DNA from: a virus
Taxonomy: Duplodnaviria; Caudoviricetes
DNA length: 64,000 bases
Virus record (IMG/VR): IMGVR_UViG_3300028603_000038
Coordinates: 6,096 to 70,095 of that record
Strand: one strand, 5' to 3'
Within the stretch, counting starts at the first letter, position 1. Every line of letters starts with the position of its first letter. The notes beneath the pieces were generated by a model that saw only the letters and a list, made by a program, of their open reading frames with translations, made no database searches and was not told where the DNA came from. The position numbers were made by a program, and so were the translations under genes. Below, piece after piece: positions 1 through 64,000 of the stretch.

Positions 1-2
1 GA

Positions 3-174
3 AATACCCCCAGCCTTAATAGTACAGGGCATTTCCAGTAAATACAATACCCCTTATTTACGGGGAATTAATGGGTATTTTTATCCTTTTTTAAATATGC
101 CCGGAAATACCCCGGAAATTGACTGGTCAAAAAATGACCAATTTCCGGGGTCTGGGCCGGGTGCCAAATACCCC
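3..174. repeat. Non-coding repeat cluster: four AATACCCC copies, one inverted GGGTATT, and a hairpin at 110-150
   Basis: AATACCCC at 3, 46, 106 and 167; GGGTATT at 73; stem CCCCGGAAATT (110-120)/AATTTCCGGGG (140-150) with inner GGTCA/TGACC. Confidence 0.75.
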
Positions 175-202
175 TTAATTCAGGCAATAAAAGGATAGTC
201 AA

Positions 203-766
203 TTATTCCTGTTCCCAGCCAAATAAATCTTTTGGTTTATCCGTAGAATTTTCTGGCTTTGAATTTTCTTTTTCATTTACCTGTGATTCAGAAAATTCTT
301 TATCTGAAATAACACAATTAAGCCGTATGTGTCGTACAGGAATTTCTGGGGTAAAAAACAAGTGCACAGTTCTGACACAATCCTGCAAGAAGTCGTGCAG
401 TATACTTAGCTTTTTATTTGGTGTTTCATTCTCACGTTGGCTTGTGTGAAGAAGATGGTTAAAAAGAGCAGCTTCAAATACTTCCCTGTCTATATAGACA
501 CGACTTGTTTTAGGGTCATATTTAAATTGAAAGGTAGTAGCGTCTTCACCTTCGGAAGGTTCTGGAAACCGAAATACAACGAAGTGCTGTAAGTTACGTG
601 TATCTTCCCGGCGCTCAAGTTTAGCACTTAATTCAGCTTCCGTTGGAACAAAGGTATGAGAAGGCGTTTTGAAATTAGGGTAGTTCGCAGGAAACATTAC
701 ATCGTACAAATAAAAGAATACTTCTTTATGTAAATTTTTGGGGCCAAGATCAAGCACTTCTGACAT
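203..766 (-). CDS. Hypothetical protein (187 aa)
   Basis: ORF with strong AGGAGG Shine-Dalgarno; CTGTAAAGTG motif about 26 nt upstream. Confidence 0.8.
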   Translation of the reverse strand: MSEVLDLGPKNLHKEVFFYLYDVMFPANYPNFKTPSHTFVPTEAELSAKLERREDTRNLQHFVVFRFPEPSEGEDATTFQFKYDPKTSRVYIDREVFEAALFNHLLHTSQRENETPNKKLSILHDFLQDCVRTVHLFFTPEIPVRHIRLNCVISDKEFSESQVNEKENSKPENSTDKPKDLFGWEQE

Positions 767-792
767 TTTATTTACCTCCTTTGGATTAAGTA

Positions 793-802
793 CACTTTAC
801 AG
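793..802 (-). promoter_or_regulatory. Promoter-like motif A (CTGTAAAGTG)
   Basis: The same motif recurs in intergenic DNA shortly upstream of six genes, in their sense orientation. Confidence 0.65.
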
Positions 803-803
803 G

Positions 804-3032
804 TTATTTAGTACCAATATATTTTTTGGCGAATTTAGGGTCGCTTTCTTTAATAGATTTAATGAAGCGTAACTGTGGTTGATAATCGTAGCCCTCTTCG
901 TAGGCAATTTTTATCTTGCACTTTATTTTCTCTAGGGCTAACTCGGCATTTAACTGAGTTAATACGTCTAGGTCTTTTTGCAATTTAACATTAGTCTGTT
1001 CTTTGGTAATTAATTTTTTCAAACGTCGTATTTTATTCGCATTAGAATTAAGATTACTGACTACTTTAGTATATTCATCATGAGTTCTGAATACCTCGTC
1101 CGTAGTTTGCTTTTTATCTTTGTAGTCTCTTTTCTTTTTGCTCTTCTCATAGTAAATCTCTTTTAATTCATCATCACTATATTCAGTTATACAGTTTAAG
1201 GACGAATTAAAAGTAGTATACTTATAGTTATGATTGCATTTTTTTAACTTTATTTCATAACCAATATAAGGGAGCAGTAATTCAATAAGTACGTCAGCCA
1301 CTTTCGAGGAATACACTATTAAGTGGCAAGGTTCCTTGGAATTAATGTCTCGAATAGAAAGACGAGCAACACTCTGCGCGATGTTCGCAGCAATCCACTG
1401 TTTACGATAATCGAATTCAGGAATGAAAGCAGTCAAAAAAGAAGCTAGCCTTGGTTGTGGATTAAGGGAAGCCAAGAAGATCATAATATGAATGTGTGAA
1501 TAATTATTCATACCATGACTTTTAACGCTCATAAAGTCCATACCCGAGTTTACATCTGGGTAATTATACTCGATATAACTAGCAACTGTACTTTTAGTAA
1601 CGTTGTTAGTGACTATTAAAGTATCAGTTGTATTTGAAGAAGTTAAATTAGTTTTTCTAAACTTATTTACTAATTCTTCTGCGTGTTTGAAATAAGGAAT
1701 AATTGGTGGAGAAAAAAGTTCATCGAAACGCATACCTGTTACGGCAGTAATTTTTGCTTGAACTTTTTTAGTTACTTTTTTACCTGAACCCGGAGTGCGA
1801 CCACGGTTGTGTAATTCTTTTATATAATATCTGTACAACGTATTAACAGAATACGTTTTAGTAGAATTACTTTCTACTGCTTTCCTGTATTTATCAAAAC
1901 CCCGTGCCAAAATTTTAATAATTTTTGCGCGGCAGCTTTCAGGTAGTTCCGGATCAAGAATTTGAGAACCTAGTAAACGTAGCTTAGACAAATAACTATT
2001 GTCTTCACACAGACTGTGAATTTGAAGACGTTTATACTGCTTGATTACTTTACTTTTTCTTTTCGGGTTGAACAAATGAGATTGGTTTATTAACTCATAG
2101 TTCTTTTGCAGAATATGGAATAACTCACTGTGTTCAAAAAAAGCAGACATCAAATATACTTCGTGGAAACCATCAAACGCGTATTCAGGGCTAACGAAGT
2201 TAAAGAAATTAAACTGGGAACCATTCTCCATCATGTACACAGAGTAACGAGAGTCACACATCCTTTTCAACAACTCATAAAAATTAGAGTTGAAAAGAGT
2301 ATCACCCATTGCTCTGTATTCAGTTAGAATTTTTTTGTTAGCAGTAAGTCGCATATAAGGAAGAATGTCTTTAGGCTTTAGAACGGGATGCTTGAAGCCT
2401 ATTTCTTTTTGCTTTCTCAAAAATAGTTCACCGGACACGTAGTCCTTCATGAAGGCTTCATTATTTTTATCTACTTTCAAATTGTACTGAGAAATATTAA
2501 GTTCGCTAGCTTCATCAAAAATAAGCATACAGCGAGATTTAGTTTCTTCAAAAATGTCAGATGACTCTATATAAAGTTTATGTGTAATAAGGTAGACAGA
2601 ACCCAAGTCTTTAGATTCATTAATCTCTTGAGTAAATTGTTCGCTTAGGCTGAAAGATAAAATAGAAGACTCTTCCGTAGAATGAGTATCCGCAGACATT
2701 ATTAGATGTACCTTTGAACGAGGCATACCTTTTTTTATCAGGTCTTTATATACTTGCTGCAAAAGTTTTTTGGTGGGTGCACAGAAAATAGTAATTAACT
2801 TCTTCTCAGAATAGTTATTCAAAATAGTTTCAATTGCCCACTTTGTTTTACCAACAGAAGGTAGCGTAGAAATATAATTCAAGGCGGGTTTAAAAATTAA
2901 CTCTGGGTCAGTATAAGGAGCACAAATATATCTGGACAATGGAGACTCAGTTTCTCTATGAAAAAAGAAAACAGAATCTCTTGCGTAGTAACGAGAACTC
3001 GACGGCTGTTTAATGTCATAAAGACGATACAT
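804..3032 (-). CDS. SF2 helicase-like protein, putative origin-binding/replication initiator (742 aa)
   Basis: Walker A-like LPSVGKT, FCAPTKKL motif Ia, Walker B LIFDEA, LMSA motif III-like and QSVARLSIRD motif VI-like; lies next to the largest non-coding region. The origin-binding role is inference. Confidence 0.6.
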   Translation of the reverse strand: MYRLYDIKQPSSSRYYARDSVFFFHRETESPLSRYICAPYTDPELIFKPALNYISTLPSVGKTKWAIETILNNYSEKKLITIFCAPTKKLLQQVYKDLIKKGMPRSKVHLIMSADTHSTEESSILSFSLSEQFTQEINESKDLGSVYLITHKLYIESSDIFEETKSRCMLIFDEASELNISQYNLKVDKNNEAFMKDYVSGELFLRKQKEIGFKHPVLKPKDILPYMRLTANKKILTEYRAMGDTLFNSNFYELLKRMCDSRYSVYMMENGSQFNFFNFVSPEYAFDGFHEVYLMSAFFEHSELFHILQKNYELINQSHLFNPKRKSKVIKQYKRLQIHSLCEDNSYLSKLRLLGSQILDPELPESCRAKIIKILARGFDKYRKAVESNSTKTYSVNTLYRYYIKELHNRGRTPGSGKKVTKKVQAKITAVTGMRFDELFSPPIIPYFKHAEELVNKFRKTNLTSSNTTDTLIVTNNVTKSTVASYIEYNYPDVNSGMDFMSVKSHGMNNYSHIHIMIFLASLNPQPRLASFLTAFIPEFDYRKQWIAANIAQSVARLSIRDINSKEPCHLIVYSSKVADVLIELLLPYIGYEIKLKKCNHNYKYTTFNSSLNCITEYSDDELKEIYYEKSKKKRDYKDKKQTTDEVFRTHDEYTKVVSNLNSNANKIRRLKKLITKEQTNVKLQKDLDVLTQLNAELALEKIKCKIKIAYEEGYDYQPQLRFIKSIKESDPKFAKKYIGTK

Positions 3033-3147
3033 TTTATTTCTCCGAAGTCGGATTTATTTTTGAATTAAATGCAATTTTGAATTAATTATTTACTGTACGT
3101 TTGGTCAGTGAAAACAAGCAAAATTACTGTACATGCGTACAGGAAAA

Positions 3148-3329
3148 GGTAGGCAAGTTGAAGGGTAGGCAAGTTGCGTTTGAAAACGAAAAAACCTTTC
3201 TAAAACACTATGACGTATGAAAATTTGAAAAACGACCTTCATATCAGACTATAACGGGTCGAATTTTGGACGAAAGCCGCGATATTGATCTAAAACGGGT
3301 GGTAGAACTGAAAAAAAGGTAGGCAAGTG
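3148..3329 (+). repeat. Iteron-like direct repeats GGTAGGCAAGT x3
   Basis: Copies at 3148, 3164 and 3318. Confidence 0.7.
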
Positions 3330-3702
3330 ACTTTTGACCTCTCTAGAATAAGGCTTTTTATAGAGCACTTTTGAAAAAACGCGATATTGCACTATGGCCC
3401 GTGTTCATGAAAGTGTACAAAGTTTTCGACCCTACATAGTATAAAAAAATCCACGCGTTACTTTACAGGAAACGCTATAACGTATGAAACTAGTGAAAAA
3501 ACAGGCGTGGATTTTAATGAATCAACGCCGCGTGTATTTTTTACGGGTTTTAATTAATATAACAGATAAAAAATACACTCTTACCCATACTTGTTAAAAT
3601 CTAACCCATTGGACAATAATCCATATACGAATTAAAACCCATTACTGGATAAATGTCCTAACTGGTTAAAACCCAAATAGTAAAACTTCAAATTTAAAAA
3701 AT

Positions 3703-3938
3703 CATAATCAGAAAAGAAATAAACACAAACTAAAACAATCACAACTACTCGAAGCGAAGCGAGAGTAGTTGTTGAGTTACAAGCGAACGAAGTGAGCGCA
3801 GTAACCACAAGTCCAATTACTTGACGTTGGAACAGTATGGGAGTTTCGCTTCGCTCACTCCCGAACTGAATTTATTCGCTTCGCTCATAAATATCAGTTC
3901 TTGTTTTAATCATGTATGTTTCTTTTTCTTTGATTATG
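3703..3938. repeat. Inverted-repeat-bounded cluster of four C-GAA-G hairpins
   Basis: Hairpins at 3741-3772 and 3776-3805 (top strand) and at 3839-3862 and 3863-3900 (bottom strand); imperfect flanking arms 3703-3738 and 3901-3938. Confidence 0.8.
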
Positions 3939-4354
3939 TTTTCGTTCCTGAATCTGTTTCCTGATACCCATGATAAATAATTACAGTCTGAATAATTACC
4001 CAGTGCGCAGAGCGCACTATTTAATTTCGTTGTGTACATGGATTTATTTATTCCCGAATTCTATTTATTTACTGTCTGTTAATTAACGTATTTATTCGTG
4101 CGCTGTGTGCACTATTTAATCCTCGAATTAAACCCTATTTAAATCCCTTCCCGGTTTCCTGCAATTCCCGCCGTTTTGCCCATATCTGTGTTATGCCTAA
4201 CAACCCTTCCTGAAACCACTTGTTTTATAGTATGTTATTTGGCGCTTTCGCGCCCGCAACCCCATTTATTTGTGCATCCTAATTTCAATCTCGACAGCAA
4301 TTAAAATGTTGTTGTTAAGCATTGCTTAAAAGTCCTAATTAGGAGTAACACAAT

Positions 4355-6049
4355 ATGAAAAAAGGTCACTTGGTTAAGGCCAGCCTTATTAACGGGCAGT
4401 CCAAAAACCAAGGGTCGCTTTTTTACGTTGTAGCTTCCGCAATTAAAGAAAGCCCGTCACAAGAAATTCTGGCAGGTTTTAAATGCAATAGCTGTAAGGC
4501 TACTTTTGCTTCTGCAAAAGATTTTGAGCCGCACTGTGTTGTATGCGCAAGTGAAGACGTTGAATTAGATGACACCTTGGATACTCCCGTTGAAAATGTG
4601 GAAGATACAGAAACTGCATCTATCCAATGTACTAAATGTAACTCTTTTAATATGGTAAGCCTTGCAGGTGCAGTAGCATTTGACAACCATATTAATTGTG
4701 CTGCATGTGCTAATGCACTTTCTTATGAATTACCGGAAAGTGTTATTGCAGAAATTAAAGAAGATTCAGAAGCATTTCCGGAAGCGGAAGAATCTGAATC
4801 TGATATGGAAGCAGAAGAAGCTGCCACCGAAGATACCGAATCCGAAATGGAAGAGGAAAATGAAGGTGACGAAGAAACTGCTGCTACCGAAGACGACGAG
4901 GATTTTGATTTAGACGAAATTCTTGACGACACTGACGACGACGAAATTGACGACTCGATGGAAGAAGAGTCGGAAGAAGTCGAAGACATTGACGAAGAAA
5001 CTGCTGCTACCGAAGAATCTGAAACCGAATCTGAAATGGAAGAGGAAGAAGAAACTGCTGGTGCAGATGAAGAAGAAGTTACCGTTGACGACACTACAGA
5101 AGATGAAGTTGAGGACGAAGAAACTGCGGACACAATTAATTCGCAAGGTTCTCAATTTAATTCTGCTGTTCCGGAAGGTGAAACTTCTGAATGTGAAACT
5201 AAAGAAGTTGTTACGACTACCGAAGGTGGTGGTAACGGTTCTGTAGATAATGCTACGGAATTTAATTATGACGACGTTCCTGTAATGGACGTTGCACCGG
5301 CTGACGAAAATCTGGAATTCCAGTATTCAGATGACGGTGACACTATTACCGCATACAAAGGCGACTTCCCGGTTGCTGATCTGAAACGTGAACATGCTGG
5401 TGAAAATCAAAAGGTTTTTGCTAACGCTGCTTTCGTTCCTAGTGTTATTAAGTATGCAAAACAAAATTCGGAAACTGCTGCACTTAATGCTTTCGGATTT
5501 AAAATGCGTACAATTAAAGTACCTGTTGACAATCTTGTGCAGGCGCGTGTCGAAAAAGAATTGGCTAAACAAACTGCTGAACTCGCGTCCAGCAAAGAAT
5601 CTTACAATGACCGTTTAACTCAGTCTCTGCAAATTGCTTTGGCTGGTGTAAACAAAAACTTTTTCCGTGGTACGTCTAATCCTTTAGTGGATGAACTGGT
5701 AGCAGAATTAGCCGCTTCTAGTTCGCTGCAATCTCCACGTGCTTTTGTTAACCGCGTATTCGCATCCTGTGGTGAAGACTTCGCAAAAGTAATTATGACA
5801 AAAGCTATGGAACTTTGCGGTAAATCAGACGAAGTGCGCAACGAACTTGCTGCTGCACTTGGTGACGTTAATATGGTTGATGACGACGAAGAACAAGATG
5901 ATGACAGTGTAACTGCTCGTCTTGCTAGCGGCGGCAAAACCGTAAAAGCGAAATCTACTACTACCGTAGCTTCTAGCCATAAAGTTACTCAAATCTCGCA
6001 AATTAATGAGCGCGCTAAAGAACTTGGCGGCTTGTTTAACAAAATTTAA
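4355..6049 (+). CDS. Putative prohead scaffolding/core protein with N-terminal zinc-finger pairs and long acidic tract (564 aa)
   Basis: First gene of the head cluster; four CxxC pairs, D/E-rich low-complexity middle and predicted helical C-terminus; AGGAG SD. The scaffold role is inferred from synteny and composition. Confidence 0.6.
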   Translation: MKKGHLVKASLINGQSKNQGSLFYVVASAIKESPSQEILAGFKCNSCKATFASAKDFEPHCVVCASEDVELDDTLDTPVENVEDTETASIQCTKCNSFNMVSLAGAVAFDNHINCAACANALSYELPESVIAEIKEDSEAFPEAEESESDMEAEEAATEDTESEMEEENEGDEETAATEDDEDFDLDEILDDTDDDEIDDSMEEESEEVEDIDEETAATEESETESEMEEEEETAGADEEEVTVDDTTEDEVEDEETADTINSQGSQFNSAVPEGETSECETKEVVTTTEGGGNGSVDNATEFNYDDVPVMDVAPADENLEFQYSDDGDTITAYKGDFPVADLKREHAGENQKVFANAAFVPSVIKYAKQNSETAALNAFGFKMRTIKVPVDNLVQARVEKELAKQTAELASSKESYNDRLTQSLQIALAGVNKNFFRGTSNPLVDELVAELAASSSLQSPRAFVNRVFASCGEDFAKVIMTKAMELCGKSDEVRNELAAALGDVNMVDDDEEQDDDSVTARLASGGKTVKAKSTTTVASSHKVTQISQINERAKELGGLFNKI

Positions 6050-6062
6050 GTGGAGAAAAATC

Positions 6063-6743
6063 ATGCTTGATTTCACCTTAACCAGATATTCCGATTCTCG
6101 CCAATTTCCTGTTGCAACGGGTTCTTTGATTACTGCCGAAGGTCAATGTCTTGTTAATGACCTGACTGATGGTGTACGCAAAGTTAAACCTTCTACTGGT
6201 ACTGCTGCTGATGTATTTGCTGGCGTTTCTGTTGGCCAACAAATTACCATCACTGCTTTTCCGGGTTTTGAAAGTGCAGTAATTGGTGCAACCTATACTC
6301 TGAAACGCACTCCTATCAGCGGCCAAATTTTGGTAACTGCTAACGGTGTTGCTCTTACTGCTACTGCTGGTGCTCCGGCTAGCGGCGAGTATTCTATTAC
6401 TGATGCAACAATTACTTTTAACGTTGCGCAAGCTGGTGAAGCACTGCAAGTTGTTTATCGTTATGTTCCTACCACTGTAGAAGCAAAACAAATTCAGGGT
6501 GACGAACCTGCTGGTGGTGCTGCTTGTTTGGCTATTGACCAAATCGGCGTTATTACTCGCGGCGTAGTTGCTACTACTGAATTTAATGCTGCTGACGCGT
6601 GGACCGCATCGTCTGCTGTTAAGACTGGTGCAAATGGTTTGTTCTCTGTTTCTGGTAACGGTACTGCTGTTCCGGGCACTATTGAACAACTGCCGGACGG
6701 TGATTCTCCGTTCTTGGTAATTTCCATTAACGCTAATCCGTAA
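6063..6743 (+). CDS. Putative head decoration/cement protein (start refined to ATG 6063)
   Basis: Lies between scaffold and capsid genes; G/A/T/V-rich beta-type sequence; GGAG SD before ATG 6063, in frame with the track ORF 6006. Confidence 0.55.
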   Translation: MLDFTLTRYSDSRQFPVATGSLITAEGQCLVNDLTDGVRKVKPSTGTAADVFAGVSVGQQITITAFPGFESAVIGATYTLKRTPISGQILVTANGVALTATAGAPASGEYSITDATITFNVAQAGEALQVVYRYVPTTVEAKQIQGDEPAGGAACLAIDQIGVITRGVVATTEFNAADAWTASSAVKTGANGLFSVSGNGTAVPGTIEQLPDGDSPFLVISINANP

Positions 6744-6785
6744 TTTAATTACGATTAACTTTCCTAAAATTCTGGAGAAGTCACC

Positions 6786-7859
6786 ATGAAAAGAAAGCAA
6801 CCTATTTTAGCTTCCGAGTTTCGTTTGGGTAAAGGCCGTAGTCTGGCCATTGCTTCTAACGGCGAATATAACGCTAACGACAAGAAAGACCTGTGGAATG
6901 TAGTTAACCAAGTTCTTTCGCACCTGCAACAAGGTGGTGCTGAAATTGTTAACGAAGAAACCGCTGCAAAACGCGAACAAGCTACTAAGCTTCGTCGTGA
7001 AGCAGTTATCGCTTCTTTCGATAACCGTGAAGCCCACGTTGAACTTGGCGCAACTATTACCAACGAACTTTATCAAGCTGCAAACCGCGAAGGTATTTGC
7101 CGTCGTTTCCTTGGTTATCAGGAACTGGCACAAGGCAATATTCCGCGTGTTAAACTGCGTAGCAAAAACGTAACGGCAGTAACCGCTGGTTCGCCGACGA
7201 AAGTTGAAACGCAAATTGTACGTGATAAAGTTTTCTTCCCGTCTGAAATGGATATTATCGCTCGTCCGTTTATCGAAGAGCGTGAAATTCAACAGTCTAT
7301 TGATGACGTACTGGAAGAGAAATTTATTGAAGCACAAGAAGCAATGATGGTTGCCGAAGACCGCCTGTGGCGTCTGATGGCAGAAGCCACTATTGGTTCT
7401 TTCAACGGCAACGATCTTACTTTGGTAACTGGTGCATTTACTCTTGCATCTATTACTTCTGTAGCTTCACAAGTTTCGCGCTGGAACCTGAACACTCAAA
7501 ACCTGTTCATGTCTTCTGACCTGCGTGAAGAATTTGCAAGCAGCCAGCAAGTTGCTAACGTAATTGACCCGGTATCTCAGCACGAATTGCTGATGACTGG
7601 TAAACTCGGTGTAATTTACGGCATGTCCGTAATGTCCGATGCTTATCGTCACCCGCAACATAAAGTTCTGAGCCGTGGTGAATTCTACGTAATTTCCGAT
7701 CCGGTTACTCACGGTGTTTATACTGACCGTGGTGGTATTACTTCTGCTCCGATTGATATTTCTATCGAACAGAAAAATGGCCGTGGTTGGGTACTGTCTG
7801 AACTCTTCTCTGCTGTTATCGGTAACAGCCGCTCTGTTGCAAAAGGTCGCCGCGTTTAA
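6786..7859 (+). CDS. Major capsid protein (357 aa)
   Basis: Size and position after scaffold and decoration genes; strongly biased codons (CTG, CGT, GCT); GGAG SD; followed by a terminator. Confidence 0.8.
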   Translation: MKRKQPILASEFRLGKGRSLAIASNGEYNANDKKDLWNVVNQVLSHLQQGGAEIVNEETAAKREQATKLRREAVIASFDNREAHVELGATITNELYQAANREGICRRFLGYQELAQGNIPRVKLRSKNVTAVTAGSPTKVETQIVRDKVFFPSEMDIIARPFIEEREIQQSIDDVLEEKFIEAQEAMMVAEDRLWRLMAEATIGSFNGNDLTLVTGAFTLASITSVASQVSRWNLNTQNLFMSSDLREEFASSQQVANVIDPVSQHELLMTGKLGVIYGMSVMSDAYRHPQHKVLSRGEFYVISDPVTHGVYTDRGGITSAPIDISIEQKNGRGWVLSELFSAVIGNSRSVAKGRRV

Positions 7860-7870
7860 TTACACGGTTA

Positions 7871-7880
7871 CTGTAAAGTG
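7871..7880 (+). promoter_or_regulatory. Promoter-like motif A (CTGTAAAGTG)
   Basis: Recurrent intergenic motif, directly abutting the capsid-gene terminator. Confidence 0.6.
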
Positions 7881-7881
7881 G

Positions 7882-7912
7882 GGAGACAACTTTTAGTTGT
7901 CTCCTTATTTTT
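7882..7912 (+). terminator. Rho-independent terminator after the capsid gene
   Basis: GGAGACAAC-TTTTA-GTTGTCTCC followed by TTATTTTT. Confidence 0.75.
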
Positions 7913-7932
7913 CAACAGAGAGGAGAAACAGA

Positions 7933-8520
7933 ATGTCTAAAAGAAAATCGCGGCTTTCATCCCTCGATTTTATCATTATGGCATCCTGTTATTCCGCTAA
8001 GGGTGATAAGAAAAAAGCCCTTACCGCTTTAACGGCTGCTAGTGAATGTGAAGATTTCGATACTGCAATTGCTACTTTAGCAATGGCTAACGATGCGTCA
8101 ATGGACGTTGAATTTGAAGACTTCGACGAAGAAACCGCTGACGATAATGTTGGTTTATCTCAAACTGCTATCGACGAAATTGAAGAATTGGATTTTGAAT
8201 CTGATGGTGAAGAAACTGCCGCAGAAGAAGAATCCGAGGAATTTGAGTCGGAAAGTGACCAGCAATTTGAGATTAGTAAAAAAACCCGCGATAAAATTAA
8301 AGCGGCTACTGATGAAGATTCCGAAGAATCTGAAATGGAAACTGAAAATTCAGATGATTTGGAAACGGCAGGTTTCGGAGATAAATACTCTGAAATTCTT
8401 GCTCAATTAGAAACTGAGTCAGAAAGCGAAGAGGAACAGGAAAGTGAGGAAGAGCAGGAAACTGCTGCCCCTAAACTTTCTCGTGCTGAACGTAATATGC
8501 TCAGGCTGAAAAAAGGCTGA
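7933..8520 (+). CDS. Acidic head-associated/scaffold-like protein (start refined to ATG 7933)
   Basis: GAGGAG SD before ATG 7933; D/E-rich; four ETA motifs shared with the scaffold. Confidence 0.6.
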   Translation: MSKRKSRLSSLDFIIMASCYSAKGDKKKALTALTAASECEDFDTAIATLAMANDASMDVEFEDFDEETADDNVGLSQTAIDEIEELDFESDGEETAAEEESEEFESESDQQFEISKKTRDKIKAATDEDSEESEMETENSDDLETAGFGDKYSEILAQLETESESEEEQESEEEQETAAPKLSRAERNMLRLKKG

Positions 8521-8534
8521 TTTAATCAGTATAT

Positions 8535-8571
8535 AAAAAAGCCCAGTTGGAGAAATCCGCTGGGCTTTTTT
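8535..8571 (+). terminator. Rho-independent terminator (bidirectional-type)
   Basis: AAAAAAGCCCAG...CTGGGCTTTTTT. Confidence 0.85.
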
Positions 8572-8584
8572 GTTTTTCCAGCTT

Positions 8585-8604
8585 CACTAATTTTGACTAA
8601 TTTT
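8585..8604 (+). promoter_or_regulatory. Candidate promoter motif B (CTAATTTT x2)
   Basis: CACTAATTT also occurs at 17935 and 40166 upstream of structural blocks; the motif is short and AT-rich, so support is weak. Confidence 0.3.
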
Positions 8605-8634
8605 AAGTAGAATTATCCAACAGCGAGTGTATTT

Positions 8635-9390
8635 ATGACTGGCTCGACGACTCACCAATACGCGCCATTACAAAGGCTAACTGATATTATTTCTGCTGCG
8701 TTATTAAAAAAAGTGCAGAAATATTTTTCTCAGTTAGAGAAATTCAAGCCGGGTGTTAAGTTAAAGACCGCAATTATTTGGTCTAACGACTTTATGAAAG
8801 ACAACGCTTTTCAAGAATTATGCGGGTCAGACGGTATTACTTATCCATATCTATTTTTAAAATACGAAGAAGCTGACGATTGGGATGCAGGTTATTCTGG
8901 TTCCACTTTATCTAGACAGTTATTTACTATCACTCAGACCGACTCTGTAAATATTAAAATGAAAGTGTTACCAGAAATGTGCAGGGTAACAATGACTTTT
9001 TATTCTGACGATTTGAATCAAGTAAAAGACTTTGTGTCTTTAGTAAGGGAAGCTAAACATACGGGTGCTTTATCTTACACAGTAAGAATTGGTAATTTGT
9101 TTCCTTTAGACATTCGGGTATCTATTCTTACCGGGAATGTACAATATCCAGAACAAGATAATTCACCAGAACAGCAAAATATTTTTGCAGTTCCTATAAG
9201 TATGGCAGTCTATGGATATTCAGCCAAACCCTTTGCAGAAAATGATTTGATAACCGAACCTAGAATAACGTCTATCGTAATTGATGGCCATGTAGTAAGT
9301 AATGCAAACGAAATTACGGGAAGTCAGTTAACAGTAATGTACCCGGATTTTTCAATAACTGTAGACTACGAAGAAGACACAGGTGAATGA
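8635..9390 (+). CDS. Putative tail completion/terminator (neck) protein
   Basis: Position after head genes and about 250-aa size; no decisive motif. Confidence 0.4.
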   Translation: MTGSTTHQYAPLQRLTDIISAALLKKVQKYFSQLEKFKPGVKLKTAIIWSNDFMKDNAFQELCGSDGITYPYLFLKYEEADDWDAGYSGSTLSRQLFTITQTDSVNIKMKVLPEMCRVTMTFYSDDLNQVKDFVSLVREAKHTGALSYTVRIGNLFPLDIRVSILTGNVQYPEQDNSPEQQNIFAVPISMAVYGYSAKPFAENDLITEPRITSIVIDGHVVSNANEITGSQLTVMYPDFSITVDYEEDTGE

Positions 9391-10049
9391 CTATGGGTGA
9401 CTTTGTTGCTTTGGATTTAAAACTTAATAAAGTAGTACGTAACCAGAATTTCCAAATTCATAATGTAAGAAACGCAAAAGCTGTCGGTGAAAATGAAACG
9501 CTTTCTACTAATACACATACTTTACCAGTTGGCGGTATTTTAGACTTATCTCATTTAAACACAGTTACTATGCTTGTGGTGTCTTCCAATAAGCCTGTCT
9601 ACATCGAAGGTATTATTAATGGCATGTCACAAAAAACAGTATTCCCTGACCAAGCTACTTTCGTTTTAACCTGCCCTATAACAGATGTAGTGATTACAAA
9701 TAATAGTACGGCTTCTGCACGTCTTACTATTACCTACATTGATATTGCTGACTTGGTGGAGTATTTAGTTCCTATGAGTTTAATACCTTTTGCTGCGTTT
9801 TCCAGAATTGCTCCGTTAGGTTTTACGGTAACTACGTTAGCTAACGTAAGAGTACAAAATTTAGGTTTGGAATATTTGGTTAACGATCAAGTAAGTGCAC
9901 CTTCAAATTCTGCTGTAGGTCTTTACCGTATTTGTAATTCAGACGGGACACCTAATGTAAATGGTGACCATATTATGTATCTTGACGATAACATTACTCA
10001 GTCAAACGCATCCGGCACTTTGCAGTTATCTGTGGGCGAATTAGCTTAA
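9387..10049 (+). CDS. Hypothetical virion structural protein
   Basis: Beta-rich composition; translationally coupled within the structural operon. Confidence 0.5.
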   Translation: MTMGDFVALDLKLNKVVRNQNFQIHNVRNAKAVGENETLSTNTHTLPVGGILDLSHLNTVTMLVVSSNKPVYIEGIINGMSQKTVFPDQATFVLTCPITDVVITNNSTASARLTITYIDIADLVEYLVPMSLIPFAAFSRIAPLGFTVTTLANVRVQNLGLEYLVNDQVSAPSNSAVGLYRICNSDGTPNVNGDHIMYLDDNITQSNASGTLQLSVGELA

Positions 10050-10067
10050 TTATACTCGGAGAAAAAA

Positions 10068-11084
10068 ATGACAACTTTAGAGAAAGTAGCAGAAGCCCAA
10101 GAAGCTTTGAACAACTTAATGGAAGCAGAATTACCTTTGCGTAATATTTTGCTCAAAGGAACAGTAGACCCAACTCAAGCACCGGGTGTAGCTGCCCCAG
10201 AAGCTATTTTTTATTACAATACAACGTCAAAACTTCGTTATGAAAAAATAGGCCCGCTAAATACTGATTGGAGACTTGCCGGTTCTAATGCTGCTGACGC
10301 TTCAATGACTGACCATTTAAATGCAGCAAATCCACACCCAGTTTATGTTTTAACCGTTAACCACAATTCTGACATTAATGCATTGCAGCAACAAATTGAC
10401 GATTTGCGTACTGGGTTTACTTGGGAAGAAGTTCAAACGGATTTTAATGTTAACCCTCTTTTAGATAATGTTAAACGTTACCGAGTAAATTCTTCTTCTG
10501 CAATTATTGGTACACTTCCGGAAACTTTCACTGACGGACAGTCAGTAATGTTTACTGACCAATCAGATAACTGGGATACTTATAATTTCCAATTAGAAAT
10601 TCCGCCTTTAGCAACTTACACGCTAGAAGGTGCTGTTGATATTGGCGGTGGTGTTTTTAGAACTACGTTTAACACAAAAGGTTTAACTGTTCTTATTGTT
10701 TATGACGCTTCTGAAAATAAAGTATCAGTAAACTCTTTTGCTGGTGGTGGTTCTGGTGGAGCTGGGATTGTTTTTAACCCCACCCCTATTACAGCAAACA
10801 CTACAATTGTTTCGTTAGCCGAATTTTCTGGATATTTTATTGACACTACTAGCGGTCCTGTTCAAGTTACGTTAGACCCGGCAGTACAATTAGTAGCGGG
10901 CGAAACAAGAATTGCATTTATTGATTTAGCTGGTAACTACAATGTTAATGGATTTACGTTCATCACCACACCTAGAACAGTATATGGTGATGTAGGTGGT
11001 TATTCGTCTAATACTCAATATGAATCCGTACAATTTATTTACACGGGTGAAACTCAGGGTTTGGTAGTGGAAACTATTGCCTAA
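10068..11084 (+). CDS. Fibre/appendage protein with two repeated beta modules
   Basis: HLNAANPHPVY fibre-type motif; two related modules (RVNSSSAIIGTLP...FTDQSDNW and FIDTTSGPVQVTLD...FIDLAGNY). Confidence 0.55.
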   Translation: MTTLEKVAEAQEALNNLMEAELPLRNILLKGTVDPTQAPGVAAPEAIFYYNTTSKLRYEKIGPLNTDWRLAGSNAADASMTDHLNAANPHPVYVLTVNHNSDINALQQQIDDLRTGFTWEEVQTDFNVNPLLDNVKRYRVNSSSAIIGTLPETFTDGQSVMFTDQSDNWDTYNFQLEIPPLATYTLEGAVDIGGGVFRTTFNTKGLTVLIVYDASENKVSVNSFAGGGSGGAGIVFNPTPITANTTIVSLAEFSGYFIDTTSGPVQVTLDPAVQLVAGETRIAFIDLAGNYNVNGFTFITTPRTVYGDVGGYSSNTQYESVQFIYTGETQGLVVETIA

Positions 11085-11104
11085 GAATTTTAGAGGTAAC
11101 TAAA

Positions 11105-13387
11105 ATGATTTCACGTGAGACTTTATTTCCAAAAGCAAGTTCAGGTGGTGGCGTAAATATTGTTGATTGGAACATGCAAACTTCTGTAGTTCCACAGCCG
11201 CCAGTACTAACAGAAGTTCCCTCTGGCGAAATTCCTATTCCTACTGCACCATCTACTATTACACCTTCTACTATTTCTAATTCTTCTATAGGTAATGCAG
11301 CACCATCTTATTCTCTTGCTAAAATTGCAGACAACTGTAATTTTGGTGGTCCTAAATGGATGCTTGGTAGAGTAAATTCCGCGTCTGGAACTTTTGTTGC
11401 GGGTATGGATTTTATTGGTTTCGGTGTAATGTCTTTTGATACTATACCCGTGGGTGCTTTTGTTGGTTACTCTATGGTTAACCAACAATTAGAAATTAGA
11501 GACGTGACAACTCAAAATTTGTTAGCGTCGGCTCCCATGAATGTTAACGATTGGTTTGCTGTATATATTGACAACACTACAAATACAATCGGGGCTATTA
11601 CGCAAGGCGGCCAAAATGTTTCTACTGTTATTACTTCTGTTCCTGATATATCAGGTTTTAGAATTTACGCGGGCGGCACCCTTATGGTGTCTTCTGGAAC
11701 AGGTGCTTTTGAATTTGCAATTTCTATTGATACTCAAAACTTAGGAAACATTGATGTTACAGGTATGACCCCTATTGCAGTAAATGTAACCGTGTTACCT
11801 CAAGGTGCGGTAGTTGGTGATGTTTTCCGTGTAACTGCTGGTGGAACTTATAAGACGGCTACCTACGCGACTAATGACGTTATTCTATATGTAGACAACT
11901 CCCCAGAAAATCTTTTTAAACTGCCCACTAATATTTTAACTAATAGTAGAACAGTCAGAGTGCCAGAAGACTTTGCTAATATTAACATGGCGCTTAATGA
12001 AGCAAGAAAATTTATTTCAGTAAACAAGGCTCAATTCATAATCCTTATTTCAGAAGGCCATACTTTAACAGGTGCTGACGAAGTTTCTATACTTGGCGAA
12101 GACCTACCTAACGTATATATTCAAGCAGAAGGTACTGGTTGTAACGTAAATTTAGATGGTGGTTACTTATTCAGTATTATTCAAAGTTCGTTTGGTGGCT
12201 TTTTAGGAACTTTTACTGACCAGTCTACCGTTTCAAACGCTTTTCTTTCTACTAGCAACGTTAAATTTACTACAGGACTAGGAACAATAGGGTCTTCTTT
12301 AGTAACCAACGACTTTAATATTGGTGAAACTATTTTAAGTTGTCAGATGCCTTTTTGTTTTATTGAATCTAACCAGAAACCAGCTAACCCGAATTCTAAT
12401 TTTGGTTGGTCTGATAACACAGTGTACGTTTCTACAATCAAAACTGATAGAGAACTTAACTTAGGTGCAAACAACACCAATACACAAACTATTTATTCTA
12501 CTAGAACAGACGGCATACTTAGCATTAAACACCAGTATAACGGGTCTGGTGCATACAACATTTATTTTGATAACACAGGTTCGGGTGCCCCGGATAACTT
12601 TACACTAATGATTTACGGAAAAACTTCTGGTACAGTTACTAACGAAACTTTCTCTATTGCTTTTCGTGAAACTCAAAATAACGTGTCAGTTCCTCATCTA
12701 GCTCAAGTGCATGTAGGTTATAGTACCGTTATTGTAGACTGTTCGACTTCTGCGCACCCTATGCAATGGAAGTCTGACGGCAACCCACTTGTTACCATGG
12801 CTTATTCAAATACTAAATGTATAATTAAAGGTATTTTTCCATCACAAAAACACGTTGCGTCCTCAACACCGAATAACCTTGCTTTGATGTCACCTTCTTG
12901 TCAGTTACACATGGTTAGTTGGAATTCCGCTATTCGTGGTACTCATTACACAAGTTCTTTCGGAAAACTTATTTCTACTAGTAATTTTAAGAAAAGGTTG
13001 CCTGCCGGTATATCTGCATACGGTAGTTATATAAATGTTCATGGTGTGTCTGTTGAACCCGCTGACAACAGGCTGTTTATAAGTAACATTACTACGCTTA
13101 ATATTACAGAAGAGCACTTAGGAAAAGTTCTGTACATAAATGAAAATATTGGTAACGTTAACGTTGTATTTGACGTTACCTCTAATCTAGTTAATAACAG
13201 TGGTTTTGAACCGGGTTACGTAAAAATTGTTAAGATGGGTGCAGCTAACGAAATTACTTTCACTGGTCCTTTAAACCCAGTGGTTTTGAGTACACAGTAT
13301 TCAACCGCTGTTTTTGAACTTGATTTTATTGCAACTTATGGTCGTTGGGTTGGTAGTTATTCCCACATGCCTGAACCAATTGTATAA
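11105..13387 (+). CDS. Tailspike/fibre-like protein (760 aa)
   Basis: VRVPEDFANINMAL resembles the start of beta-helix spike domains; T/S/N/G-rich; C-terminal fibre-type module. Confidence 0.5.
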   Translation: MISRETLFPKASSGGGVNIVDWNMQTSVVPQPPVLTEVPSGEIPIPTAPSTITPSTISNSSIGNAAPSYSLAKIADNCNFGGPKWMLGRVNSASGTFVAGMDFIGFGVMSFDTIPVGAFVGYSMVNQQLEIRDVTTQNLLASAPMNVNDWFAVYIDNTTNTIGAITQGGQNVSTVITSVPDISGFRIYAGGTLMVSSGTGAFEFAISIDTQNLGNIDVTGMTPIAVNVTVLPQGAVVGDVFRVTAGGTYKTATYATNDVILYVDNSPENLFKLPTNILTNSRTVRVPEDFANINMALNEARKFISVNKAQFIILISEGHTLTGADEVSILGEDLPNVYIQAEGTGCNVNLDGGYLFSIIQSSFGGFLGTFTDQSTVSNAFLSTSNVKFTTGLGTIGSSLVTNDFNIGETILSCQMPFCFIESNQKPANPNSNFGWSDNTVYVSTIKTDRELNLGANNTNTQTIYSTRTDGILSIKHQYNGSGAYNIYFDNTGSGAPDNFTLMIYGKTSGTVTNETFSIAFRETQNNVSVPHLAQVHVGYSTVIVDCSTSAHPMQWKSDGNPLVTMAYSNTKCIIKGIFPSQKHVASSTPNNLALMSPSCQLHMVSWNSAIRGTHYTSSFGKLISTSNFKKRLPAGISAYGSYINVHGVSVEPADNRLFISNITTLNITEEHLGKVLYINENIGNVNVVFDVTSNLVNNSGFEPGYVKIVKMGAANEITFTGPLNPVVLSTQYSTAVFELDFIATYGRWVGSYSHMPEPIV

Positions 13388-13398
13388 AGGAAAATAAT

Positions 13399-13872
13399 AT
13401 GGCATTCAAAGTTTCAAATTTAACTAATGGTATTGTAGAATTCGATGGAGTTTTTTGGCAGCCAGCGCAAACCAGAGAATTAAAAACCGTTACAGAAGAA
13501 ATGTTAGAGGCTGCGGCCTCTAACTTTCTTTTAATTATAGAAGTAACTGACTCGTCAGATGAAGAAATTCCTAAAGGTTATTTAGGAATTACTCCAGTTA
13601 CTTCACCACACGTACTTAGCAACGCTAATGCAGGCCACGTCCTTTTATTTAATGAAGAAACTTCTGCAATTATATACGTTCCAGATGGTATTACTCCGGG
13701 TTTAGAAGCGGGGTGTAGAAATAAAAACATTGCACAAATTACTATTGCCCCGTTCCCTGATTCAGGTATGAATGTTATTGGTGCAGGTACTGTTACTAAT
13801 GATTCTTCAAAAGTAAGCACTTTCTATGTGGAAGACGAGACGACAGTAGTTACTTCCGGTGACTTCGCTTGA
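13399..13872 (+). CDS. Small fibre-associated structural protein
   Basis: C-terminal module similar in pattern to the end of 11105..13387. Confidence 0.45.
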   Translation: MAFKVSNLTNGIVEFDGVFWQPAQTRELKTVTEEMLEAAASNFLLIIEVTDSSDEEIPKGYLGITPVTSPHVLSNANAGHVLLFNEETSAIIYVPDGITPGLEAGCRNKNIAQITIAPFPDSGMNVIGAGTVTNDSSKVSTFYVEDETTVVTSGDFA

Positions 13873-13884
13873 GAGTAAATAATT

Positions 13885-14589
13885 ATGTTGCTACTTCACC
13901 ATGGTACAGCAAACGATTCAACACATATTCCAGTTCAAACTACAGACGTAATAACTGAAAGTTTAGAAGCTAACATTAATTATTCTGGCGAATACGACAG
14001 ATACTTTAACGGTGTATTCGATACACGTATTCAACAAAATAATCCTAACGCCAATTATTCTACTGATGTAGCTTTGAGTATTTTTAAATGGGCTGCCGGA
14101 GATATTGGAAACGGTCTTTTAAAATTTGACCTTTCAAATATTCCAGCAGGCGCTACTATTCTTGATGTAAAAATACGTGGTAGAACAGCTACTCCTTCTG
14201 CTAATGGAGATAGTTCTTATACCATAGGTTTGTACCGTTTAAAAAGAAACTGGATTCCACTTGAAGCAACGTGGAATCAATACTCAAGTGGGAATGCGTG
14301 GTCTTTTGGTGGTGCTAGAAGTAGTGACGACATTGATGTTAACGCAGTAACTACTTTAGGGGTTAACGTTGCTACAGGTGTTTGGTACGAATTTACAGGC
14401 GCTGGTTTAATTTCTCTGGTTCAAGGATGGGTAAACGGAACTTTCCCTAACTACGGTGTTATGTTGGAACGTTCTGATATTTACGAACACATTGATGTGC
14501 CTGTTTATGTTGGTCAGTCTAGAACGTTTACGTCTAGTGAAGGTACTAATGGCAACCGTATTGAAATAGTTATTCAATGGGAAATATAA
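13885..14589 (+). CDS. DNRLRE/CBM96-like carbohydrate-binding domain protein
   Basis: DTRI...PNANY, LLKFDLSNIPAGATI, WIPLEATWN, LVQGWVNG..NYGVML and FTSSE pattern typical of DNRLRE domains. Confidence 0.7.
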   Translation: MLLLHHGTANDSTHIPVQTTDVITESLEANINYSGEYDRYFNGVFDTRIQQNNPNANYSTDVALSIFKWAAGDIGNGLLKFDLSNIPAGATILDVKIRGRTATPSANGDSSYTIGLYRLKRNWIPLEATWNQYSSGNAWSFGGARSSDDIDVNAVTTLGVNVATGVWYEFTGAGLISLVQGWVNGTFPNYGVMLERSDIYEHIDVPVYVGQSRTFTSSEGTNGNRIEIVIQWEI

Positions 14590-14590
14590 A

Positions 14591-15508
14591 ATGAAACCAA
14601 TTATTGAACTCGCTGTTTCTAAAAAATCACAAAGTTGGTGGGATTCTCTAACTAGACAAGCACAGTTAGAATACGTGCGTAACCACAAAAATAGTCACTA
14701 CAGAGATAAAATAAAATCTTTGAAAGAAGATAAAACTCCGGAAGACTACGCAACTTTAATGAAAGCGAAAGAAGATGGTGTAGCTATTCCGCCAGCTTGG
14801 ACTAATATTGTTTACCACGGTAAAGAAGGTCAAAAAGACACGGGTATTATTGCTACAGGTATTGATTCAAAAGGAAGGAAGCAGCGTATCGAAACGGCTG
14901 CTCATAGGGATGCGAAGATTAAAGAGAAGCACGAAAAACTACGTGAAATGGCTGCTAACTTTCCGAAGATTCAAAATAAATTGAAGAAAGACGCTGCTAA
15001 CGGTGATGAAGCTGCTAAAGTTTTATACCTTATTTCCAAAACAGGTTTTCGCATTGGTGACAAACAAGGCGCTGGTGAAGTTAAAACTTACGGTGCGTCT
15101 TCTCTAGAAGGGCAACACATAAGTGTTAACGGTGATACCGTTACATTTAAATTCTTAGGTAAAAAAGAAATTCCGCAACACCACGTTGTTAAAGATAAAC
15201 TCATTGCTTCTTTTTTCAAACACAAAAAAGACAACGAGAAAGTCTTTAACGTATCTGTAGATACTATACGGAAAGCGTGGAAAAATTATGGCGGAGATAA
15301 GGTACACGACATTCGATCTATTGTAGCTACTAATACGGCAAAGAAAGTTGTGGATGTATCAGAAGCTAAAAATCAAAAAGAACTCAAAGCTGTTATCAAG
15401 AGAGCAGCAGAAACTGCGGCTAAGAAGTTAGGTAATAATCCATCCGAAGCTTTGAAAACTTATATTGATAACGCAATTTTTGATTCACTGGTTAAACAGG
15501 TGGCTTAA
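14591..15508 (+). CDS. DNA topoisomerase IB (bacterial/poxvirus-type) with N-terminal WW extension
   Basis: ATGIDSKGRKQ, TGFRIG (Arg), FLGKK (Lys), HDIRS (Arg) and LGNNP...KTYID (Asn, catalytic Tyr). Confidence 0.85.
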   Translation: MKPIIELAVSKKSQSWWDSLTRQAQLEYVRNHKNSHYRDKIKSLKEDKTPEDYATLMKAKEDGVAIPPAWTNIVYHGKEGQKDTGIIATGIDSKGRKQRIETAAHRDAKIKEKHEKLREMAANFPKIQNKLKKDAANGDEAAKVLYLISKTGFRIGDKQGAGEVKTYGASSLEGQHISVNGDTVTFKFLGKKEIPQHHVVKDKLIASFFKHKKDNEKVFNVSVDTIRKAWKNYGGDKVHDIRSIVATNTAKKVVDVSEAKNQKELKAVIKRAAETAAKKLGNNPSEALKTYIDNAIFDSLVKQVA

Positions 15509-15509
15509 T

Positions 15510-15644
15510 ATGGAAGACAACAAACAACGCCCGGTAATTCTTGAATACGATGAAGACGCAGAAGACTTCGAGCCTGTTATGCCTGAAAATACGTTAGACA
15601 GTCAAATTGATGAAATGATTGAAACTATGAAAACTGAGCAATAA
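15510..15644 (+). CDS. Small acidic hypothetical protein (44 aa, below track cutoff)
   Basis: ATG 1 nt after the topo IB stop; MEDNKQRPVILEYDEDAEDFEP...; ends at the terminator. Confidence 0.55.
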   Translation: MEDNKQRPVILEYDEDAEDFEPVMPENTLDSQIDEMIETMKTEQ

Positions 15645-15685
15645 AAAAAGCCCGGCAGATTAACGTCTGACCGGGCTTTTTCTTT
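15644..15685. terminator. Bidirectional terminator between convergent blocks
   Basis: AAAAAAGCCCGG-CAGA..TCTG-ACCGGGCTTTTT. Confidence 0.85.
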
Positions 15686-16688
15686 ACTGGTTAGTAATGC
15701 CGTGTTCTCTATGAAACCTGTGAAAATGACTAATTATGTATTGTAATTGTTTTCGCCCGTCTTCTATTAACTTCTTTTCATCTTTAACAGGTATATATTC
15801 ATCTTGTTCGTTTACCGGGTAAAACAAGTGATGCATATAGTTAACACTTTCTGCGAGACTTTCAATTAAGTCGTAGAGTACACCAAAGTTCTTTTGGTAT
15901 TCATCTTCTAATTCGTTCAATTCAAAAAATAATAATGATCTAGCTTCACCTTTAACGGTTGGGTCATACAACGCGTCATTAATGTCTTTAATTCTAGCGT
16001 ATATTTCTTCCCCGCTGTGTAATACATAATCGTTAAAAAAAGTAATGGGCTTTTTCGGTTGTTCTTTATTTTCGTAGTCTACTACTCGACAGTACCCGCC
16101 TTTCAAAAAGTTAACGTAGAAAAACCTGTCAATATCAAAGCCTTCAGGATTTCTAAATAAGTAACGTCCGATAACGTTAACTATCTTAGTTCCGTCTGGA
16201 TACTTTCGCATAAATACTTGCGAGTTTCTTTTATTGATATAATATTCAAAATCCCCCTTTTGAAATTGGACTTCCGCTAAATAGAACTCGTCGTCGTCAT
16301 AAGTTAACTCGCTCAATGGCTTCCGGTTACAAACTTTAACGGTAACTTCAATAGTATGTTTGAATACATCTTCGTTCATAAACTTAGTTTGTGCTAGCGC
16401 ATAAACACTATCAAAACAATCCCGAAGGATACTGTCAGGTGCTATGTCTTTTTCCAACACCTTTTTCAGAGTAAGTCCCCGCAACGCACCAAACACAAAT
16501 TGAATACCGCATCCACTGTAACCACCTTTAGTACAGGTGTCCTCAGCAATTTTTAAAATATGCTCTCTGTACTTCTTACAAATATAGAGAGTGTCACAAT
16601 TTTCTTCACTTAATACATCGCAGTTCTCTTCACGTTTATTTTGTAAAATCTGAATTTCGTTATCAAAATGATTCTCTAAGGTTCTCAT
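15684..16688 (-). CDS. Hypothetical phage protein (334 aa)
   Basis: GGAGG SD; KPLSELTYDDDEF...NKRNSQVF resembles a motif I recall from uncharacterised phage proteins. Confidence 0.7.
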   Translation of the reverse strand: MRTLENHFDNEIQILQNKREENCDVLSEENCDTLYICKKYREHILKIAEDTCTKGGYSGCGIQFVFGALRGLTLKKVLEKDIAPDSILRDCFDSVYALAQTKFMNEDVFKHTIEVTVKVCNRKPLSELTYDDDEFYLAEVQFQKGDFEYYINKRNSQVFMRKYPDGTKIVNVIGRYLFRNPEGFDIDRFFYVNFLKGGYCRVVDYENKEQPKKPITFFNDYVLHSGEEIYARIKDINDALYDPTVKGEARSLLFFELNELEDEYQKNFGVLYDLIESLAESVNYMHHLFYPVNEQDEYIPVKDEKKLIEDGRKQLQYIISHFHRFHREHGITNQ

Positions 16689-16906
16689 TTATTACCTCCA
16701 TTGATTATTCCGTTCATTAACTTCTCTGCTACAAATACTTCTTCCCTACTAAGTGTGAAGCTTGCACTAAAATACTTGGTCGGTAATTCCACTTTTTCAA
16801 ACTCAGGGTTTTCTTCAAAAAATTTCTTTACGTTAGCTTCGTGCGTCGTGTCCATTTTACACACTAACCTGTGCGGCAATACGTTTGGTCTTTCCTTTAT
16901 AATCAT
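16685..16906 (-). CDS. Hypothetical protein (73 aa)
   Basis: Coupled between thyA and the 334-aa gene. Confidence 0.6.
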   Translation of the reverse strand: MIIKERPNVLPHRLVCKMDTTHEANVKKFFEENPEFEKVELPTKYFSASFTLSREEVFVAEKLMNGIINGGNK

Positions 16907-17855
16907 CCCAGCCTTCCAGTTTGAAATCTGAATAACTCAAATCAATACAACTAATATATTGGCGACCGTGGTCAGCGTGTGCAATTTCCAACAAACGTTG
17001 TTTATTATCACCAGAAATATCCAGATCAAGAAATACTTTTTGAGCCGGTGTTTTATCATTCAAGTATTCTTTTACTTGCTCGATATGGTTAGCATAAATA
17101 TGAGCGTCACCAAATACATGAATATACCTACCCGGTTTCATGCCATGCAAAATAGCCAGTGCAATTGTCCAGATAGAATAAAAGGCCATATTAAATGGCG
17201 TACCTAAAAATAAATCTTGCGAACGCGCATAAAGCTTGCAATCAAGATACCGCTCACCGTTTTCTTCACGAACATACCATTGCGAAAGTGTGTGACACGG
17301 TGGCAATGCCATTTGTTCAATGTGAGAAACATTCCATGCAGTAATAATATTTCGACGAGAAAAAGGATTATTACGAAGAGTATTTTCCATTTTCGCAACT
17401 TGGTCGATTTCTTCCTCTCCCCAAAAGCGCCATTGCTTTCCATAAACGGGGCCAAGGCTACCGCCAATTAATTCACCTTTTTCATTTTTAACTTCTGTTC
17501 CCGGTAATACCCATTCATCCCAAATACGAACGTTATTTGCTTTCAAATATTCCAGACGGTCACTACCAGAAAGCATCCAAATTAATTCATGAATAATAGC
17601 AGGCAGGTGGACGTATTTACTCGACAACAAAGGAATCCAATATTTACCAGTTTCCGGGTCAACTAATTCATGCACAATATTGTTGGCATTAAATACGGAA
17701 TAAGTACCTGTACCTGTTCTGTCTTGACGAGTTTCTTGTTCTTTAATTTTGTACCAGTTTAGTTGCATAATCCAATTAAGCAACGCCTTATACTGGTTTT
17801 CAAAAGGTGCTTCACTAAAATTGAATTTTGACACTGGTTGCATAGAACTATTCAT
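16857..17855 (-). CDS. thyA: Thymidylate synthase
   Basis: IWDEW, LGPVYGKQWR, SRRNIITAWN, MALPPCH (catalytic Cys), RSQDLFLGTPFN and GDAHIYANH; the Asn in PFN is the dUMP-specific residue. Confidence 0.97.
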   Translation of the reverse strand: MNSSMQPVSKFNFSEAPFENQYKALLNWIMQLNWYKIKEQETRQDRTGTGTYSVFNANNIVHELVDPETGKYWIPLLSSKYVHLPAIIHELIWMLSGSDRLEYLKANNVRIWDEWVLPGTEVKNEKGELIGGSLGPVYGKQWRFWGEEEIDQVAKMENTLRNNPFSRRNIITAWNVSHIEQMALPPCHTLSQWYVREENGERYLDCKLYARSQDLFLGTPFNMAFYSIWTIALAILHGMKPGRYIHVFGDAHIYANHIEQVKEYLNDKTPAQKVFLDLDISGDNKQRLLEIAHADHGRQYISCIDLSYSDFKLEGWDDYKGKTKRIAAQVSV

Positions 17856-17905
17856 TAAGTATTTCTCCTGTTAATTTAAGTTAAAGCATAGTGAAAACAG
17901 TACAA

Positions 17906-17914
17906 CACTTTACA
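17906..17914 (-). promoter_or_regulatory. Promoter-like motif A (TGTAAAGTG) upstream of thyA
   Basis: About 50 nt upstream of the thyA ATG, in sense orientation. Confidence 0.6.
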
Positions 17915-18097
17915 TTTTATGATTCACTAGTCCCCACTAATTTAATAAACAAATACACACCATATCTATTTGGGGAAGGTGTTAGCCGTCTTATCTTAAT
18001 TTCTACTAAATAACCTTATTTAACCTCTCTGTATTTTCTGTGGAAAGAATAAAGAATCTTAGCCACTGGAAGCGCACAGAAATCTTGAGGAAAAAAT

Positions 18098-18421
18098 ATG
18101 AATGAATTACTAGGTTTTAAATATGGTTCAATAATTGCCGGATTCTTTGGCGGTGTTGTATACATCTTTATGGTAGAGAATAAACTTACCAAACTGCAAA
18201 TATTATCATCACTTGCCGTTGGTGTATTGTGCGCTGGTTATTTAACTCCGTTAATTACTGCGTACATAAAGTTCAGTTGGAAAACTGACCTGTCACCAGA
18301 GACTAGTGGCGGTATTGCATTTTTGATTGGTCTATGCGCCATTACTACCATACCGATTTTTCTGCGAAGAGTACAAGCAGTTATTGGCGGCAAAAAATCT
18401 ATTGATGGAGATAAACCATGA
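18098..18421 (+). CDS. Holin-like membrane protein
   Basis: 107 aa, 2-3 hydrophobic segments (AGFFGGVV, LAVGVLCAGYL, GGIAFLIGL) and basic C-terminus; GAGG SD. Confidence 0.65.
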   Translation: MNELLGFKYGSIIAGFFGGVVYIFMVENKLTKLQILSSLAVGVLCAGYLTPLITAYIKFSWKTDLSPETSGGIAFLIGLCAITTIPIFLRRVQAVIGGKKSIDGDKP

Positions 18422-18861
18422 ATATGTTTTTTAATATTGTCGATTTCATGCAGTGCTTAGGTATTGTTTATATTGCGTTAGATAAAATAGATGATAGTCC
18501 GAAGGGAATTAAGTTATCCCTTCGTGACTATTTTATTAAAATACAGTTAGTAATCACGTCCATCGTATTTTTTTCTCAAGCAGTGAAAATTATCGGAGCG
18601 GATTTTCAATACGCTATTGGCTTAGGTACTGTTATTACGCACGGTCTGGTTCTTCTGTTGGCTAGAGAATATTTTTATAGTCAACATTTAGGCCCAAAGT
18701 GGAAAAAAGAAGTATCAGAATGTAGTGCGCAGTTTACTGAGAATTTAATGCAAACTTTGCCAATAGGTCTTGGTAACCCTAGAGTAAAAGTAAAGGATAA
18801 AAAATCCCCACACTCTTTGACAAAAAAATCCGAAACAGAGTCTACTGGAAAGGTGAACTAA
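18418..18861 (+). CDS. Membrane protein, possibly lysis accessory
   Basis: Three hydrophobic segments plus basic tail; coupled to the holin-like gene. Confidence 0.55.
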   Translation: MNMFFNIVDFMQCLGIVYIALDKIDDSPKGIKLSLRDYFIKIQLVITSIVFFSQAVKIIGADFQYAIGLGTVITHGLVLLLAREYFYSQHLGPKWKKEVSECSAQFTENLMQTLPIGLGNPRVKVKDKKSPHSLTKKSETESTGKVN

Positions 18862-19142
18862 TGATTAACCTATATAACAGTTCCAAGAAAAAAAGCGCCA
18901 TAGTTACTGTACAAGTAAACGGGGCTAAAAAAGATTTCCATATACCGCCACGGCAGACTGCTGATTTTCCAGACTCTGCGAAAATTATTTCAAAGCCCAG
19001 CATTGTTACTATCGTTGAACAAAAAGCTGCACAGAAAAAAGTCGCCTCGCAAGAAATTGCTGTAAAAGAGGAAACACCTGTCGATTTAGTTAAACCTGAT
19101 ACTAAAGATTCTAAGCATCAAAATTCTGGAGGTAAGAAATGA
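18861..19142 (+). CDS. Hypothetical protein (93 aa)
   Basis: Coupled ORF directly before the sheath gene. Confidence 0.65.
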   Translation: MINLYNSSKKKSAIVTVQVNGAKKDFHIPPRQTADFPDSAKIISKPSIVTIVEQKAAQKKVASQEIAVKEETPVDLVKPDTKDSKHQNSGGKK

Positions 19143-21193
19143 GGCGTCGTTCCGGTGTATACCGTTATACCTATGACCGAACTAATGTAGCGTCTTTTGG
19201 TACGGCAAACTATTATGCTTATGTAGGTGCGTCAAAGCGTGGCCGTATTGATAAACCAATGACCTTTTTAGGTGTTGAAAATTTTGAACAAGTAACTGGC
19301 AAACCGGATTATCGCTCTTACGGATATTCTGGTATTGGTGCTTCTCTTGTTCTTAGACAAAATACACCAGTTCATTTTCAGCGTATTGTTGGTGGTGCTT
19401 ACCGTTATGCTAATGCAGTAATTGGTCAGCATCTTACTGATGCTACTAAATTAAGTGACGCACCAGACGCTTCTTTTGCCAGTGTTAAAAATCCTGAAAG
19501 TTGGGATGGCACTGCTACTTTAACAACGGGTTATACCCCGATGCTTTTAGCCTACGGAATTGGTCCGGGCGCAGACTACAATAATTATGAAATGCGTATT
19601 GTTTCTGGCAATATGCGTGACGTAACTATTACCACTAATTCTGCGTTTATTAATGATGCTGATTCTATTCTGGTTGACGGTTATTACCAGTATGCAGTTC
19701 TCGCTGTAAATGCTTTGGGCGCAACTAAAGCAGTTGAAGCCAATGAACTGCAAGTTGATTTAACTGGTGATCCTAATGATAACGCAATTCAATTTTCTTT
19801 CTCGAAAGTTGAAGCCGCTACTGGTTACATGGTTTTCCGCAGATTTAATGCGGCTGTTTCTACGGGTACTGGCCCAGATATTTACGAACTGTACACGACT
19901 CTCCCTCAAGCTGGTTCGTCTGCAACGACACTTACCTTTATTGATGTTGGTCAATATGAACAAGACAACACAACTACGTTGATTCTGGATTCTGGCGATC
20001 AGAAATTAAATGTAAATGGTGTGGGTAGTGTTTATACCAAAACTAAAGAATTTACTTTGGAAATTTATGACCCACGTGTTAATAACAGCCAACCTATTGA
20101 ATCTTTCGTAGTTACTTACGACGCAGGCGTAGATTCGCAAAATCAGCAAACAGGTATCGAAGAAGTTGTTAACGATGAAGTTTTAGGTTCGCAACAAATT
20201 CGTATCTTTAAAGCTGCTGGTTCGTTTACTGCCGATCAAAAATATTTCTACACTACCCCGCGTGTTAAATTCACGCACGGTGCAGATGGTTCGTCCTACG
20301 CAAACTTGGATGACGCCGCATTTATTGCGGGTTTGGATAAATATTCTAACCCGGATGAATACGAAGTATCTATGTTTATGTCTGGCGGTCGTAATACGAT
20401 TGCATTTTTACAAGCGTTGGGTGCAATGTGTACCACAAGAAATGACGCACACTTTATTGGCGGTATGCCGCAAGAATATGAAGAAGGTACAAAAGCAATT
20501 ACTTGGCGTACTCTTCTTTTAGGTATGAATACACGTCGTGGTGAAGTTCATTTCCCGCATATTGAATACTACGATAGTTATTCTTCTGAAATTCTTGACG
20601 TACCTGCTGATATTATTACTGGTGCTTTGCTTGCACGTAACGATAACCGTTTTGGAATTTATAATGCTACGGCAGGTGTTAAGCGTGGTGTTATTAACGA
20701 CATTCCGGGTGTTCGTGGTGTTACGCAAACTTATACACCACAAGAACTTAATGCGTTTGCAAATGCGCAGCTTAACCCGATTGCAAATATTCGTGGTTAT
20801 GGTCTGACTATTCGTGACCAGCTTACTTTGCAAACTACACTTACCGCTTTCTCTTATATGAGTGTATCGCGTCTTATTGACGCAATTGAATTGTCTATTG
20901 CCGCCTTTGCAATTACTAAACTGCAAGACTTGCCGAATGAATTACTTGATAGCGATATGGAAGCTGCAATTAATTCAATTCTTCAATTAATGCAGAATCG
21001 TGGTGCGATCAGTGCTTACCAAGTATTTGTTGGTAATGAAGCTGGTAATACTCCAGACCTTGCAATTCAAGGTATCCGCAAATATAAAATTGCTGTCACG
21101 CCAAACATACCAGTGCGAGAAATCGAACTGCATACCTATGTAACGAAAGAAGGTGTGTCGTTTGAAGAAATCGTACAAAGTGAAGCGGCATAA
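19139..21193 (+). CDS. Tail sheath protein
   Basis: N-terminal RSGVYRYTYD..YVGASKRG; C-terminal ATAGVKRGVI, QLNPI, RDQLT, SVSRL and VTPNIPVREI sheath pattern; FN3-like insertion. Confidence 0.93.
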   Translation: MRRRSGVYRYTYDRTNVASFGTANYYAYVGASKRGRIDKPMTFLGVENFEQVTGKPDYRSYGYSGIGASLVLRQNTPVHFQRIVGGAYRYANAVIGQHLTDATKLSDAPDASFASVKNPESWDGTATLTTGYTPMLLAYGIGPGADYNNYEMRIVSGNMRDVTITTNSAFINDADSILVDGYYQYAVLAVNALGATKAVEANELQVDLTGDPNDNAIQFSFSKVEAATGYMVFRRFNAAVSTGTGPDIYELYTTLPQAGSSATTLTFIDVGQYEQDNTTTLILDSGDQKLNVNGVGSVYTKTKEFTLEIYDPRVNNSQPIESFVVTYDAGVDSQNQQTGIEEVVNDEVLGSQQIRIFKAAGSFTADQKYFYTTPRVKFTHGADGSSYANLDDAAFIAGLDKYSNPDEYEVSMFMSGGRNTIAFLQALGAMCTTRNDAHFIGGMPQEYEEGTKAITWRTLLLGMNTRRGEVHFPHIEYYDSYSSEILDVPADIITGALLARNDNRFGIYNATAGVKRGVINDIPGVRGVTQTYTPQELNAFANAQLNPIANIRGYGLTIRDQLTLQTTLTAFSYMSVSRLIDAIELSIAAFAITKLQDLPNELLDSDMEAAINSILQLMQNRGAISAYQVFVGNEAGNTPDLAIQGIRKYKIAVTPNIPVREIELHTYVTKEGVSFEEIVQSEAA

Positions 21194-21208
21194 TAGGAGT
21201 AATGAATC

Positions 21209-21709
21209 ATGGCTAAGACTTCTCTGCAAGATATGCGTGGTTTGCCTGACCCGCTTCAAAGTTATAAATTTGATTTAATTCTTTCTAATTTACCTGTAGG
21301 TAATGCCCTCGCACTTAAACTGCGTTGTCGCTCTACTCAAATTTCTGGTATGAGTTTGGAAGACGTAACTATTAACGCTCACGGTGTTGATTTACGTTAT
21401 GCAGGCCGACCGATTTGGGAAGGTAATTTACCTGCTCAGTTTTTTGAAACTCGTGATATGGCAGTACGTGATAATGTTCGTGCTCTTATGGAATTCTGTC
21501 GTAACGCACGAACTAATACTGGTGAGTATAAAGAGAACTACGAATTTATTGCTGACGTAATTCTCTATGATGACCGAAATAATGTTGTGCGTGTAGTTCG
21601 ACATTTCGGTGCGTTCTTTAAGCAATTGGATTCACCCACTACTTCTGGTGATTCCACCCCTATCGAATATTCAACTGGTTTGTCATTTGATTACCACGTT
21701 GACCTGTAA
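21209..21709 (+). CDS. Tail tube protein
   Basis: 166 aa directly after the sheath; gp19-like pattern DPLQSYKFDL...FFE...FDYH. Confidence 0.88.
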   Translation: MAKTSLQDMRGLPDPLQSYKFDLILSNLPVGNALALKLRCRSTQISGMSLEDVTINAHGVDLRYAGRPIWEGNLPAQFFETRDMAVRDNVRALMEFCRNARTNTGEYKENYEFIADVILYDDRNNVVRVVRHFGAFFKQLDSPTTSGDSTPIEYSTGLSFDYHVDL

Positions 21710-21723
21710 TACTTTCGGTAGGG

Positions 21724-21766
21724 AAAAGGGCTAGGCGGAACGGAATGGTTTCGTCTGGCCTTTTTT
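21724..21766 (+). terminator. Rho-independent terminator after the tube gene
   Basis: AAAAGGGCTAGGCGGAAC...GTTTCGTCTGGCCTTTTTT. Confidence 0.8.
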
Positions 21767-21788
21767 ATTTCTTTTCGAGGTTTAGACT

Positions 21789-22886
21789 ATGACTAGAAAA
21801 CTCAGGTCAGTAACTGAAAGTAATTCAATACGTGTTTCCAATGTTGGTTACGGATACGACGGTGAATCTGCTACCGATGTTATTATTCGGCAAGGCGGCG
21901 TAGAAGATCGTATTGATTTTATTACTAAACAAACTGACGTTCTAAAAGATGACGCTAAATTTTTATTAGAAGAAGCTACTTTAAATACTTCACGTAACGT
22001 TGTTTCTGGTGTAGTGGGCGAAGAAAACGCGCAAGATATTGATGACATTATTCGCTATGGTAAAAAAGCTAAAGGTTCTGTAGCTAACTTAGCTACCAAA
22101 GCAATTGACGGTATTTTTGGTACTAGCACAAACTCTTTAGTAAAAGACTTGCTGAATAAAGATAGCGCAGAGCCACAAACTTCTGTGTTATCTGTTGGTG
22201 ATGTTGAATACACTTCGCTACTTGCCAAGCTTAGAAAAAGGGCTGACCCTCAGTTAGGTTATTCATACAGAGTATTTTTACCGCCATTAGAAAATGCAAC
22301 AGGTATGCAAGATACTCAAGAGTTTCAGAGCATCTTTAATTACTACTCAGAAAACGTAGACATTACGCTGCCTTCGTTTACTGACACTCAGGTTTTCCGT
22401 GGTGGTTTTCAAGTACCTTACCCAATGTTTTCCGACAATGGTGCGTTCTCGTTAACTCTGTATGAAGACCATCATTTAAATTCTACGCGTTACTGTGATA
22501 CATGGCGCGAACTAATAATGAATTACAAAACTCGTTTATATAATTTACCTTCTGTGTATAAGAAGCCAATTGCAATTGCTGTAATTGATTCCAGAAACTA
22601 CGTGTCGATGTTTTTCATTATGCTGGGTTCTTTTCCTGTTGGCGGCGTTACTCCACAATTTAACGGAACTTCCAGTGACCCGGTAAAGATTATGCAAGAG
22701 TTTCGTTGTAACCGAATAATTCCCGTTTACACTGCTGACCGTACTTATACGTCTCTTTCTAAACCTGCGCGTACTGGTGTGGATGTACCTTTTGAAACAG
22801 CGTCAAAAGACGAAGTTACCTTGGGCACTATATTCAAAAATCCAAAGTCCATCACCAAAAAATTACTACGCATTGAACGCCCATAA
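21789..22886 (+). CDS. Baseplate tube-initiator protein (tube-fold paralogue)
   Basis: C-terminal half repeats the tube pattern (DPQLGYSYRV...FSLTLYED...WRE...GSFP). Confidence 0.6.
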   Translation: MTRKLRSVTESNSIRVSNVGYGYDGESATDVIIRQGGVEDRIDFITKQTDVLKDDAKFLLEEATLNTSRNVVSGVVGEENAQDIDDIIRYGKKAKGSVANLATKAIDGIFGTSTNSLVKDLLNKDSAEPQTSVLSVGDVEYTSLLAKLRKRADPQLGYSYRVFLPPLENATGMQDTQEFQSIFNYYSENVDITLPSFTDTQVFRGGFQVPYPMFSDNGAFSLTLYEDHHLNSTRYCDTWRELIMNYKTRLYNLPSVYKKPIAIAVIDSRNYVSMFFIMLGSFPVGGVTPQFNGTSSDPVKIMQEFRCNRIIPVYTADRTYTSLSKPARTGVDVPFETASKDEVTLGTIFKNPKSITKKLLRIERP

Positions 22887-22887
22887 A

Positions 22888-22897
22888 CTGTAAAGTG
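22888..22897 (+). promoter_or_regulatory. Promoter-like motif A (CTGTAAAGTG)
   Basis: Intergenic, 34 nt upstream of ATG 22932. Confidence 0.6.
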
Positions 22898-22931
22898 TAA
22901 TTAGGTTTTTACCCGACAACTAGAGGTTATT

Positions 22932-23942
22932 ATGTCACAACCAAAAATTCGCCCACGTATTCAAAAACGCACTATAGTTAAAGACACTTCCGGTAACGTT
23001 ATTGAGGATAACAAACAAGACGCTGGTGTTATTGAAACGCCAGAAGTTAACGATGTAACTACCGAACAAGAAAGGATTCCCAGTAACTATATTGCAGTCC
23101 CTTTATGGTCGGCTGGTATCTTTTCCCACGGCATTGAGGATAAGCTGCATTTACGTCCTTTATTTATTGCGGATATTCTGAAAATTTCCAACGCTGTTCA
23201 GATGGATGACTTTGATTCTTTTGTTGAAGTTATCTCTAACACTGTTTATGAAAACGTAGACATTAAGAAATTACCGCAAAAAGACTTTGAAGGTATTCTT
23301 TACTGGCTGCGCATTAATTCTACTTTCTTGGAATCCTACCAAGCGGACTTTATTTGTGAGTCTCTAGACCACATTGAGAAAGTAGAAAATAAAATAGTAA
23401 AAGCGGAAACTCTTATTCAGACTGTTGAATTAGCTTCCTCTTCTTTTGACGAAAGACACGTTGACGAAGATATTTTCAAGCACATTCAGTTTCTTCAATC
23501 TGACATTGAGGAAATGTGTGGCATTACTATGGATATTCAAACCGTTCAAACACAGATGGAATATTCCAAAGTTCTCGATCACCGTACTGAGTTGGTAAAG
23601 AAAAAAGTGCTCGGTGAAAACGCAGATAAGATGGACCAAGAAAATGTGCCTGCCGAAGTTCAAAGAGAAATTCTCGGTTTGTTAGGTATGGATCAAATTT
23701 TGAAAACGTCGTTGCTTGCTAGTTATATGTCACCTAAACACGGTGATAACTTAAAGCAGCGTACTAATTCGTTAATAAATAACGAAAGGCTTACTCAAGC
23801 TGCATTGAAAAAAATGCAAGAGTACGTTGAATACCTTGATGAAAACATCGGTGTAACTGAAACTGTTAAGCATGTATGTGAGGTGTGTAGCGCAGAATTA
23901 GCGACGAATGTTGCTTTTTCTGCGCTCGACTTTCTTTCCTAA
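22932..23942 (+). CDS. Tail assembly chaperone / baseplate hub assembly protein (T4 gp26-like)
   Basis: LHLRPLFIAD..KI, LPQKDF..ILYWLRINS and C-terminal CEVC...DF; upstream of the tape measure gene. Confidence 0.7.
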   Translation: MSQPKIRPRIQKRTIVKDTSGNVIEDNKQDAGVIETPEVNDVTTEQERIPSNYIAVPLWSAGIFSHGIEDKLHLRPLFIADILKISNAVQMDDFDSFVEVISNTVYENVDIKKLPQKDFEGILYWLRINSTFLESYQADFICESLDHIEKVENKIVKAETLIQTVELASSSFDERHVDEDIFKHIQFLQSDIEEMCGITMDIQTVQTQMEYSKVLDHRTELVKKKVLGENADKMDQENVPAEVQREILGLLGMDQILKTSLLASYMSPKHGDNLKQRTNSLINNERLTQAALKKMQEYVEYLDENIGVTETVKHVCEVCSAELATNVAFSALDFLS

Positions 23943-24144
23943 AGTCACTAACGAAAGTATTGAAGACCAAATATACTTAATGAATATGCACATGCATATA
24001 ATCATTGATAAAAATACGACTGAGTATAAAGAGTTCTGCTTTAAAGCTAGAAAGTTGGATAAAGACTTGCAGGATAAAGCTGAACACGAAAAGAAACAAT
24101 CTGAACAATTTAATGCAATGCTGGCTAAAATGATGCGACGTTAA
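23908..24144 (+). CDS. Downstream chaperone ORF, possibly expressed as a +1 frameshift extension of 22932..23942
   Basis: Overlaps the chaperone end in the +1 frame; no SD before its ATGs; TTT CTT TCC TAA at the junction. Confidence 0.55.
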   Translation: MLLFLRSTFFPKVTNESIEDQIYLMNMHMHIIIDKNTTEYKEFCFKARKLDKDLQDKAEHEKKQSEQFNAMLAKMMRR

Positions 24145-24158
24145 CTCTAGAGGTTACT

Positions 24159-26498
24159 ATGGCTAGAAAACCCACAATACGCCGTGGCGGTAGAGGTTCG
24201 GATTTATTCAGTTCTCTACTCGATAGCACGGATGATTTATCTTCGCGTACTCGTAGAAGTGTAGCGCGTAGTAACTCTTCTAGGGATACCGTAGACTTAG
24301 CTATTCAGGAATCGGAGAGAGCAATTTCCAGTTTGAAAGTTAAATTGGAAATGCTGGAAAAAACTAATCCGAATTATGAACAGTTAAAGAAATCTCTTAC
24401 TAAAGATATTGAATTAGAAAATTCTCGTATTCAGAGCAATAAAAAACTGAAAGACTTATTGAAAGCTTCTGCTACTTTACTGCAAGCTGTTACTGAAGAT
24501 TATAAGAAAAAGCAATCGTTGTCTGCTAAAGGTTTAAGTAATACTGCAAATTTAGCTAAAGTAACAAAGCAAATAAAAGAACTTCAAGAAAGTACTGATT
24601 ATAAATTGGTAGAAATTGATGACTTGTTTTCTACTTTGAAAAATACCGTTGACGCTGACCAGATGAAAAAACTGGAAAAGAAGTTAGAGAGGTTTGAGGC
24701 TATCTACGCAAACCCTCTCCAACGTTCTGGTGCGGTAGGGGCTGGCGCTAAAACTGTGCTGACTGGTTTGCTTGGGCCTCTGGGTGAAGTTGCTGATGAT
24801 GTATTTAATATATCGGGTGGATTTGAAAGGCTACTTACTAGAGGGGTAGCTAAATTAGCTTTTGGGAAGAAAGCGAAAAAAAGCCAAGGTGACTTAGCAG
24901 CAGACCAACTGCGCGAACAAGTAGAAGAAACATCTAAAGACGCTAAAGAAACAAAAGAAAAAGCAGAAAAAATTATTACCCTTATTACAGAAGAAGAACA
25001 AGAAGAAGAACTGGAAGACCGCAAAAAAGCTATACGAGAAAAGCGTGAAAAATTAATCGCAGATAGGAAGGGCAAAGAAGTAGTCAAAGAGCAAAAAAGC
25101 TGGCTTTCTTCTTTTATGTCGAAAATACTAGGTAGCAAGTTAACAAAAATTTTAGGCTTTGCAAAATACTTATCGCCTCGCGGTTTTGGAATGTTGTTAA
25201 CCAAAACTCTTTTTGGCGGTGGAAAACTTTTAGCCAGAATCGGTGGTACATTAGGCCGCATGATTTTGAGTCCTCTTTTATCCGGGGCAAGTTCACTACT
25301 GTTTAGAGTGCTACCTTCTTTAGTTGCTGCACTCCCCGGTTTTTTATCTACAGTTTTAAACCCAGTTGCTCTTCTAGCCGCTGCTGGTTTCGCTGGGTTT
25401 AAACTAGGTGAATGGCTATACGAAAATTATTCAGAAGAAATTTTAGACGGCATTGACTGGGTAGTTAATAAAGTAAAAGATGCGTTCTCATTCATTACCG
25501 ACAAGTATGATAAAGTGCGTAACGCTACTTCTAATGCTATTGAAAGTACTGCTAATTTTGCAAAAGACACTTACTCTTCTGCTGTTAACAAGACTTCAAT
25601 GGGTATAGAAAAAACAGCTAACTTTGTTTCTAACACTGCGTCACAAGTATCTGGAGGTATTGAAAAAACAGCTAACTTTGCTTCTAATGCTGCATCACAA
25701 ATATCTGGCTTTGCCTCGTGGGCATGGAACGGCGCTAGAAGTAATTTTGATTATTCTACTGACCAAATTGTAGGTATGATTAAAAACGCGGCACAAACTG
25801 TCGGTGTTCCTGAATCGTGGTTGTATTCAACGGCTGTTCAAGAATCCAGTTTGAATCCAAAAGCAAAAGCGCCTACGTCATCGGCTACTGGTTTGTTCCA
25901 ATTCATAAATTCAACTTGGGCTAGCATGGTTTCCAAGTATGGTGCTAAATACGGCATCGGTATGGGCGATAGAGAAAACCCACAGGCATCTGCAATTATG
26001 GGTGCTTTATTTATGAAAGATAATATGAACAGTTTACAAGCTGCTGGGTTACCAGTTACTTATTCTTCTGTTTATGGTGCTCATTTCTTAGGTTCTGCGG
26101 GTATCAAGAAATTACTTTCTGCTAACCCAACAGAAAGTGGTGCAAAACTTTTTCCTGATGCTGCAAGAGCAAACAAAAATGTTTTCTTTAACGAAAATAA
26201 TCAGCCCCGTACTGTAGCTGAAATTCTTTCTTTGTTCGGTGCTAAACTTAAAAAGGTAGGAAGTTTTAAACCAGCTTCTGTAACTACTTCGCACCCTAGT
26301 TCTGCTGTAACTACCAGTACTCCGGGCAGATCAATCTCGAATACGTCAAACACTTATATAATGGCACCACAGGATAATATTACGCCTAATATGCCCATTC
26401 AAAGTCCTGTTACTGGCATTACAAATATGGATGAAATTCCTATGTACCCGAAAGATAGTGAAGCGTTAATCGGAATTGTACTGGGTCAATTGGCATGA
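24159..26498 (+). CDS. Tape measure protein with C-terminal lytic transglycosylase domain
   Basis: Coiled-coil N-terminus, G/L-rich hydrophobic middle and periodic repeats; SLT motifs QESSLNP, SSATGLFQF and YGAHFLG. Confidence 0.9.
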   Translation: MARKPTIRRGGRGSDLFSSLLDSTDDLSSRTRRSVARSNSSRDTVDLAIQESERAISSLKVKLEMLEKTNPNYEQLKKSLTKDIELENSRIQSNKKLKDLLKASATLLQAVTEDYKKKQSLSAKGLSNTANLAKVTKQIKELQESTDYKLVEIDDLFSTLKNTVDADQMKKLEKKLERFEAIYANPLQRSGAVGAGAKTVLTGLLGPLGEVADDVFNISGGFERLLTRGVAKLAFGKKAKKSQGDLAADQLREQVEETSKDAKETKEKAEKIITLITEEEQEEELEDRKKAIREKREKLIADRKGKEVVKEQKSWLSSFMSKILGSKLTKILGFAKYLSPRGFGMLLTKTLFGGGKLLARIGGTLGRMILSPLLSGASSLLFRVLPSLVAALPGFLSTVLNPVALLAAAGFAGFKLGEWLYENYSEEILDGIDWVVNKVKDAFSFITDKYDKVRNATSNAIESTANFAKDTYSSAVNKTSMGIEKTANFVSNTASQVSGGIEKTANFASNAASQISGFASWAWNGARSNFDYSTDQIVGMIKNAAQTVGVPESWLYSTAVQESSLNPKAKAPTSSATGLFQFINSTWASMVSKYGAKYGIGMGDRENPQASAIMGALFMKDNMNSLQAAGLPVTYSSVYGAHFLGSAGIKKLLSANPTESGAKLFPDAARANKNVFFNENNQPRTVAEILSLFGAKLKKVGSFKPASVTTSHPSSAVTTSTPGRSISNTSNTYIMAPQDNITPNMPIQSPVTGITNMDEIPMYPKDSEALIGIVLGQLA
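25602..25709 (+). repeat. 54-bp tandem repeat x2 in the tape measure gene
   Basis: GIEKTANFVSNTASQVSG / GIEKTANFASNAASQISG. Confidence 0.85.
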
Positions 26499-26507
26499 GG
26501 TTAATTT

Positions 26508-27539
26508 ATGAAATTGCCATCTAGCGTAAAAAGTGTGGTTGCAAAAACTTCTAACTCAGTTAAGTCTGCGTTAGGAAAGAAAATAGAAAGTTCTGATAAT
26601 GCTAAAGCAAAGAATATAGCTAACGCCATTCTAGGCGGCAAGTCTGCTACAGGTTCTGCAAATATTGAATACGGTACAGAATCCAGTATTAAAAATCAGG
26701 TAGCTAAAGCTATTCAACTTGCTGAGAAAGAATACCAGAGTACTGATCTATCACCTTACATGATTACTTTTTATTTTCAGGAAGTTGGCAAAGATATAAA
26801 AGTCATTAAAGGTTTTCTACCTGAAAATATTGGGTTTGATTTATCTAGCACGTACTCAGCTATTTTCGACAGAAACGTATTTTCTGGTAACACAGTAGGT
26901 AGTGTCTTGCGAACTGCTGGTATTTCTGGTGTTACTAAGGAAATGACTTTTAGGGTATGGGAATCTTCTGGTTACCTTAATTTTTCCCTACCTATCGTAT
27001 TTGATTTAGCTGACGATATTTTTGTACAGGGTCAACCTTACGTTAAAACGCCTAAAGAAATTCTTTCCGAGTTTGCTAACCGTGTGCTTCCATCGAGAAA
27101 AGAAGATAAAATTTTCTTGACGCCGCCCGGCCCTACTTTGAGTTTTGATTTTAACTGGGATTCTATAACTAGCGCGTTTACTTCTGAACAAGAAACGTCT
27201 TCTGGTACTAATACGCCAGAATCACAAAAGAACGAGCAAGCGTCTAAAGCCCGACAGGCTGGGGCAGCTTTTGAGAAGACACTGGTTCAAGCTAGAAACG
27301 CGTTAGGTTCACAATTAAGTTACGATAAATTTTATTCGGTACAACTAGGTTCTTTCTTAACCATTGATAACATTGTTATTGATAGTGTTGCACCATCTTT
27401 TGATACTATCGTTGCTTATGATTTAAACCCTATGCGTATGGTACTTACGGTTTCTTTTTCTACCACCATGATACCGACCGCCGAAGATATGCAAAAATAT
27501 TTATTTGGTGAACTCCTTAATGTGGATGACTTGGTTTAA
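26508..27539 (+). CDS. Baseplate tube-initiator/hub protein
   Basis: Position after the TMP; GFLPE...VWESS..FSLP pattern. Confidence 0.5.
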   Translation: MKLPSSVKSVVAKTSNSVKSALGKKIESSDNAKAKNIANAILGGKSATGSANIEYGTESSIKNQVAKAIQLAEKEYQSTDLSPYMITFYFQEVGKDIKVIKGFLPENIGFDLSSTYSAIFDRNVFSGNTVGSVLRTAGISGVTKEMTFRVWESSGYLNFSLPIVFDLADDIFVQGQPYVKTPKEILSEFANRVLPSRKEDKIFLTPPGPTLSFDFNWDSITSAFTSEQETSSGTNTPESQKNEQASKARQAGAAFEKTLVQARNALGSQLSYDKFYSVQLGSFLTIDNIVIDSVAPSFDTIVAYDLNPMRMVLTVSFSTTMIPTAEDMQKYLFGELLNVDDLV

Positions 27540-27550
27540 CGAGGCTAACT

Positions 27551-27910
27551 ATGTATAAGAGAGCAGACTTTATTCCAGTTGTAGTTGTTCGCAAAAACGA
27601 TGGTTCTACTTTTGAAACTCCGGATTTACTATCCGCTAGATATATAAACAAGCTTAGAAATTTACCGGCTCTTACTATACATACTGTTCAAAATTTTGAA
27701 CAAGGTCGGTTGGATTTAATCTCTCTGAAATACTACAAGCGTGATGATTTGTGGTGGCCTTTGGCGCTGTATAATGGCATAGTAAATCCGATAGCGGAAA
27801 TTATTACTGGTAAAGTTTTACGCATACCTTCTAAATCGGATATGGAATCTGCATTAAGTGCAGCTAATACCAAGCAGGTTAATTCAAATTCCTCTGTAAC
27901 GCTTAGGTAA
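27551..27910 (+). CDS. LysM-like baseplate wedge protein (gp53/gpX-like)
   Basis: GRLDLISLKYY...LWWPLALYNGIVNP...GKVLRIP. Confidence 0.8.
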   Translation: MYKRADFIPVVVVRKNDGSTFETPDLLSARYINKLRNLPALTIHTVQNFEQGRLDLISLKYYKRDDLWWPLALYNGIVNPIAEIITGKVLRIPSKSDMESALSAANTKQVNSNSSVTLR

Positions 27911-27921
27911 AAGGTACGCAC

Positions 27922-29082
27922 ATGATTAGCATAAAAGACAGGTTATTTCTGGATATTTGGGTTAACTCTGTCCAGCTACCTTTACAACTGTTGAAACTTG
28001 ACTTACTTACTATGCATTCTGCGCATCCTTTTTTATTCCCGTGTGCACAGCTTCGTCTCACAGACAACGTTAATTTTTTTAATGACAACCCGGTTGTTGA
28101 CGGTGATATTATTTCTATCACCACTGGGAAATTGATGGATGAAGCTCAAGAAAATAATACGCGTACTTTTAGAATCTTTGATGTAAAGCGTGTACAGGAA
28201 GGTAACTCACACGTCTACACTTTCTACCTTATTTTCTCCAACATTAAATACGTTAATGAAAATTCAAAGTCCTCGTATAAAGGTAGGGTTAGTGATGTAT
28301 TCATGGAAATTGCAGACTATTGCAATATGCCTTACGAAGTATCGCCAACTGCTGATTCGCAAGTGTGGTATCCATTAGGTGCCAAGCGCGCAACGTTTAT
28401 TAAAGACATTACTAAGTATGCGTATAGCTCTACAAAATCAGCCTACGTGTCAGGTGTAACCTTATCTGGTAAATTACGCCTTGTTAATTTAGAAACAGTA
28501 GATTTTTCAAACCCGAAAGTTTTGATGGTCTACAATAATAAAGATACTAAAAACAGTGTGCGTATTGCTGACAGAAAAGAATACACGTCTTCGGGTTTGC
28601 AGAATAACGTGTCGGCGTATAAATCCCACATGCTTATTCAAAACACTGATAGTACGGAAATTGTATCTACTGTTGACGTGCCGGTAAAATCAAACACTAT
28701 TAACGTTAATGACGACATAAATAAAAACTTGCAAGGCTCCAAGTTTATATTCAGCCCTATTGATAACGGAAATACGCATCCTAACTACAATCAAGCTTTG
28801 TATCAAAACACGCGAATTCTCTCTACGTTCAGTAAAGGTCTTATAGTAGCTACGGATGAAGAAACTAAAGCTGATTTATTTGATGTAGCTAACTACATTG
28901 ACTTTGCTGCGAGTGCAAACAAAGTAGAAATGAATAGGATTCTAACTGGGGGTTACGTTATCACGGCAAAAACAATTTATATACGCTCTAATCAATACTT
29001 TGAAAAGTTACAGTTAACGCGCCAAGGTTTCAACGCGGATGTCATAACGCAGAATTCCCTGAACTTGATAGGTGTAACATGA
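27922..29082 (+). CDS. Baseplate hub protein (gp27/gpD-like)
   Basis: 386 aa between the LysM-like and spike genes, the canonical order. Confidence 0.6.
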   Translation: MISIKDRLFLDIWVNSVQLPLQLLKLDLLTMHSAHPFLFPCAQLRLTDNVNFFNDNPVVDGDIISITTGKLMDEAQENNTRTFRIFDVKRVQEGNSHVYTFYLIFSNIKYVNENSKSSYKGRVSDVFMEIADYCNMPYEVSPTADSQVWYPLGAKRATFIKDITKYAYSSTKSAYVSGVTLSGKLRLVNLETVDFSNPKVLMVYNNKDTKNSVRIADRKEYTSSGLQNNVSAYKSHMLIQNTDSTEIVSTVDVPVKSNTINVNDDINKNLQGSKFIFSPIDNGNTHPNYNQALYQNTRILSTFSKGLIVATDEETKADLFDVANYIDFAASANKVEMNRILTGGYVITAKTIYIRSNQYFEKLQLTRQGFNADVITQNSLNLIGVT

Positions 29083-29702
29083 TTGATTTTAATTCGCTAA
29101 AACCAGAACAACTGGCACTTATTACTTTCAGCGCACTTGTAGTAAATAATAATGACCCATACAAACGTGGAATGCTACAACTTCGATTCCCTCTTATCCA
29201 CGACGAAATTAAAAATGGTGATTTGCCGTGGGCACGTCCGGATTGTTTTATCAACGGTATTAATATTCCTCGTGTTGGTCAGTACGTTCAAGCTAATTTT
29301 GAACGTGGTGACAAATCCAACCCAGTTTACACTTCGCAATTAATTAGCAAGGACACTTTAAAAGGGACTCCGTTTGAAGCGAACTACCCGCACGTGCGCG
29401 GGTTATACGACGGAAAAAACTTTTTTATTATTGATGAAAAAACTGGAAACATAACTATTCATGCCACTGGTGATTTGAATGGTACAGTTAAAGGTAATGT
29501 AAACTTAGACGTTACCGGCGATTTAACTGCTAACTTAGCCAGTGGTAGCGCAACTATTTCTGCACCGGCTGGTGACGTAACTGCTGATGCTATGAATGTA
29601 AACATTACTGGTCAAACCTCAGTGGATATTGATGGTACGTCTATGGTTACTATTGATGGTGCTCAGGTAAGTATTAACAACGGAAATCTTTTAGTTTTAT
29701 AA
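29079..29702 (+). CDS. Baseplate central spike (gp5/gpV-like)
   Basis: OB-fold pattern NNDPYKRG.LQLRFP..LPWA..PRVG..V...FE.GD..P; C-terminal beta-helix repeats. Confidence 0.85.
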   Translation: MIDFNSLKPEQLALITFSALVVNNNDPYKRGMLQLRFPLIHDEIKNGDLPWARPDCFINGINIPRVGQYVQANFERGDKSNPVYTSQLISKDTLKGTPFEANYPHVRGLYDGKNFFIIDEKTGNITIHATGDLNGTVKGNVNLDVTGDLTANLASGSATISAPAGDVTADAMNVNITGQTSVDIDGTSMVTIDGAQVSINNGNLLVL

Positions 29703-29712
29703 GGAAAATAAA

Positions 29713-30015
29713 ATGATTCCAGTATGTAGAGTTGGCGATACAGGAATGGGTCAATGTCCGTTACATCTACCACTTCCACCTATTCCGTATAACACTGTTA
29801 TTATGTCTGGTTCACCTGTAGCTTTAACACAAACTTTACCTATAGCAACAATTGGTTCTCCGGGTATTTCAACTTGTGGCCACCCTACGGTTGCTATGAT
29901 GGGTTCTACTATTTCTACTTCTACTGCTTTAGGTTTGCATAGACTAGGTGACACAGGATTAGGTGGTGGCCCATACGTTATGACTATCGGCTCTACTGTT
30001 TTATTTTCAAACTAA
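29713..30015 (+). CDS. PAAR-like spike tip protein
   Basis: PVCRVGD, CPLH, CGHP and HRLGD; about 100 aa, directly after the spike gene. Confidence 0.8.
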   Translation: MIPVCRVGDTGMGQCPLHLPLPPIPYNTVIMSGSPVALTQTLPIATIGSPGISTCGHPTVAMMGSTISTSTALGLHRLGDTGLGGGPYVMTIGSTVLFSN

Positions 30016-30026
30016 AGGAAAAATAA

Positions 30027-30671
30027 ATGGCTATCCCTGCGTGGTTAACTTCACTGTATCCAAACATAGCTACAAAATTAACAACACTTAGAAACGACGC
30101 ATTAACTTTTTACGTCGGCCAACCAGAAGAAATTATTTTTCTTAACGATGCTTTCCTAATTCACGATGGTCTTTTAGACGCGTATAAAACAGTAGATCGT
30201 ACTAATGTTTTTGATACGTTGGTTAACTCGCTTTACTCTTACTTAGGGGCTACTAGAAATTTAGGTGGTACACCTATTGATGAAAGCGGTTTCCCTATTG
30301 AAAATCTATTTGATATGAATGATCTTGAAACTTGGTTGGACGGGAAAATTGCTTTAGGTAACTATTATCAGGATTTGGTGGAGTCTGGTCCGGGCACAGG
30401 TATTTTTACTTCTGCTGACGTAGACGAGAGCACAATTAAATTCACAAATTTAGCTAGTGACGAAGATACTTATATTTTGTCTGTAGTATCTCAAATGAAC
30501 GCGGTAGTAAAGAAAGCAGTTAACTACGCGCTATTCAACGATATTACTCCGCCAGTAACTCCTTTAGGGAAACAAGGTATAGGTGAATATATTTTTAATA
30601 CGTTGAATTATAAATTTGCGATAACCGAGTTTAACATTGACTTTGATTTACCGCCTTACATAACACCATAA
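30027..30671 (+). CDS. Hypothetical baseplate-region protein
   Basis: ORF with SD within the baseplate operon. Confidence 0.6.
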   Translation: MAIPAWLTSLYPNIATKLTTLRNDALTFYVGQPEEIIFLNDAFLIHDGLLDAYKTVDRTNVFDTLVNSLYSYLGATRNLGGTPIDESGFPIENLFDMNDLETWLDGKIALGNYYQDLVESGPGTGIFTSADVDESTIKFTNLASDEDTYILSVVSQMNAVVKKAVNYALFNDITPPVTPLGKQGIGEYIFNTLNYKFAITEFNIDFDLPPYITP

Positions 30672-30681
30672 GGAGACAGTT

Positions 30682-31101
30682 ATGCCCGGTGCTTATGATT
30701 ATCTGGATTCAATTTATTCCGATCTTAACTTTTACTATGGTGAAGATGGCAAGCCTGCTGTACTTCGTGGTTTAGATGCAATAAACCAAAGTATTTCGAT
30801 GGTTATAACTACTTACCTACGTTCGCGCTATCGTCGTCCTATGTATGGCAGTGAATTACCTGCTTTTTTGCAGGACAACTTCACACCTAATATGGTTGTT
30901 GATATGAAGAACGTTATTTTCTTGGCTCTGCAAAAATGGGAACCTAGAATTCGCGTTAACCGTAATGAAATAAAAGTCGAAAGGTTAGATGCGGATACCT
31001 CAGTGATTAATATTTCTTTTCCTTTTGTTATCCCTGCTGCAAACACTGATTCAAAATTCAGTCAACAATTCACAGTAGAAGGTCTGAACGATGTCGCTTA
31101 A
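30682..31101 (+). CDS. Baseplate wedge protein (gp25-like)
   Basis: AINQSI..VITT...R..RP.YGS.L..LQKWEPRI. Confidence 0.88.
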   Translation: MPGAYDYLDSIYSDLNFYYGEDGKPAVLRGLDAINQSISMVITTYLRSRYRRPMYGSELPAFLQDNFTPNMVVDMKNVIFLALQKWEPRIRVNRNEIKVERLDADTSVINISFPFVIPAANTDSKFSQQFTVEGLNDVA

Positions 31102-33292
31102 AAGAACCCCTCTCTCACAAATCGAACCTGATTTTGACGTTGCTGTTCAGCAACTACAAACGTTACTAGTTTCTGATTCTACTGGTCAGGAAAAAGCGTG
31201 GAAAGATTTGTTGGCTACTGCTGCTGGCCAACAGATTCTTGAATTTTTCGGTGCTACTCATGAAATCGACCAATTCGCAATTGCTCGCGTTTTCGAGGAA
31301 ATGTTTACCGAAACTGCTTTGGTAGAAAAAAATATCATGGCGAATATTTCTACTCTCGGTAATCCGTTGCGTAGAAATTCCCCGCCTTATGTAGAGTTGC
31401 GTTTACCTGATTCTTCTAATGTAGACGTACCCAATGATGTAAAAGATATGTCCCCGTTAGGCGTCGGCGGTTTTATTGCTGACCCGGAATTTGTTCGTCA
31501 GTGGTATTTAAACCCGTATTTTAATGCCACTACTTTTGATAGCGGTGTTGCACACTATGGTCAAGACCACCTGTTTTGGGGTTACGGTAAATTAAAGCGC
31601 GATGTTAATGGTGTAAATATTACCTCTACCTCTGTTAATTCGTACACGTCTTTTACAACTTCGGACGGTAACTTTTTCAATCGTAACTCTATTTACTTTG
31701 CCGCTATTTCTGGTTCAACTGCTGACCCGTTATCTTTACGTCAAGCTGGTTGGTACGGTGTAAGTATTGACCAAGAAACGTTGCAAGAGATTCCAGTGCG
31801 TTTGTATCGTGGGGATATTGTAGATAAAGTATTTCCTGCAACGGGTAGAAATTATTATTCACTTATTTCCAGTGAAACTTCTTTTACTGTATCTCAAGAC
31901 GACAGTACTGTTTGGGTTAACAGTGAGTTGATGACTGTAACTCAAGCTGGTCTTTGGGAATTTCCGACCGCCGAAAATTCGGACTACACAAAAATTGTTC
32001 AGGATATTACTTATTCTGACGGTCGTGCAGTAATTAGGTTTGGTAACGATGGCTTTGGTAAAAAGCCACAAGTAAACGATATTGTTCGTTGGCGTTACGT
32101 TATTTCTAATGGACTTGCAGACAATATATCTTCATTTAAACGGGCTACTATTGCTTCGACTGCCATTGCGTTAGACGGTCGTGTAGATACGATGATTACC
32201 CCGACAGTAGGTGGTAGTGATTATTTAAGTGCAGAAGAATACAAACTATTAGGACCAGCTACTAATTCAGCTAGAAATAACAGAAGCGCGGTTAATCCTC
32301 AAGACTACTACGCAATTTTCAAAAATTATTCTACTTCTATTATTGACGTGCAAGTAGACGGCCAGCGTAATTTGAATCCATCTTCGCCACGCTACATGAA
32401 TTTACATCGTGTAGTTACTTACCCTAAATTCACGCAGCCAGAATACGATGTAATGTTTTCTGAAATCGAAAAGAAAACAATGTTTGCCAATTATTTTTTC
32501 ACTGACTTAAACTACCCTGTGTTACGTCCGTTTAATATCAGGGCAAACGTTTATTGCATCGGTCAGGTAGATTTTATTTCCATCCGCGACAACTTTATTC
32601 AGCCTGCTATTTTATCGCTGGTAGATAAATCAGGTTCTGCTGCTGTAGGTTCATTGAACTACAACATTACTTTGGATGATATTCGCAAAACAATTAAAGA
32701 TAGCCATCCTAGTATTGATTACGTTGATATTCTTGAACCCTCTTCTTCTGTTATCGGTAACATTATTTCACCGGCTGTAGAGCGTATTGATTTTTCAGAT
32801 GTTGACGTAGGCGCAGCTACCAAATCGGTAGACTACGCTGTATTAGTACGATTAACAAACGAAGACACTTCTGTTCAGTATACAAATATTTTGAGTACAC
32901 GTGTGGGGCAACGTCGTGGTCAACAAGTCGCCACTCTAAAAGTACATTTTAAACCGTTGCCTAATTTTAAGTACACTCCGGTAGTTCGTTTACCTACTAC
33001 TGATAAAAATTATCTTTACCAAGTTGAATACGCGCTAGTTAAAAGAAATATTTCTACTACTAACTGGGTGTGGGTAACAAATTGGCTAAGTGAAGCAGCT
33101 ATTCTTGCAACAGTGCAGCCAGACAAAACAGTATTTATTCAGGATAGTGACCCAGATAATGATACTCCGGGTGTAAGCGTAGAAACTATTTCCGCGTTCA
33201 ATACTTGTTTACCTACTGTACCTGTTCTTTTGTCAGACTGGGCTGCTGAACCTGTTATCAATATTTTCTCCTCTGACCGTTCAGGGATTTGA
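31091..33292 (+). CDS. Baseplate wedge protein (gp6/gpJ-like)
   Basis: AWKD..G..ILE, IRFGNDGFGKKP, GGSD and RSAVNPQDY. Confidence 0.8.
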   Translation: MSLKRTPLSQIEPDFDVAVQQLQTLLVSDSTGQEKAWKDLLATAAGQQILEFFGATHEIDQFAIARVFEEMFTETALVEKNIMANISTLGNPLRRNSPPYVELRLPDSSNVDVPNDVKDMSPLGVGGFIADPEFVRQWYLNPYFNATTFDSGVAHYGQDHLFWGYGKLKRDVNGVNITSTSVNSYTSFTTSDGNFFNRNSIYFAAISGSTADPLSLRQAGWYGVSIDQETLQEIPVRLYRGDIVDKVFPATGRNYYSLISSETSFTVSQDDSTVWVNSELMTVTQAGLWEFPTAENSDYTKIVQDITYSDGRAVIRFGNDGFGKKPQVNDIVRWRYVISNGLADNISSFKRATIASTAIALDGRVDTMITPTVGGSDYLSAEEYKLLGPATNSARNNRSAVNPQDYYAIFKNYSTSIIDVQVDGQRNLNPSSPRYMNLHRVVTYPKFTQPEYDVMFSEIEKKTMFANYFFTDLNYPVLRPFNIRANVYCIGQVDFISIRDNFIQPAILSLVDKSGSAAVGSLNYNITLDDIRKTIKDSHPSIDYVDILEPSSSVIGNIISPAVERIDFSDVDVGAATKSVDYAVLVRLTNEDTSVQYTNILSTRVGQRRGQQVATLKVHFKPLPNFKYTPVVRLPTTDKNYLYQVEYALVKRNISTTNWVWVTNWLSEAAILATVQPDKTVFIQDSDPDNDTPGVSVETISAFNTCLPTVPVLLSDWAAEPVINIFSSDRSGI

Positions 33293-34578
33293 TTATGAGC
33301 ATTGATAATTTATTCCCACCTTTTGCCGCAGACTTACCTCTGTGGCAAAAGTTTATTAAGTCGGTAGACGAAATTCGTAAGGTTACTTTTGATGACCAGC
33401 TAAAAATTTTACTTTCGTTAAGAGACAACTCTACGTTCATTGACCCGACTGATGATTCACCAATTAGATACGAGCAAGAATTTTTGGAATTTATCGAAGG
33501 TTCTACTAACAAGTATCAGTCAAAGAAAGTTAAATTCATAGGTACAAATTTTAAAGTATGGAGGCAAAATTTAACTCTTGCGCCGCCTTTTGATTTAGAA
33601 CTACTTACACTGGGAGTGGATTACACAGTAAGTGCTGAAAATAAAATAGTTTATTTAGGCGCACCATTAAGTGCTAACTCAAGACTTCGCGCTGTTTTCT
33701 ACGATAAATCGTACAGAGACGTAGATAACGTTTTTAACTACGTGGAAAACGAACAGGTCGCAGAAATTGCTACAGGCAACGCGCCAGTTGCTCAAAACAC
33801 TATTGATATTTTTAACAGTACAAATGTTTTAACCGGACAGCCTGCAAACATTTACTCTGGTTACCCGTATAACCTTATCGTAGTTTACGCTTGGAATGCA
33901 GTCGCTAATGAATTTACTTACGTGCCTTTCGGTAATGTGGTCGCGCTACCTGATGGTATATCACTACAAATTCAAACTGACTATGTAACTGACAAGTTTT
34001 TTATTTTTGCCAGAACACCTTCGCAAGAATTAACCAGAAAACTTAGACAACTAGGTTTTCTTTACCCTGACATGGAATACGTGACACGTCCTACTTATGT
34101 AGACAACTCACACATTCTTCAATTGATGTCGGACTCTTTCGGTAAATATTTGAAGGAAACCGCAGGTACTCCTAACTTTATGAATTTTTATCAGTATTGC
34201 GCTAATACAATGATAAAAATTGAAAGGCTATGGGCGCAAGACAAACCGGGTACTATTGTTAACCCTATTCCTGATGATGATACCTACGGAGATTTCGTAT
34301 CAGAGGCTGATGTATTAGCTGACCCTATTTCATTTCCAAAAATGCATGAGATAGGCGAAAACAACGCAGGTTGGTATCCAACTAGTCACGTTAATTTGAT
34401 ATACGATTTGTTTTTATTTGGTTCCAACTTGGACTACGCAGCTATCGAAAATTTCTTTAACTATGTAGCTCCGGAAAACTTAGTACTCGCAAATATTATT
34501 CTTCAAGTTTCCACACAGTCTGGACCAAGTTCTACAATATCTATTTTCACAACCGCACAAGTTGACCAATTCTATTAA
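33289..34578 (+). CDS. Baseplate wedge protein (gp7/gpI-like)
   Basis: Follows the gp6-like gene; KLRQLGF..AGT..F..F...WYPTSHV pattern. Confidence 0.6.
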   Translation: MIMSIDNLFPPFAADLPLWQKFIKSVDEIRKVTFDDQLKILLSLRDNSTFIDPTDDSPIRYEQEFLEFIEGSTNKYQSKKVKFIGTNFKVWRQNLTLAPPFDLELLTLGVDYTVSAENKIVYLGAPLSANSRLRAVFYDKSYRDVDNVFNYVENEQVAEIATGNAPVAQNTIDIFNSTNVLTGQPANIYSGYPYNLIVVYAWNAVANEFTYVPFGNVVALPDGISLQIQTDYVTDKFFIFARTPSQELTRKLRQLGFLYPDMEYVTRPTYVDNSHILQLMSDSFGKYLKETAGTPNFMNFYQYCANTMIKIERLWAQDKPGTIVNPIPDDDTYGDFVSEADVLADPISFPKMHEIGENNAGWYPTSHVNLIYDLFLFGSNLDYAAIENFFNYVAPENLVLANIILQVSTQSGPSSTISIFTTAQVDQFY

Positions 34579-34596
34579 GTTTAAGAGGAAATAAAA

Positions 34597-36948
34597 ATGG
34601 CAGAATTTAACTTCACTACGGTAGGTGTTGATACACTAAATGCTTTTACAGGTAGTGGTCCAGTTGCTCGTTTTTCTCACGGCCAAGTTTTTCATGTTGG
34701 CCCGAATTTCGCTGCAAGTAAACTTCAACAATTGATTGACGCTACTACTGTTGAAGAACAATACCAAATTATCGAATCAGAAGCCCGTTGGGGTTATGAC
34801 TTGGTTAATTTACCGATCATTATTTCAGGCGCTGTTGCTGGTACTCCGCCAGCAAATCCACCAGCAATTACAAGTACTCAAGCCCGTAAAGGTTTGAACT
34901 TGAATTCTGTTGGTAACGATTACACGCAAGCAATTAACTTAAACGCTACAGGTATTAAACAGGGTATTCACAACGTTAAATACAATATGCAAATTCCTGC
35001 ACAACAAGGTGAGTACATGTTTAACCTTGTTGTTTTGTATAACACGATTGGAGTTGCAAACCCGGATAACGAAGAACAAATGCCGATTGCTGCTGTTTAT
35101 TTATTTGATAGCGCGGTTAAGAAATTGGCAGGTCAAGGTACTATTTCCATTGACGTAATTCTGCGTTATGTGAACGGTGTTTCTATTGACGCTATTGAAT
35201 GGGTTGTGCCTGTTGCAGAATATGCAAACCTTATTCAGATGGATAGTGTAAATAGTTTGCCGCCTGTTTCTTCTTTTGTTGGTAGCAAAAATAATCACGC
35301 TTACTTAGTAAATGGTTTAGACGGTTTAGACCCTACTGACCCTACTGTATTTTACGGTCGTGATTTAAACGGTCGTTCTTTTATCGCTAAATCAGAAGGC
35401 GAATCTTTGTATTCGTTTTCCAGTCACTGTCGTGATGTTGCAAAAGATATTGTTATTTCTTCTACCGGCGGTCCTGATGGTAATGGTAACTACTGGATTG
35501 TTTATGATGACTCTGCATTAGCTGAACCTTTGGGTGCTTCTTATGACACAACCAAACAAGGCCGATATATTCTGCAATTTACTGACGGTGCGTCTAAAGG
35601 TTTGTGCCGTTCTGTAACTGTAGTTGATACAACCGCTAAAAGAATATATTTCAACGATAGCGTAGTAGGTGGTTCTTTTGGCGCGGGTACTTTCCAGTTA
35701 CTTATTGATAATTCAGATGGTGTGTTAAACATACCTGCTGATGTTAACCCTACACCAGATACCATACCTATTAGAGACGGTGGTGGAAGATTAAAAGCAC
35801 AAGACCCAGTGGCCGCTCAAGACGTAGTTACGAAAAACTATTTTGAAAATAACACTGTAACGGTTAACCCAATTCTGGTTGAATTAAAAAAACACGCTAT
35901 GTGTTTTCCAAAAGCACAAGCTACCGCAAGTAAAGAAACTTTTGGTTTAACTTTGACTGGCCCGGTTAGTGGTGTCCAAAAATGGTTTGGGGGTGTCCTC
36001 GGTCCAGATGGAAAAATTTATTGTGTACCTAACGAGTCTCCAGATATTTTAATTATTGACTCCTTTAATAATATCGCAACCCTTAGTGACATGGGTGCAG
36101 ATTTATCTGGTGTGGGTACGTGGGCTGGTGGTGTTCTCGGCCCCGATGGAAAAATTTATTGTAGTCCTAGTAATGCCACAGACATTCTAATCATCGACCC
36201 AATTGCAGATACTGCTACTAGAAGTGCTATGGGAGCAGACTTAACAGGTAATGCTAAATGGCAAGGTGGTGTTCTCGGCACTGACGGAAAAATTTATTGT
36301 GTGCCTAATTCTGCTACAGATATTTTAATTATTGATACTGTTAGTGGAACTGCTACTAGAAGTAATATGGGTGCAGATTTAACGGGTGGTGTCAAATGGA
36401 AAGGCGGGGTACTTGGCCCCGATGGAAAAATTTATTGCGTACCTAACTACTCTACAGATATTTTAATTATCGACCCTATGAGTGGAACTGCTACACGTTC
36501 TAATATGGGAGCAGACTTGACGGGGACACTTAAATGGACAGGTGGAGTTCTTGGCCCTGACGGAAAAATTTACGGTATGCCGTATAGTGCTACAGACATT
36601 TTAATTATTGATCCTCTCAACGGTACTGCTACTAGAAGTAATATGGGTGCAGATTTATCTGGTGTTTCTAAGTGGTGGGGTGGAGTTCTTGGCCCTGATG
36701 GAAAAATTTACGGGATTTGTTTTGGCGATGGGGACTTTTTAGTTATAGATACTCTTAGTGGAACCGCAAGTCGCACTGATTTTGGTTTAGACTTATCGTC
36801 TAGTTTATTTTACGGAGGTACAGTTGGTATTGATGGAGTTATTTACTGCTTCCCTAGCACTTCTGACCACCTCGTAAAAATTACTAATCGTGTAGCTACT
36901 GCGTTTTCCGATACTATTGCGCTGTCACCTTACTTAAACAAATTCTAA
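34597..36948 (+). CDS. Tail fibre: baseplate-anchor N-terminus plus C-terminal 7-bladed beta-propeller
   Basis: N-terminal FTTVG...GEYMFNLVVLY anchor-type domain; seven 46-aa repeats W.GGVLGPDGKIY. Confidence 0.8.
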   Translation: MAEFNFTTVGVDTLNAFTGSGPVARFSHGQVFHVGPNFAASKLQQLIDATTVEEQYQIIESEARWGYDLVNLPIIISGAVAGTPPANPPAITSTQARKGLNLNSVGNDYTQAINLNATGIKQGIHNVKYNMQIPAQQGEYMFNLVVLYNTIGVANPDNEEQMPIAAVYLFDSAVKKLAGQGTISIDVILRYVNGVSIDAIEWVVPVAEYANLIQMDSVNSLPPVSSFVGSKNNHAYLVNGLDGLDPTDPTVFYGRDLNGRSFIAKSEGESLYSFSSHCRDVAKDIVISSTGGPDGNGNYWIVYDDSALAEPLGASYDTTKQGRYILQFTDGASKGLCRSVTVVDTTAKRIYFNDSVVGGSFGAGTFQLLIDNSDGVLNIPADVNPTPDTIPIRDGGGRLKAQDPVAAQDVVTKNYFENNTVTVNPILVELKKHAMCFPKAQATASKETFGLTLTGPVSGVQKWFGGVLGPDGKIYCVPNESPDILIIDSFNNIATLSDMGADLSGVGTWAGGVLGPDGKIYCSPSNATDILIIDPIADTATRSAMGADLTGNAKWQGGVLGTDGKIYCVPNSATDILIIDTVSGTATRSNMGADLTGGVKWKGGVLGPDGKIYCVPNYSTDILIIDPMSGTATRSNMGADLTGTLKWTGGVLGPDGKIYGMPYSATDILIIDPLNGTATRSNMGADLSGVSKWWGGVLGPDGKIYGICFGDGDFLVIDTLSGTASRTDFGLDLSSSLFYGGTVGIDGVIYCFPSTSDHLVKITNRVATAFSDTIALSPYLNKF

Positions 36949-39210
36949 ACTGGAGAACTATATGAGCAGATTAAAACTACCTTCTATTAATTGGCCGCAG
37001 TTAACTGGGTATAACCCTTATCTTTCTGGTGACGATTACTTAGGTCTTATAAAAAAAGCGCACTTAAATAATAGAAATACCTCGTCGTTTGCGTATGCTA
37101 CTAGAACTGATTTTGGTTTAACTTTGACGGATATTGCTAAATGGAATGGTGGGGTTCTCGGACCCGATGGCAAAATTTATTGTGTTCCTCATGACTCCCT
37201 AGATATTTTAATCATCGACCCTCTCAACGGTACTGCTACTAGAACTGATTTTGGTTTAACTTTGTCAGACGCGGATAAATGGTATGGTGGGGTTCTCGGC
37301 CCTGACGGGAAAATTTATTGTGTACCTTTTTATTCCACAGACATTTTAATTATTGATGCTATTAATGGAACTGCTACACGTTCTAACATGGGAGCAGACC
37401 TGACTGGGCCTTATAAATGGATTGGTGGTGTTCTTGGACCCAATGGAAAAATTTATTGTGTACCTAACGGGGCTACAGACATTTTAATCATCGACCCAAT
37501 TGCAGGAACTGCTACACGTTCTAATATGGGAGCAGACTTAACAGGTACTGGTAAATGGTATGGTGGGGTTCTCGGCTCTGATGGAAAAATTTATTGTGTT
37601 CCCAGTAGTACTACAGATATTTTAATTATTGACCCTCTCAACGGTACTGCTTCACTTAGCGACATGGGTGCAGATTTAACGGGGAGTACTAAATGGTATG
37701 GTGGTGTTCTCGGACCCGATGGCAAAATTTATTGTGTACCTCATAGTTCTACAGACATTCTGATTATCGACCCAATTGCAGGTACTGCTACTAGAACTGA
37801 TTTTGGTTTAACTTTGACAGGCGGTAGTAACTGGAATGGTGGTGTTCTTGGCCCCGATGGAAAAATTTATTGTGTTTCTAATCATTCCACAGACATTCTG
37901 ATTATCGACCCAATTGCAGGTACTGCTACTAGAACTGACTTTGGTTTAACTTTGACAGGTACTTATAAATGGGCTGGTGGGGTTCTCGGTCATGACGGAA
38001 AAATTTATTGTGCCCCGTATAATGCTACTGACGTTTTAATTATTGATTTTCCTATGTGCGTCAAACCGACAATTGCTCAGTTGTATGCACCTCAACAGAA
38101 TAAATTTTAACTTGGGGTTTTAAAATGAATAGACGCAAACTACCTTCTATTAACTGGCCGTTGTTAGACGGCTATGACTCTCACCCACATTTTGAAACTT
38201 TTTCCGGAGTAGTACGCAAAAGTTATCTAGAGAACAGATATTCTTCTGCCCTTGCCAATGCAAAATTATCTAGCATGGGAGCAGACCTGACGGGAACAAG
38301 TAAATGGTTCGGTGGTGTTCTCGGTCATGATGGAAAAATTTATTGCGTACCTTTTGACTCTACAGACGTTTTAATTATCGACCCTCTGAATGGAACTGCT
38401 ACTAGAAATGATTTTGGTCTGTCTTTAGTAGGTGACGATAAATGGTTCGGAGGTGTTCTTGGACCCAATGGAAAAATTTATTGTGTACCTTGTAATGCTA
38501 CAGACGTTTTAATTATCGACCCAATTGCAGGCACTGCTACTAGAACTGACTTTGGTTTAACTTTGTCTGGCACTGTTAAATGGTCTGGTGGTGTTCTCGG
38601 TCCTGACGGGAAAATTTATTGTGTACCTTATGGAGCTACAGACATTTTAATCATAGACCCAATTGCAGGTACTGCTACACGTTCTACTATGGGAGCAGGC
38701 TTGACTGGGCCTTTTAAATGGACAGGTGGGGTATCCACACCTAACGGTAAAATTTATTGTGTTCCTAATTATTCCACAGACGTTCTGATTATCGACCCAC
38801 TTGCAGGAACTGCTACTAGAAATGATTTTGGTTTGGATTTAACAGGTGGTTCTAAATGGCAAGGCGGGGTACTTGGACCCGACGGTAAAATTTACTGTGT
38901 AACTACAGGTGCTACAGACGTTCTGGTTATAGATACTATCAACGGAACTGCTACTAGAACTGACTTTGGTTTGGATTTAACAGGTAGTAGTAAATGGAAT
39001 GGTGGAGTTCTTGGCCCGGATGGGAAAATTTATTGTGCGCCTCAAGGGGTTGACGACATTTTAATTATCGACCCTCTCAGTGGAACTACTACTAGAAGTA
39101 ATATGGGAGCAGATTTAACAGGTAGTAGTAAATGGTTTGGTACTGTTCTTGCCCCTAATGGTAAAATTTATTGTGTTCCTAATAGTTCTACGAATATTCT
39201 AATCATTGAT
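35941..39210 (+). repeat. 138-bp repeat family, 21 copies in three genes
   Basis: Trp codons at 35983, 36121 and 36259 give a 138-bp period; 37751-37821 and 37889-37959 match at 70/71 nt. Confidence 0.95.
36962..38110 (+). CDS. Stand-alone 7-bladed beta-propeller, putative receptor-binding subunit
   Basis: Seven 46-aa repeats; N-terminal LPSINWP; C-terminal QQNKF. Confidence 0.8.
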   Translation: MSRLKLPSINWPQLTGYNPYLSGDDYLGLIKKAHLNNRNTSSFAYATRTDFGLTLTDIAKWNGGVLGPDGKIYCVPHDSLDILIIDPLNGTATRTDFGLTLSDADKWYGGVLGPDGKIYCVPFYSTDILIIDAINGTATRSNMGADLTGPYKWIGGVLGPNGKIYCVPNGATDILIIDPIAGTATRSNMGADLTGTGKWYGGVLGSDGKIYCVPSSTTDILIIDPLNGTASLSDMGADLTGSTKWYGGVLGPDGKIYCVPHSSTDILIIDPIAGTATRTDFGLTLTGGSNWNGGVLGPDGKIYCVSNHSTDILIIDPIAGTATRTDFGLTLTGTYKWAGGVLGHDGKIYCAPYNATDVLIIDFPMCVKPTIAQLYAPQQNKF

Positions 39211-39273
39211 TTTCCTATGTGTGTGCCACCTACTATGACTCAACTATATTCTAGTTATCAGAATAAATTGTAA
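38125..39273 (+). CDS. Stand-alone 7-bladed beta-propeller paralogue
   Basis: Seven 46-aa repeats; N-terminal LPSINWP; C-terminal YQNKL; same length (382 aa) as the previous gene. Confidence 0.8.
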   Translation: MNRRKLPSINWPLLDGYDSHPHFETFSGVVRKSYLENRYSSALANAKLSSMGADLTGTSKWFGGVLGHDGKIYCVPFDSTDVLIIDPLNGTATRNDFGLSLVGDDKWFGGVLGPNGKIYCVPCNATDVLIIDPIAGTATRTDFGLTLSGTVKWSGGVLGPDGKIYCVPYGATDILIIDPIAGTATRSTMGAGLTGPFKWTGGVSTPNGKIYCVPNYSTDVLIIDPLAGTATRNDFGLDLTGGSKWQGGVLGPDGKIYCVTTGATDVLVIDTINGTATRTDFGLDLTGSSKWNGGVLGPDGKIYCAPQGVDDILIIDPLSGTTTRSNMGADLTGSSKWFGTVLAPNGKIYCVPNSSTNILIIDFPMCVPPTMTQLYSSYQNKL

Positions 39274-39317
39274 ACCCGTCTTTTTAAAAACAGTTAAGCC
39301 CTTATCAGGAAATAAAA

Positions 39318-39755
39318 ATGGCTAAAAGAAAAAAGCTTTGGAAATTCAAACTGGATAAAGATTTAACTCTGGAAAGAGAATACGATTTTCTTTCTTTCGA
39401 CAAAGTGGAATCTTTTATTTTCCCTTGGGCTACTATTGTTGTATCTAAAAATAAAATACGTGTTATCGCCCATGAAGGTTACGCTTGGGATGGGTGCACA
39501 CCTAAATTCCATTTGAAAAATATTATTGTTGGTGTTTGGGACGGCCCTATCCTTTACGCAACTAAACTACCTCAAGCTTATCTGGCGTCTTTAATACATG
39601 ACATACTTTGTCAGTATATGGGCAAACACGCAATTTCAAGAAAGCAAGCAGACCAGATATTTTATGCAATGCTGAAAGAAGTGGACTTTCTTTTCGCCCC
39701 GTTGTATTACGCAGCGGTTCGTTTTTTCGGAATGTTTTTCGCTAGAAGGAAATAA
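39318..39755 (+). CDS. DUF1353-like protein
   Basis: GYAWDGCT...ASLIHDILCQ...SRKQADQIF..ML...YYAAVRFFG. Confidence 0.7.
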   Translation: MAKRKKLWKFKLDKDLTLEREYDFLSFDKVESFIFPWATIVVSKNKIRVIAHEGYAWDGCTPKFHLKNIIVGVWDGPILYATKLPQAYLASLIHDILCQYMGKHAISRKQADQIFYAMLKEVDFLFAPLYYAAVRFFGMFFARRK

Positions 39756-39757
39756 TT

Positions 39758-40171
39758 ATGTCTGTTGGTTTTCCTGATAACGTAGAAGAAATGTTGGAAA
39801 AAATTAAGACAGCTTGGGAATTTCAAGTGCACACAGGTAAAAGAAAAAACGAACCCTTTCCTGAACACTTGTTGCCTACTGAACAATATATTATGACTTA
39901 TGGTAGATACCCTGTAGCGTATAATTGGCGCAATCTTTTAAACCAAGCAGATAGACAATACCGTGCACAATTTCCGGTTAACGCCAGACGTACCTACCAT
40001 TTTACTTTCTCTACAGGTAAGAAGGGTGTGCTTAATTATCAGGTAAACCATACCAGTTTAAATGCTGCATTAGATAGAGCTTACGAATTATTATCACAGG
40101 ATATTAATGAGTCCAAAAACCTCATTAAATGGAAAATAACCAATGCCGTCTACTTACTAGAAATCCACTAA
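39758..40171 (+). CDS. Hypothetical protein
   Basis: Coupled ORF with SD. Confidence 0.65.
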   Translation: MSVGFPDNVEEMLEKIKTAWEFQVHTGKRKNEPFPEHLLPTEQYIMTYGRYPVAYNWRNLLNQADRQYRAQFPVNARRTYHFTFSTGKKGVLNYQVNHTSLNAALDRAYELLSQDINESKNLIKWKITNAVYLLEIH

Positions 40172-40209
40172 TTTTAATTACGATATTCCTTCAAAAAGGG
40201 TTACTTAAA

Positions 40210-41463
40210 ATGGTTAAAAATAACCGAACCGTAAGAGAACTTAAAGTACTGGCAACTAAAAAATCCAGTGACGTTACTAATTACGATTTTCGTTCCTTAC
40301 AAGAAATCCAAACCTACATTAAAAACATCGGTGACGAAATCAATACCCTTTGGAATAAATGGCTTTCCAATAAAAAGGTATTGGCGACTCACTCAAAAAT
40401 TGTGACCGCTACTCGAATTATCGACTTAACTCCGGCTACCACCCAAGCCAAAAAAGTTAAATTCGTTCCGCCGGATTTGAAAAAATTGTCGGCGGCTTTT
40501 TCTATTATTGATGAAATGCAAGAGAAAGTTGAATCTCTTGACGCGGTTATTAACACCCTACAAATTCAATTCCGTGGCACAAAGGGTATTTCCCCGGCAG
40601 TTAAGACTGTAACGGATTTACGCAAAGCTACCAAAAAGAAATTGGACGACGCGTATAAAACCCTTAAAGAGATTGCGAAAAATCACCAGCCTGAATCTTT
40701 CGCAAAAATCTGTGACACTATTGTAGCGACTATCACTAAAGAATTTGAAAAGGACTATGACTCATACGATCAAGTGAGTTATATGATTCCTGACCCGCAC
40801 GATCAAAATCAGATTATTATTAATCGCTATTTGCACTTTAAAGACTTCGTTGCGGATAACGATTTTGTGCACCACAATTATTACGTGGTATTTAGCTGCG
40901 TAATTAATTTACAACGTTCCAATAAACTAATGTACGTTAACACTCTTAGTACGTTTGTAGCGCCGGGTCGTTTCCACTTGGGTGCACCTATTACAGACGC
41001 TTCCTCTGGTGTTGATGTTACTCTTAATTTATTGGCGTCAGATAATTTCAAGGCTTTGAGTGAGCGCCAAGCAATCACTCCTAGCATGTTGTCTAAATTG
41101 AATTGGAATGAAAGCCCGGTTGTAAAAGACGTAGTGGTAGAAGAATCAATTATTACTGTTGTATTTAAACCGCGTGTTACTCAAAAAGAAATGGACGACG
41201 TAGCTAATTTGGTTCGTCGTGATTTACTGACCAACCTTAGAACGATTTTCCCGAAAATGAAAATCGTAAATAAGCGCGCGTACACGTACAAAGGTTCAAG
41301 TAAAGCGATGGACTTCGCTATTACTATTCCAAGTGACCGTGATGTACGTTCTGTAAAAATTGATGCACGACGTGCCAAGATTCTTCAAGACCATTTAAAC
41401 CTTAATGATAAACAAGTAACCCAACTGTTGAAGAGTATTGCAATTACTGCTGGAGATAACTAA
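40210..41463 (+). CDS. Hypothetical protein, possibly virion-associated (start refined to ATG 40210)
   Basis: In frame with track ORF 40129; motif B upstream; KVLAT and IVTAT near the N-terminus. Confidence 0.6.
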   Translation: MVKNNRTVRELKVLATKKSSDVTNYDFRSLQEIQTYIKNIGDEINTLWNKWLSNKKVLATHSKIVTATRIIDLTPATTQAKKVKFVPPDLKKLSAAFSIIDEMQEKVESLDAVINTLQIQFRGTKGISPAVKTVTDLRKATKKKLDDAYKTLKEIAKNHQPESFAKICDTIVATITKEFEKDYDSYDQVSYMIPDPHDQNQIIINRYLHFKDFVADNDFVHHNYYVVFSCVINLQRSNKLMYVNTLSTFVAPGRFHLGAPITDASSGVDVTLNLLASDNFKALSERQAITPSMLSKLNWNESPVVKDVVVEESIITVVFKPRVTQKEMDDVANLVRRDLLTNLRTIFPKMKIVNKRAYTYKGSSKAMDFAITIPSDRDVRSVKIDARRAKILQDHLNLNDKQVTQLLKSIAITAGDN

Positions 41464-41798
41464 TGAAACCAGCAACTACACCTTGGGTTAAAAAAATTCT
41501 GGACTCATTTAGTTCATCTTTAAAATCTTCCGGATTTATTAAAGCAGGGGCTAATCAAAACGGTGCGTCTTTTATTTATGTAGGAGACACTAGAGCTGAC
41601 GCTTTGATTAAAATGCGCGAAGTTAATAAAAAACATTTAAGTGTATTTACTGTATTAAAAGAAGACCCAAGGAAGCTGGAATTTACCTACTGGCTTCCTC
41701 TACCTGTATCAGAAGAAGAATTTATTGTAGAAATGAGTTTGAAAAATCTAACTGTTTCTGTTGAATTAAAACGACAACAGAAACAAAGCCAGAGGTAA
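41463..41798 (+). CDS. Hypothetical protein
   Basis: Coupled ORF. Confidence 0.6.
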   Translation: MKPATTPWVKKILDSFSSSLKSSGFIKAGANQNGASFIYVGDTRADALIKMREVNKKHLSVFTVLKEDPRKLEFTYWLPLPVSEEEFIVEMSLKNLTVSVELKRQQKQSQR

Positions 41799-41804
41799 AC
41801 CAGC

Positions 41805-43028
41805 ATGGCGTTCATGAATAGTTTTTCTGATGTTATTGCAGGTACTACCGCAACTGCTACCTTTGAATTAATTCTGCAAAATACAAATGATAGTGCTGGT
41901 TTATCTACTACCTACGAATTACTCGACGCTGATGGTGCAGTCTACTCACAGGGTGTAGGTGGCGCAGTAACAACCGTTCAAAAAAATAATTCTTTATTAG
42001 TTCAAAGTCCTATTTCTATTTCTATCCCGTCTCAAATTCCTGCCAACGACTTTGGTACTAACTATCAGGTTAAAGTTTCTGTTTTCAGAAACGGAGAAGA
42101 AATAACTTACGTTTACTCAAATATAAAAGTCCTGTCTCCGCAAGCTACAGAAGACCTTGGTCCAAAAGACACGGTAATTTTGCAGGGACAAAAAGGTACA
42201 CTTGAATTAGTCCTTCCGTACAACCTTGTAGAAGCTGACCCTGACCCAAATAATTTAGAGATTGCTTGCCTTATTTTTAACGGAAACGATCTTTTAAATA
42301 TCCCAGCATTACCATTAACTAAAACGTTAGTTGCTGATGGTTATCGTTACGCGACTCAAATTGATTTGGCAGATTCTACTTATTCTGACGGTGGTTTAAT
42401 TCCTTCGCTAGACCCCTACACAATTGTATGGCAATACATTACACCAGACGGTGAGCATAACTCAGAGACTGCTTCGCTTTATGGAATTAACACAACTATT
42501 GCAGACGCAACAAAAGTTGTGATGCAAAAAATAAATAAAGCCCGTGCAAGTATTAAAGACTCACGTGTTGTTTTTGAAATTCCTGAGCTACTTAATTATT
42601 TGCGCAGAGGACGTGACCAGTTTAATGCGTTTGGTCAGGTAACTTCTTTTACCATGACAAACGCTAAATTTGGACAGCGTGAATATTGGTTGCAATTTTC
42701 TGAGGTAGAAGCTTTACGAACACACTATTTGTTTGAAGGCGAAACCGACTTTGATTTTTCTGGACAAGCTATTTCTTTATCCGTGCAACGTGCGCAGTAT
42801 TATGACACTCTAGCCGATAAAATTGAGGGTGTTTTAAATGAAAGAGTTCGCCCGTATAAAGACTTACTTGCAAAGCGCGGGAATATTAGTGGCGATGGTA
42901 GTGCTGACCCCAATCGTCTTGATAAGCGGGCTATTGGCAACGTCGGCATTTCTATTACTCCTGTATCTAAAATCACGTCATACAGATACTTAGGTGTTAA
43001 CTTCCTTCTTCAACGTCCATTATTCTAA
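41805..43028 (+). CDS. Putative neck/head-tail adaptor protein with N-terminal beta domains
   Basis: Beta-rich N-half and helical C-half (ELLNYLRRG...FDFSGQAISL); assignment by overall pattern only. Confidence 0.45.
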   Translation: MAFMNSFSDVIAGTTATATFELILQNTNDSAGLSTTYELLDADGAVYSQGVGGAVTTVQKNNSLLVQSPISISIPSQIPANDFGTNYQVKVSVFRNGEEITYVYSNIKVLSPQATEDLGPKDTVILQGQKGTLELVLPYNLVEADPDPNNLEIACLIFNGNDLLNIPALPLTKTLVADGYRYATQIDLADSTYSDGGLIPSLDPYTIVWQYITPDGEHNSETASLYGINTTIADATKVVMQKINKARASIKDSRVVFEIPELLNYLRRGRDQFNAFGQVTSFTMTNAKFGQREYWLQFSEVEALRTHYLFEGETDFDFSGQAISLSVQRAQYYDTLADKIEGVLNERVRPYKDLLAKRGNISGDGSADPNRLDKRAIGNVGISITPVSKITSYRYLGVNFLLQRPLF

Positions 43029-43040
43029 GTGAGGAAAAAC

Positions 43041-43460
43041 ATGACTACTACTCGGAAAGAAGTTATTCGTGAGTTAGCTATGATTGGTAAAGCTTCTGCG
43101 TATTATTACAAAATGATTAGTGGGAATACTTATTTAACAGAAGTTATTTCCACTGCTGAAAATGAGTGTGAGATTACGGTAAGTCGAATTTACTATTATC
43201 AAGAAATGCTACCAGTTCTTTCCAAACAATTTGAAAAAACAAAACAATACGCTTTAGCTCTCGCACAAGAACTCGGGGTTAAAAAACCTCATGCGGACAA
43301 AATGTTAATTAGCCCTCTTCCTTATATTCTTCGTGCGTTAATACGTTCTCCGAAGTCTAATGCCTACCAAGTAGGTTGTGATGTTATCGGTAAAATTAAA
43401 AGACCAATTTCCGAAGTTGAATCTGCTTTGTCAGTATTTAACTGGAAAAAAGCCGCCTAA
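43041..43460 (+). CDS. Hypothetical protein (start refined to ATG 43041)
   Basis: GAGG SD before ATG 43041. Confidence 0.6.
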   Translation: MTTTRKEVIRELAMIGKASAYYYKMISGNTYLTEVISTAENECEITVSRIYYYQEMLPVLSKQFEKTKQYALALAQELGVKKPHADKMLISPLPYILRALIRSPKSNAYQVGCDVIGKIKRPISEVESALSVFNWKKAA

Positions 43461-43511
43461 CCAGCTTATAGCAACTAACTAGCGTAAATCACGCAACTGA
43501 GGTATCAAACC

Positions 43512-44423
43512 ATGAGCAACAAAAAACTCAATCTGGATAAAGTACTTGCTTCTGTCCAAAATAAAGTGTCTATCGAAAATGCACACATTCATGACATCGT
43601 GCAAATCTCCGATAACCTTTATCACGTAACTGCACATTTTAATGTGTCTGAAAAATTTACGTCTTCGCAAAAACTCCGCATTGCTTTGGCTAACGCTCTT
43701 GAGCATAAAGCTGTTCCGGTACGCGGCACATTCCGTAAAATCGCCAGTAAATATCCGTTGGCTGTAGCAGGTTTTGTTAGCACTGTTCCAGAGTCAATTG
43801 AATTTACTGACGAAGTTGCTAGCAGCGGTCGTTTCGTTGCAGTGGCTTCTGCAAAATCAAATGTAATGCTGGATACGCAAGACGAACAAATGTGGGAAGT
43901 TTCTGCGCACGGTGATAAAAAATATCTCGTTCGCAATATGGAAGAAGACTTGTCGCATCTGGTAACTCTGGCGTCTAACTCGCAGCGTAAAATTCGTAGT
44001 TCGGGTTCTGACGTAATCTCTGCTGCAATTCAACTGCCGGAATTTAATTTAGGCGATGTTGTTTCTTATGTAGATCAAGAAACTGCTAGCGTTAAATTCG
44101 GTCGTATCGTTGGCACTATTACTGCTGCTTACGAAGACGAAGACGGCAACGAAGAAGAAATGGAAGACTTGGAAGTTATCGAGTTGGACGGTGACGAAAA
44201 AGAAATGGCTTCCGTTCAAGTAAGTCCGTATGCAGTAATTTGCGCAGCGGAAATTGATGAAGACGAAGACCTTGAACTTGATGAAGAGACTAAGGCAGAA
44301 ACTGCTGCACTCTCTGAAAAATCTACTGAGGAACTGAAAGCTTATTACGCTAAACTGTACGGTCAGTTTCCGAAGTACTACGCAGAAATTGAAGAAACCA
44401 TTAATGAAAATGCAGTAATGTAA
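43512..44423 (+). CDS. Putative head-associated protein with acidic C-terminus
   Basis: GAGG SD; codon bias like the capsid gene; ETA motifs and several xxAS motifs; followed by a terminator. Confidence 0.55.
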   Translation: MSNKKLNLDKVLASVQNKVSIENAHIHDIVQISDNLYHVTAHFNVSEKFTSSQKLRIALANALEHKAVPVRGTFRKIASKYPLAVAGFVSTVPESIEFTDEVASSGRFVAVASAKSNVMLDTQDEQMWEVSAHGDKKYLVRNMEEDLSHLVTLASNSQRKIRSSGSDVISAAIQLPEFNLGDVVSYVDQETASVKFGRIVGTITAAYEDEDGNEEEMEDLEVIELDGDEKEMASVQVSPYAVICAAEIDEDEDLELDEETKAETAALSEKSTEELKAYYAKLYGQFPKYYAEIEETINENAVM

Positions 44424-44430
44424 TAAAAGC

Positions 44431-44465
44431 AAACACAGGGTAGCTACGGTTACCCTGTGTTTTTT
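44431..44465 (+). terminator. Rho-independent terminator
   Basis: AAACACAGGGTA-GCTACGGT-TACCCTGTGTTTTTT. Confidence 0.85.
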
Positions 44466-44488
44466 GCTATCCGTCGAAGGTGTTTCCC

Positions 44489-45166
44489 ATGACTAAAGAA
44501 AAAAGCAGCAAAAAGAAAAAGTCTAAAACTAAGACTATTGATTTAACCCCACATCATTCAGAAAAGAAAAGAAAAAAGAAACGTAAAGAACACCGGGAAC
44601 GCACTTCTGAAACTGGTTTACAACCACGTCTTAAACGCAAGATGGGGAAGAAAGTAAAAGAAGTAAAAGAAAAATTAGATAAAGGGGAGTCATTGATTTC
44701 TGCATTTAAGAATAAAGAAATCATGGCCCTGTTGGATACTGATAAAAATGATAGTGCTATATCGTTAACTCGCAAACAAATGTTGCGCACTATTATTGAC
44801 CTTATTCCTATGGCGGAAGAAAGCTACCGCAAGTTTCCCAGTGACCGTAATGTTTACGCGTTAAACAATTTAATGTCACAAGCCAGAGAAATTATTGCTG
44901 AATTACAATCGGATACTGACCGGGATTTGGTGCTGCATAGATTAACGTCAAACGTTATTTCTCCGCAAGCTAGCCTGTTAGCTAACTATTTAATCGAAGC
45001 TAATTTCTCTCTTAAAAACAGATTGAAATCTTACGTTACTGGTAAATCCGAAGAACGTGCTGTCGGTAAACTTATTGACGACATGACTAAGGAAATTGGC
45101 TCTGCATTAAAAGAGAGTTTGGAACATATCTCTAAAGGTGTAGCGGTTGTTTTAAATGAAAACTAA
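44489..45166 (+). CDS. Hypothetical basic/helical protein (terminase small subunit is possible but unproven)
   Basis: K/R-rich N-terminus and helical body; adjacent to an HNH gene; GAAGGT SD before ATG 44489. Confidence 0.45.
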   Translation: MTKEKSSKKKKSKTKTIDLTPHHSEKKRKKKRKEHRERTSETGLQPRLKRKMGKKVKEVKEKLDKGESLISAFKNKEIMALLDTDKNDSAISLTRKQMLRTIIDLIPMAEESYRKFPSDRNVYALNNLMSQAREIIAELQSDTDRDLVLHRLTSNVISPQASLLANYLIEANFSLKNRLKSYVTGKSEERAVGKLIDDMTKEIGSALKESLEHISKGVAVVLNEN

Positions 45167-45500
45167 AAATGTTTTTCGTAATCCATCTACGAAGAAAAAA
45201 GGCAAGTCTCTATCTGTAAAGTACCAACCTAGTAGGTACACAGTTAAAAAAGGTATTTCTAGAATTAAGACTACTGATTATTTTGATGCAGATTGGTTTA
45301 GCCTATCTGAAAAAGTCAAAAAACAATTCAATTATAAATGCGCTTACTGCTCAAGTAGAAACATTGAAGTCCATCATATTATTCCGTTGTCGCGGGGTGG
45401 TACTAATTCTAGAAAAAACCTGATATGTCTTTGTGATAAGCATCATGACTCAAGACATAAACACTTACCAAAACAGAGAAAGAAAAGGAAATTAAAATGA
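45156..45500 (+). CDS. HNH endonuclease
   Basis: CAYC...EVHHIIPLSRGGTN..KNLICLC..HH. Confidence 0.92.
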   Translation: MKTKNVFRNPSTKKKGKSLSVKYQPSRYTVKKGISRIKTTDYFDADWFSLSEKVKKQFNYKCAYCSSRNIEVHHIIPLSRGGTNSRKNLICLCDKHHDSRHKHLPKQRKKRKLK

Positions 45501-45940
45501 GCAAAGAAATTTCCCGTAGAGGTCAACCGCCTCGCACACCTGTTCAACTCGTTACCGCTGCCGCGTTAAACGACATGACTTATGAAGACTTGGTTGTATA
45601 CGCCAAACGGTTGCAAACTAAATACGCTAATCTACAAGCCTACACTACTGAACTGCTTATTCGTGACGTTAATAAAAGAGAATCAGATGTAAAAGAGGAA
45701 ATCGCACAACTTAAACTGGTGCGTAATTCCACTCAAAAAATACAGTATCTTCAAGAAAAGTTTACCCCTTATTATTTTTTACGTGAACCAGATACACATT
45801 TCAAAATTGAATTGTGCAAGGCAATCATTGAATTCATGAGCGTAGAAGTACCTGAATGGACTTCCTCTTTAATCGAAGGTATTGCTAATAGCGATCCAAA
45901 ATTCTATGAGTACACCGCCAACCCTATTGACAGCTATTAA
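45497..45940 (+). CDS. Hypothetical coiled-coil protein
   Basis: Coupled ORF. Confidence 0.65.
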   Translation: MSKEISRRGQPPRTPVQLVTAAALNDMTYEDLVVYAKRLQTKYANLQAYTTELLIRDVNKRESDVKEEIAQLKLVRNSTQKIQYLQEKFTPYYFLREPDTHFKIELCKAIIEFMSVEVPEWTSSLIEGIANSDPKFYEYTANPIDSY

Positions 45941-45951
45941 GAGAGACAACC

Positions 45952-48900
45952 ATGTTTGACTTGCTCCCATTCAAAAAGAAAGCGGTTCATAACTTAGTTA
46001 GTGCTTCTTACAATTCAGATTTATACCCGAAGTTTAACGTAAGGTACGAAGCTAAAGGTTCTCAAACGTTCAAAGGGGAAATGCCGCAAAAAGCACCGGG
46101 CACTTTTCTTGATTTATTCTCCCCGGATATTAATGAAAAGGCGGTTAAAGCTAGTTATCTAGATACAATGGACGCTCGTAAAAATTGGAGTGCTGGTAAT
46201 GTTTCCAATTTTTACACCTTTGCTGCTTTGCTTGACGCTTATATTCAACGCCTGAACCAGCAGATGCAAAACCTTGGTATGAAAACCTCGGTTAATAAAG
46301 TTACGTCAGGTGTAATAGCTGACTATATTGCTAACGCTTCTACGGCGTTAACTAAAAAAATTAAAGTGCGTCGTGGTGCAAATGGTTTTAGTATTGCACT
46401 CCCATTAGCTACGTTTAAAATGTCGCAGCTTTTGTACTGGTATTTCAGCGGTACTCAAGACGTTACTGATGACAAATATGTAAAGGTGGACGACCGTGCT
46501 CAAGAAGTAATCGGCGCGGATAGAGATTTTATTCTTAATTTCCTGCGCGTATTGAACGGCGCTGAAATTGTTCTTCCTGTTGACCTTGCAGTAAAAGGTG
46601 CAAAAAAATTACAACCAAAAACTATTAATCGTTTACCTATCTCTCCTGTATTTAGTAAGTCTGCTTCTTTTGTTAACGAATATTTTAACGGGTATTTGGT
46701 TTCACTTGAAAAAGACTCCGAAGCATTTAACCCCAATGGTGCTATTAAGAAGTGGTTTGATGACTTCCTTGAAAACAGTGTAGAAATTTATGGCTTCGTA
46801 ACTCTTCCGTTCGATGAAGCTGAATACTATATTCAAGACAAAAAAGAAAATATCAAAGACGTTGATATTCTGCGCTTCTTTATTAACTGGTATTCTCGTC
46901 AGAAAACCAAGCGTAAATACCCCACGTATTCTTACAAGTATGACAAGCTGAAAGAACTCAGTGTCGGTTACCCGGAAAAGAACCGCACCAACGAATCTGG
47001 TTTGATGGTTACCCCGGATAACAAAATCAACTGGGTTCCGCGCCAGAGCTACTTTAATGACGCTTATTTCTCTGATTTTGAGCAAGCGGTTACTAATGAT
47101 CGTGGCTCTTTATCTTTGGATTTCACAGAAGGTAAAAATGTACCTAAAAACCAATTAATTTACGTTGACTGGATTAACGAAAAACTTTCGTATTCTGATT
47201 CTAATGCTGTTATTAACATTATGAATCTGGATACTACTTACAATGTTATCCCTAAATCGTATGTAGATATTTTTACGTCTACTACCATGGGTGACATTAT
47301 TGAAACGGTAAACAGTATAAGTCGTGCGATGCTTGCTCTTCATAATGCAGGAACTCAAGTACCTATCTTGAACTCCAATAATTTATTGGCTGCTGTTGAA
47401 GCGGACTTGAGTTTTGACCAATACGCGTTACGCGCTATCATGAATAAGTACAAAGGTAATAATCCTTTGACTATTTTTGTGGTGCGTTACTTGAATTTTG
47501 CTTTGCACTATGAACAAATGCACGCTGACTCTGTTGATGAAATGCCAGAATGGATTCAGCGGAAATTTAGTTTGTTCAACATGATTGTTTACGGTCCCCA
47601 AAAATTCCGTGAAGTATTTGTTAAAGTTATAGACGCTGCTGAAAAAGCATTTGCTGACGATACAAATATCATTAACGCAATTAATACCCCGTCTTTAGGT
47701 GTACGTGGCCTTATTTCAGATTTTGGCGTTTTAAAAGTGCTTACTGAGATTATGAAGTTCCCTCAGATTCTTCAAGCACACAATGCTACTACTGCTAAGA
47801 ACATGAATATTAATGACTCTGAAATTGATTTTTCCAAGCCCCTTGAAGTTAAGAATCTGGAAAATCTTGAAGCCTTGATGTACCACCAGCACAAAACTGG
47901 TACAAAGTTAGCTACTAATCCAGAGTTTGCAATTATTCGTGCAAGTGCAGGTGGTGGTAAAACTCTTACTGCAATCATGGATATTGTGGACATGTTATCT
48001 AAAGGTCTGGTTAAACGTCCTTTAGTACTGTGTCCTAATAACCTGATTAAAGATTATGTAAAAGAAGCTAACTATTTTTCACGTGGTAAACTTAACGTTA
48101 TCCCTATTGATAGTAGTGTATTTAAGCAGTACTGCGAAGTTCCTGCTGATGTAGAAAATAACATACCGCTGACTTACGAATATTCTGCTTTGAAGAATTT
48201 GATTGTTAACGCTCCTATAAATACTATTGTAGTTATTGGTTATGACGTTATCTCTCAAAGTACTTCAAACCATTATGACCAAATGTACGGTGTGCGTAGC
48301 TTTGACGCATATTCTCATTTGGATATGTTGGTTGAATGTAAGTTTGATGGTGTGTGGGCTGACGAATCTCATTACCTGAAAGGTAATCCGACTCAGAGCT
48401 ATGACTCCGTTCGTTTGTACATTAACCGCAAACTTATCTCACATATTAAATACCGCCGCTTGTTGACTGGTACACTCGCATCTAACAACGCGCTTGACTT
48501 TATTAAACAGTTGGAACTTTTCAACCCGTCAATTCTCGGTACTTATGAATCCTTTAAAGCTAAGTATTCTGACCCTGAATTTAAAGGTGGGTTCCAACCG
48601 CGTCTTGATGAACACATGGACGCCCTTGCAGAAATCCGAAAAGTTATTTCGGAAAACTGCATGTTTATTAACGTAGAAAGAAAAGAATGGGCTGCTTTCT
48701 TACCTAAGATGCATGAACAATTTATTGTTGGTACGATGACACCTAACCAGCAAAAAGTTTACTCTATTCTTATTAAGAAAGCAGTTGAAGATATTGAAGA
48801 ACAAATGAAAGCTGACGGTGTTTCTTTGCCGGAAGACAGTGAAGAAGACGAAGAAGCACTGGATAATCTGTTTGAGGCTTACTCAGGAAATCTTTGGGCA

Positions 48901-51156
48901 GTCGAAGCTTTCTTGGCTAACCCAATGTCTATTCCTATTTCTGAAAAGTTTTTAACTACCCCAGCAGACAGAATTTCCCCGAAAGGTAAGGAAGTAAATA
49001 AAATTCTTCGTGACCATATTATTCATGGGAAAATTTTGAGTGGTGGTGAAAAACTTTCTGGTAAAACTCTTATTTTCTGTAATACCCATGCATCTGTAGA
49101 GGGTATTTATAAATCTCTTGACGACGATATTAAGAAATACGTTTTTGTTTATTCTGCAAATCAAAAAGCAGAAGCTGAACAAAAATTTAATACTGACCCA
49201 AACATTAAAGCAATGATTGGTGTTTCTCAATCAATGGACACGGGTTTGAACTTGCAAGTTGCGGATTCTCTTATTCGTGTTGATACCGTGTGGACACCCG
49301 GACGTTTAGAACAAGGTAACGCACGTATTAATCGTCCTAAATTAAAAGGTGAAGACCCCCGTATGGTAACAGGTATTATCTGTTACTATATTTCCATTGA
49401 TAGAACTATCGACGTTGTTAAATTCGCCAAGCTTACTTCTAAGACTGTTCAACTTGCGCGTTTCTATAACGCTACAGGCGGAAGCAGTTTATTCCATGAT
49501 ACTGATTCACGTTACGATGATTTGGGTATCGACGATGACGGTAAATTAATTGAACCTATTCGTGTTACTCTTGATTTGCTTCGTGAAGGTTTATCTGGTG
49601 AAGAATTAGAACGTTATTTACTTCCTTATTCAAAGCTTCGTAAATTAGAACAAGATATTAATGGCGAATACATTGAAGACATGCGCCAGCAAGGTATTGA
49701 TGTAACCCAACGTATCGGTGTTAACCACACTGGTATTATTGAGGGTTCAAAAATTCTGCGCAATGTTCCTTACGTTAATGGTGTAACTGTACCTAATATG
49801 GATGAACTTGATCTTATTCCGTATCTTGAGTACAGAGAACAATGGCTTTCTGAACATGAGGGTAAAGTATTTAACCCGGAAGGTTTGTTAATTCATACTG
49901 AGTTCGGTGATGGTGTTTGCACACGTGAAGTGATTCGTAAACCACGTAAGCGTCGCAAACAAACTCCACAACAAGAAACTCAAGTATTCGACTTAACGCC
50001 AGAAGAAGTTACTTACGATACTGAGATTAATGATGAAGACTTGAAAGTTAAAGTAGAACAGACCGAATTCTCGGATACTATTTCAACTATCCGTGTTCAG
50101 TTCGATGACGGTACTTACGTTGATGTTCATCCTACTAAAGCTTTCGTTATTAATCGCAAGAAAATGGGAACGATGGAAATTCGTGACAGTCTTGCAAAAA
50201 TTACTGGTTTGGACGTTGAAGACATTCAATTAAAACGCTACCGCTCAGAAGCTGACGAAAAACGTGCAGCTAGAAGGCAGAAACGTTTAGCGGAACAGGA
50301 TGCGCGTAAGCGTAAAACTGAGGAACGTCGTGCAGCGAAACGTCAAGCTTTGGAAGAAAAGGAAAGAAGAAAACGTGAACGTGTTGAAAATATTAAACCT
50401 CTTTCACGTACAACTGTTCCTGATTTCCTCTCTGACGAAGACGACGAAGACGTTACTAACCAATTAGACATGAACATTGGTTTAGTTAACGGTATTCCTA
50501 CTGCTACGATTGCTATCGAAGACGCGTCAGACTATTTATCTACTTTCAGAAAATACGGTTTTGTTATCACGCCTGATTATTTGGCGTTACGACTGAAAAC
50601 CAAAACTGACATGTTTACTTTCCAAAATAAACTTTGGGATTTGCATGAAGCTGGTAAAATTGAATTAACTACTCAGGTTATTGACCAATGGTTAGATATT
50701 ACTGACCTTGCGGAAAAAACCGATGGTAGAAGTAAACGTTTGTTTGCAACTACACCAGTAACGCAAACAGACATTACTCGTTATATTCGTTCTACTATTA
50801 GAAAAGTAGCTAACCCTAAAATCTGTCGTGTACTTCCGTATATTACAGAGACTAACGGTAAAGTTGAAGTTTACGCTGTTCTTGATATGAAGGCGCATCA
50901 CGCTCCAGTAATTCAAGCTTTGCGTAGATTACGTGTACCGTCAGGACAAAAATGGGCGCTACATGAATCAGTACTTCGTTTGTATGCTAAAAACCGTTCG
51001 CAATTAAAAACTGCGGTCGCGGCAATGCATCGTGATGGTTGGGAATTTGAAGACACCGATTCTGTTGTTAAAGGTCTTAAAATGCTGAAAATGAAAGGCG
51101 GTGAGACTGAGCAGCAAAAGAAACGTAAGTCTTCAAAAGCCCCGAAGTCTAAATAA
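45952..51156 (+). CDS. Giant SNF2-family helicase/ATPase (1734 aa)
   Basis: ASAGGGKT, LVLCPNNL, WADESH, LLTGT and TGLNLQVAD..D..WTPG..EQG.ARI.R; about 640-aa unknown N-terminus; K/R/E coiled coil near the C-terminus. Confidence 0.9.
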   Translation: MFDLLPFKKKAVHNLVSASYNSDLYPKFNVRYEAKGSQTFKGEMPQKAPGTFLDLFSPDINEKAVKASYLDTMDARKNWSAGNVSNFYTFAALLDAYIQRLNQQMQNLGMKTSVNKVTSGVIADYIANASTALTKKIKVRRGANGFSIALPLATFKMSQLLYWYFSGTQDVTDDKYVKVDDRAQEVIGADRDFILNFLRVLNGAEIVLPVDLAVKGAKKLQPKTINRLPISPVFSKSASFVNEYFNGYLVSLEKDSEAFNPNGAIKKWFDDFLENSVEIYGFVTLPFDEAEYYIQDKKENIKDVDILRFFINWYSRQKTKRKYPTYSYKYDKLKELSVGYPEKNRTNESGLMVTPDNKINWVPRQSYFNDAYFSDFEQAVTNDRGSLSLDFTEGKNVPKNQLIYVDWINEKLSYSDSNAVINIMNLDTTYNVIPKSYVDIFTSTTMGDIIETVNSISRAMLALHNAGTQVPILNSNNLLAAVEADLSFDQYALRAIMNKYKGNNPLTIFVVRYLNFALHYEQMHADSVDEMPEWIQRKFSLFNMIVYGPQKFREVFVKVIDAAEKAFADDTNIINAINTPSLGVRGLISDFGVLKVLTEIMKFPQILQAHNATTAKNMNINDSEIDFSKPLEVKNLENLEALMYHQHKTGTKLATNPEFAIIRASAGGGKTLTAIMDIVDMLSKGLVKRPLVLCPNNLIKDYVKEANYFSRGKLNVIPIDSSVFKQYCEVPADVENNIPLTYEYSALKNLIVNAPINTIVVIGYDVISQSTSNHYDQMYGVRSFDAYSHLDMLVECKFDGVWADESHYLKGNPTQSYDSVRLYINRKLISHIKYRRLLTGTLASNNALDFIKQLELFNPSILGTYESFKAKYSDPEFKGGFQPRLDEHMDALAEIRKVISENCMFINVERKEWAAFLPKMHEQFIVGTMTPNQQKVYSILIKKAVEDIEEQMKADGVSLPEDSEEDEEALDNLFEAYSGNLWAVEAFLANPMSIPISEKFLTTPADRISPKGKEVNKILRDHIIHGKILSGGEKLSGKTLIFCNTHASVEGIYKSLDDDIKKYVFVYSANQKAEAEQKFNTDPNIKAMIGVSQSMDTGLNLQVADSLIRVDTVWTPGRLEQGNARINRPKLKGEDPRMVTGIICYYISIDRTIDVVKFAKLTSKTVQLARFYNATGGSSLFHDTDSRYDDLGIDDDGKLIEPIRVTLDLLREGLSGEELERYLLPYSKLRKLEQDINGEYIEDMRQQGIDVTQRIGVNHTGIIEGSKILRNVPYVNGVTVPNMDELDLIPYLEYREQWLSEHEGKVFNPEGLLIHTEFGDGVCTREVIRKPRKRRKQTPQQETQVFDLTPEEVTYDTEINDEDLKVKVEQTEFSDTISTIRVQFDDGTYVDVHPTKAFVINRKKMGTMEIRDSLAKITGLDVEDIQLKRYRSEADEKRAARRQKRLAEQDARKRKTEERRAAKRQALEEKERRKRERVENIKPLSRTTVPDFLSDEDDEDVTNQLDMNIGLVNGIPTATIAIEDASDYLSTFRKYGFVITPDYLALRLKTKTDMFTFQNKLWDLHEAGKIELTTQVIDQWLDITDLAEKTDGRSKRLFATTPVTQTDITRYIRSTIRKVANPKICRVLPYITETNGKVEVYAVLDMKAHHAPVIQALRRLRVPSGQKWALHESVLRLYAKNRSQLKTAVAAMHRDGWEFEDTDSVVKGLKMLKMKGGETEQQKKRKSSKAPKSK

Positions 51157-51176
51157 TTCAACTCAGGAGAAATAAA

Positions 51177-51662
51177 ATGAAAGACGCAGAAATTATTGCG
51201 ATGCAGAAATTTTTAGCTACCAAAAAAATCCCGGTGCCAGTCACCGGGATTATGGACAAGGCTACTACCTCTGCTTATCAAACTTATCGTGCCTCTTTAG
51301 GTGTACCGTATCCGGCGAATACCTATTTGCCTGCTACGCGTAATGACTTGCCACGAGATATGAAACTTTATGTAGACATGTGTCTCGATGAAGCGGATTC
51401 TCAGCAAGAAAATATTCAAGAAAATACTAATACTCCGTCTACCCAAGTAGACAATACGAATGATGAAACAGAAAATAGTACAGAAGACAATGGTCAGCAA
51501 CAGCAAGACTTAGATGAAGAAGATAATGAACAGGAAACTAGCGAGCAAAATGAAACTCAGCAAAGTTCCACTACAACTGATGATACCTCTACAGAAGTAA
51601 AAGTAGCAGATACAAAATCCGATGGTATTATTTCTAAATTAAGCAGCTTTGTTAAAAAGTAA
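51177..51662 (+). CDS. Peptidoglycan-binding-like domain protein with acidic tail
   Basis: MQKFL...VTGIMDKATTSAYQTY resembles the PG_binding_1 pattern; Q/E/N/T low-complexity tail. Confidence 0.55.
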   Translation: MKDAEIIAMQKFLATKKIPVPVTGIMDKATTSAYQTYRASLGVPYPANTYLPATRNDLPRDMKLYVDMCLDEADSQQENIQENTNTPSTQVDNTNDETENSTEDNGQQQQDLDEEDNEQETSEQNETQQSSTTTDDTSTEVKVADTKSDGIISKLSSFVKK

Positions 51663-51673
51663 TCCCTCGTTTG

Positions 51674-51707
51674 GCCCGGTTAGGTTCCCCGCCGCCGGGC
51701 TTTTTTT
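51674..51707 (+). terminator. Rho-independent terminator
   Basis: GCCCGG...CCGGGC followed by T7. Confidence 0.75.
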
Positions 51708-51731
51708 AACACAGGCAAACTGGGAACTAAG

Positions 51732-52595
51732 ATGGATACTAAAAACTGGTGGGAAACCTTAACTAAAAAACAGCAAGAAGAGTATTTAAAAGAACATCCT
51801 AACTCAAAAAGAAAAGTAACCAAAAAAGATATTAAGGTTCACAAACCTGTTAGTAAACCAACGCCTAAAAAACCAGTTAAAACTAAAAAGCATTCAACAC
51901 AGTCTACTAAATTTAAAAAGTGGTTCGGTGCGTCTAAAGTAAAAGACGATGACGGTCGCCCAAAAGTTGTTTATCATGGTACGCCTTTTGCAAACAAACT
52001 AGTTAAATTCAACAGCAACCCTAAAGTAAAAGGGGTAGATCAATTAGGTAGCGGTTTTTATTTCACTACTGCACAGCATGACGCTAATGCGTACACTGTA
52101 AAAAAAGAATTTCAAAAAGACGAGGAATACTCTCCCGGCGTTATTCCTGTTTATTTAAGCATTAAAAAGCCTATTAAGTTATCTGCACGTGAAAATCTAT
52201 CTGACGCTAAACTACCTATTTCAAAAAGAGCAATTATGATTATGATTAAACGTAGTCATAAAATACACGGCTTCGACAATTCTCCATTGTGGAATTATAT
52301 AGACCTCAGCAGTGAACAAATTACAGATAGCAAAATTGAGCAAATAGCTGACAACTATATGGATAACCCCTTCACCTTGGAAAATGATTTTTTCGACGGT
52401 CATGAAGACAAATTTCGTGCGGCTATTTACCAGTTCACTAACCATGATGGTATTATGCAGGAAAAAGATGACGGGATTACTCATTATGTAGCATGGTTCC
52501 CTTGGCAAATAAAATCTGCATTAGCTAACGTAGGTTCTTTTTCAAAAGACGAAGACGATATTACTGCCAGTTTATCAAGCGAAGAAAGCGAGTAA
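51732..52595 (+). CDS. ADP-ribosyltransferase-like protein (ART-PolyVal type) with N-terminal WW extension
   Basis: FKKWFGASKVKDDDGRPKVVYHGT, GSGFYFT, VIPVYLSIKKP, DGI and P.QIKSA match the pattern of the polyvalent-protein ART family. Confidence 0.75.
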   Translation: MDTKNWWETLTKKQQEEYLKEHPNSKRKVTKKDIKVHKPVSKPTPKKPVKTKKHSTQSTKFKKWFGASKVKDDDGRPKVVYHGTPFANKLVKFNSNPKVKGVDQLGSGFYFTTAQHDANAYTVKKEFQKDEEYSPGVIPVYLSIKKPIKLSARENLSDAKLPISKRAIMIMIKRSHKIHGFDNSPLWNYIDLSSEQITDSKIEQIADNYMDNPFTLENDFFDGHEDKFRAAIYQFTNHDGIMQEKDDGITHYVAWFPWQIKSALANVGSFSKDEDDITASLSSEESE

Positions 52596-52624
52596 AAAAG
52601 GCCAGCAAATTTGCTGGCCTTTTT
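52595..52624. terminator. Rho-independent terminator (bidirectional-type)
   Basis: AAAAAGGCCAGCAAA-T-TTGCTGGCCTTTTT. Confidence 0.85.
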
Positions 52625-52635
52625 GTTTTCCAATA

Positions 52636-52645
52636 CTGTAAAGTG
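52636..52645 (+). promoter_or_regulatory. Promoter-like motif A upstream of the DNA polymerase gene
   Basis: CTGTAAAGTG just after a terminator and 34 nt before the ATG. Confidence 0.65.
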
Positions 52646-52679
52646 TTTGAACTAGTCACGTTATCAAACAGGTAGTATC

Positions 52680-55600
52680 ATGCTTTTCAAAAACAACACT
52701 TATGAATTACGTGAATATATAAATAAAGTCCCAAGTAAATTCGATAAGGAAGAAGAAAAACCTTTTAACCTAAGAATACCTATTACGTCTGGTTGGGAAG
52801 AATACGACACCCGTGTTCTTTTTATCTGTGGTCACATTCACCCGGAAGATATTAAATGCCGCCAACTTTTAGTTGAAGATGGTCCGGCTAATGGTTGCTT
52901 GAATAATCTAATTAGTCACGCTATTTATACTGCTAACACTCAGTGGTCACGGAAACTAAAAAATAAAGACTTTGGCGTTGCTGCTATTAACTTTAACTTT
53001 TTCAAGAATTACCACTTGGAAAAAGGTGCTCGTCGTAAGTCAGACCAATACAGTGCAAAACGTATAAACAAATACATTGAAAAAATTAAGCCATCCCATA
53101 TTGTAGTTTTTGGTGCGTTACCTGCATTGAGTTTGTTTGGCGAAGATTCTCTGTTCGACGTACTTATTGTGAAGGACAGAGAATACAACGATAAAAAAAT
53201 CCCTACTGTAATTTGTCCTGACTTTGCTCACGCGCTAGACAATCAGAACACAGGTGCGCTTGAAGCGTCTGACGATGAAAAAGCGTTATCTCACGTTTAT
53301 AATTTGGGACTGATCGGACCCGCTATTGCAGCTTTGATGACTGGTGATTATCCTTGGAAAATTGAAAAGACCAAGATTAAACCAGTACTCATTGATTCTG
53401 TAAAAAAGTTCGACAAGTTTTATAAAAAACTTATTACCAAAAAAATTGTTGCTGTGGATACAGAAGGCACCAGCCTGTCTGCACATCTTAACAGGTTCCA
53501 AACTTTGCAGTTCGCTTTTGATAAAAAGAAGTGTTATGTCGTTCCGATGTACCACAGGGACACAACTTTTTCTAAGAAAGATTTTGACTACATAATGAAT
53601 AAACTTCGTTTGTTCTTTATGAAAGAAGTACCTAATGATGGTGAGCATTACTTACTAGGATATAACTTGAAGTACGATATTAAAGTACTTCGAGTAGGTT
53701 TCAAAATACCTTTTGTGTATTGGCCGGTTTACGATCTTATGGCAGGCGAACACCAGTTAAATGAAAACATGGTTTCGCTTTCTTCTTTCATTGATAAACT
53801 GCCTCAAGTTTATAAGTCGGATAAAGTAAAAGAAGCTAAGAAACATCTTGGCTTGGCAATGGTAGCACGTAGGTATGGCGATGATTTTTATTTCACGCAT
53901 GAATTCTCTAAAGCGCAACGTGTAACTATTGCAGCTAACCCTTTGTCAAAACCAGTACTCGAATACTGTTCCGCCGACGTTCAGTTACTGTTTCCGATTC
54001 GTGACGCACAATATAAACGTGCGGAACTAGATTGTTATACTGAGGGTAAAAAGAAACGTACTTTTAAAGACGCGTTTCACCGTATGGTTCTTTTTCAAAT
54101 GTCTAATAATATACATGATTTTGCCTCTATGGAAATTAATGGGTTCTTTACGTCGCGCTCACGACTAAGGGAATTGAAAAAACGTGGTGGTACTTTTGAT
54201 ACTGCTATGCGTGAAACTCTTAAAGAAATGTACGATACCAAAGAAGTAAAAACTGCTAACAAGATTCTTCTGGAGAACAAAGGTATCTCAAAGGGTAGTA
54301 ATACTTTGTTTGACCCTTGGTTTTTTGATATTAACAAAGCAGAACACGTGCGTACTCTTTTTGTAGATGTCATGGGGTTAGAACCCCCAATATCAAAAAA
54401 AGGTAATATGTCTTTCGGTAAAGACTTTAAAAATATGTTTAAAGAAACTTTTCCGATTGTTGAAATGTACGCAAACATTACTTCTTTTAAACAGTTGAAA
54501 AGTACCTTCGTTAACAAGTTTGCGGAATACATGGATTCGCAACAAGGTAGAATTACACATTCTATTATTCCAGATTTTGGTTTTGCAACTATTGTTACTG
54601 GCCGTGGTAATTCATCGAAACCTTCCCTTATGCAAGTTCCTGAACACGGTAAAATGGCTAAGGTTATTAAGGCTGTGTTTGTTACCAAAAAAGGCAAGTT
54701 AAAAGTAAAGATGGACTACTCTGCGCACGAAGTTCGCTGCTGGGGTATTGCAGCTAACGATAAGAAGCTAGCTGCACTATTTATGCAAGGTTTTGAACTT
54801 CGACAAAAGTTATTTGATGCAACAGGAAAAACTGCTAAGAAAATTTTGAAGAAACTCGCTTTGGTTGGTGATATTCACCGCGTTAACGGTTCATTCTTCT
54901 TTGGAGTGGCTGTTGACAAAGTAGATGATGAAATGCGCCAAGGTACAAAGGGTGTAGTTTTCGGCGCTATTTACGGTCGTGCTGCTGCAACTCTTGCCAA
55001 GCAGTTAAATAAAGCTAAAGAATATGCAGAAAATCTTTACGGTATGTTCTTTGGTCGTTACGTAAAAGCAAAAGCGTGGCTAGATAACGCAGAAGACCAA
55101 GCAGAACAACTTGGGTTTTCTAATTCACCTATTGGTAGACGTAGACGTTTGATTGGCGGATTTTTAACTGGCTTGCAAGATATTATTGCAGCTATGCGCC
55201 GCCGAGCCAAGAATGCGCCTATTCAGGGTGTTGCTGCTGACTACGGTCACACTGGTGCACGTTTATTCGAGCAACATATTTTGGAATTCGCTAGAAAATT
55301 TGGAGACTTCGATAGATACAGTGAACTATCACCTGCTGAACTAGACGTAATGGTTCATGACTCTATTTATTCTCAGGTTGATTTTCTTTATGTACTTCCT
55401 TCTATGTTTATTATGCAGTGGTGCGCTACCGAAGGTGTTCGTATTTATTACGAAGAAAAGTTTAATGTAAAGTTTAACGTACCTCTTGAAATTGAAGAAG
55501 AAGTCGGTACGGATAACGCCAAACTCTATAAATGGAATTGGCAATGGACAGATGATAAATTAGATTTGGAAGGTGTACATAAAAAGGCGATGCCTATTAC

Positions 55601-55763
55601 TTTTGCTATTGATAAAGCACTTGATGACTACTTGGAACTTTACCCAGAGGAAGTTAAGAACAAGAAAGAGATTAAAAAGCAACTCTACTATTTTTGGAAC
55701 AAAAAAGACGTTCGTGATTATTTGATGAAAACCTACCCTATAATGCCTAAATTTAAACATTAA
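52680..55763 (+). CDS. Family A DNA polymerase with N-terminal UDG-like domain and 3'-5' exonuclease
   Basis: Exo I AVDTEGT, Exo II GYNLKYD and Exo III YCSAD; pol motif A MDYSAHEVR, motif B RQGTKGVVFGAIYG and motif C VHDS; N-terminal KIKPSHIVVFG UDG-like pattern. Confidence 0.95.
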   Translation: MLFKNNTYELREYINKVPSKFDKEEEKPFNLRIPITSGWEEYDTRVLFICGHIHPEDIKCRQLLVEDGPANGCLNNLISHAIYTANTQWSRKLKNKDFGVAAINFNFFKNYHLEKGARRKSDQYSAKRINKYIEKIKPSHIVVFGALPALSLFGEDSLFDVLIVKDREYNDKKIPTVICPDFAHALDNQNTGALEASDDEKALSHVYNLGLIGPAIAALMTGDYPWKIEKTKIKPVLIDSVKKFDKFYKKLITKKIVAVDTEGTSLSAHLNRFQTLQFAFDKKKCYVVPMYHRDTTFSKKDFDYIMNKLRLFFMKEVPNDGEHYLLGYNLKYDIKVLRVGFKIPFVYWPVYDLMAGEHQLNENMVSLSSFIDKLPQVYKSDKVKEAKKHLGLAMVARRYGDDFYFTHEFSKAQRVTIAANPLSKPVLEYCSADVQLLFPIRDAQYKRAELDCYTEGKKKRTFKDAFHRMVLFQMSNNIHDFASMEINGFFTSRSRLRELKKRGGTFDTAMRETLKEMYDTKEVKTANKILLENKGISKGSNTLFDPWFFDINKAEHVRTLFVDVMGLEPPISKKGNMSFGKDFKNMFKETFPIVEMYANITSFKQLKSTFVNKFAEYMDSQQGRITHSIIPDFGFATIVTGRGNSSKPSLMQVPEHGKMAKVIKAVFVTKKGKLKVKMDYSAHEVRCWGIAANDKKLAALFMQGFELRQKLFDATGKTAKKILKKLALVGDIHRVNGSFFFGVAVDKVDDEMRQGTKGVVFGAIYGRAAATLAKQLNKAKEYAENLYGMFFGRYVKAKAWLDNAEDQAEQLGFSNSPIGRRRRLIGGFLTGLQDIIAAMRRRAKNAPIQGVAADYGHTGARLFEQHILEFARKFGDFDRYSELSPAELDVMVHDSIYSQVDFLYVLPSMFIMQWCATEGVRIYYEEKFNVKFNVPLEIEEEVGTDNAKLYKWNWQWTDDKLDLEGVHKKAMPITFAIDKALDDYLELYPEEVKNKKEIKKQLYYFWNKKDVRDYLMKTYPIMPKFKH

Positions 55764-55793
55764 CCGTTAACCATAAAAATAAGGAACTACAAA

Positions 55794-56552
55794 ATGCAAT
55801 ATCAAGTTATCACAGATATTTTGGATAAAATTTTTCTTGAGTTTCAATGGTCAGATACAAAAAAGAAACAGGTAAATAATAAAGAACTTGGACAGATACG
55901 AAGATTCGTTGAAGATAACACCTCACCGTATTTGAAATTCATTCAAGCCATACGTCCTATACGTAATAAGTTCTTTACTCCAGAACTCGGAAGTCATAGT
56001 AAAATTAAGTCGCCTAACGGAAGTACTTTTGCAAAATACGAGAAGAATTCATCAATTTTTAATACTGTTGATGTTTGTATTTTTTCCTCTGCGCAAAGTG
56101 CCAACATTAGTGACATCAACGCGGCTATTACTGATTTTCTGGAATACGAACCTAACCTTTTAGCTGAATGCATTTTTAACTCAAATGTTGGTACTGTATC
56201 CAAGCAACCTAAGCTTGCCAATTTTTTGTGCTCGCTTTTATACAATAACCTTTCAAAAACTATAGACGTAGTTAAGCAAGGTCAACCTCACAAACTTAGC
56301 CCTTTGTTGGTTATAGGAAAAGAAGACTCTCATATTGATTCTCAAGATGGTATGGATTACGTGCTTGGCGTACCTTACTTGCAAGTTGAAAGTCTTCCAC
56401 CTACTAATCAAATTGCAGCTTTTGTTAACACGATTCCCAAATCTCAATCACTTACTTTAACTTACAACGAAGGTATATTCACGCTACTTATGCATTCTTA
56501 CTATGCAAATATAAGTCAGTATCGTGTGTACCTTGGGAGCAACGAAAGATGA
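55794..56552 (+). CDS. Hypothetical protein
   Basis: ORF with SD in the replication operon. Confidence 0.7.
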   Translation: MQYQVITDILDKIFLEFQWSDTKKKQVNNKELGQIRRFVEDNTSPYLKFIQAIRPIRNKFFTPELGSHSKIKSPNGSTFAKYEKNSSIFNTVDVCIFSSAQSANISDINAAITDFLEYEPNLLAECIFNSNVGTVSKQPKLANFLCSLLYNNLSKTIDVVKQGQPHKLSPLLVIGKEDSHIDSQDGMDYVLGVPYLQVESLPPTNQIAAFVNTIPKSQSLTLTYNEGIFTLLMHSYYANISQYRVYLGSNER

Positions 56553-57328
56553 AAAACATTATTACAGGTGGTGTATTTTTACATGCGCCTAAAACTGCAA
56601 ACATATCTCCATTCCTTCGTGTGTTTGGAAACAACAGTAATTTCGTTTTCCACAACACGGAAAATCTTGTACTGCAACCTTTTGACTTTAAATCCAAAGT
56701 AAAGACAGGCGCATTCTTTTTGGCTCACGAAAGTGTACCAGCTATTATTCACGTACCTCAGAAAGCCGCAACTATTTATGGTACTACTGTAGGTAATATT
56801 CATGCTGATCTGGTTAAAGATCAAAACATGGACTACCATTATTTTTTCCCTAATAAGTTAATGCGTCTTAAAAATGAAGACAACTTGAAGTACCGTGATG
56901 CGGTTAAAAAATATATTCAGCAGAGTGTAGACACTGAGTACTATACTACTTTGATTTTTAGTAAATTTAGCACTCGATCTAACATAAGCATTCTTGCGAA
57001 TCTTATTTCCGTAAACTGGTTTATCGTCAGCCATCGTGGCTGTAGCTTACTTATCTGGTCTAATGAAGAACTCGAAGTATTTAAACAAGTTGCACAAGAC
57101 TACAGCATTGACATGAAGATTGAACTAGTTTGTACAACTGCCGTAGATACTTCGGTTACTTTCTTACCTGTGTATTTGTCTAATACTTGGATTCGCTGGT
57201 TCTCCGCTGTTCGTAACTTGGAAAATTATGAAGAGATTCTTAAAAATAATCTTCGTAACGTTATTTATCACAAAATTATCGACAACGAAGAATCTTTCGA
57301 TGACTATGACTGTAAGTTAGAGGACTAA
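56549..57328 (+). CDS. Hypothetical protein
   Basis: Coupled ORF. Confidence 0.7.
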   Translation: MKNIITGGVFLHAPKTANISPFLRVFGNNSNFVFHNTENLVLQPFDFKSKVKTGAFFLAHESVPAIIHVPQKAATIYGTTVGNIHADLVKDQNMDYHYFFPNKLMRLKNEDNLKYRDAVKKYIQQSVDTEYYTTLIFSKFSTRSNISILANLISVNWFIVSHRGCSLLIWSNEELEVFKQVAQDYSIDMKIELVCTTAVDTSVTFLPVYLSNTWIRWFSAVRNLENYEEILKNNLRNVIYHKIIDNEESFDDYDCKLED

Positions 57329-57330
57329 TT

Positions 57331-58419
57331 ATGCAATTCGTTGCCAAAAATAAAGACCTTCATAGTGCACTAACTATAGCCAAAAAATTTGCTTACCCAG
57401 CTACGCATTCGGTTATTGTAGTTAAAAAAGACAAAGCTTATTTTTTTATTGATTCAATTCAAGCGGTAGTACAAACTTCTTTCCCTGTAGAAACAGTAGA
57501 GAAAGAAGGGATTGCTGAATTCGATTTTGATTTGTTTCTGGGTTCAGTAAAAAATAATAATGAATCAGTTTCCGTGTCTACTTCCAGTACATTGATAACT
57601 ATCAAAGCTGGCCGAATGAAAGCAGACCTACCTAAAGTAGACGCGGTGGACGGCACCCCTAAATTGAAAGCCCCGGAATCTGGTGTGTCGTTTCCGAAAT
57701 CTCTGGTTGAAAAGTTGGATAAACTTATTCCTGCTATTACTGTAATCGACACTAAACTTAAAATGGAATCTGCTATTCACTTTCGTTTCGACAAAGGTAA
57801 GTTAAACATAATGTCAGCTTCCTTTGCCGAAATGGCTCAAGTTTGTGTTGAAGCACCTAAACAAAAGGAGACTATTGAATTTTCGGTAACCTCGAAATTG
57901 TTTTCTTTGATTAGATCGGCTTCTGCAAAGAGTAAATACAAAATTCGCTTTAACGATAATTTCATGTATGTAGACCTTAACGATGGTCAGACGCTAGTTA
58001 AACTGGAAGCTTACTCGTCAGAAATTCAGCCTGACGTTATTGAAGCAAAGGTAAGTTCTATTTTAGAACAAACACCAATTGCCACTGTTAAAGTTAATCC
58101 GAAAGACTTTTCAGAATTGTTCAAAAATAAACAAGCTTTCATAGGCGAGCAAACTACCGCTGAAATCACAGTTAAAAAAGATAAGCTACTAATAGAAATT
58201 CAAGGTCCGCAAGGTGCGGTTATCCAACAACAAGTACCTGTTAAGAAATCGAAGGGTGGGAAAGACGAATTGTTCTCTTTCTTCCCATCCATATTAGCTG
58301 CATCTTTTAACCGACTGAAAGACGCCGATTGTGCAACGTTGGAGTTCTACGGACCTGCAATGTTTATACGTTCAACCGCCGAGGAAGAAAAAGTAAATTT
58401 TCTTATCATGCGCGTTTAG
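57331..58419 (+). CDS. DNA sliding clamp, DnaN/beta-like
   Basis: 362 aa (beta-clamp size); MQFVAKNKDLHSAL start, three repeated alpha/beta units and terminal FLIMRV resemble DnaN. Confidence 0.7.
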   Translation: MQFVAKNKDLHSALTIAKKFAYPATHSVIVVKKDKAYFFIDSIQAVVQTSFPVETVEKEGIAEFDFDLFLGSVKNNNESVSVSTSSTLITIKAGRMKADLPKVDAVDGTPKLKAPESGVSFPKSLVEKLDKLIPAITVIDTKLKMESAIHFRFDKGKLNIMSASFAEMAQVCVEAPKQKETIEFSVTSKLFSLIRSASAKSKYKIRFNDNFMYVDLNDGQTLVKLEAYSSEIQPDVIEAKVSSILEQTPIATVKVNPKDFSELFKNKQAFIGEQTTAEITVKKDKLLIEIQGPQGAVIQQQVPVKKSKGGKDELFSFFPSILAASFNRLKDADCATLEFYGPAMFIRSTAEEEKVNFLIMRV

Positions 58420-58429
58420 GTAGTAAGTT

Positions 58430-58762
58430 ATGAAAAAATTTCTAGCGGGGTTACACTACCCCGCTACTTTTATGGAGTTTATAACCATACACTATTCAAA
58501 AATAGAGAGTCTTGATAAAAAGAATTTACGTTATATACGATTAGAGGCTTTTGATTTTTTTCAAAACATATTTATTGAGAAAGGTATAACTAAAGACGAG
58601 TACATAAAAAAACTATTCGATACTCATGTTAACGTTAACAATACCCTGGGTAGTTTATCAATAACAATTGATTCTCCCTTATCCGTTATTGCAGACGGTG
58701 ACCTTAGAACTAAAGCCGCCATTGAAGCATATACAAAATTTACAAATGAAATGAGTAAATAA
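58430..58762 (+). CDS. Hypothetical protein (start uncertain: 58430 or 58472)
   Basis: ORF; a terminator-like hairpin lies at 58443-58470. Confidence 0.55.
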   Translation: MKKFLAGLHYPATFMEFITIHYSKIESLDKKNLRYIRLEAFDFFQNIFIEKGITKDEYIKKLFDTHVNVNNTLGSLSITIDSPLSVIADGDLRTKAAIEAYTKFTNEMSK

Positions 58763-58763
58763 C

Positions 58764-59183
58764 ATGACAAAAATATTTGGCGAGAAAACTTTTTCCACGG
58801 CACCTTCTGAACTACATGTTAAAGATATAGCAGAACGTATCAAAGAATTAACACCCAGTAAACTTAGTTCAACAAATTTACCAGAGTCTTCTTTACTGCC
58901 GTCGGTTACTTCAACTATTCGCAATATAACAGTAGCGTCTTTAGAGAAATCTCTAAATGAGAACTTTATTTACGAGACACCTTACCCTACTCTTATTTCT
59001 GAATTGGTTAAAGTTAACGAGTCCTCGCCTAATAGTATTGATATTTTCTTTCCGTCCCCGGAATACTTGAGCGAGTGTATAAATATACCGTTTCCAATTT
59101 TGAATGTGTATAAAGACTACTTGAATAATTTGTCGCAAGTTAAAGAAAACCAACTAGGTAGGTTTGCTGTTTATGAACGTTAA
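58764..59183 (+). CDS. Hypothetical protein
   Basis: Coupled ORF. Confidence 0.65.
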   Translation: MTKIFGEKTFSTAPSELHVKDIAERIKELTPSKLSSTNLPESSLLPSVTSTIRNITVASLEKSLNENFIYETPYPTLISELVKVNESSPNSIDIFFPSPEYLSECINIPFPILNVYKDYLNNLSQVKENQLGRFAVYER

Positions 59184-59195
59184 AAAGGATTCTGA

Positions 59196-59630
59196 ATGAA
59201 ACGATTACAAGGCAAAAAGATAAAACTGATGGATTCCCCATCTAACTGTTTACGACGAATTTCAGTAGATAAGTATAAACCGTTTATTTTTCTTCCAAGT
59301 GAAAACCATTTTTCTAATTTGTATTTGAACCACTTGGAACTCACTACTGAGTTACCTTATTTAGACATATACACTGTTCATTCTGAAAGTATTGAAGGGC
59401 TTCGTTGTGGTTATTGTTTCGACACTGCTGTTACACCAGTATTCGGTAAAAATTTCTTAATCGCTGCTTCAAATAAAATAACACATGACATTAATGATAT
59501 AGGGGAAGCTAACTTTATTATCTCCCTTAAAATTAAAATCAAAACTTGCAATATCTACACTATGGAAGGTCTTGCTAGTATGATTACTATCGGTACGGAT
59601 TCAAAAGTTAGAGAAGCTTTAGAAATATAA
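59196..59630 (+). CDS. Hypothetical protein
   Basis: ORF with AAGGA SD. Confidence 0.65.
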   Translation: MKRLQGKKIKLMDSPSNCLRRISVDKYKPFIFLPSENHFSNLYLNHLELTTELPYLDIYTVHSESIEGLRCGYCFDTAVTPVFGKNFLIAASNKITHDINDIGEANFIISLKIKIKTCNIYTMEGLASMITIGTDSKVREALEI

Positions 59631-59693
59631 CTAGGTATAGTGTAGATTATATGGCAACCACAGAAACATTAACTTATATGGGGGTGACTGATA

Positions 59694-60101
59694 ATGATAA
59701 CGGGTTCAAAAGAGTTTACTCTTATTCCGTTCCTGCATGATTGTTTTACTCCGGAAAAATTATTTGCAATTTCTAAAGCCGGGTATTCGCGCCTACCTTT
59801 CTGTATAGATAAAGATGTTAGCTATACAATATTTCAAGACATTATTAATTGTCTTGAAACTGACTTGGGTTTCTCAAAACACTCGGAATATGAATACATA
59901 ACACCGTACAACTTGATTATTGAGATAGTCCGAAGAGATATACATAAATACACCATTCGCGGTCATAGTTTTTACTGCGTGGTTAGCAGAAAATTTAAAG
60001 TAGATTCTGAAACTCTTAACAATCTTATAAAGACATTATCTACAACTAATCGTGTTTTCCAAGAAGACAATTTAACTTTCAACCGCCCATTTTTGGTGTG
60101 A
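59694..60101 (+). CDS. Hypothetical protein
   Basis: ORF with GGGGTG SD. Confidence 0.6.
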   Translation: MITGSKEFTLIPFLHDCFTPEKLFAISKAGYSRLPFCIDKDVSYTIFQDIINCLETDLGFSKHSEYEYITPYNLIIEIVRRDIHKYTIRGHSFYCVVSRKFKVDSETLNNLIKTLSTTNRVFQEDNLTFNRPFLV

Positions 60102-60102
60102 T

Positions 60103-60411
60103 ATGAAACCTTCTGTCCCTTTTTACCCAAGTGCTAGTGAATACTTTGTAAGTCTGCCTAGAGGTTCCAAAATTCCCAGAGGCTTGAATAAAAAATTACA
60201 GTCTATAGTAGTGGAAAAAGTTGATGCCGAGATAAATAGTATTTTAGGTTGTGAAGATCACCAACAAACTACTTCTTTACCTAAGATGTATTGTTTTAAC
60301 GGAATTTACTTTTACAGCATTAATAACACTATAAGTCTGAACTCCGAAAACTACAACATGACATTATTTAAAGTTAACCGTCCTGTAGGTCTACCTAATT
60401 GCTTTGTGTGA
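60103..60411 (+). CDS. Hypothetical protein
   Basis: Coupled ORF ending at a terminator. Confidence 0.6.
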   Translation: MKPSVPFYPSASEYFVSLPRGSKIPRGLNKKLQSIVVEKVDAEINSILGCEDHQQTTSLPKMYCFNGIYFYSINNTISLNSENYNMTLFKVNRPVGLPNCFV

Positions 60412-60446
60412 AAAACGCCAGTGGGTTAACGCTCACTGGCGTTTTT
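60411..60446. terminator. Rho-independent terminator
   Basis: AAAAACGCCAGTG...CACTGGCGTTTTTT. Confidence 0.85.
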
Positions 60447-60462
60447 TATTTCCGGTTGAAAA

Positions 60463-60472
60463 CTGTAAAGTG
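60463..60472 (+). promoter_or_regulatory. Promoter-like motif A upstream of the helicase N-half
   Basis: CTGTAAAGTG after a terminator and 25 nt before the ATG. Confidence 0.65.
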
Positions 60473-60497
60473 TGTTATCGAACAGTAGAGAATATTC

Positions 60498-61553
60498 ATG
60501 ACTGACATAATTGTAAAAGACCGTATCTATATAAGAAAAGATTTAGTAGACCGTAGTGAATTAAAACGTATCTATGTGCATCAAGCTTACAAGGAAGACT
60601 CTTGCCAAAAGTGTCCTTCATTAGAAGACCGGCACTCTCACGTGTGTGATGAATGTCCTGCTTACTTAGGTCTTTACGAACTGTACAACAAAAAGAAATT
60701 CAAAGATAAAACCTACTATGGTATTTCTTTAGGCAAACGCGGCGAGTATAAAGAAGTACTCAAAGACAAAGTTAAGAAGAAAAAGCTTGAAGTAAAAGAC
60801 CTTCGTTGTAACGCGAAGATGAAGCACAAAATTAAGTTTACTGGTACTTTAACTAAGCAGCAAATTAAACCCGTAAACACTATGACTAAAAAAGACTACG
60901 GTATTTTAGAATCTCCGGCTCGTTCAGGTAAGACGGTGATGATGACCGCTGTAGCTATCAATAAGGGAAAACGTACTTTAGTACTTGCTGCACAAACGGA
61001 CTGGCTTTCTGGTTTTTACGAAACAATATGTGGGTCAAAAACTCAGAAGGCTTTAACTAACGTACCTAAACTTGAAAAGAAATACGGGTATCCGATTTGT
61101 GTGTTTGCAAAGAAGTATGAAGACTTCGTTAACCCAAACCATGATATTGTTTTGGTTACTTACCAAACGTTCCTTTCTAAGCGAGGCCAAAAGCTTTTAA
61201 AGAAAATAGTTGGAACCTTTGGTACTATAATGGTAGACGAATGTTTAAGTGGGGATACCAAAGTAGCTACTGGGTTTAATGGAGAATGGGAATACTTAAA
61301 AACTCTATATTCTGAACCTAGCAAACATAAAGTGTTATCCTACAATCATTCCACCAAAGAGAGAGAGTTAAAATCTATATTAGGGGTTAGTACTACTGAG
61401 AAGAAAACCTACTATGAAATTGAACTAGAAGACGGTAGTATTTTTAAATGCTCCGCTATGCATGAATTCTGGTCTAATACAAGAAACGAATATGTTATGG
61501 CCTGTGATCTTCAAGTCGGTGAAGACTTCATGACTTTAGACAACTCCGTATAA
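60498..61553 (+). CDS. SF2 (UvsW/ResIII-like) helicase N-half fused to split intein N-fragment
   Basis: SPARSGKT Walker A, LVTYQT and MVDE (first half of Walker B), followed immediately by intein block A CLSGDT. Confidence 0.92.
   Translation: MTDIIVKDRIYIRKDLVDRSELKRIYVHQAYKEDSCQKCPSLEDRHSHVCDECPAYLGLYELYNKKKFKDKTYYGISLGKRGEYKEVLKDKVKKKKLEVKDLRCNAKMKHKIKFTGTLTKQQIKPVNTMTKKDYGILESPARSGKTVMMTAVAINKGKRTLVLAAQTDWLSGFYETICGSKTQKALTNVPKLEKKYGYPICVFAKKYEDFVNPNHDIVLVTYQTFLSKRGQKLLKKIVGTFGTIMVDECLSGDTKVATGFNGEWEYLKTLYSEPSKHKVLSYNHSTKERELKSILGVSTTEKKTYYEIELEDGSIFKCSAMHEFWSNTRNEYVMACDLQVGEDFMTLDNSV
61242..61550 (+). mobile_element. Split intein N-fragment (IntN, 103 aa)
   Basis: Cys1 in CLSGDTKV, VLSYN, YEIELEDG and block B CSAMHEFW; ends VMACDLQVGEDF, then stop. 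Confidence 0.93.
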
Positions 61554-62650
61554 GTGTGTCTCCACCATTTTTTAGGTAACCGTATGCGTTTACCATTATT
61601 GCTCATTACTAATACTTTATATTTGTATCCTTGTTTGATTGCAGCTCTTCTTTTCTTCACTAGAAGGTAAAAAAGTTCTGAGGGCTTTCCATAATATTTA
61701 ATCCCTGTTTTTTGCATACCCATCGTTACCAAAGACTTAACTTCTACAAGTGTGTTGCTCGTAGGTATGTAGAAATCAGGATAATGTTTCTTGTTACCGT
61801 TATGTTTGAAATGTATAACTGGAACTTTACCGCTGGAATTTTCAACTATCTCTTTCAATTTAATTTTCTTTCTATTAACTAAATATTCTAGTGCTTGTGG
61901 CTCAAACCCCATTAAGTTAAAGCTACGACCTTTTAGTTTAACATTCTTATATTTAGATACTTTGTTGCAGTTAGGGCAACCTTTCTGACAGCTAACTTTC
62001 CTTAAAACGTTGTCACCTCTCATTACTTTTTCATACCCGCATTTAGTGCAAGTGTGTATAGCAGGTAAAGAAATGCCTACCCACTGTACATTGCGTTTAA
62101 CCGCAAAAGGTATTTTCATTTCTCGTAGTTTTTTGTTATACCTAGCTTTAGTCCACTTTATATTGTTACATGAACACTTTGAACACCCATACAAGTTTTT
62201 CTTAATTCTTCGTTCTACATAATTTGAGTCGATAGTGTAAAGTGACTTGCACACTAAACAAGTGTGTTTTACAGGCGTCATTGTATTTAAAAAATTCCCC
62301 AGAGGTTTTAAACCTGCTTTTTTGCACAAAGCTTCGTATTGTTTTTGAGAATACTTGGCATTCTTTGACTTTATTCCACGTCTTAATTTTCGTTGTGTGA
62401 GTCCTGCCTTTTGGGCTGCCAATTTACGTTGGCAATTAGGGCAAAATTTCTCGTGCTTTAATTTTATTTTCTTGTCTAGGTCTTTTACTTTTTTAACAAA
62501 TTCTGTTTTGCACGTAATGCATAATAAATTTACTTTTTCCTCTCTAGTTATATATTCGTTACTTTTTAAAAGTCTAACTTCTGGGTAATAAGTTTTCAAT
62601 TGTTTTTTGAATTCTGTCGCTTTCACATATTTATAATTCATATCGTACAC
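61511..62650 (-). mobile_element. Free-standing homing endonuclease-like gene, zinc-ribbon repeats plus PD-(D/E)XK domain
   Basis: Six CxxC pairs in repeated units; C-terminal HYPDFYIPTSNTLVEVKS; sits antisense between the intein halves. Confidence 0.8.
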
Positions 62651-62690
62651 CCAACGTCATATCAACCTACTAAAATTAGTGAGATGCAAA

Positions 62691-62813
62691 ATGAAAGTTA
62701 AAAGTATTAAACGGGTAGACTGTAATATCAATCTATATGATATATCTGTTGAGGGTAATAACAATTTTTTTGCTTCTCCTGAAGGTTCAGATAAATTCTC
62801 ACTTACCCATAAC
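62691..62813 (+). mobile_element. Split intein C-fragment (IntC, about 41 aa)
   Basis: MKVKSIKRV, block F YDISVEGNNNFFA and block G THN followed by Cys+1. Confidence 0.93.
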
Positions 62814-63653
62814 TGCGATATGGTTCCTGCTGATAGATTCGTTAGCATCATCAACTCTTTCGAGTCTAAAGTGCGACAAGGTTGCACAGGTACAACCGAC
62901 AGAAAAGACGGTAAATACTTTCTTGTCGATCATGTCATTGGCCCTATTAAAGCTAAAACCAAAATCGAAACGCTTACACCTACTGTAGAGTTTATTGAAA
63001 CAGGTATAAAAATTTCGCATGAATATAAAGTATTGGCTTACGCTTACCGAGCATTGGAACAGCATAAGGCAAGAAACAGGGTAATTCTTGAATGGATTAA
63101 ACATGACTTGAAGCAAGGGCATTCTATTGTTATTCCAGTTGCTACTGTTAAGCAGTGTTTGAAATTGACTGACATGGTTAACAAAGCAATGAAGGAAGAC
63201 GTAGCGGTTGCATTTACAGCGGCTAAAATTAAAAACAAAAAACAACGCGATCAATTAATCCAAGATTTGCGCAATCGTAGATACACTGTAGCAATTGGTA
63301 TTCGCAGAATTTTGCAGCGTGGTATTAACGTCCCTACGTGGTCTGCTTTGTACGAAGTAACTCCTATTAGTAACGTACCTAATCAAACTCAGGAAACTGC
63401 GCGTATCCGAACTAAAATGGAAGGTAAGTTAGACCCGGTAGTCCGTCACTTCCTAGACGATTTTGGTTTTGCTAGAGGTTGTTTGCGAACGTCTTTGTTC
63501 CGCGTTTATATTCCTCAGAAATTCAAGATTAGTAAACAAAACTTCGACATATCTAAAAAGTATACGAAGCAAGGTGTAGTAACCAACAGACAAACAATGT
63601 TACCGGGAAAGACTAATAAAGTTAAAACCCGCAAACGATCATTAGACTGGTGA
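62691..63653 (+). CDS. Split intein C-fragment fused to helicase C-half (track start GTG 62679; ATG 62691 preferred)
   Basis: After HN comes CDMVPADRF, completing Walker B; then GCTGTTDRKDG motif III, RGINVP motif V and QETARIR motif VI. Confidence 0.92.
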   Translation: MKVKSIKRVDCNINLYDISVEGNNNFFASPEGSDKFSLTHNCDMVPADRFVSIINSFESKVRQGCTGTTDRKDGKYFLVDHVIGPIKAKTKIETLTPTVEFIETGIKISHEYKVLAYAYRALEQHKARNRVILEWIKHDLKQGHSIVIPVATVKQCLKLTDMVNKAMKEDVAVAFTAAKIKNKKQRDQLIQDLRNRRYTVAIGIRRILQRGINVPTWSALYEVTPISNVPNQTQETARIRTKMEGKLDPVVRHFLDDFGFARGCLRTSLFRVYIPQKFKISKQNFDISKKYTKQGVVTNRQTMLPGKTNKVKTRKRSLDW

Positions 63654-63657
63654 CCTT

Positions 63658-63912
63658 ATGTTTCAAACTAAAGTAGTGGTAAAGAAAGTATCAAAGGACA
63701 CTTATACAGCGTTGTCTCTAAATACAATGCAATGTGCGACAGGTATTTCAGAAAAAGACGCATTAAAAGAATTGGAATTAAAACTGAAAAATTGTAGTAA
63801 TTTTAATACTGCTCCTTTCTTTTACCACGCTTTGTACCTATTTGGGGTACTTACTTATAATTTGTTTAATATTAAGTCGCATTCTATTTGGTACGAAACG
63901 GTGGACGAATGA
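63658..63912 (+). CDS. Hypothetical protein (84 aa)
   Basis: Coupled ORF. Confidence 0.55.
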   Translation: MFQTKVVVKKVSKDTYTALSLNTMQCATGISEKDALKELELKLKNCSNFNTAPFFYHALYLFGVLTYNLFNIKSHSIWYETVDE

Positions 63913-64000
63913 AACTTAAACTCAAGGAAAAGGACGTTGAATTAGCCCGTCGTTTCGGTATGCCGCAAGCAATAGAAACCTGCGCGCCTTTTTCTATTGA
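63909..64000 (+). CDS. Partial ORF truncated by the window end
   Basis: ATGA overlap with the previous stop; MKLKLKEKDVELARRFG... stays open to the end of the window. Confidence 0.5.
   Translation, partial: MKLKLKEKDVELARRFGMPQAIETCAPFSI

What the first reader, a model, noticed from the sequence alone, without database searches (positions are those of the whole stretch)
3703..3938. Dyad of four GA-flanked C-GAA-G DNA hairpins inside a 236-bp inverted-repeat frame
Seen: two hairpins on the top strand (CTACTC-GAA-GCGAAGC-GA-GAGTAG; GC-GA-ACGAAGT-GA-GC) and two on the bottom strand (GGGAGT-GA-GCGAAGC-GAA-ACTCCC; TTTAT-GA-GCGAAGC-GA-ATAAA). The outer stems differ completely while the loop architecture is kept, and GC-GAA-GC versus AC-GAA-GT is a compensatory change. 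Imperfect 36-38 bp arms (3703-3738/3901-3938) enclose all four. Established: d(GCGAAGC) mini-hairpins and sheared G.A pairs are unusually stable in ssDNA specifically, and N4 virion RNAP reads hairpin promoters with 3-nt purine loops. Inference: a structure-encoded bidirectional priming/origin signal or ssDNA hairpin promoter pair that works as DNA rather than RNA.
Basis: partly seen in the sequence, partly recalled or inferred. Interest (0 to 1): 0.75.

Follow-up and report, generated by a model that had tools for sequence, protein, structure and literature searches.

The report
Opposed DNA mini-hairpins, likely phage origin
The largest gene-free gap of an uncultured 184.5-kb tailed phage holds a conserved set of very stable DNA hairpins, two on each strand and facing away from each other, next to short repeats; it most likely marks where the phage starts copying its DNA in both directions, though no replication data exist.

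Summary
Four nested hairpins lie at 3741-3900: HP1 and HP2 carry purine caps on the top strand, HP3 and HP4 on the bottom strand. Each has an outer stem, a GA or GAA bracket, then a GCGAAGC or ACGAAGT cap.

- **Uniqueness:** this loop in a hairpin occurs nowhere else in the 184.5-kb circular phage contig.
- **Location:** the element lies in the genome's largest non-coding gap (1322 bp), its only point of divergent transcription. It is flanked by iterons found only in that gap and by an outward-pointing promoter-like motif.
- **Conservation:** seven related lineages were compared, with capsid protein identity down to 50-58%. Stems change by compensation. Caps swap only within the class GCGNAGC, GCGNNAGC or ACGNAGT, which is known to be ultrastable as DNA. 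The polarity, top-strand hairpin on the left and bottom-strand hairpin on the right, is kept.
- **Specificity:** only caps closed by a C-G pair are enriched in these gaps (4.1-fold).
- **Phage genes:** a gp61-like primase, a DnaB-like helicase and topoisomerase II were found. No RNA polymerase was found.

Best reading (about 0.45): origin-linked single-strand hairpin signals, with the geometry of ssiA/ssiB in IncQ plasmid RSF1010. A structured RNA or terminator pair, a genome-end or packaging site, and N4-type promoters are not excluded.

The same 11-nt loop in unrelated stems recurs in hundreds of other viral contigs. Earlier notes of this scan flagged related GCGAAGC hairpins on other DNA.

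The parts
3741..3772 (+). HP1: 10-bp stem, loop GAA-GCGAAGC-GA, purine cap on the top strand
   Evidence: Sequence; folds. In L013 the stem is replaced by ACACGAGACT/AGTCTCGTGT while the loop is kept.
3776..3805 (+). HP2: GTTAC/GTAAC outer stem enclosing GC-GA-ACGAAGT-GA-GC, purine cap on the top strand
   Evidence: L013 keeps it, with one T-A to C-G compensatory pair and the cap changed to ACAAAGT.
3806..3838 (.). Poorly conserved centre between the opposed hairpin sets; the spacing between the left and right hairpins is 53-92 nt across lineages
3839..3862 (-). HP3: GGGAGT-GA-GCGAAGC-GAA-ACTCCC, purine cap on the bottom strand
   Evidence: invariant in L013 apart from one lost G
3863..3900 (-). 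HP4: 13-bp stem with bulged A3893, loop GA-GCGAAGC-GA, purine cap on the bottom strand
   Evidence: The stem is partly replaced with compensation in L013. The only change within the stem in run X7 is the bulged base A3893>G.
3696..3740 (.). A-rich left flank, the left arm of the 'frame'
3901..3942 (.). T-rich right flank, the right arm of the 'frame'
3149..3328 (+). Iterons GTAGGCAAGT x3 (starts 3149, 3165, 3319), found only in this gap; part of the proposed origin region
   Evidence: L013 has six copies; other lineages carry their own iterons at the same place.
3460..3468 (-). Promoter-like CTGTAAAGT pointing left, away from the hairpins
   Evidence: 29 copies across the genome, on the strand of the local genes; lies in a conserved block
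4237..4354 (+). Conserved promoter and leader block of the head operon, pointing right, away from the hairpins
   Evidence: 73-92% identity to L013. The motif TGCR-nn-CTAATTTYA is seen in all relatives.

Best explanation
The element is the structural core of the phage's replication-origin region. It is a pair of opposed single-strand DNA hairpin signals.

Proposed sequence of events (all steps inferred):
1. An initiator binds the lineage-specific iterons about 400-600 bp to the left, and the A/T-rich flanks melt.
2. Each freed strand snaps into nested hairpins. The outer stem continues through sheared G-A pairs (GA or GNA brackets) into a C-G-closed GNA or GNNA mini-hairpin. Such folds are unusually stable as DNA and are poor substrates for single-strand binding protein.
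3. The top-strand hairpins lie on the left and the bottom-strand hairpins on the right. RNA or DNA synthesis that starts 3' of each hairpin on its template, as at G4 oric and RSF1010 ssiA/ssiB, would therefore run outward from a 50-90-nt centre. That gives two diverging leading strands.
4. The phage's own gp61-like primase and DnaB-like helicase are the candidate readers.

Shown here: the structure, its conservation, its polarity and its context. Inferred: initiator binding, melting, priming and direction of synthesis.
For: - **Structure under selection.** Loops are invariant while stems are replaced with compensation between the window and L013. In L255, L257 and L258, 4 of 13 pairs changed on both sides. 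On 7 hairpins from 6 lineages, 100% of cells pair against 64.5% in shuffles, 8 of 9 pairs have double changes, and slid controls pair at 26-41%.
- **The caps change only within a DNA-type class.** Homologous hairpins carry GCGAAGC, ACGAAGT, ACGTAGT, GCGTAGC, GCGCAGC, GCGGAGC, GCGTAAGC or GCGAAAGC, bracketed by GNA. This matches the mini-hairpin class of PMC13037366 and the GNA zipper of PMC11014236.
- **Enrichment is specific.** xC-GNA-Gx' is 4.1-fold enriched in the gaps. Closings by G-C (1.4-fold) or A-T/T-A (0.5-0.8-fold) and ANG-loop controls (0.3-1.1-fold) are not. This fits the C-G closing-pair rule of PMC3201870.
- **Uniqueness and place.** The loop-in-hairpin has no other copy in the 184.5-kb genome. 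The gap is the largest in the genome and the only divergence point.
- **Origin-like surroundings.** Iterons are unique to the gap and differ between lineages. In relative L259 a Rep-like gene (PF23343) with its own iterons sits at the same junction.
- **Probably between promoters.** Promoter-like sites on both sides point away from the element.
- **Conservation island.** The element is 63-80% identical to L013, against 20-55% in most of the rest of the gap (two promoter-like blocks are equally conserved). It is nearly invariant in a wastewater population whose flanks differ.
- **Polarity kept** in all seven lineages. It matches the ssi geometry in which priming starts 3' of the hairpin and ssiA and ssiB lie on complementary strands (PMC8567376).
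- **Replication genes.** Primase, DnaB-like helicase and topoisomerase II are encoded.
Against: - There is no direct replication evidence.
- The cumulative GC-skew minimum falls in the gap, but skew follows the coding strand: the opposite-oriented genes at 15.7-17.9 kb flip its sign. It is therefore not independent evidence.
- On the complementary strand each outer hairpin is followed by a T-rich tract and resembles an outward-facing terminator.
- The L259 and L018 lineages lack the hairpins at this junction.
- The hairpins used for the covariation count were chosen for having perfect stems.
- Hairpins with the same loop in unrelated viruses lie in many contexts and rarely as opposed pairs. 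The cap may therefore be a general stabiliser and not an origin signal.
- T4-like replisomes are known, from my own knowledge, to start mainly from R-loops and recombination.
Confidence: 0.45

Rival explanations
1. The element is transcribed. Either it encodes one or two overlapping antisense small RNAs of about 200 nt, or it is a pair of outward-facing intrinsic terminators or insulators. In that case the hairpins act as RNA.
For: The RNA folds are as strongly non-random as the DNA folds (z = -5.8 and -5.6). On the strand that carries the pyrimidine loop, HP1 (read leftward) and HP4 (read rightward) are followed by T-rich tracts; the same holds in L255, L257 and L258. Loops on one strand are 10-12 nt complementary to each other, so loop-loop pairing is possible.
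Against: The conserved features are properties of the purine strand and of DNA thermodynamics: GNA brackets, C-G-closed GNA or GNNA caps, and a pyrimidine 5' of the GA bracket in 81 of 87 cases. Rfam gives no match at E <= 1. No promoter-like site points into the element. Sixty hairpins with this loop in other viruses lack T-runs on either side. A terminator between divergent operons has nothing known to terminate.
Confidence: 0.2
2. The element marks the physical genome ends or the packaging-initiation site (pac, or a terminal-repeat boundary). The hairpins would serve terminase recognition or end duplication.
For: It is a single-copy element directly upstream of the head-gene block. If the linear ends lay in the gap, both gene blocks would be transcribed inward from the ends.
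Against: The contig closes as a circle with only a 55-bp assembly overlap, so there is no sign of ends. No terminase gene was identified next to the element. Contig-based read laying could not show ends.
Confidence: 0.1
3. The hairpins are N4-type single-stranded hairpin promoters on the template strands, read by a hairpin-specific RNA polymerase to give divergent transcription.
For: N4 virion RNA polymerase binds a GCGGAGC-type mini-hairpin with a GGA or GAA loop (PMC13037366).
Against: No T7-like polymerase (PF00940) and no multisubunit polymerase domain (PF00562, PF00623) was found on the phage contig; the PF00940 control rang nowhere, so that search is weak. N4 promoters are simple hairpins with a 5-7-bp stem and a 3-nt loop, not nested hairpins with GNA brackets. 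The genome has its own dispersed promoter-like motif, CTGTAAAGT. The right-hand target genes are head genes, which are late genes.
Confidence: 0.08
4. The element is a cruciform or double-stranded binding site for a regulator or architectural protein that controls the two divergent operons.
For: It has two-fold symmetry, lies between divergent promoter-like sites, and is near iterons that could be operators. An AT-hook protein is encoded in the leftward operon.
Against: Double-stranded recognition does not explain compensatory stems combined with caps that change within one structural class.
Confidence: 0.1
5. The element is a small selfish palindromic insertion of the MITE type, with terminal inverted repeats.
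For: Imperfect inverted flanks. The same loop motif occurs in many unrelated viral contigs.
Against: It is single-copy in the genome. It sits at the same syntenic site in lineages down to 50-58% capsid protein identity. There is no target-site duplication at the arm ends. The arms are A/T tracts.
Confidence: 0.03

Closest known systems
oriV of IncQ plasmid RSF1010: iterons plus ssiA and ssiB hairpins read by primase RepB' (PMC8567376; PMC13037366)
   Same: Iterons lie beside two hairpin signals that occur once each on complementary strands. The hairpins are exposed by unwinding. ssiA carries a C-G-closed GAA mini-hairpin (CCGAAGG). Priming starts 3' of the hairpin, so the two strands are primed in opposite directions.
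   Different: The host replicon here is a 184.5-kb phage, not a small plasmid. No RepB'-type primase was looked for or found; the phage primase is of the DnaG/gp61 type. Each hairpin is nested, with GNA brackets and 5-13-bp variable stems, and there are two per strand. Function is untested.
Primase-dependent complementary-strand origins of phages G4, St-1 and alpha3 (review PMC13037366)
   Same: Clustered hairpins contain GCGAAAGC or GCGTTAGC mini-hairpins at a priming site. The mini-hairpins bind single-strand binding protein poorly.
   Different: Those genomes are single-stranded and carry the signal on one strand only. Here the genome is double-stranded and the signal is an opposed pair.
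Phage N4 early promoters read by the virion RNA polymerase (Davydova 2007, cited in PMC13037366)
   Same: A template-strand DNA hairpin capped by a GGA or GAA triloop of the GCGNAGC type.
   Different: N4 hairpins have a 5-7-bp stem and a 3-nt loop, with no GNA-bracketed nesting. Several copies lie ahead of early genes. They need a giant T7-like virion polymerase, which was not found here.
d(GCGNAGC) and d(GCGNNAGC) mini-hairpins and the sheared G-A 'zipper' (PMC13037366, PMC3201870, PMC11014236)
   Same: The cap sequences, the need for a C-G closing pair, and the GNA/GNA brackets match these motifs exactly.
   Different: Those are physico-chemical motifs, not a biological system. Their presence here says the DNA can fold, not what the fold does.

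Membership tests
Mini-hairpin DNA class d(GCGNAGC)/d(GCGNNAGC) | Sequence xC-GNA-Gx' or xC-GNNA-Gx' with a C-G closing pair | tested here: met
   GCGAAGC x3 and ACGAAGT x1 in the element. Relatives carry other members of the class. Only C-G-closed GNA is enriched, 4.1-fold.
Mini-hairpin DNA class d(GCGNAGC)/d(GCGNNAGC) | Extraordinary thermal and nuclease stability as single-stranded DNA | not testable with these tools
   Nearest-neighbour folding does not model sheared G-A pairs; melting experiments on oligonucleotides are needed.
Single-strand initiation signals (G4 type, IncQ ssiA/ssiB) | Hairpin signals on complementary strands inside an origin with iterons | tested here: inconclusive
   Opposed hairpins next to gap-specific iterons, but the region has not been shown to be an origin.
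Single-strand initiation signals (G4 type, IncQ ssiA/ssiB) | Directs primase-dependent priming on single-stranded DNA | not testable with these tools
   Needs M13 ssi complementation or an in-vitro priming assay. The phage does encode a gp61-like primase.
N4-type hairpin promoters | Simple 5-7-bp stem with a 3-nt purine loop on the template strand, upstream of early genes | tested here: not met
   The hairpins are nested with 11-13-nt loops, occur at a single locus, and the right-hand targets are head genes.
N4-type hairpin promoters | Phage-encoded hairpin-specific (T7-like) virion RNA polymerase | tested here: inconclusive
   PF00940 gave no hit, but its control rang in no genome. No Rpb1 or Rpb2 domain was found on the phage contig.
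Intrinsic terminators | G+C-rich hairpin with a short loop followed directly by a U-run | tested here: inconclusive
   T-rich tracts follow HP1 (bottom strand) and HP4 (top strand). The scan did not call them, and 60 hairpins with the same loop elsewhere lack T-runs.
Rfam RNA families | Match to a curated covariance model | tested here: not met
   No match at E <= 1 in 2800-4600; no tRNA or tmRNA.
MITE-like mobile element | Multiple copies, terminal inverted repeats and target-site duplication | tested here: not met
   Single copy, syntenic across lineages, no duplication at the arm ends.

The most novel reading that the evidence does not exclude
Nested hairpins of the form stem / GA or GNA bracket / C-G-closed GNA cap are a widespread, so far undescribed class of structure-encoded single-strand DNA signals in double-stranded DNA viruses. 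In this family of jumbo phages an opposed pair of them forms a new kind of bidirectional origin. There, priming or helicase loading is specified by DNA fold and not by sequence, and is read by a T4-type primase-helicase.
Probability: 0.3. Interest if true: 0.8.

Novelty: new variant of a known kind. Interest (0 to 1): 0.6.

Why it matters
I know of no mapped replication origin in a jumbo phage. A fold-encoded origin, conserved across a family known so far only from metagenomic contigs (landfill, compost, manure, digesters), would give a concrete site to test.

It would also extend hairpin-directed priming, so far described for single-stranded phages and IncQ plasmids, to large double-stranded viruses.

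The wider result may matter more. One 11-nt loop, GAGCGAAGCGA, sits in unrelated stems in hundreds of viral contigs, and the base before it follows the pyrimidine rule of sheared G-A stacking. This points to a general structural DNA signal whose reader is unknown.

Tried and rejected
- **DNA similarity to known phages:** blastn of the gap found nothing.
- **Close relatives in IMG/VR:** single-protein scans with both flanking proteins found none. Genomes related to the host bin lack the phage.
- **RNA evidence:** the only RNA run that holds part of the stretch is a poly-A compost library kept as contigs. It covers the neighbouring ORF but not the element, apart from low-complexity A-tract matches. 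This says nothing either way about transcription.
- **Genome ends and copy depth:** could not be read from contig-based laying.
- **GC skew as origin evidence:** rejected, because skew tracks the coding strand.
- **G-T versus A-C mismatch test to tell RNA from DNA:** only one informative case.
- **Gene-orientation test on hairpins in other viruses:** the purine strand was on the template strand in about 11 cases against 5, with crude gene calls; not decisive.
- **Opposed arrangement outside this phage family:** 6 cases, with no consistent side.
- **Searching the contigs behind L018 and L013 for the loop:** those records are not held.
- **The neighbouring 742-aa helicase:** no PDB or NCBIfam relative.
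- **TATTTAAT after the GTGCGC hairpins as a general promoter:** not dispersed in the genome.
- **The GCGAAAGC array at 30-bp spacing just left of the window:** it is a coding acidic repeat, not a hairpin array.

Full report
**What the window is.** The window is the reverse strand of contig C1 (positions 60147-124146) of a 4.4-Mb metagenomic bin. C1 is 184,577 bp and ends in a 55-bp repeat of its start, so it is a closed phage genome that was binned with a bacterium. Its genes are those of a large contractile-tailed phage:
- major head protein, tail sheath, baseplate, DNA polymerase and large helicases;
- a 331-aa primase with a DnaG zinc ribbon and a Toprim domain, a DnaB-like helicase and both topoisomerase II subunits.

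No RNA polymerase domain was found on C1; the PF00940 search is weak because its control rang nowhere. The nearest cultured relatives are distant jumbo phages such as Erwinia Y3, Dickeya AD1 and Pseudomonas PaBG. Public runs that hold the DNA come from landfill, compost, manure, wastewater and digesters.

**The observation.** The four hairpins are present, and larger than described.
- HP1, 3741-3772: 10-bp stem with loop GAA-GCGAAGC-GA.
- HP2, 3776-3805: GTTAC/GTAAC around GC-GA-ACGAAGT-GA-GC.
- HP3, 3839-3862: bottom strand GGGAGT-GA-GCGAAGC-GAA-ACTCCC.
- HP4, 3863-3900: 13 bp with bulged A3893; bottom-strand loop GA-GCGAAGC-GA.

HP1 and HP2 carry the purine cap on the top strand, HP3 and HP4 on the bottom strand. 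The region folds far better than shuffles on both strands, as DNA and as RNA (z from -4.4 to -5.8). GCGAAGC is not over-represented in the window as a whole, but three of its four copies lie within 131 bp. The extended loop with a flanking stem of 6 bp or more occurs in the 184.5-kb genome only at HP1, HP3, HP4 and one 2-mismatch site at window 7019. The 'frame' is a 20-30-nt pairing, 70-80% complementary, between an A-rich left tract and a T-rich right tract. Only some relatives keep it.

**Context.**
- The gap 3033-4354 (1322 bp) is by far the largest non-coding gap in the genome; the others are 567 bp or less.
- It is the single point where the two gene blocks diverge; they converge near 77 kb.
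- To the left lies a DEAD-like helicase, followed by AT-hook, HNH and topoisomerase II genes. To the right lie a scaffold-like acidic protein and the head genes.
- Inside the gap, GTAGGCAAGT occurs three times (3149, 3165, 3319) and nowhere else in the genome.
- A promoter-like motif, CTGTAAAGT, has 29 copies across the genome on the strand of the local genes. One copy lies at 3460 on the minus strand and points left.
- The strongly conserved block at 4237-4354 precedes the head operon.

The hairpins therefore appear to lie between promoters that point outward.

**Relatives.** Protein searches found lineages at 97% (L010, L012) and 86% (L013-L015) identity of the right-hand protein. Further lineages at 50-58% capsid protein identity (L255, L257, L258, L260, L261) keep the order helicase, gap, scaffold-like gene.
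- **L013:** all four loops are unchanged. The HP1 stem is entirely replaced (ACACGAGACT/AGTCTCGTGT), and HP4 and HP2 show compensatory pairs. Indels of 1-2 nt inside the element rule out a conserved ORF.
- **Conservation island:** the element is 63-80% identical, against 20-55% in most of the rest of the gap (two promoter-like blocks are equally conserved). In a wastewater population the hairpin core (3741-3900) shows only A3893>G, the bulged base, while the flanks differ at many sites.
- **Deeper lineages:** homologous hairpins keep the build but swap caps among ACGAAGT, ACGTAGT, GCGTAAGC, GCGTAGC, GCGCAGC and GCGGAGC, each bracketed by GNA on both sides.
- **Polarity:** in every lineage a top-strand nested hairpin lies 53-92 nt to the left of a bottom-strand one.
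- **Covariation:** in L255, L257 and L258, 4 of 13 pairs changed on both sides. On seven hairpins from six lineages, every cell pairs (64.5% in shuffles, 0 of 500 reach it), 8 of 9 pairs show double changes, and slid controls pair at 26-41%. The caveat is that these hairpins were picked for perfect stems.
- **Cap enrichment:** GCGN(N)AGC is 2-30 times denser in each gap than in the rest of its locus. Only C-G-closed GNA is enriched (4.1-fold); G-C, A-T and T-A closings and ANG loops are not.
- **Iterons:** each lineage has its own, unique to its gap: TAGTTGTAC, TTCTGCTAAGT and GGCGTGTAG.
- **L259:** this lineage lacks the hairpins but has a Rep-like gene (PF23343) beside its iterons at the same junction.

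**Why DNA is more likely than RNA.** The features under selection belong to the purine strand and to DNA thermodynamics.
- GCGNAGC and GCGNNAGC are the 'mini-hairpin DNA' class (PMC13037366).
- d(GNA) loops need a C-G closing pair (PMC3201870).
- GNA opposite GNA forms sheared G-A pairs with an intercalated base, the 'zipper' (PMC11014236).
- In other viral hairpins with this loop, the base 5' of the GA bracket is a pyrimidine in 81 of 87 cases. From my own knowledge, this is the known context rule for tandem sheared G-A pairs.

Rfam finds nothing. RNA is still not excluded. RNA folds are equally non-random. T-rich tracts follow HP1 and HP4 on the pyrimidine-loop strand. Loops on one strand are mutually complementary, so an alternative long-range fold exists.

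**Mechanism proposed.** The architecture is iterons, then A/T tracts, then opposed single-strand hairpins. This is closest to RSF1010 oriV. There, an initiator and a helicase expose ssiA and ssiB on complementary strands, and RepB' starts 3' of each hairpin (PMC8567376). ssiA itself contains a CCGAAGG mini-hairpin (PMC13037366). With the polarity found here, synthesis that starts 3' of each hairpin would run outward from the centre. I put this reading at about 0.45. The rivals are:
- an RNA or terminator pair (0.2);
- a genome-end or packaging site (0.1);
- a regulatory cruciform (0.1);
- N4-type promoters (0.08);
- a mobile element (0.03).

GC skew cannot settle the question, because it follows the coding strand.

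**Wider distribution.** Chance predicts fewer than one such pair.
- Some of these are tandem repeats, but 14% of cores have perfect flanking stems of 5 bp or more, against 1.2% at random positions. Stems reach 18 bp, are unrelated in sequence, and occur at 28-64% G+C.
- The hairpins are mostly intergenic, often at divergent junctions.
- They lack T-runs and are rarely opposed.

Earlier notes of this scan list 172 findings with related GCGAAGC hairpins on other DNA, with various readings. I treat those as leads only. I found no paper that describes this nested hairpin as a biological element.

**Verdict.** This is a real, conserved and structurally selected DNA element. An origin-linked role is the best-supported reading but is unproven. 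It is a new variant of hairpin-type initiation signals.

Noticed in passing
G000 contig C1 (whole); window = C1:60147-124146 minus strand: C1 is a closed 184,577-bp phage genome with a 55-bp end overlap, binned with a 4.4-Mb bacterial genome. It is not an integrated prophage, so the bin's 6.5% contamination figure probably includes it.
   Followed up: partly
window 3149-3328: The iteron GTAGGCAAGT occurs three times, only in this gap. L013 has six copies, three of them in tandem. Other lineages have different iterons at the same place (TAGTTGTAC, TTCTGCTAAGT, GGCGTGTAG).
   Followed up: yes
window 3460 (-) and 28 other sites across C1: CTGTAAAGT occurs 29 times in the genome, on the strand of the local genes. 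It is a candidate phage promoter element. The copy in the gap points left, toward the helicase operon.
   Followed up: partly
window 4003-4017 and 4098-4112: Two GTGCGC-NNN-GYGCAC hairpins, each followed by TATTTAAT. The second is kept in relatives with changes in the loop and stem. Their role is unknown, and the tail motif is not dispersed in the genome.
   Followed up: partly
window 4260-4354 and the same place in L255, L257, L258, L259, L018: The motif TGCR-nn-CTAATTTYA upstream of the head operon is conserved across all relatives, including those without hairpins. It is a likely late promoter.
   Followed up: no
C1:124407-125114 (about 260-970 nt left of window position 1): A 235-aa ORF with an AT-hook motif and an acidic Ser/Glu repeat. 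Its DNA repeat carries GCGAAAGC every 30 bp, so here a mini-hairpin motif lies inside coding sequence.
   Followed up: partly
L259:4449-5849: In a relative at 51% capsid protein identity, a Rep-like gene (PF23343) and a DNA methylase replace the helicase at the junction. The gap is short (357 bp), with GGCGTGTAG iterons and no nested hairpins.
   Followed up: partly
L019-L254 (IMG/VR and metagenome loci): Hairpins with loop GAGCGAAGCGA and unrelated stems of up to 18 bp occur in pairs in hundreds of viral contigs, including giant-virus bins (L046, L062). They have no T-runs and mostly lie between genes.
   Followed up: partly
window 3751-3762 versus 3845-3856 and 3876-3886: The HP1 loop is 10-12 nt complementary to the HP3 and HP4 loops on the same strand. 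A long-range fold therefore competes with the local hairpins, and it is the minimum-energy fold in L013.
   Followed up: partly

Follow-up and report, generated by a model that had tools for sequence, protein, structure and literature searches.

A split-intein cassette with an antisense nuclease gene in a fractured SF2 helicase gene of a large uncultured phage

The closest described systems are the fractured genes with split inteins reported by Dassa et al. (2009; PMC2677866), namely gp41-1, gp41-8, NrdJ-1, IMPDH-1 and NrdA-2. In these, three ORFs lie on one strand with spacers of 27-51 nt, the nucleases are of the GIY-YIG or a Vsr-like (EDxHD) type, and SF2 helicases are absent from the eight types of host enzyme (PMC2677866). 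Homing endonucleases encoded antisense or out of frame in inteins go back to Gorbalenya (1998) and Gogarten (2002), both as cited in a preprint (bioRxiv 10.1101/2025.01.02.630785).

We have analyzed a stretch of 64,000 nt (the window) from a large, uncultured phage of 184.6 kb, where a helicase locus at positions 60498-63653 is split into two genes with a reverse-strand nuclease ORF between them. A previous sequence-only reading, whose coordinates all hold to the base, had proposed a naturally split intein in a fractured helicase gene, and this is now backed by the catalytic residues, colinear exteins, an empty-site allele and the predicted docking of the intein halves. With a probability of roughly 80%, we take the locus to be a mobile fractured-gene cassette in an SF2 helicase, with a split intein that trans-splices the two halves into a protein of 527 aa.

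Layout of the locus and the two intein halves

The features of the locus are as follows.

60498-61553, + strand: N gene, 351 aa; N-extein ending in ...VDE, then IntN from Cys1
60498-61241, + strand: N-extein of the helicase, 248 aa; N-terminal four-Cys zinc finger, Walker A (PARSGKT), motif II to ...MVDE
61242-61553, + strand: IntN, 103 aa from Cys1 to the stop codon (61551-61553); block A CLSGDT, block B CSAMHEFWS, acidic tail
61511-62650, - strand: free-standing, homing-endonuclease-like nuclease ORF, 379 aa; DUF7487, PD-(D/E)xK
62669-62681, + strand: 13-nt motif ACTAAAATTAGTG, immediately 5' of the IntC start within the divergent spacer of 40 nt
62691-62813, + strand: IntC, 41 aa from ATG (45 aa from GTG 62679); KVKSIKR, block F LYDISVEGNNNFF, block G LTHN
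62814-63653, + strand: C-extein, 279 aa; +1 Cys codon TGC (62814-62816), then DMVPADRF; stop codon 63651-63653

The cassette of IntN, antisense nuclease gene and IntC comprises 1572 nt (61242-62813) and interrupts the helicase DExD box precisely after its Glu, before the third residue. Its two intein parts are on separate ORFs: IntN is followed by a stop codon at 61551-61553, IntC is preceded by an ATG of its own at 62691, and 1137 nt of antisense ORF lie between the two. The 3' end of the nuclease gene overlaps that of IntN by 43 nt, and its start is 40 nt away from that of IntC. The C gene starts at either GTG 62679 or ATG 62691, more likely at the latter, which is preceded by a Shine-Dalgarno-like box, GTGAG; from this ATG (62691-63653) its product has 320 aa. 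The anatomy of the N-half as first read (...MVDE plus a 103-aa IntN with Cys1 at 61242, SAMH, an acidic tail and a stop at 61553) stands, as does that of the C-half junction, where the terminal HN at 62813 is followed by CDMVPADRF and where motif III and the RecA2 motifs are present. IntC had also been described as 41 aa long and basic; the length is right when counted from the ATG, but the net charge is 0 (ATG) or +2 (GTG), and only the first strand, KVKSIKR, is basic. Likewise, the insertion SPEGSDKF before block G exists but is not peculiar to the window copy, being found in 6 of 6 helicase-family IntCs, with only Bacillus phage G lacking it.

All class-1 catalytic residues are present in the pair. 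The nucleophile, Cys1 of IntN, is residue 249 of the N gene (nt 61242) and directly follows ...MVDE; block B reads SAMH, with Ser for the usual Thr and the His of the TxxH motif retained. Across 26 N-half clusters Cys249 is invariant and the block-B His322 nearly so. IntC ends in a penultimate His and a terminal Asn, followed by the +1 Cys (LTHN/C), and HN/C is found in all seven IntCs compared, the window's and six others. Both curated NCBIfam intein models score above their cut-offs, intein_Nterm on residues 249-324 with 35.0 bits (cut-off 24.5) and intein_Cterm on IntC with 16.9 bits (cut-off 15.6), so that a chance match can be set aside; Pfam Intein_splicing matches weakly on both halves. 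The closest solved relative of IntN is the gp41-1 intein (E=0.024), and because similarity to characterized split inteins is this weak, we do not infer activity by homology to a tested pair. A tblastn search with IntN alone returned only 4 phage records at E<=1e-3, and a word-based homologue search with IntC found few relatives (7). Note that the weak similarity to gp41-1, the Ser for Thr exchange in block B, the change from DEAD to DECD and the antisense nuclease gene were counted against the preferred explanation.

Complex prediction for IntN and IntC gave an ipSAE of 0.80 against 0.00 for the best control, at a mark that 58 of 80 solved complexes but only 2 of 110 mismatched pairs pass, although this pass may partly reflect likeness to, or memory of, solved split inteins. 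The runs share at least 93% of their contacts, with partner pLDDT values of at least 77, and the predicted interface takes in 41 of 41 IntC residues. IntN has a net charge of -6, and in the model its acidic strand YEIELED is paired with the basic first strand of IntC, KVKSIKR, the two halves being predicted to associate into one HINT fold.

The most likely reading is of two helicase genes that are stitched into one protein by a split intein. In the proposed sequence of events, the two helicase halves would be translated separately, the strands YEIELED and KVKSIKR would dock to form one HINT fold, and Cys1, the block-B His, the block-F Asp, the terminal His-Asn and Cys+1 would carry out class-1 splicing chemistry. 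The exteins would then be ligated to the 527-aa helicase with the junction ...VDE-CDMV..., and the intein halves released.

Among the alternatives, the one that survives best, though we consider it unlikely, has the intein halves dead for splicing and acting only as non-covalent docking domains for the helicase fragments. It has a precedent in the fragmented NrdA of Aeromonas phage Aeh1, which reportedly is assembled via interaction domains derived from a mobile element. The complex model in itself supports docking rather than chemistry, and in the close relative L006 (see below) the IntN at a second site, unlike that of the window, has a block B without the His. Pure docking would not need catalytic residues, however, so that the retention of every one of them in the window copy, the conservation of Cys1 and the block-B His among the 26 clusters and the HN/C terminus of all IntCs compared argue against it. 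Trans-splicing of the helicase halves, as deduced from these residues, is the reading that we retain.

How the C-half is expressed bears on the same scheme. The window, L006 and L007 all have the 13-nt motif ACTAAAATTAGTG conserved 5' of the C-half, and the phage contig contains it only once; it may serve as a ribosome-binding site, a promoter or a leader of the nuclease gene. With the nuclease gene in antisense orientation, joint transcription of both halves would run for 1.1 kb against it. A phage promoter-like box, TGTAAAGTG, occurs once in the cassette on the + strand (62236), but its distance from the C-half start is 455 nt, and neither L007 nor the cassette of L006 has it; we therefore do not claim it as the promoter of the C-half. 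Scans for sigma-70 promoters and terminators gave matches no more frequent than in shuffled sequences, and no RNA sequencing runs containing the stretch were listed.

The interrupted helicase

The exteins join without gap or loss to a 527-aa SF2 helicase that is colinear with uninterrupted orthologues, aligning to P0002-P0004 and to PaBG gp210 with no gap at the junction. The predicted junction of the window, ...VDE-CDMV..., has its counterpart in FVDE-VHSS in the uninterrupted PaBG gp210 and in IDE-CDL in P0002 and P0003, where the DECD box is native. In the window a Cys stands where the sister phage has Ala (DEAD to DECD), a swap that the helicase must tolerate and that P0002 shows natively. 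The sequence-only reading had the Walker B motif exist only after splicing, which holds in part: its Asp and Glu are both within the N-extein, but joining the halves would restore the final two residues of the box and reconnect it to motifs III-VI.

Membership in the SF2 helicases of the ResIII / XPB-Rad25-UvsW-like type is clear. The N-half matches Pfam ResIII with 28.5 bits (cut-off 22.5), and 26 N-halves share C36, C39, C50, C53, R142, G144, K145, D247 and E248 without exception. The C-extein carries the remainder of the DExD box, motif III (TGT), RKDG and the RecA2 motifs and matches phrog_16 and phrog_9690, 'DNA helicase'; with Pfam Helicase_C it reaches 20.9 bits and stays under the cut-off of 23.5, which the orthologues P0081, P0137 and P0149 pass. 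Among solved proteins, archaeal XPB proteins come closest (E=1e-15), and the likeness to XPB is confined to the region of motifs II-III. Assignment to the XPB equivalog (NCBIfam NF045503) was rejected, the orthologue P0002 scoring 59 bits against a cut-off of 610. The protein belongs to the replication module as an SF2 (ResIII / XPB-UvsW-like) helicase, while for the suggested post-translational switch on replication nothing in the analysis spoke in favor. Elsewhere on the phage contig tblastn found a weak second ResIII-like match, and relatives carry a DnaB-like gene two genes downstream of the helicase.

These further helicases leave some room for a second alternative, by which a selfish nuclease gene disrupted the helicase gene on inserting into it and left a decaying pseudogene, with the helicase function lost or supplied from elsewhere, such as by the DnaB-like protein or the second ResIII-like match. 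We regard this as very unlikely. Both halves are intact ORFs that keep all helicase motifs, and both are under purifying selection, with 36 synonymous versus 9 nonsynonymous codon differences between the exteins of the window and those of the 96%-identical L006. In addition, the split form is kept in at least 54 clusters and in several cultured phages.

The antisense nuclease, empty sites and relatives

The nuclease ORF combines three CxxC...CxxC zinc-ribbon repeats with a C-terminal PD-(D/E)xK domain (YPDF...VEVKS). Pfam DUF7487 matches with 34.4 bits (cut-off 27), phrog_15137 annotates it as 'endonuclease', and in 8 nuclease sequences E25, P66, D67, E78, V79, K80 and S81 are invariant; no Pfam match to GIY-YIG or Vsr was found. 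A single-sequence AlphaFold model of the whole protein was not usable (pLDDT 35), but the nuclease domain, modeled from an 8-row alignment, reached a pLDDT of 89.8. It shows a restriction-endonuclease-like fold that, together with the Pfam score and the catalytic motif, places the protein in the PD-(D/E)xK / DUF7487 group. By structure it resembles TnsA (Z 7.9), Vsr (Z 7.8) and I-Bth0305I (Z 6.1), all of them middling matches with Z below 8, and further Hjc and the tRNA-splicing endonucleases. This middling level was also counted against our preferred explanation. Foldseek against the PDB returned nothing at E<=0.001, its weak rows being PD-(D/E)xK nucleases, and phmmer against PDB sequences retrieved only chance zinc-ribbon matches to L33, which were discarded. 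Few relatives (5) emerged from a word-based homologue search, and the literature searched held nothing on DUF7487. The protein is probably an active nuclease and a putative homing endonuclease with intein-less alleles as its target. It would cut such alleles in co-infecting relatives, and recombinational repair would then copy in the cassette together with a short flank.

The sequence-only reading had suggested a search for contiguous or intein-less alleles, and both exist: a contiguous intein in P0081, empty sites in L006 and in a compost-metagenome contig, and uninterrupted orthologues. L006, a contig of ~96% identity found in a different sample, matches the window as far as 61241 and again from 62817, with GCT (Ala; DE-A-D) in place of the cassette plus TGC, and the compost contig has the same joint from 61241 to 62817 with GCT between. 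On L006 this empty site lies at about 6700-6800. L006 furthermore carries a different split-intein/nuclease cassette 32 codons (96 bp) downstream, at RKD/C. From its empty site and this other cassette we conclude that the cassette is a mobile unit rather than an assembly artefact or an RNA intron. As to its history, 11 of the 50 mismatches between the window and L006 fall within 34 nt at the insertion site, a pattern resembling co-conversion; together with the presence/absence polymorphism, this cluster speaks indirectly for homing.

A landfill sample from a different study yielded three identical short contigs within the cassette; these and the other independent contigs rule out an artefact of assembly, which the sequence-only reading had named as one possible refutation. 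Phage genes are often interrupted by endonuclease-carrying introns, and a single long contig spans the whole stretch (run X1, possibly the source itself), but removal of the insert at the RNA level (a group I/II intron with endonuclease) or an artefact can be dismissed as highly improbable, given that a comparison with Rfam gave no intron family at E<=1, that the ends of the insert coincide exactly with the in-frame intein blocks A and G, that one of the identical pieces in the second study crosses the HN/C junction (62741-62891) and that independent genomes have the same layout. Where runs X2, X3 and X7 leave parts of the stretch uncovered, this should not be read as absence. Searching the phage collection with the 3.2-kb region by blastn returned nothing.

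The locus had been thought rare, which turned out otherwise: metagenomes show the DE/C site heavily populated, and phages in GenBank already have it occupied without such annotation. Of the 150 best-matching clusters at 50% identity, 54 close with an IntN at DE/C; the split intein is common in phage metagenomes, and within the same helicase family this site exists in all three states, as a contiguous mini-intein (P0081), as an intein with endonuclease domain (P0137, P0149) and split. It is present but unrecognized in Yersinia phage fHe-Yen9-02 (OR620964), Vibrio phage vB_VcorM_GR11A (MT366761) and Bacillus phage G (gp221/gp223; JN638751), annotated there only as 'DNA helicase' or 'hypothetical protein', and no paper describing these genes as split inteins was found in the literature searched; the same literature held nothing on split inteins in jumbo-phage or metagenomic helicases. 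As in the window, the insertion in these phages follows the motif II Glu, with the same IntN/IntC family, a +1 Cys and IntN identities of 28-35% to the window's. The layout with an antisense nuclease recurs in fHe-Yen9-02, GR11A and L007. In fHe-Yen9-02 the nuclease is a DUF7487 orthologue, 32% identical to the window's over the aligned part; in GR11A, unlike the window, the antisense nuclease is Vsr-like and Walker A is interrupted by a second intein, a contiguous one, and phage G differs by having a small ORF in sense orientation in the gap and an extension of ~100 aa before IntC.

Dickeya phages JA11/JA33 and L006 have a split intein in the same helicase orthologue at RKD/C, 32 codons downstream of the window site. 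Their cassette is built alike, from IntN, an antisense DUF7487 nuclease, IntC and a +1 Cys, but is long diverged from that of the window (~25% identity for IntN, ~24% for the nuclease). No genome with cassettes at both sites was found, and run X7, from a manure sample, contains pieces of both, on separate short contigs. It is possible, if on balance doubtful, that the antisense zinc-ribbon PD-(D/E)xK proteins of DUF7487 form a homing-endonuclease family undescribed in the literature searched that mobilizes whole split-intein cassettes, and that the two long-diverged cassettes compete for their neighboring sites and are mutually exclusive, since homing into one of these would co-convert the other. 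Were this to hold, it would provide a natural two-allele system for intein interference and at least two mutually orthogonal split-intein pairs.

Significance and comparison with known fractured genes

The locus adds SF2 helicases and the DE/x position of motif II to the natural hosts and sites of split inteins, a site that is heavily used (at least 54 clusters among the best 150). It shows that the endonuclease of a fractured gene can be encoded in reverse and overlap the intein tail, with consequences for expression via antisense transcription, and connects homing with DUF7487, a domain of unknown function. In the near-identical sister phage, the empty site and another cassette 96 bp away provide a clean natural experiment that bears on homing and co-conversion and on how neighboring inteins interfere with each other. 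As the pair is distant from gp41-1, NrdJ-1 and DnaE, it is a candidate orthogonal ligation tool, the value of which depends on its kinetics.

The inteins with antisense or out-of-frame endonucleases of Gorbalenya and Gogarten are, according to the preprint (bioRxiv 10.1101/2025.01.02.630785), contiguous and of the LAGLIDADG or Vsr-like type, whereas the intein of the window is split and accompanied by a PD-(D/E)xK zinc-ribbon nuclease. In common with the fractured genes of Dassa et al. (2009; PMC2677866), it has complementary charges on the interface strands, a break between blocks B and F and gene-control elements that were apparently imported with the cassette. It departs from them in that the nuclease gene is antisense and overlaps IntN instead of lying on the same strand behind a short spacer, in that the nuclease has a canonical E...PD...EVK site plus zinc ribbons and is of neither the GIY-YIG nor the Vsr type, and in the host protein, an SF2 helicase, and its insertion site. 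Apart from strand and nuclease type, the locus has what defines a fractured gene in that study, and it is a variant of the known fractured-gene layout.

Anatomy of the split helicase locus

The sequence-only reading had proposed a fractured helicase gene at 60498-63653, and its coordinates agree with the ORF listing and with direct reading of the window.

60498-61553, + strand: gene 1, N-terminal half of the helicase, 351 aa (ORF listing and direct reading)
62691 (ATG) or 62679 (GTG) to 63653, + strand: gene 2, C-terminal half (ORF listing and direct reading)
61511-62650, - strand: antisense ORF of 379 aa, filling the 1.1-kb gap between the halves (ORF listing)

Gene 1 is preceded by a terminator-like hairpin and one copy of the phage box TGTAAAGTG, and it encodes a four-Cys zinc finger, Walker A, the sequence ...GTIMVDE and then Cys249 (nt 61242), with which the N-terminal intein half (IntN) begins, plus 102 residues up to the stop. 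The intein part of gene 2 (IntC) comprises 41 residues from the ATG (45 from the GTG) and ends in ...LTHN at 62813, followed by Cys, DMVPADRF..., motif III, RKDG and the RecA2 domain. The antisense ORF shares 43 nt with the 3' end of gene 1, and its own start lies 40 nt away from the gene 2 ATG. Note that the promoter-like box TGTAAAGTG, with 18 occurrences on the 184.6-kb phage contig, has an exact copy within the antisense gene (62236-62244, +), oriented toward the C-terminal half 455 nt 5' of its ATG; this copy may be functional or a chance match.

The NCBIfam intein N-terminal model matches residues 249-324 of gene 1 with 35.0 bits (cut-off 24.5) and its C-terminal counterpart matches the last part of IntC with 16.9 bits (cut-off 15.6), while Pfam Intein_splicing gives weak matches on both helicase halves. 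The residues of a class-1 intein are complete, with Cys1, SAMH in block B, YDISV..NNNFF in block F, His-Asn and Cys+1. Joined by script, the exteins amount to 527 aa and align without a gap at the joint to gp210 of Pseudomonas phage PaBG, an uninterrupted orthologue of 531 aa, and to three metagenomic orthologues of 526-528 aa. At the junction, marked here by a hyphen, PaBG gp210 reads FVDE-VHSS, and two of the three metagenomic proteins (clusters P0002 and P0003) natively contain IDE-CDL, the DECD box expected from splicing in the window. As motif II has both its Asp and its Glu within the N-extein, it is the DExD box that is split, after Glu, and not the whole Walker B motif; the proposal that splicing rebuilds Walker B is to be narrowed accordingly. 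The helicase is of the ResIII type, and among solved structures it is closest to archaeal XPB proteins (E=1e-15 across motifs II-III), but its score is far under the XPB equivalog cut-off. The finding is real and the reading as a naturally split intein in a fractured helicase gene holds; the splicing chemistry is what we infer.

Complex prediction on IntN extended by five extein residues (alignment of 26 rows) and on IntC extended by seven yielded an ipSAE of 0.80 in three runs and 0.00 in three controls; 58 of 80 solved complexes and 2 of 110 mismatched pairs attain the mark applied. The runs showed at least 93% contact agreement and a partner pLDDT of at least 77. The most confident predicted contacts join IntC residues 3-9 (KVKSIKR) to IntN residues 305-310 (YEIEL), a pairing that corresponds to the two strands of complementary charge known from split inteins (PMC2677866). 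As split inteins have already been solved, passing this mark indicates likeness to them, not binding or splicing by the window copy. IntC, initially described as basic, is not so as a whole, with a net charge of 0 counted from the ATG.

The antisense nuclease

With Pfam DUF7487 the antisense protein scores above the gathering threshold, and it also matches a PHROG annotated 'endonuclease'. Three CxxC...CxxC ribbons precede a domain in which E, P-D and E-V-K-S are invariant among eight relatives. Modeled with this eight-relative alignment (pLDDT 89.8), the domain has best structural matches that are all restriction-endonuclease-like, including TnsA (Z 7.9), Vsr (Z 7.8) and the homing endonuclease I-Bth0305I (Z 6.1), and further Hjc and tRNA-splicing endonucleases. 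The Z values are middling, yet motif and fold are concordant. The enzyme is of the canonical PD-(D/E)xK kind and does not belong to the Vsr-like EDxHD type of Dassa et al.

Orthologues lie antisense at the equivalent position in two relative contigs (L006 and L007), in Yersinia phage fHe-Yen9-02 and in Dickeya phage JA33. In the latter (MH460462, L002:5105-6180) an unannotated antisense zinc-ribbon PD-(D/E)xK ORF (YIPDLF...IEVKS) occupies the 1-kb 'gap' separating the annotated halves of the helicase. A paralogue of 472 aa, with 28.5% identity over 242 aa, is found outside the window on the contig of the same phage (G000 C1:140085-141503 = L008:3086-4504, -), fused to a C-terminal RuvC-like domain (DUF7487 55.6 bits; RuvC 23.4 bits, cut-off 22.2). 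The 9-mer AAATTAGTG is located just 5' of its start and likewise 5' of the helicase C-terminal half.

Empty, alternative and related sites

Contig L006, from another public sample, shares about 96% identity with the window across 9 kb. It matches up to 61241 and again from 62817, with GCT (Ala) replacing 1572 nt and TGC of the window at site a (DE-C), and it carries a different IntN/antisense nuclease/IntC cassette 32 codons downstream, after RKD (site b), where Gly is changed to the +1 Cys. Among public contigs aligned to the window, one from a compost metagenome likewise joins 61241 to 62817 through GCT and carries an additional 1556 letters at 62909/62911. Three identical short contigs within the cassette, one of them spanning the HN-C junction, come from a landfill sample of a different study. 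A manure sample (run X7) contains pieces of both cassette kinds: a site-a IntN contig (window 61298-61504, 3 differences in 207 nt) and another running from window 62911 onward, with the tail of the site-b IntC as its loose end. The sample therefore contains both alleles, or possibly a single genome is occupied at both sites. Rfam gave no match to an intron or any other family in 60458-64000, the whole insert included. The cassette is a mobile unit and not an artefact, with L006 as the strongest evidence.

While the exteins of window and L006 are 97% identical, identity falls to about 25% for IntN and about 24% for the nuclease, and the two cassettes are old and independent of each other. The exteins differ by 36 synonymous and 9 nonsynonymous codons; both halves thus evolve under purifying selection. 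Mismatches cluster at the sites, with 11 of 50 in a 34-nt stretch at site a and another four no further than 15 nt from site b, a pattern expected from flank co-conversion during homing or from target-site divergence. The site-b intein (L006:6841-8395) has Glu at the usual block B His position (CTEDELFW), a His present in all other intein copies compared; it may follow a variant splicing mechanism or be impaired.

An exhaustive HMMER search of 1.84 billion cluster representatives, with Walker B and IntN together as the query, returned 325 matches at E<=0.001.

Classes among the best 150 of the 325 matches (number of clusters)
Split, cluster end at most 20 residues past the IntN match end: 97
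Split, junction DE-C: 54
Split at DE-C, with zinc finger and Walker A of the window's helicase family: at least 25 of the 54
Split at RKD-C or two residues later: 16
Contiguous at DE-C: 18

Among the contiguous ones are a mini-intein (P0081), a LAGLIDADG-containing intein (P0149) and a larger one (P0137), with P0081 and P0137 in the helicase family of the window. With mini-intein, LAGLIDADG-bearing and split forms all at DE-C, a single site thus hosts the three stages of the Dassa model. Relatives comprise both contiguous alleles and intein-less ones (L006 and the compost contig, empty at site a). GenBank contains the DE-C split form in Yersinia phage fHe-Yen9-02, in Vibrio phage GR11A and in Bacillus phage G (gp221/gp223), where the annotation goes no further than helicase or hypothetical protein. 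The sequence-only reading took natural examples to be few; at least 54 split DE-C clusters among the best 150 of 325, together with these phages, speak against such rarity, and the DE-C helicase split intein is widespread, not rare.

The orthologous helicase of GR11A (MT366761, L004:1401-5580) has two inteins, a large contiguous one in Walker A (SGK-C...VHN-T) and one split at DE-C with an antisense Vsr-like nuclease (FEFHGDCWHG); the annotation lists its N gene as a hypothetical protein of 779 aa. The nuclease gene is thus antisense in GR11A and in the window, but Vsr-like in the former and DUF7487 in the latter. In Bacillus phage G (JN638751, gp221-gp223, L005:2871-5503) the split falls at the identical DE-C point in another SF2 helicase, with a 73-aa sense ORF (gp222) in the gap and an extension of about 100 aa before IntC in gp223. 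A second, contiguous intein (...INYA-CLTGDT) resides in a gene of >1000 aa a few genes downstream of the helicase, just past the 3' end of the window (G000 C1:50504-53710, -), and also in L006:12226-13137 and L007:9897-12966; in relatives the product matches Intein_splicing, LAGLIDADG_3 and MJ0330_N.

Comparison with known fractured genes

Fractured genes were defined by Dassa et al. 2009 from 26 loci and eight enzyme types, with three co-stranded ORFs and GIY-YIG or Vsr-like nucleases (PMC2677866); the SF2 helicase, host in the window, is absent from their host enzymes. Inteins are known in general within Walker B motifs and SF2 helicases, and antisense LAGLIDADG or Vsr-like endonucleases are known from contiguous inteins (bioRxiv 10.1101/2025.01.02.630785). 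A non-exhaustive literature search found no paper on a helicase DE-C split intein, an antisense nuclease in a split intein, or DUF7487. The link of DUF7487 to homing and the polymorphism of empty and alternative sites in near-identical phages are among the most interesting aspects of the locus. Relative to known fractured genes, the host protein and its site are new, the nuclease gene is inverted and overlapping, and the nuclease family differs.
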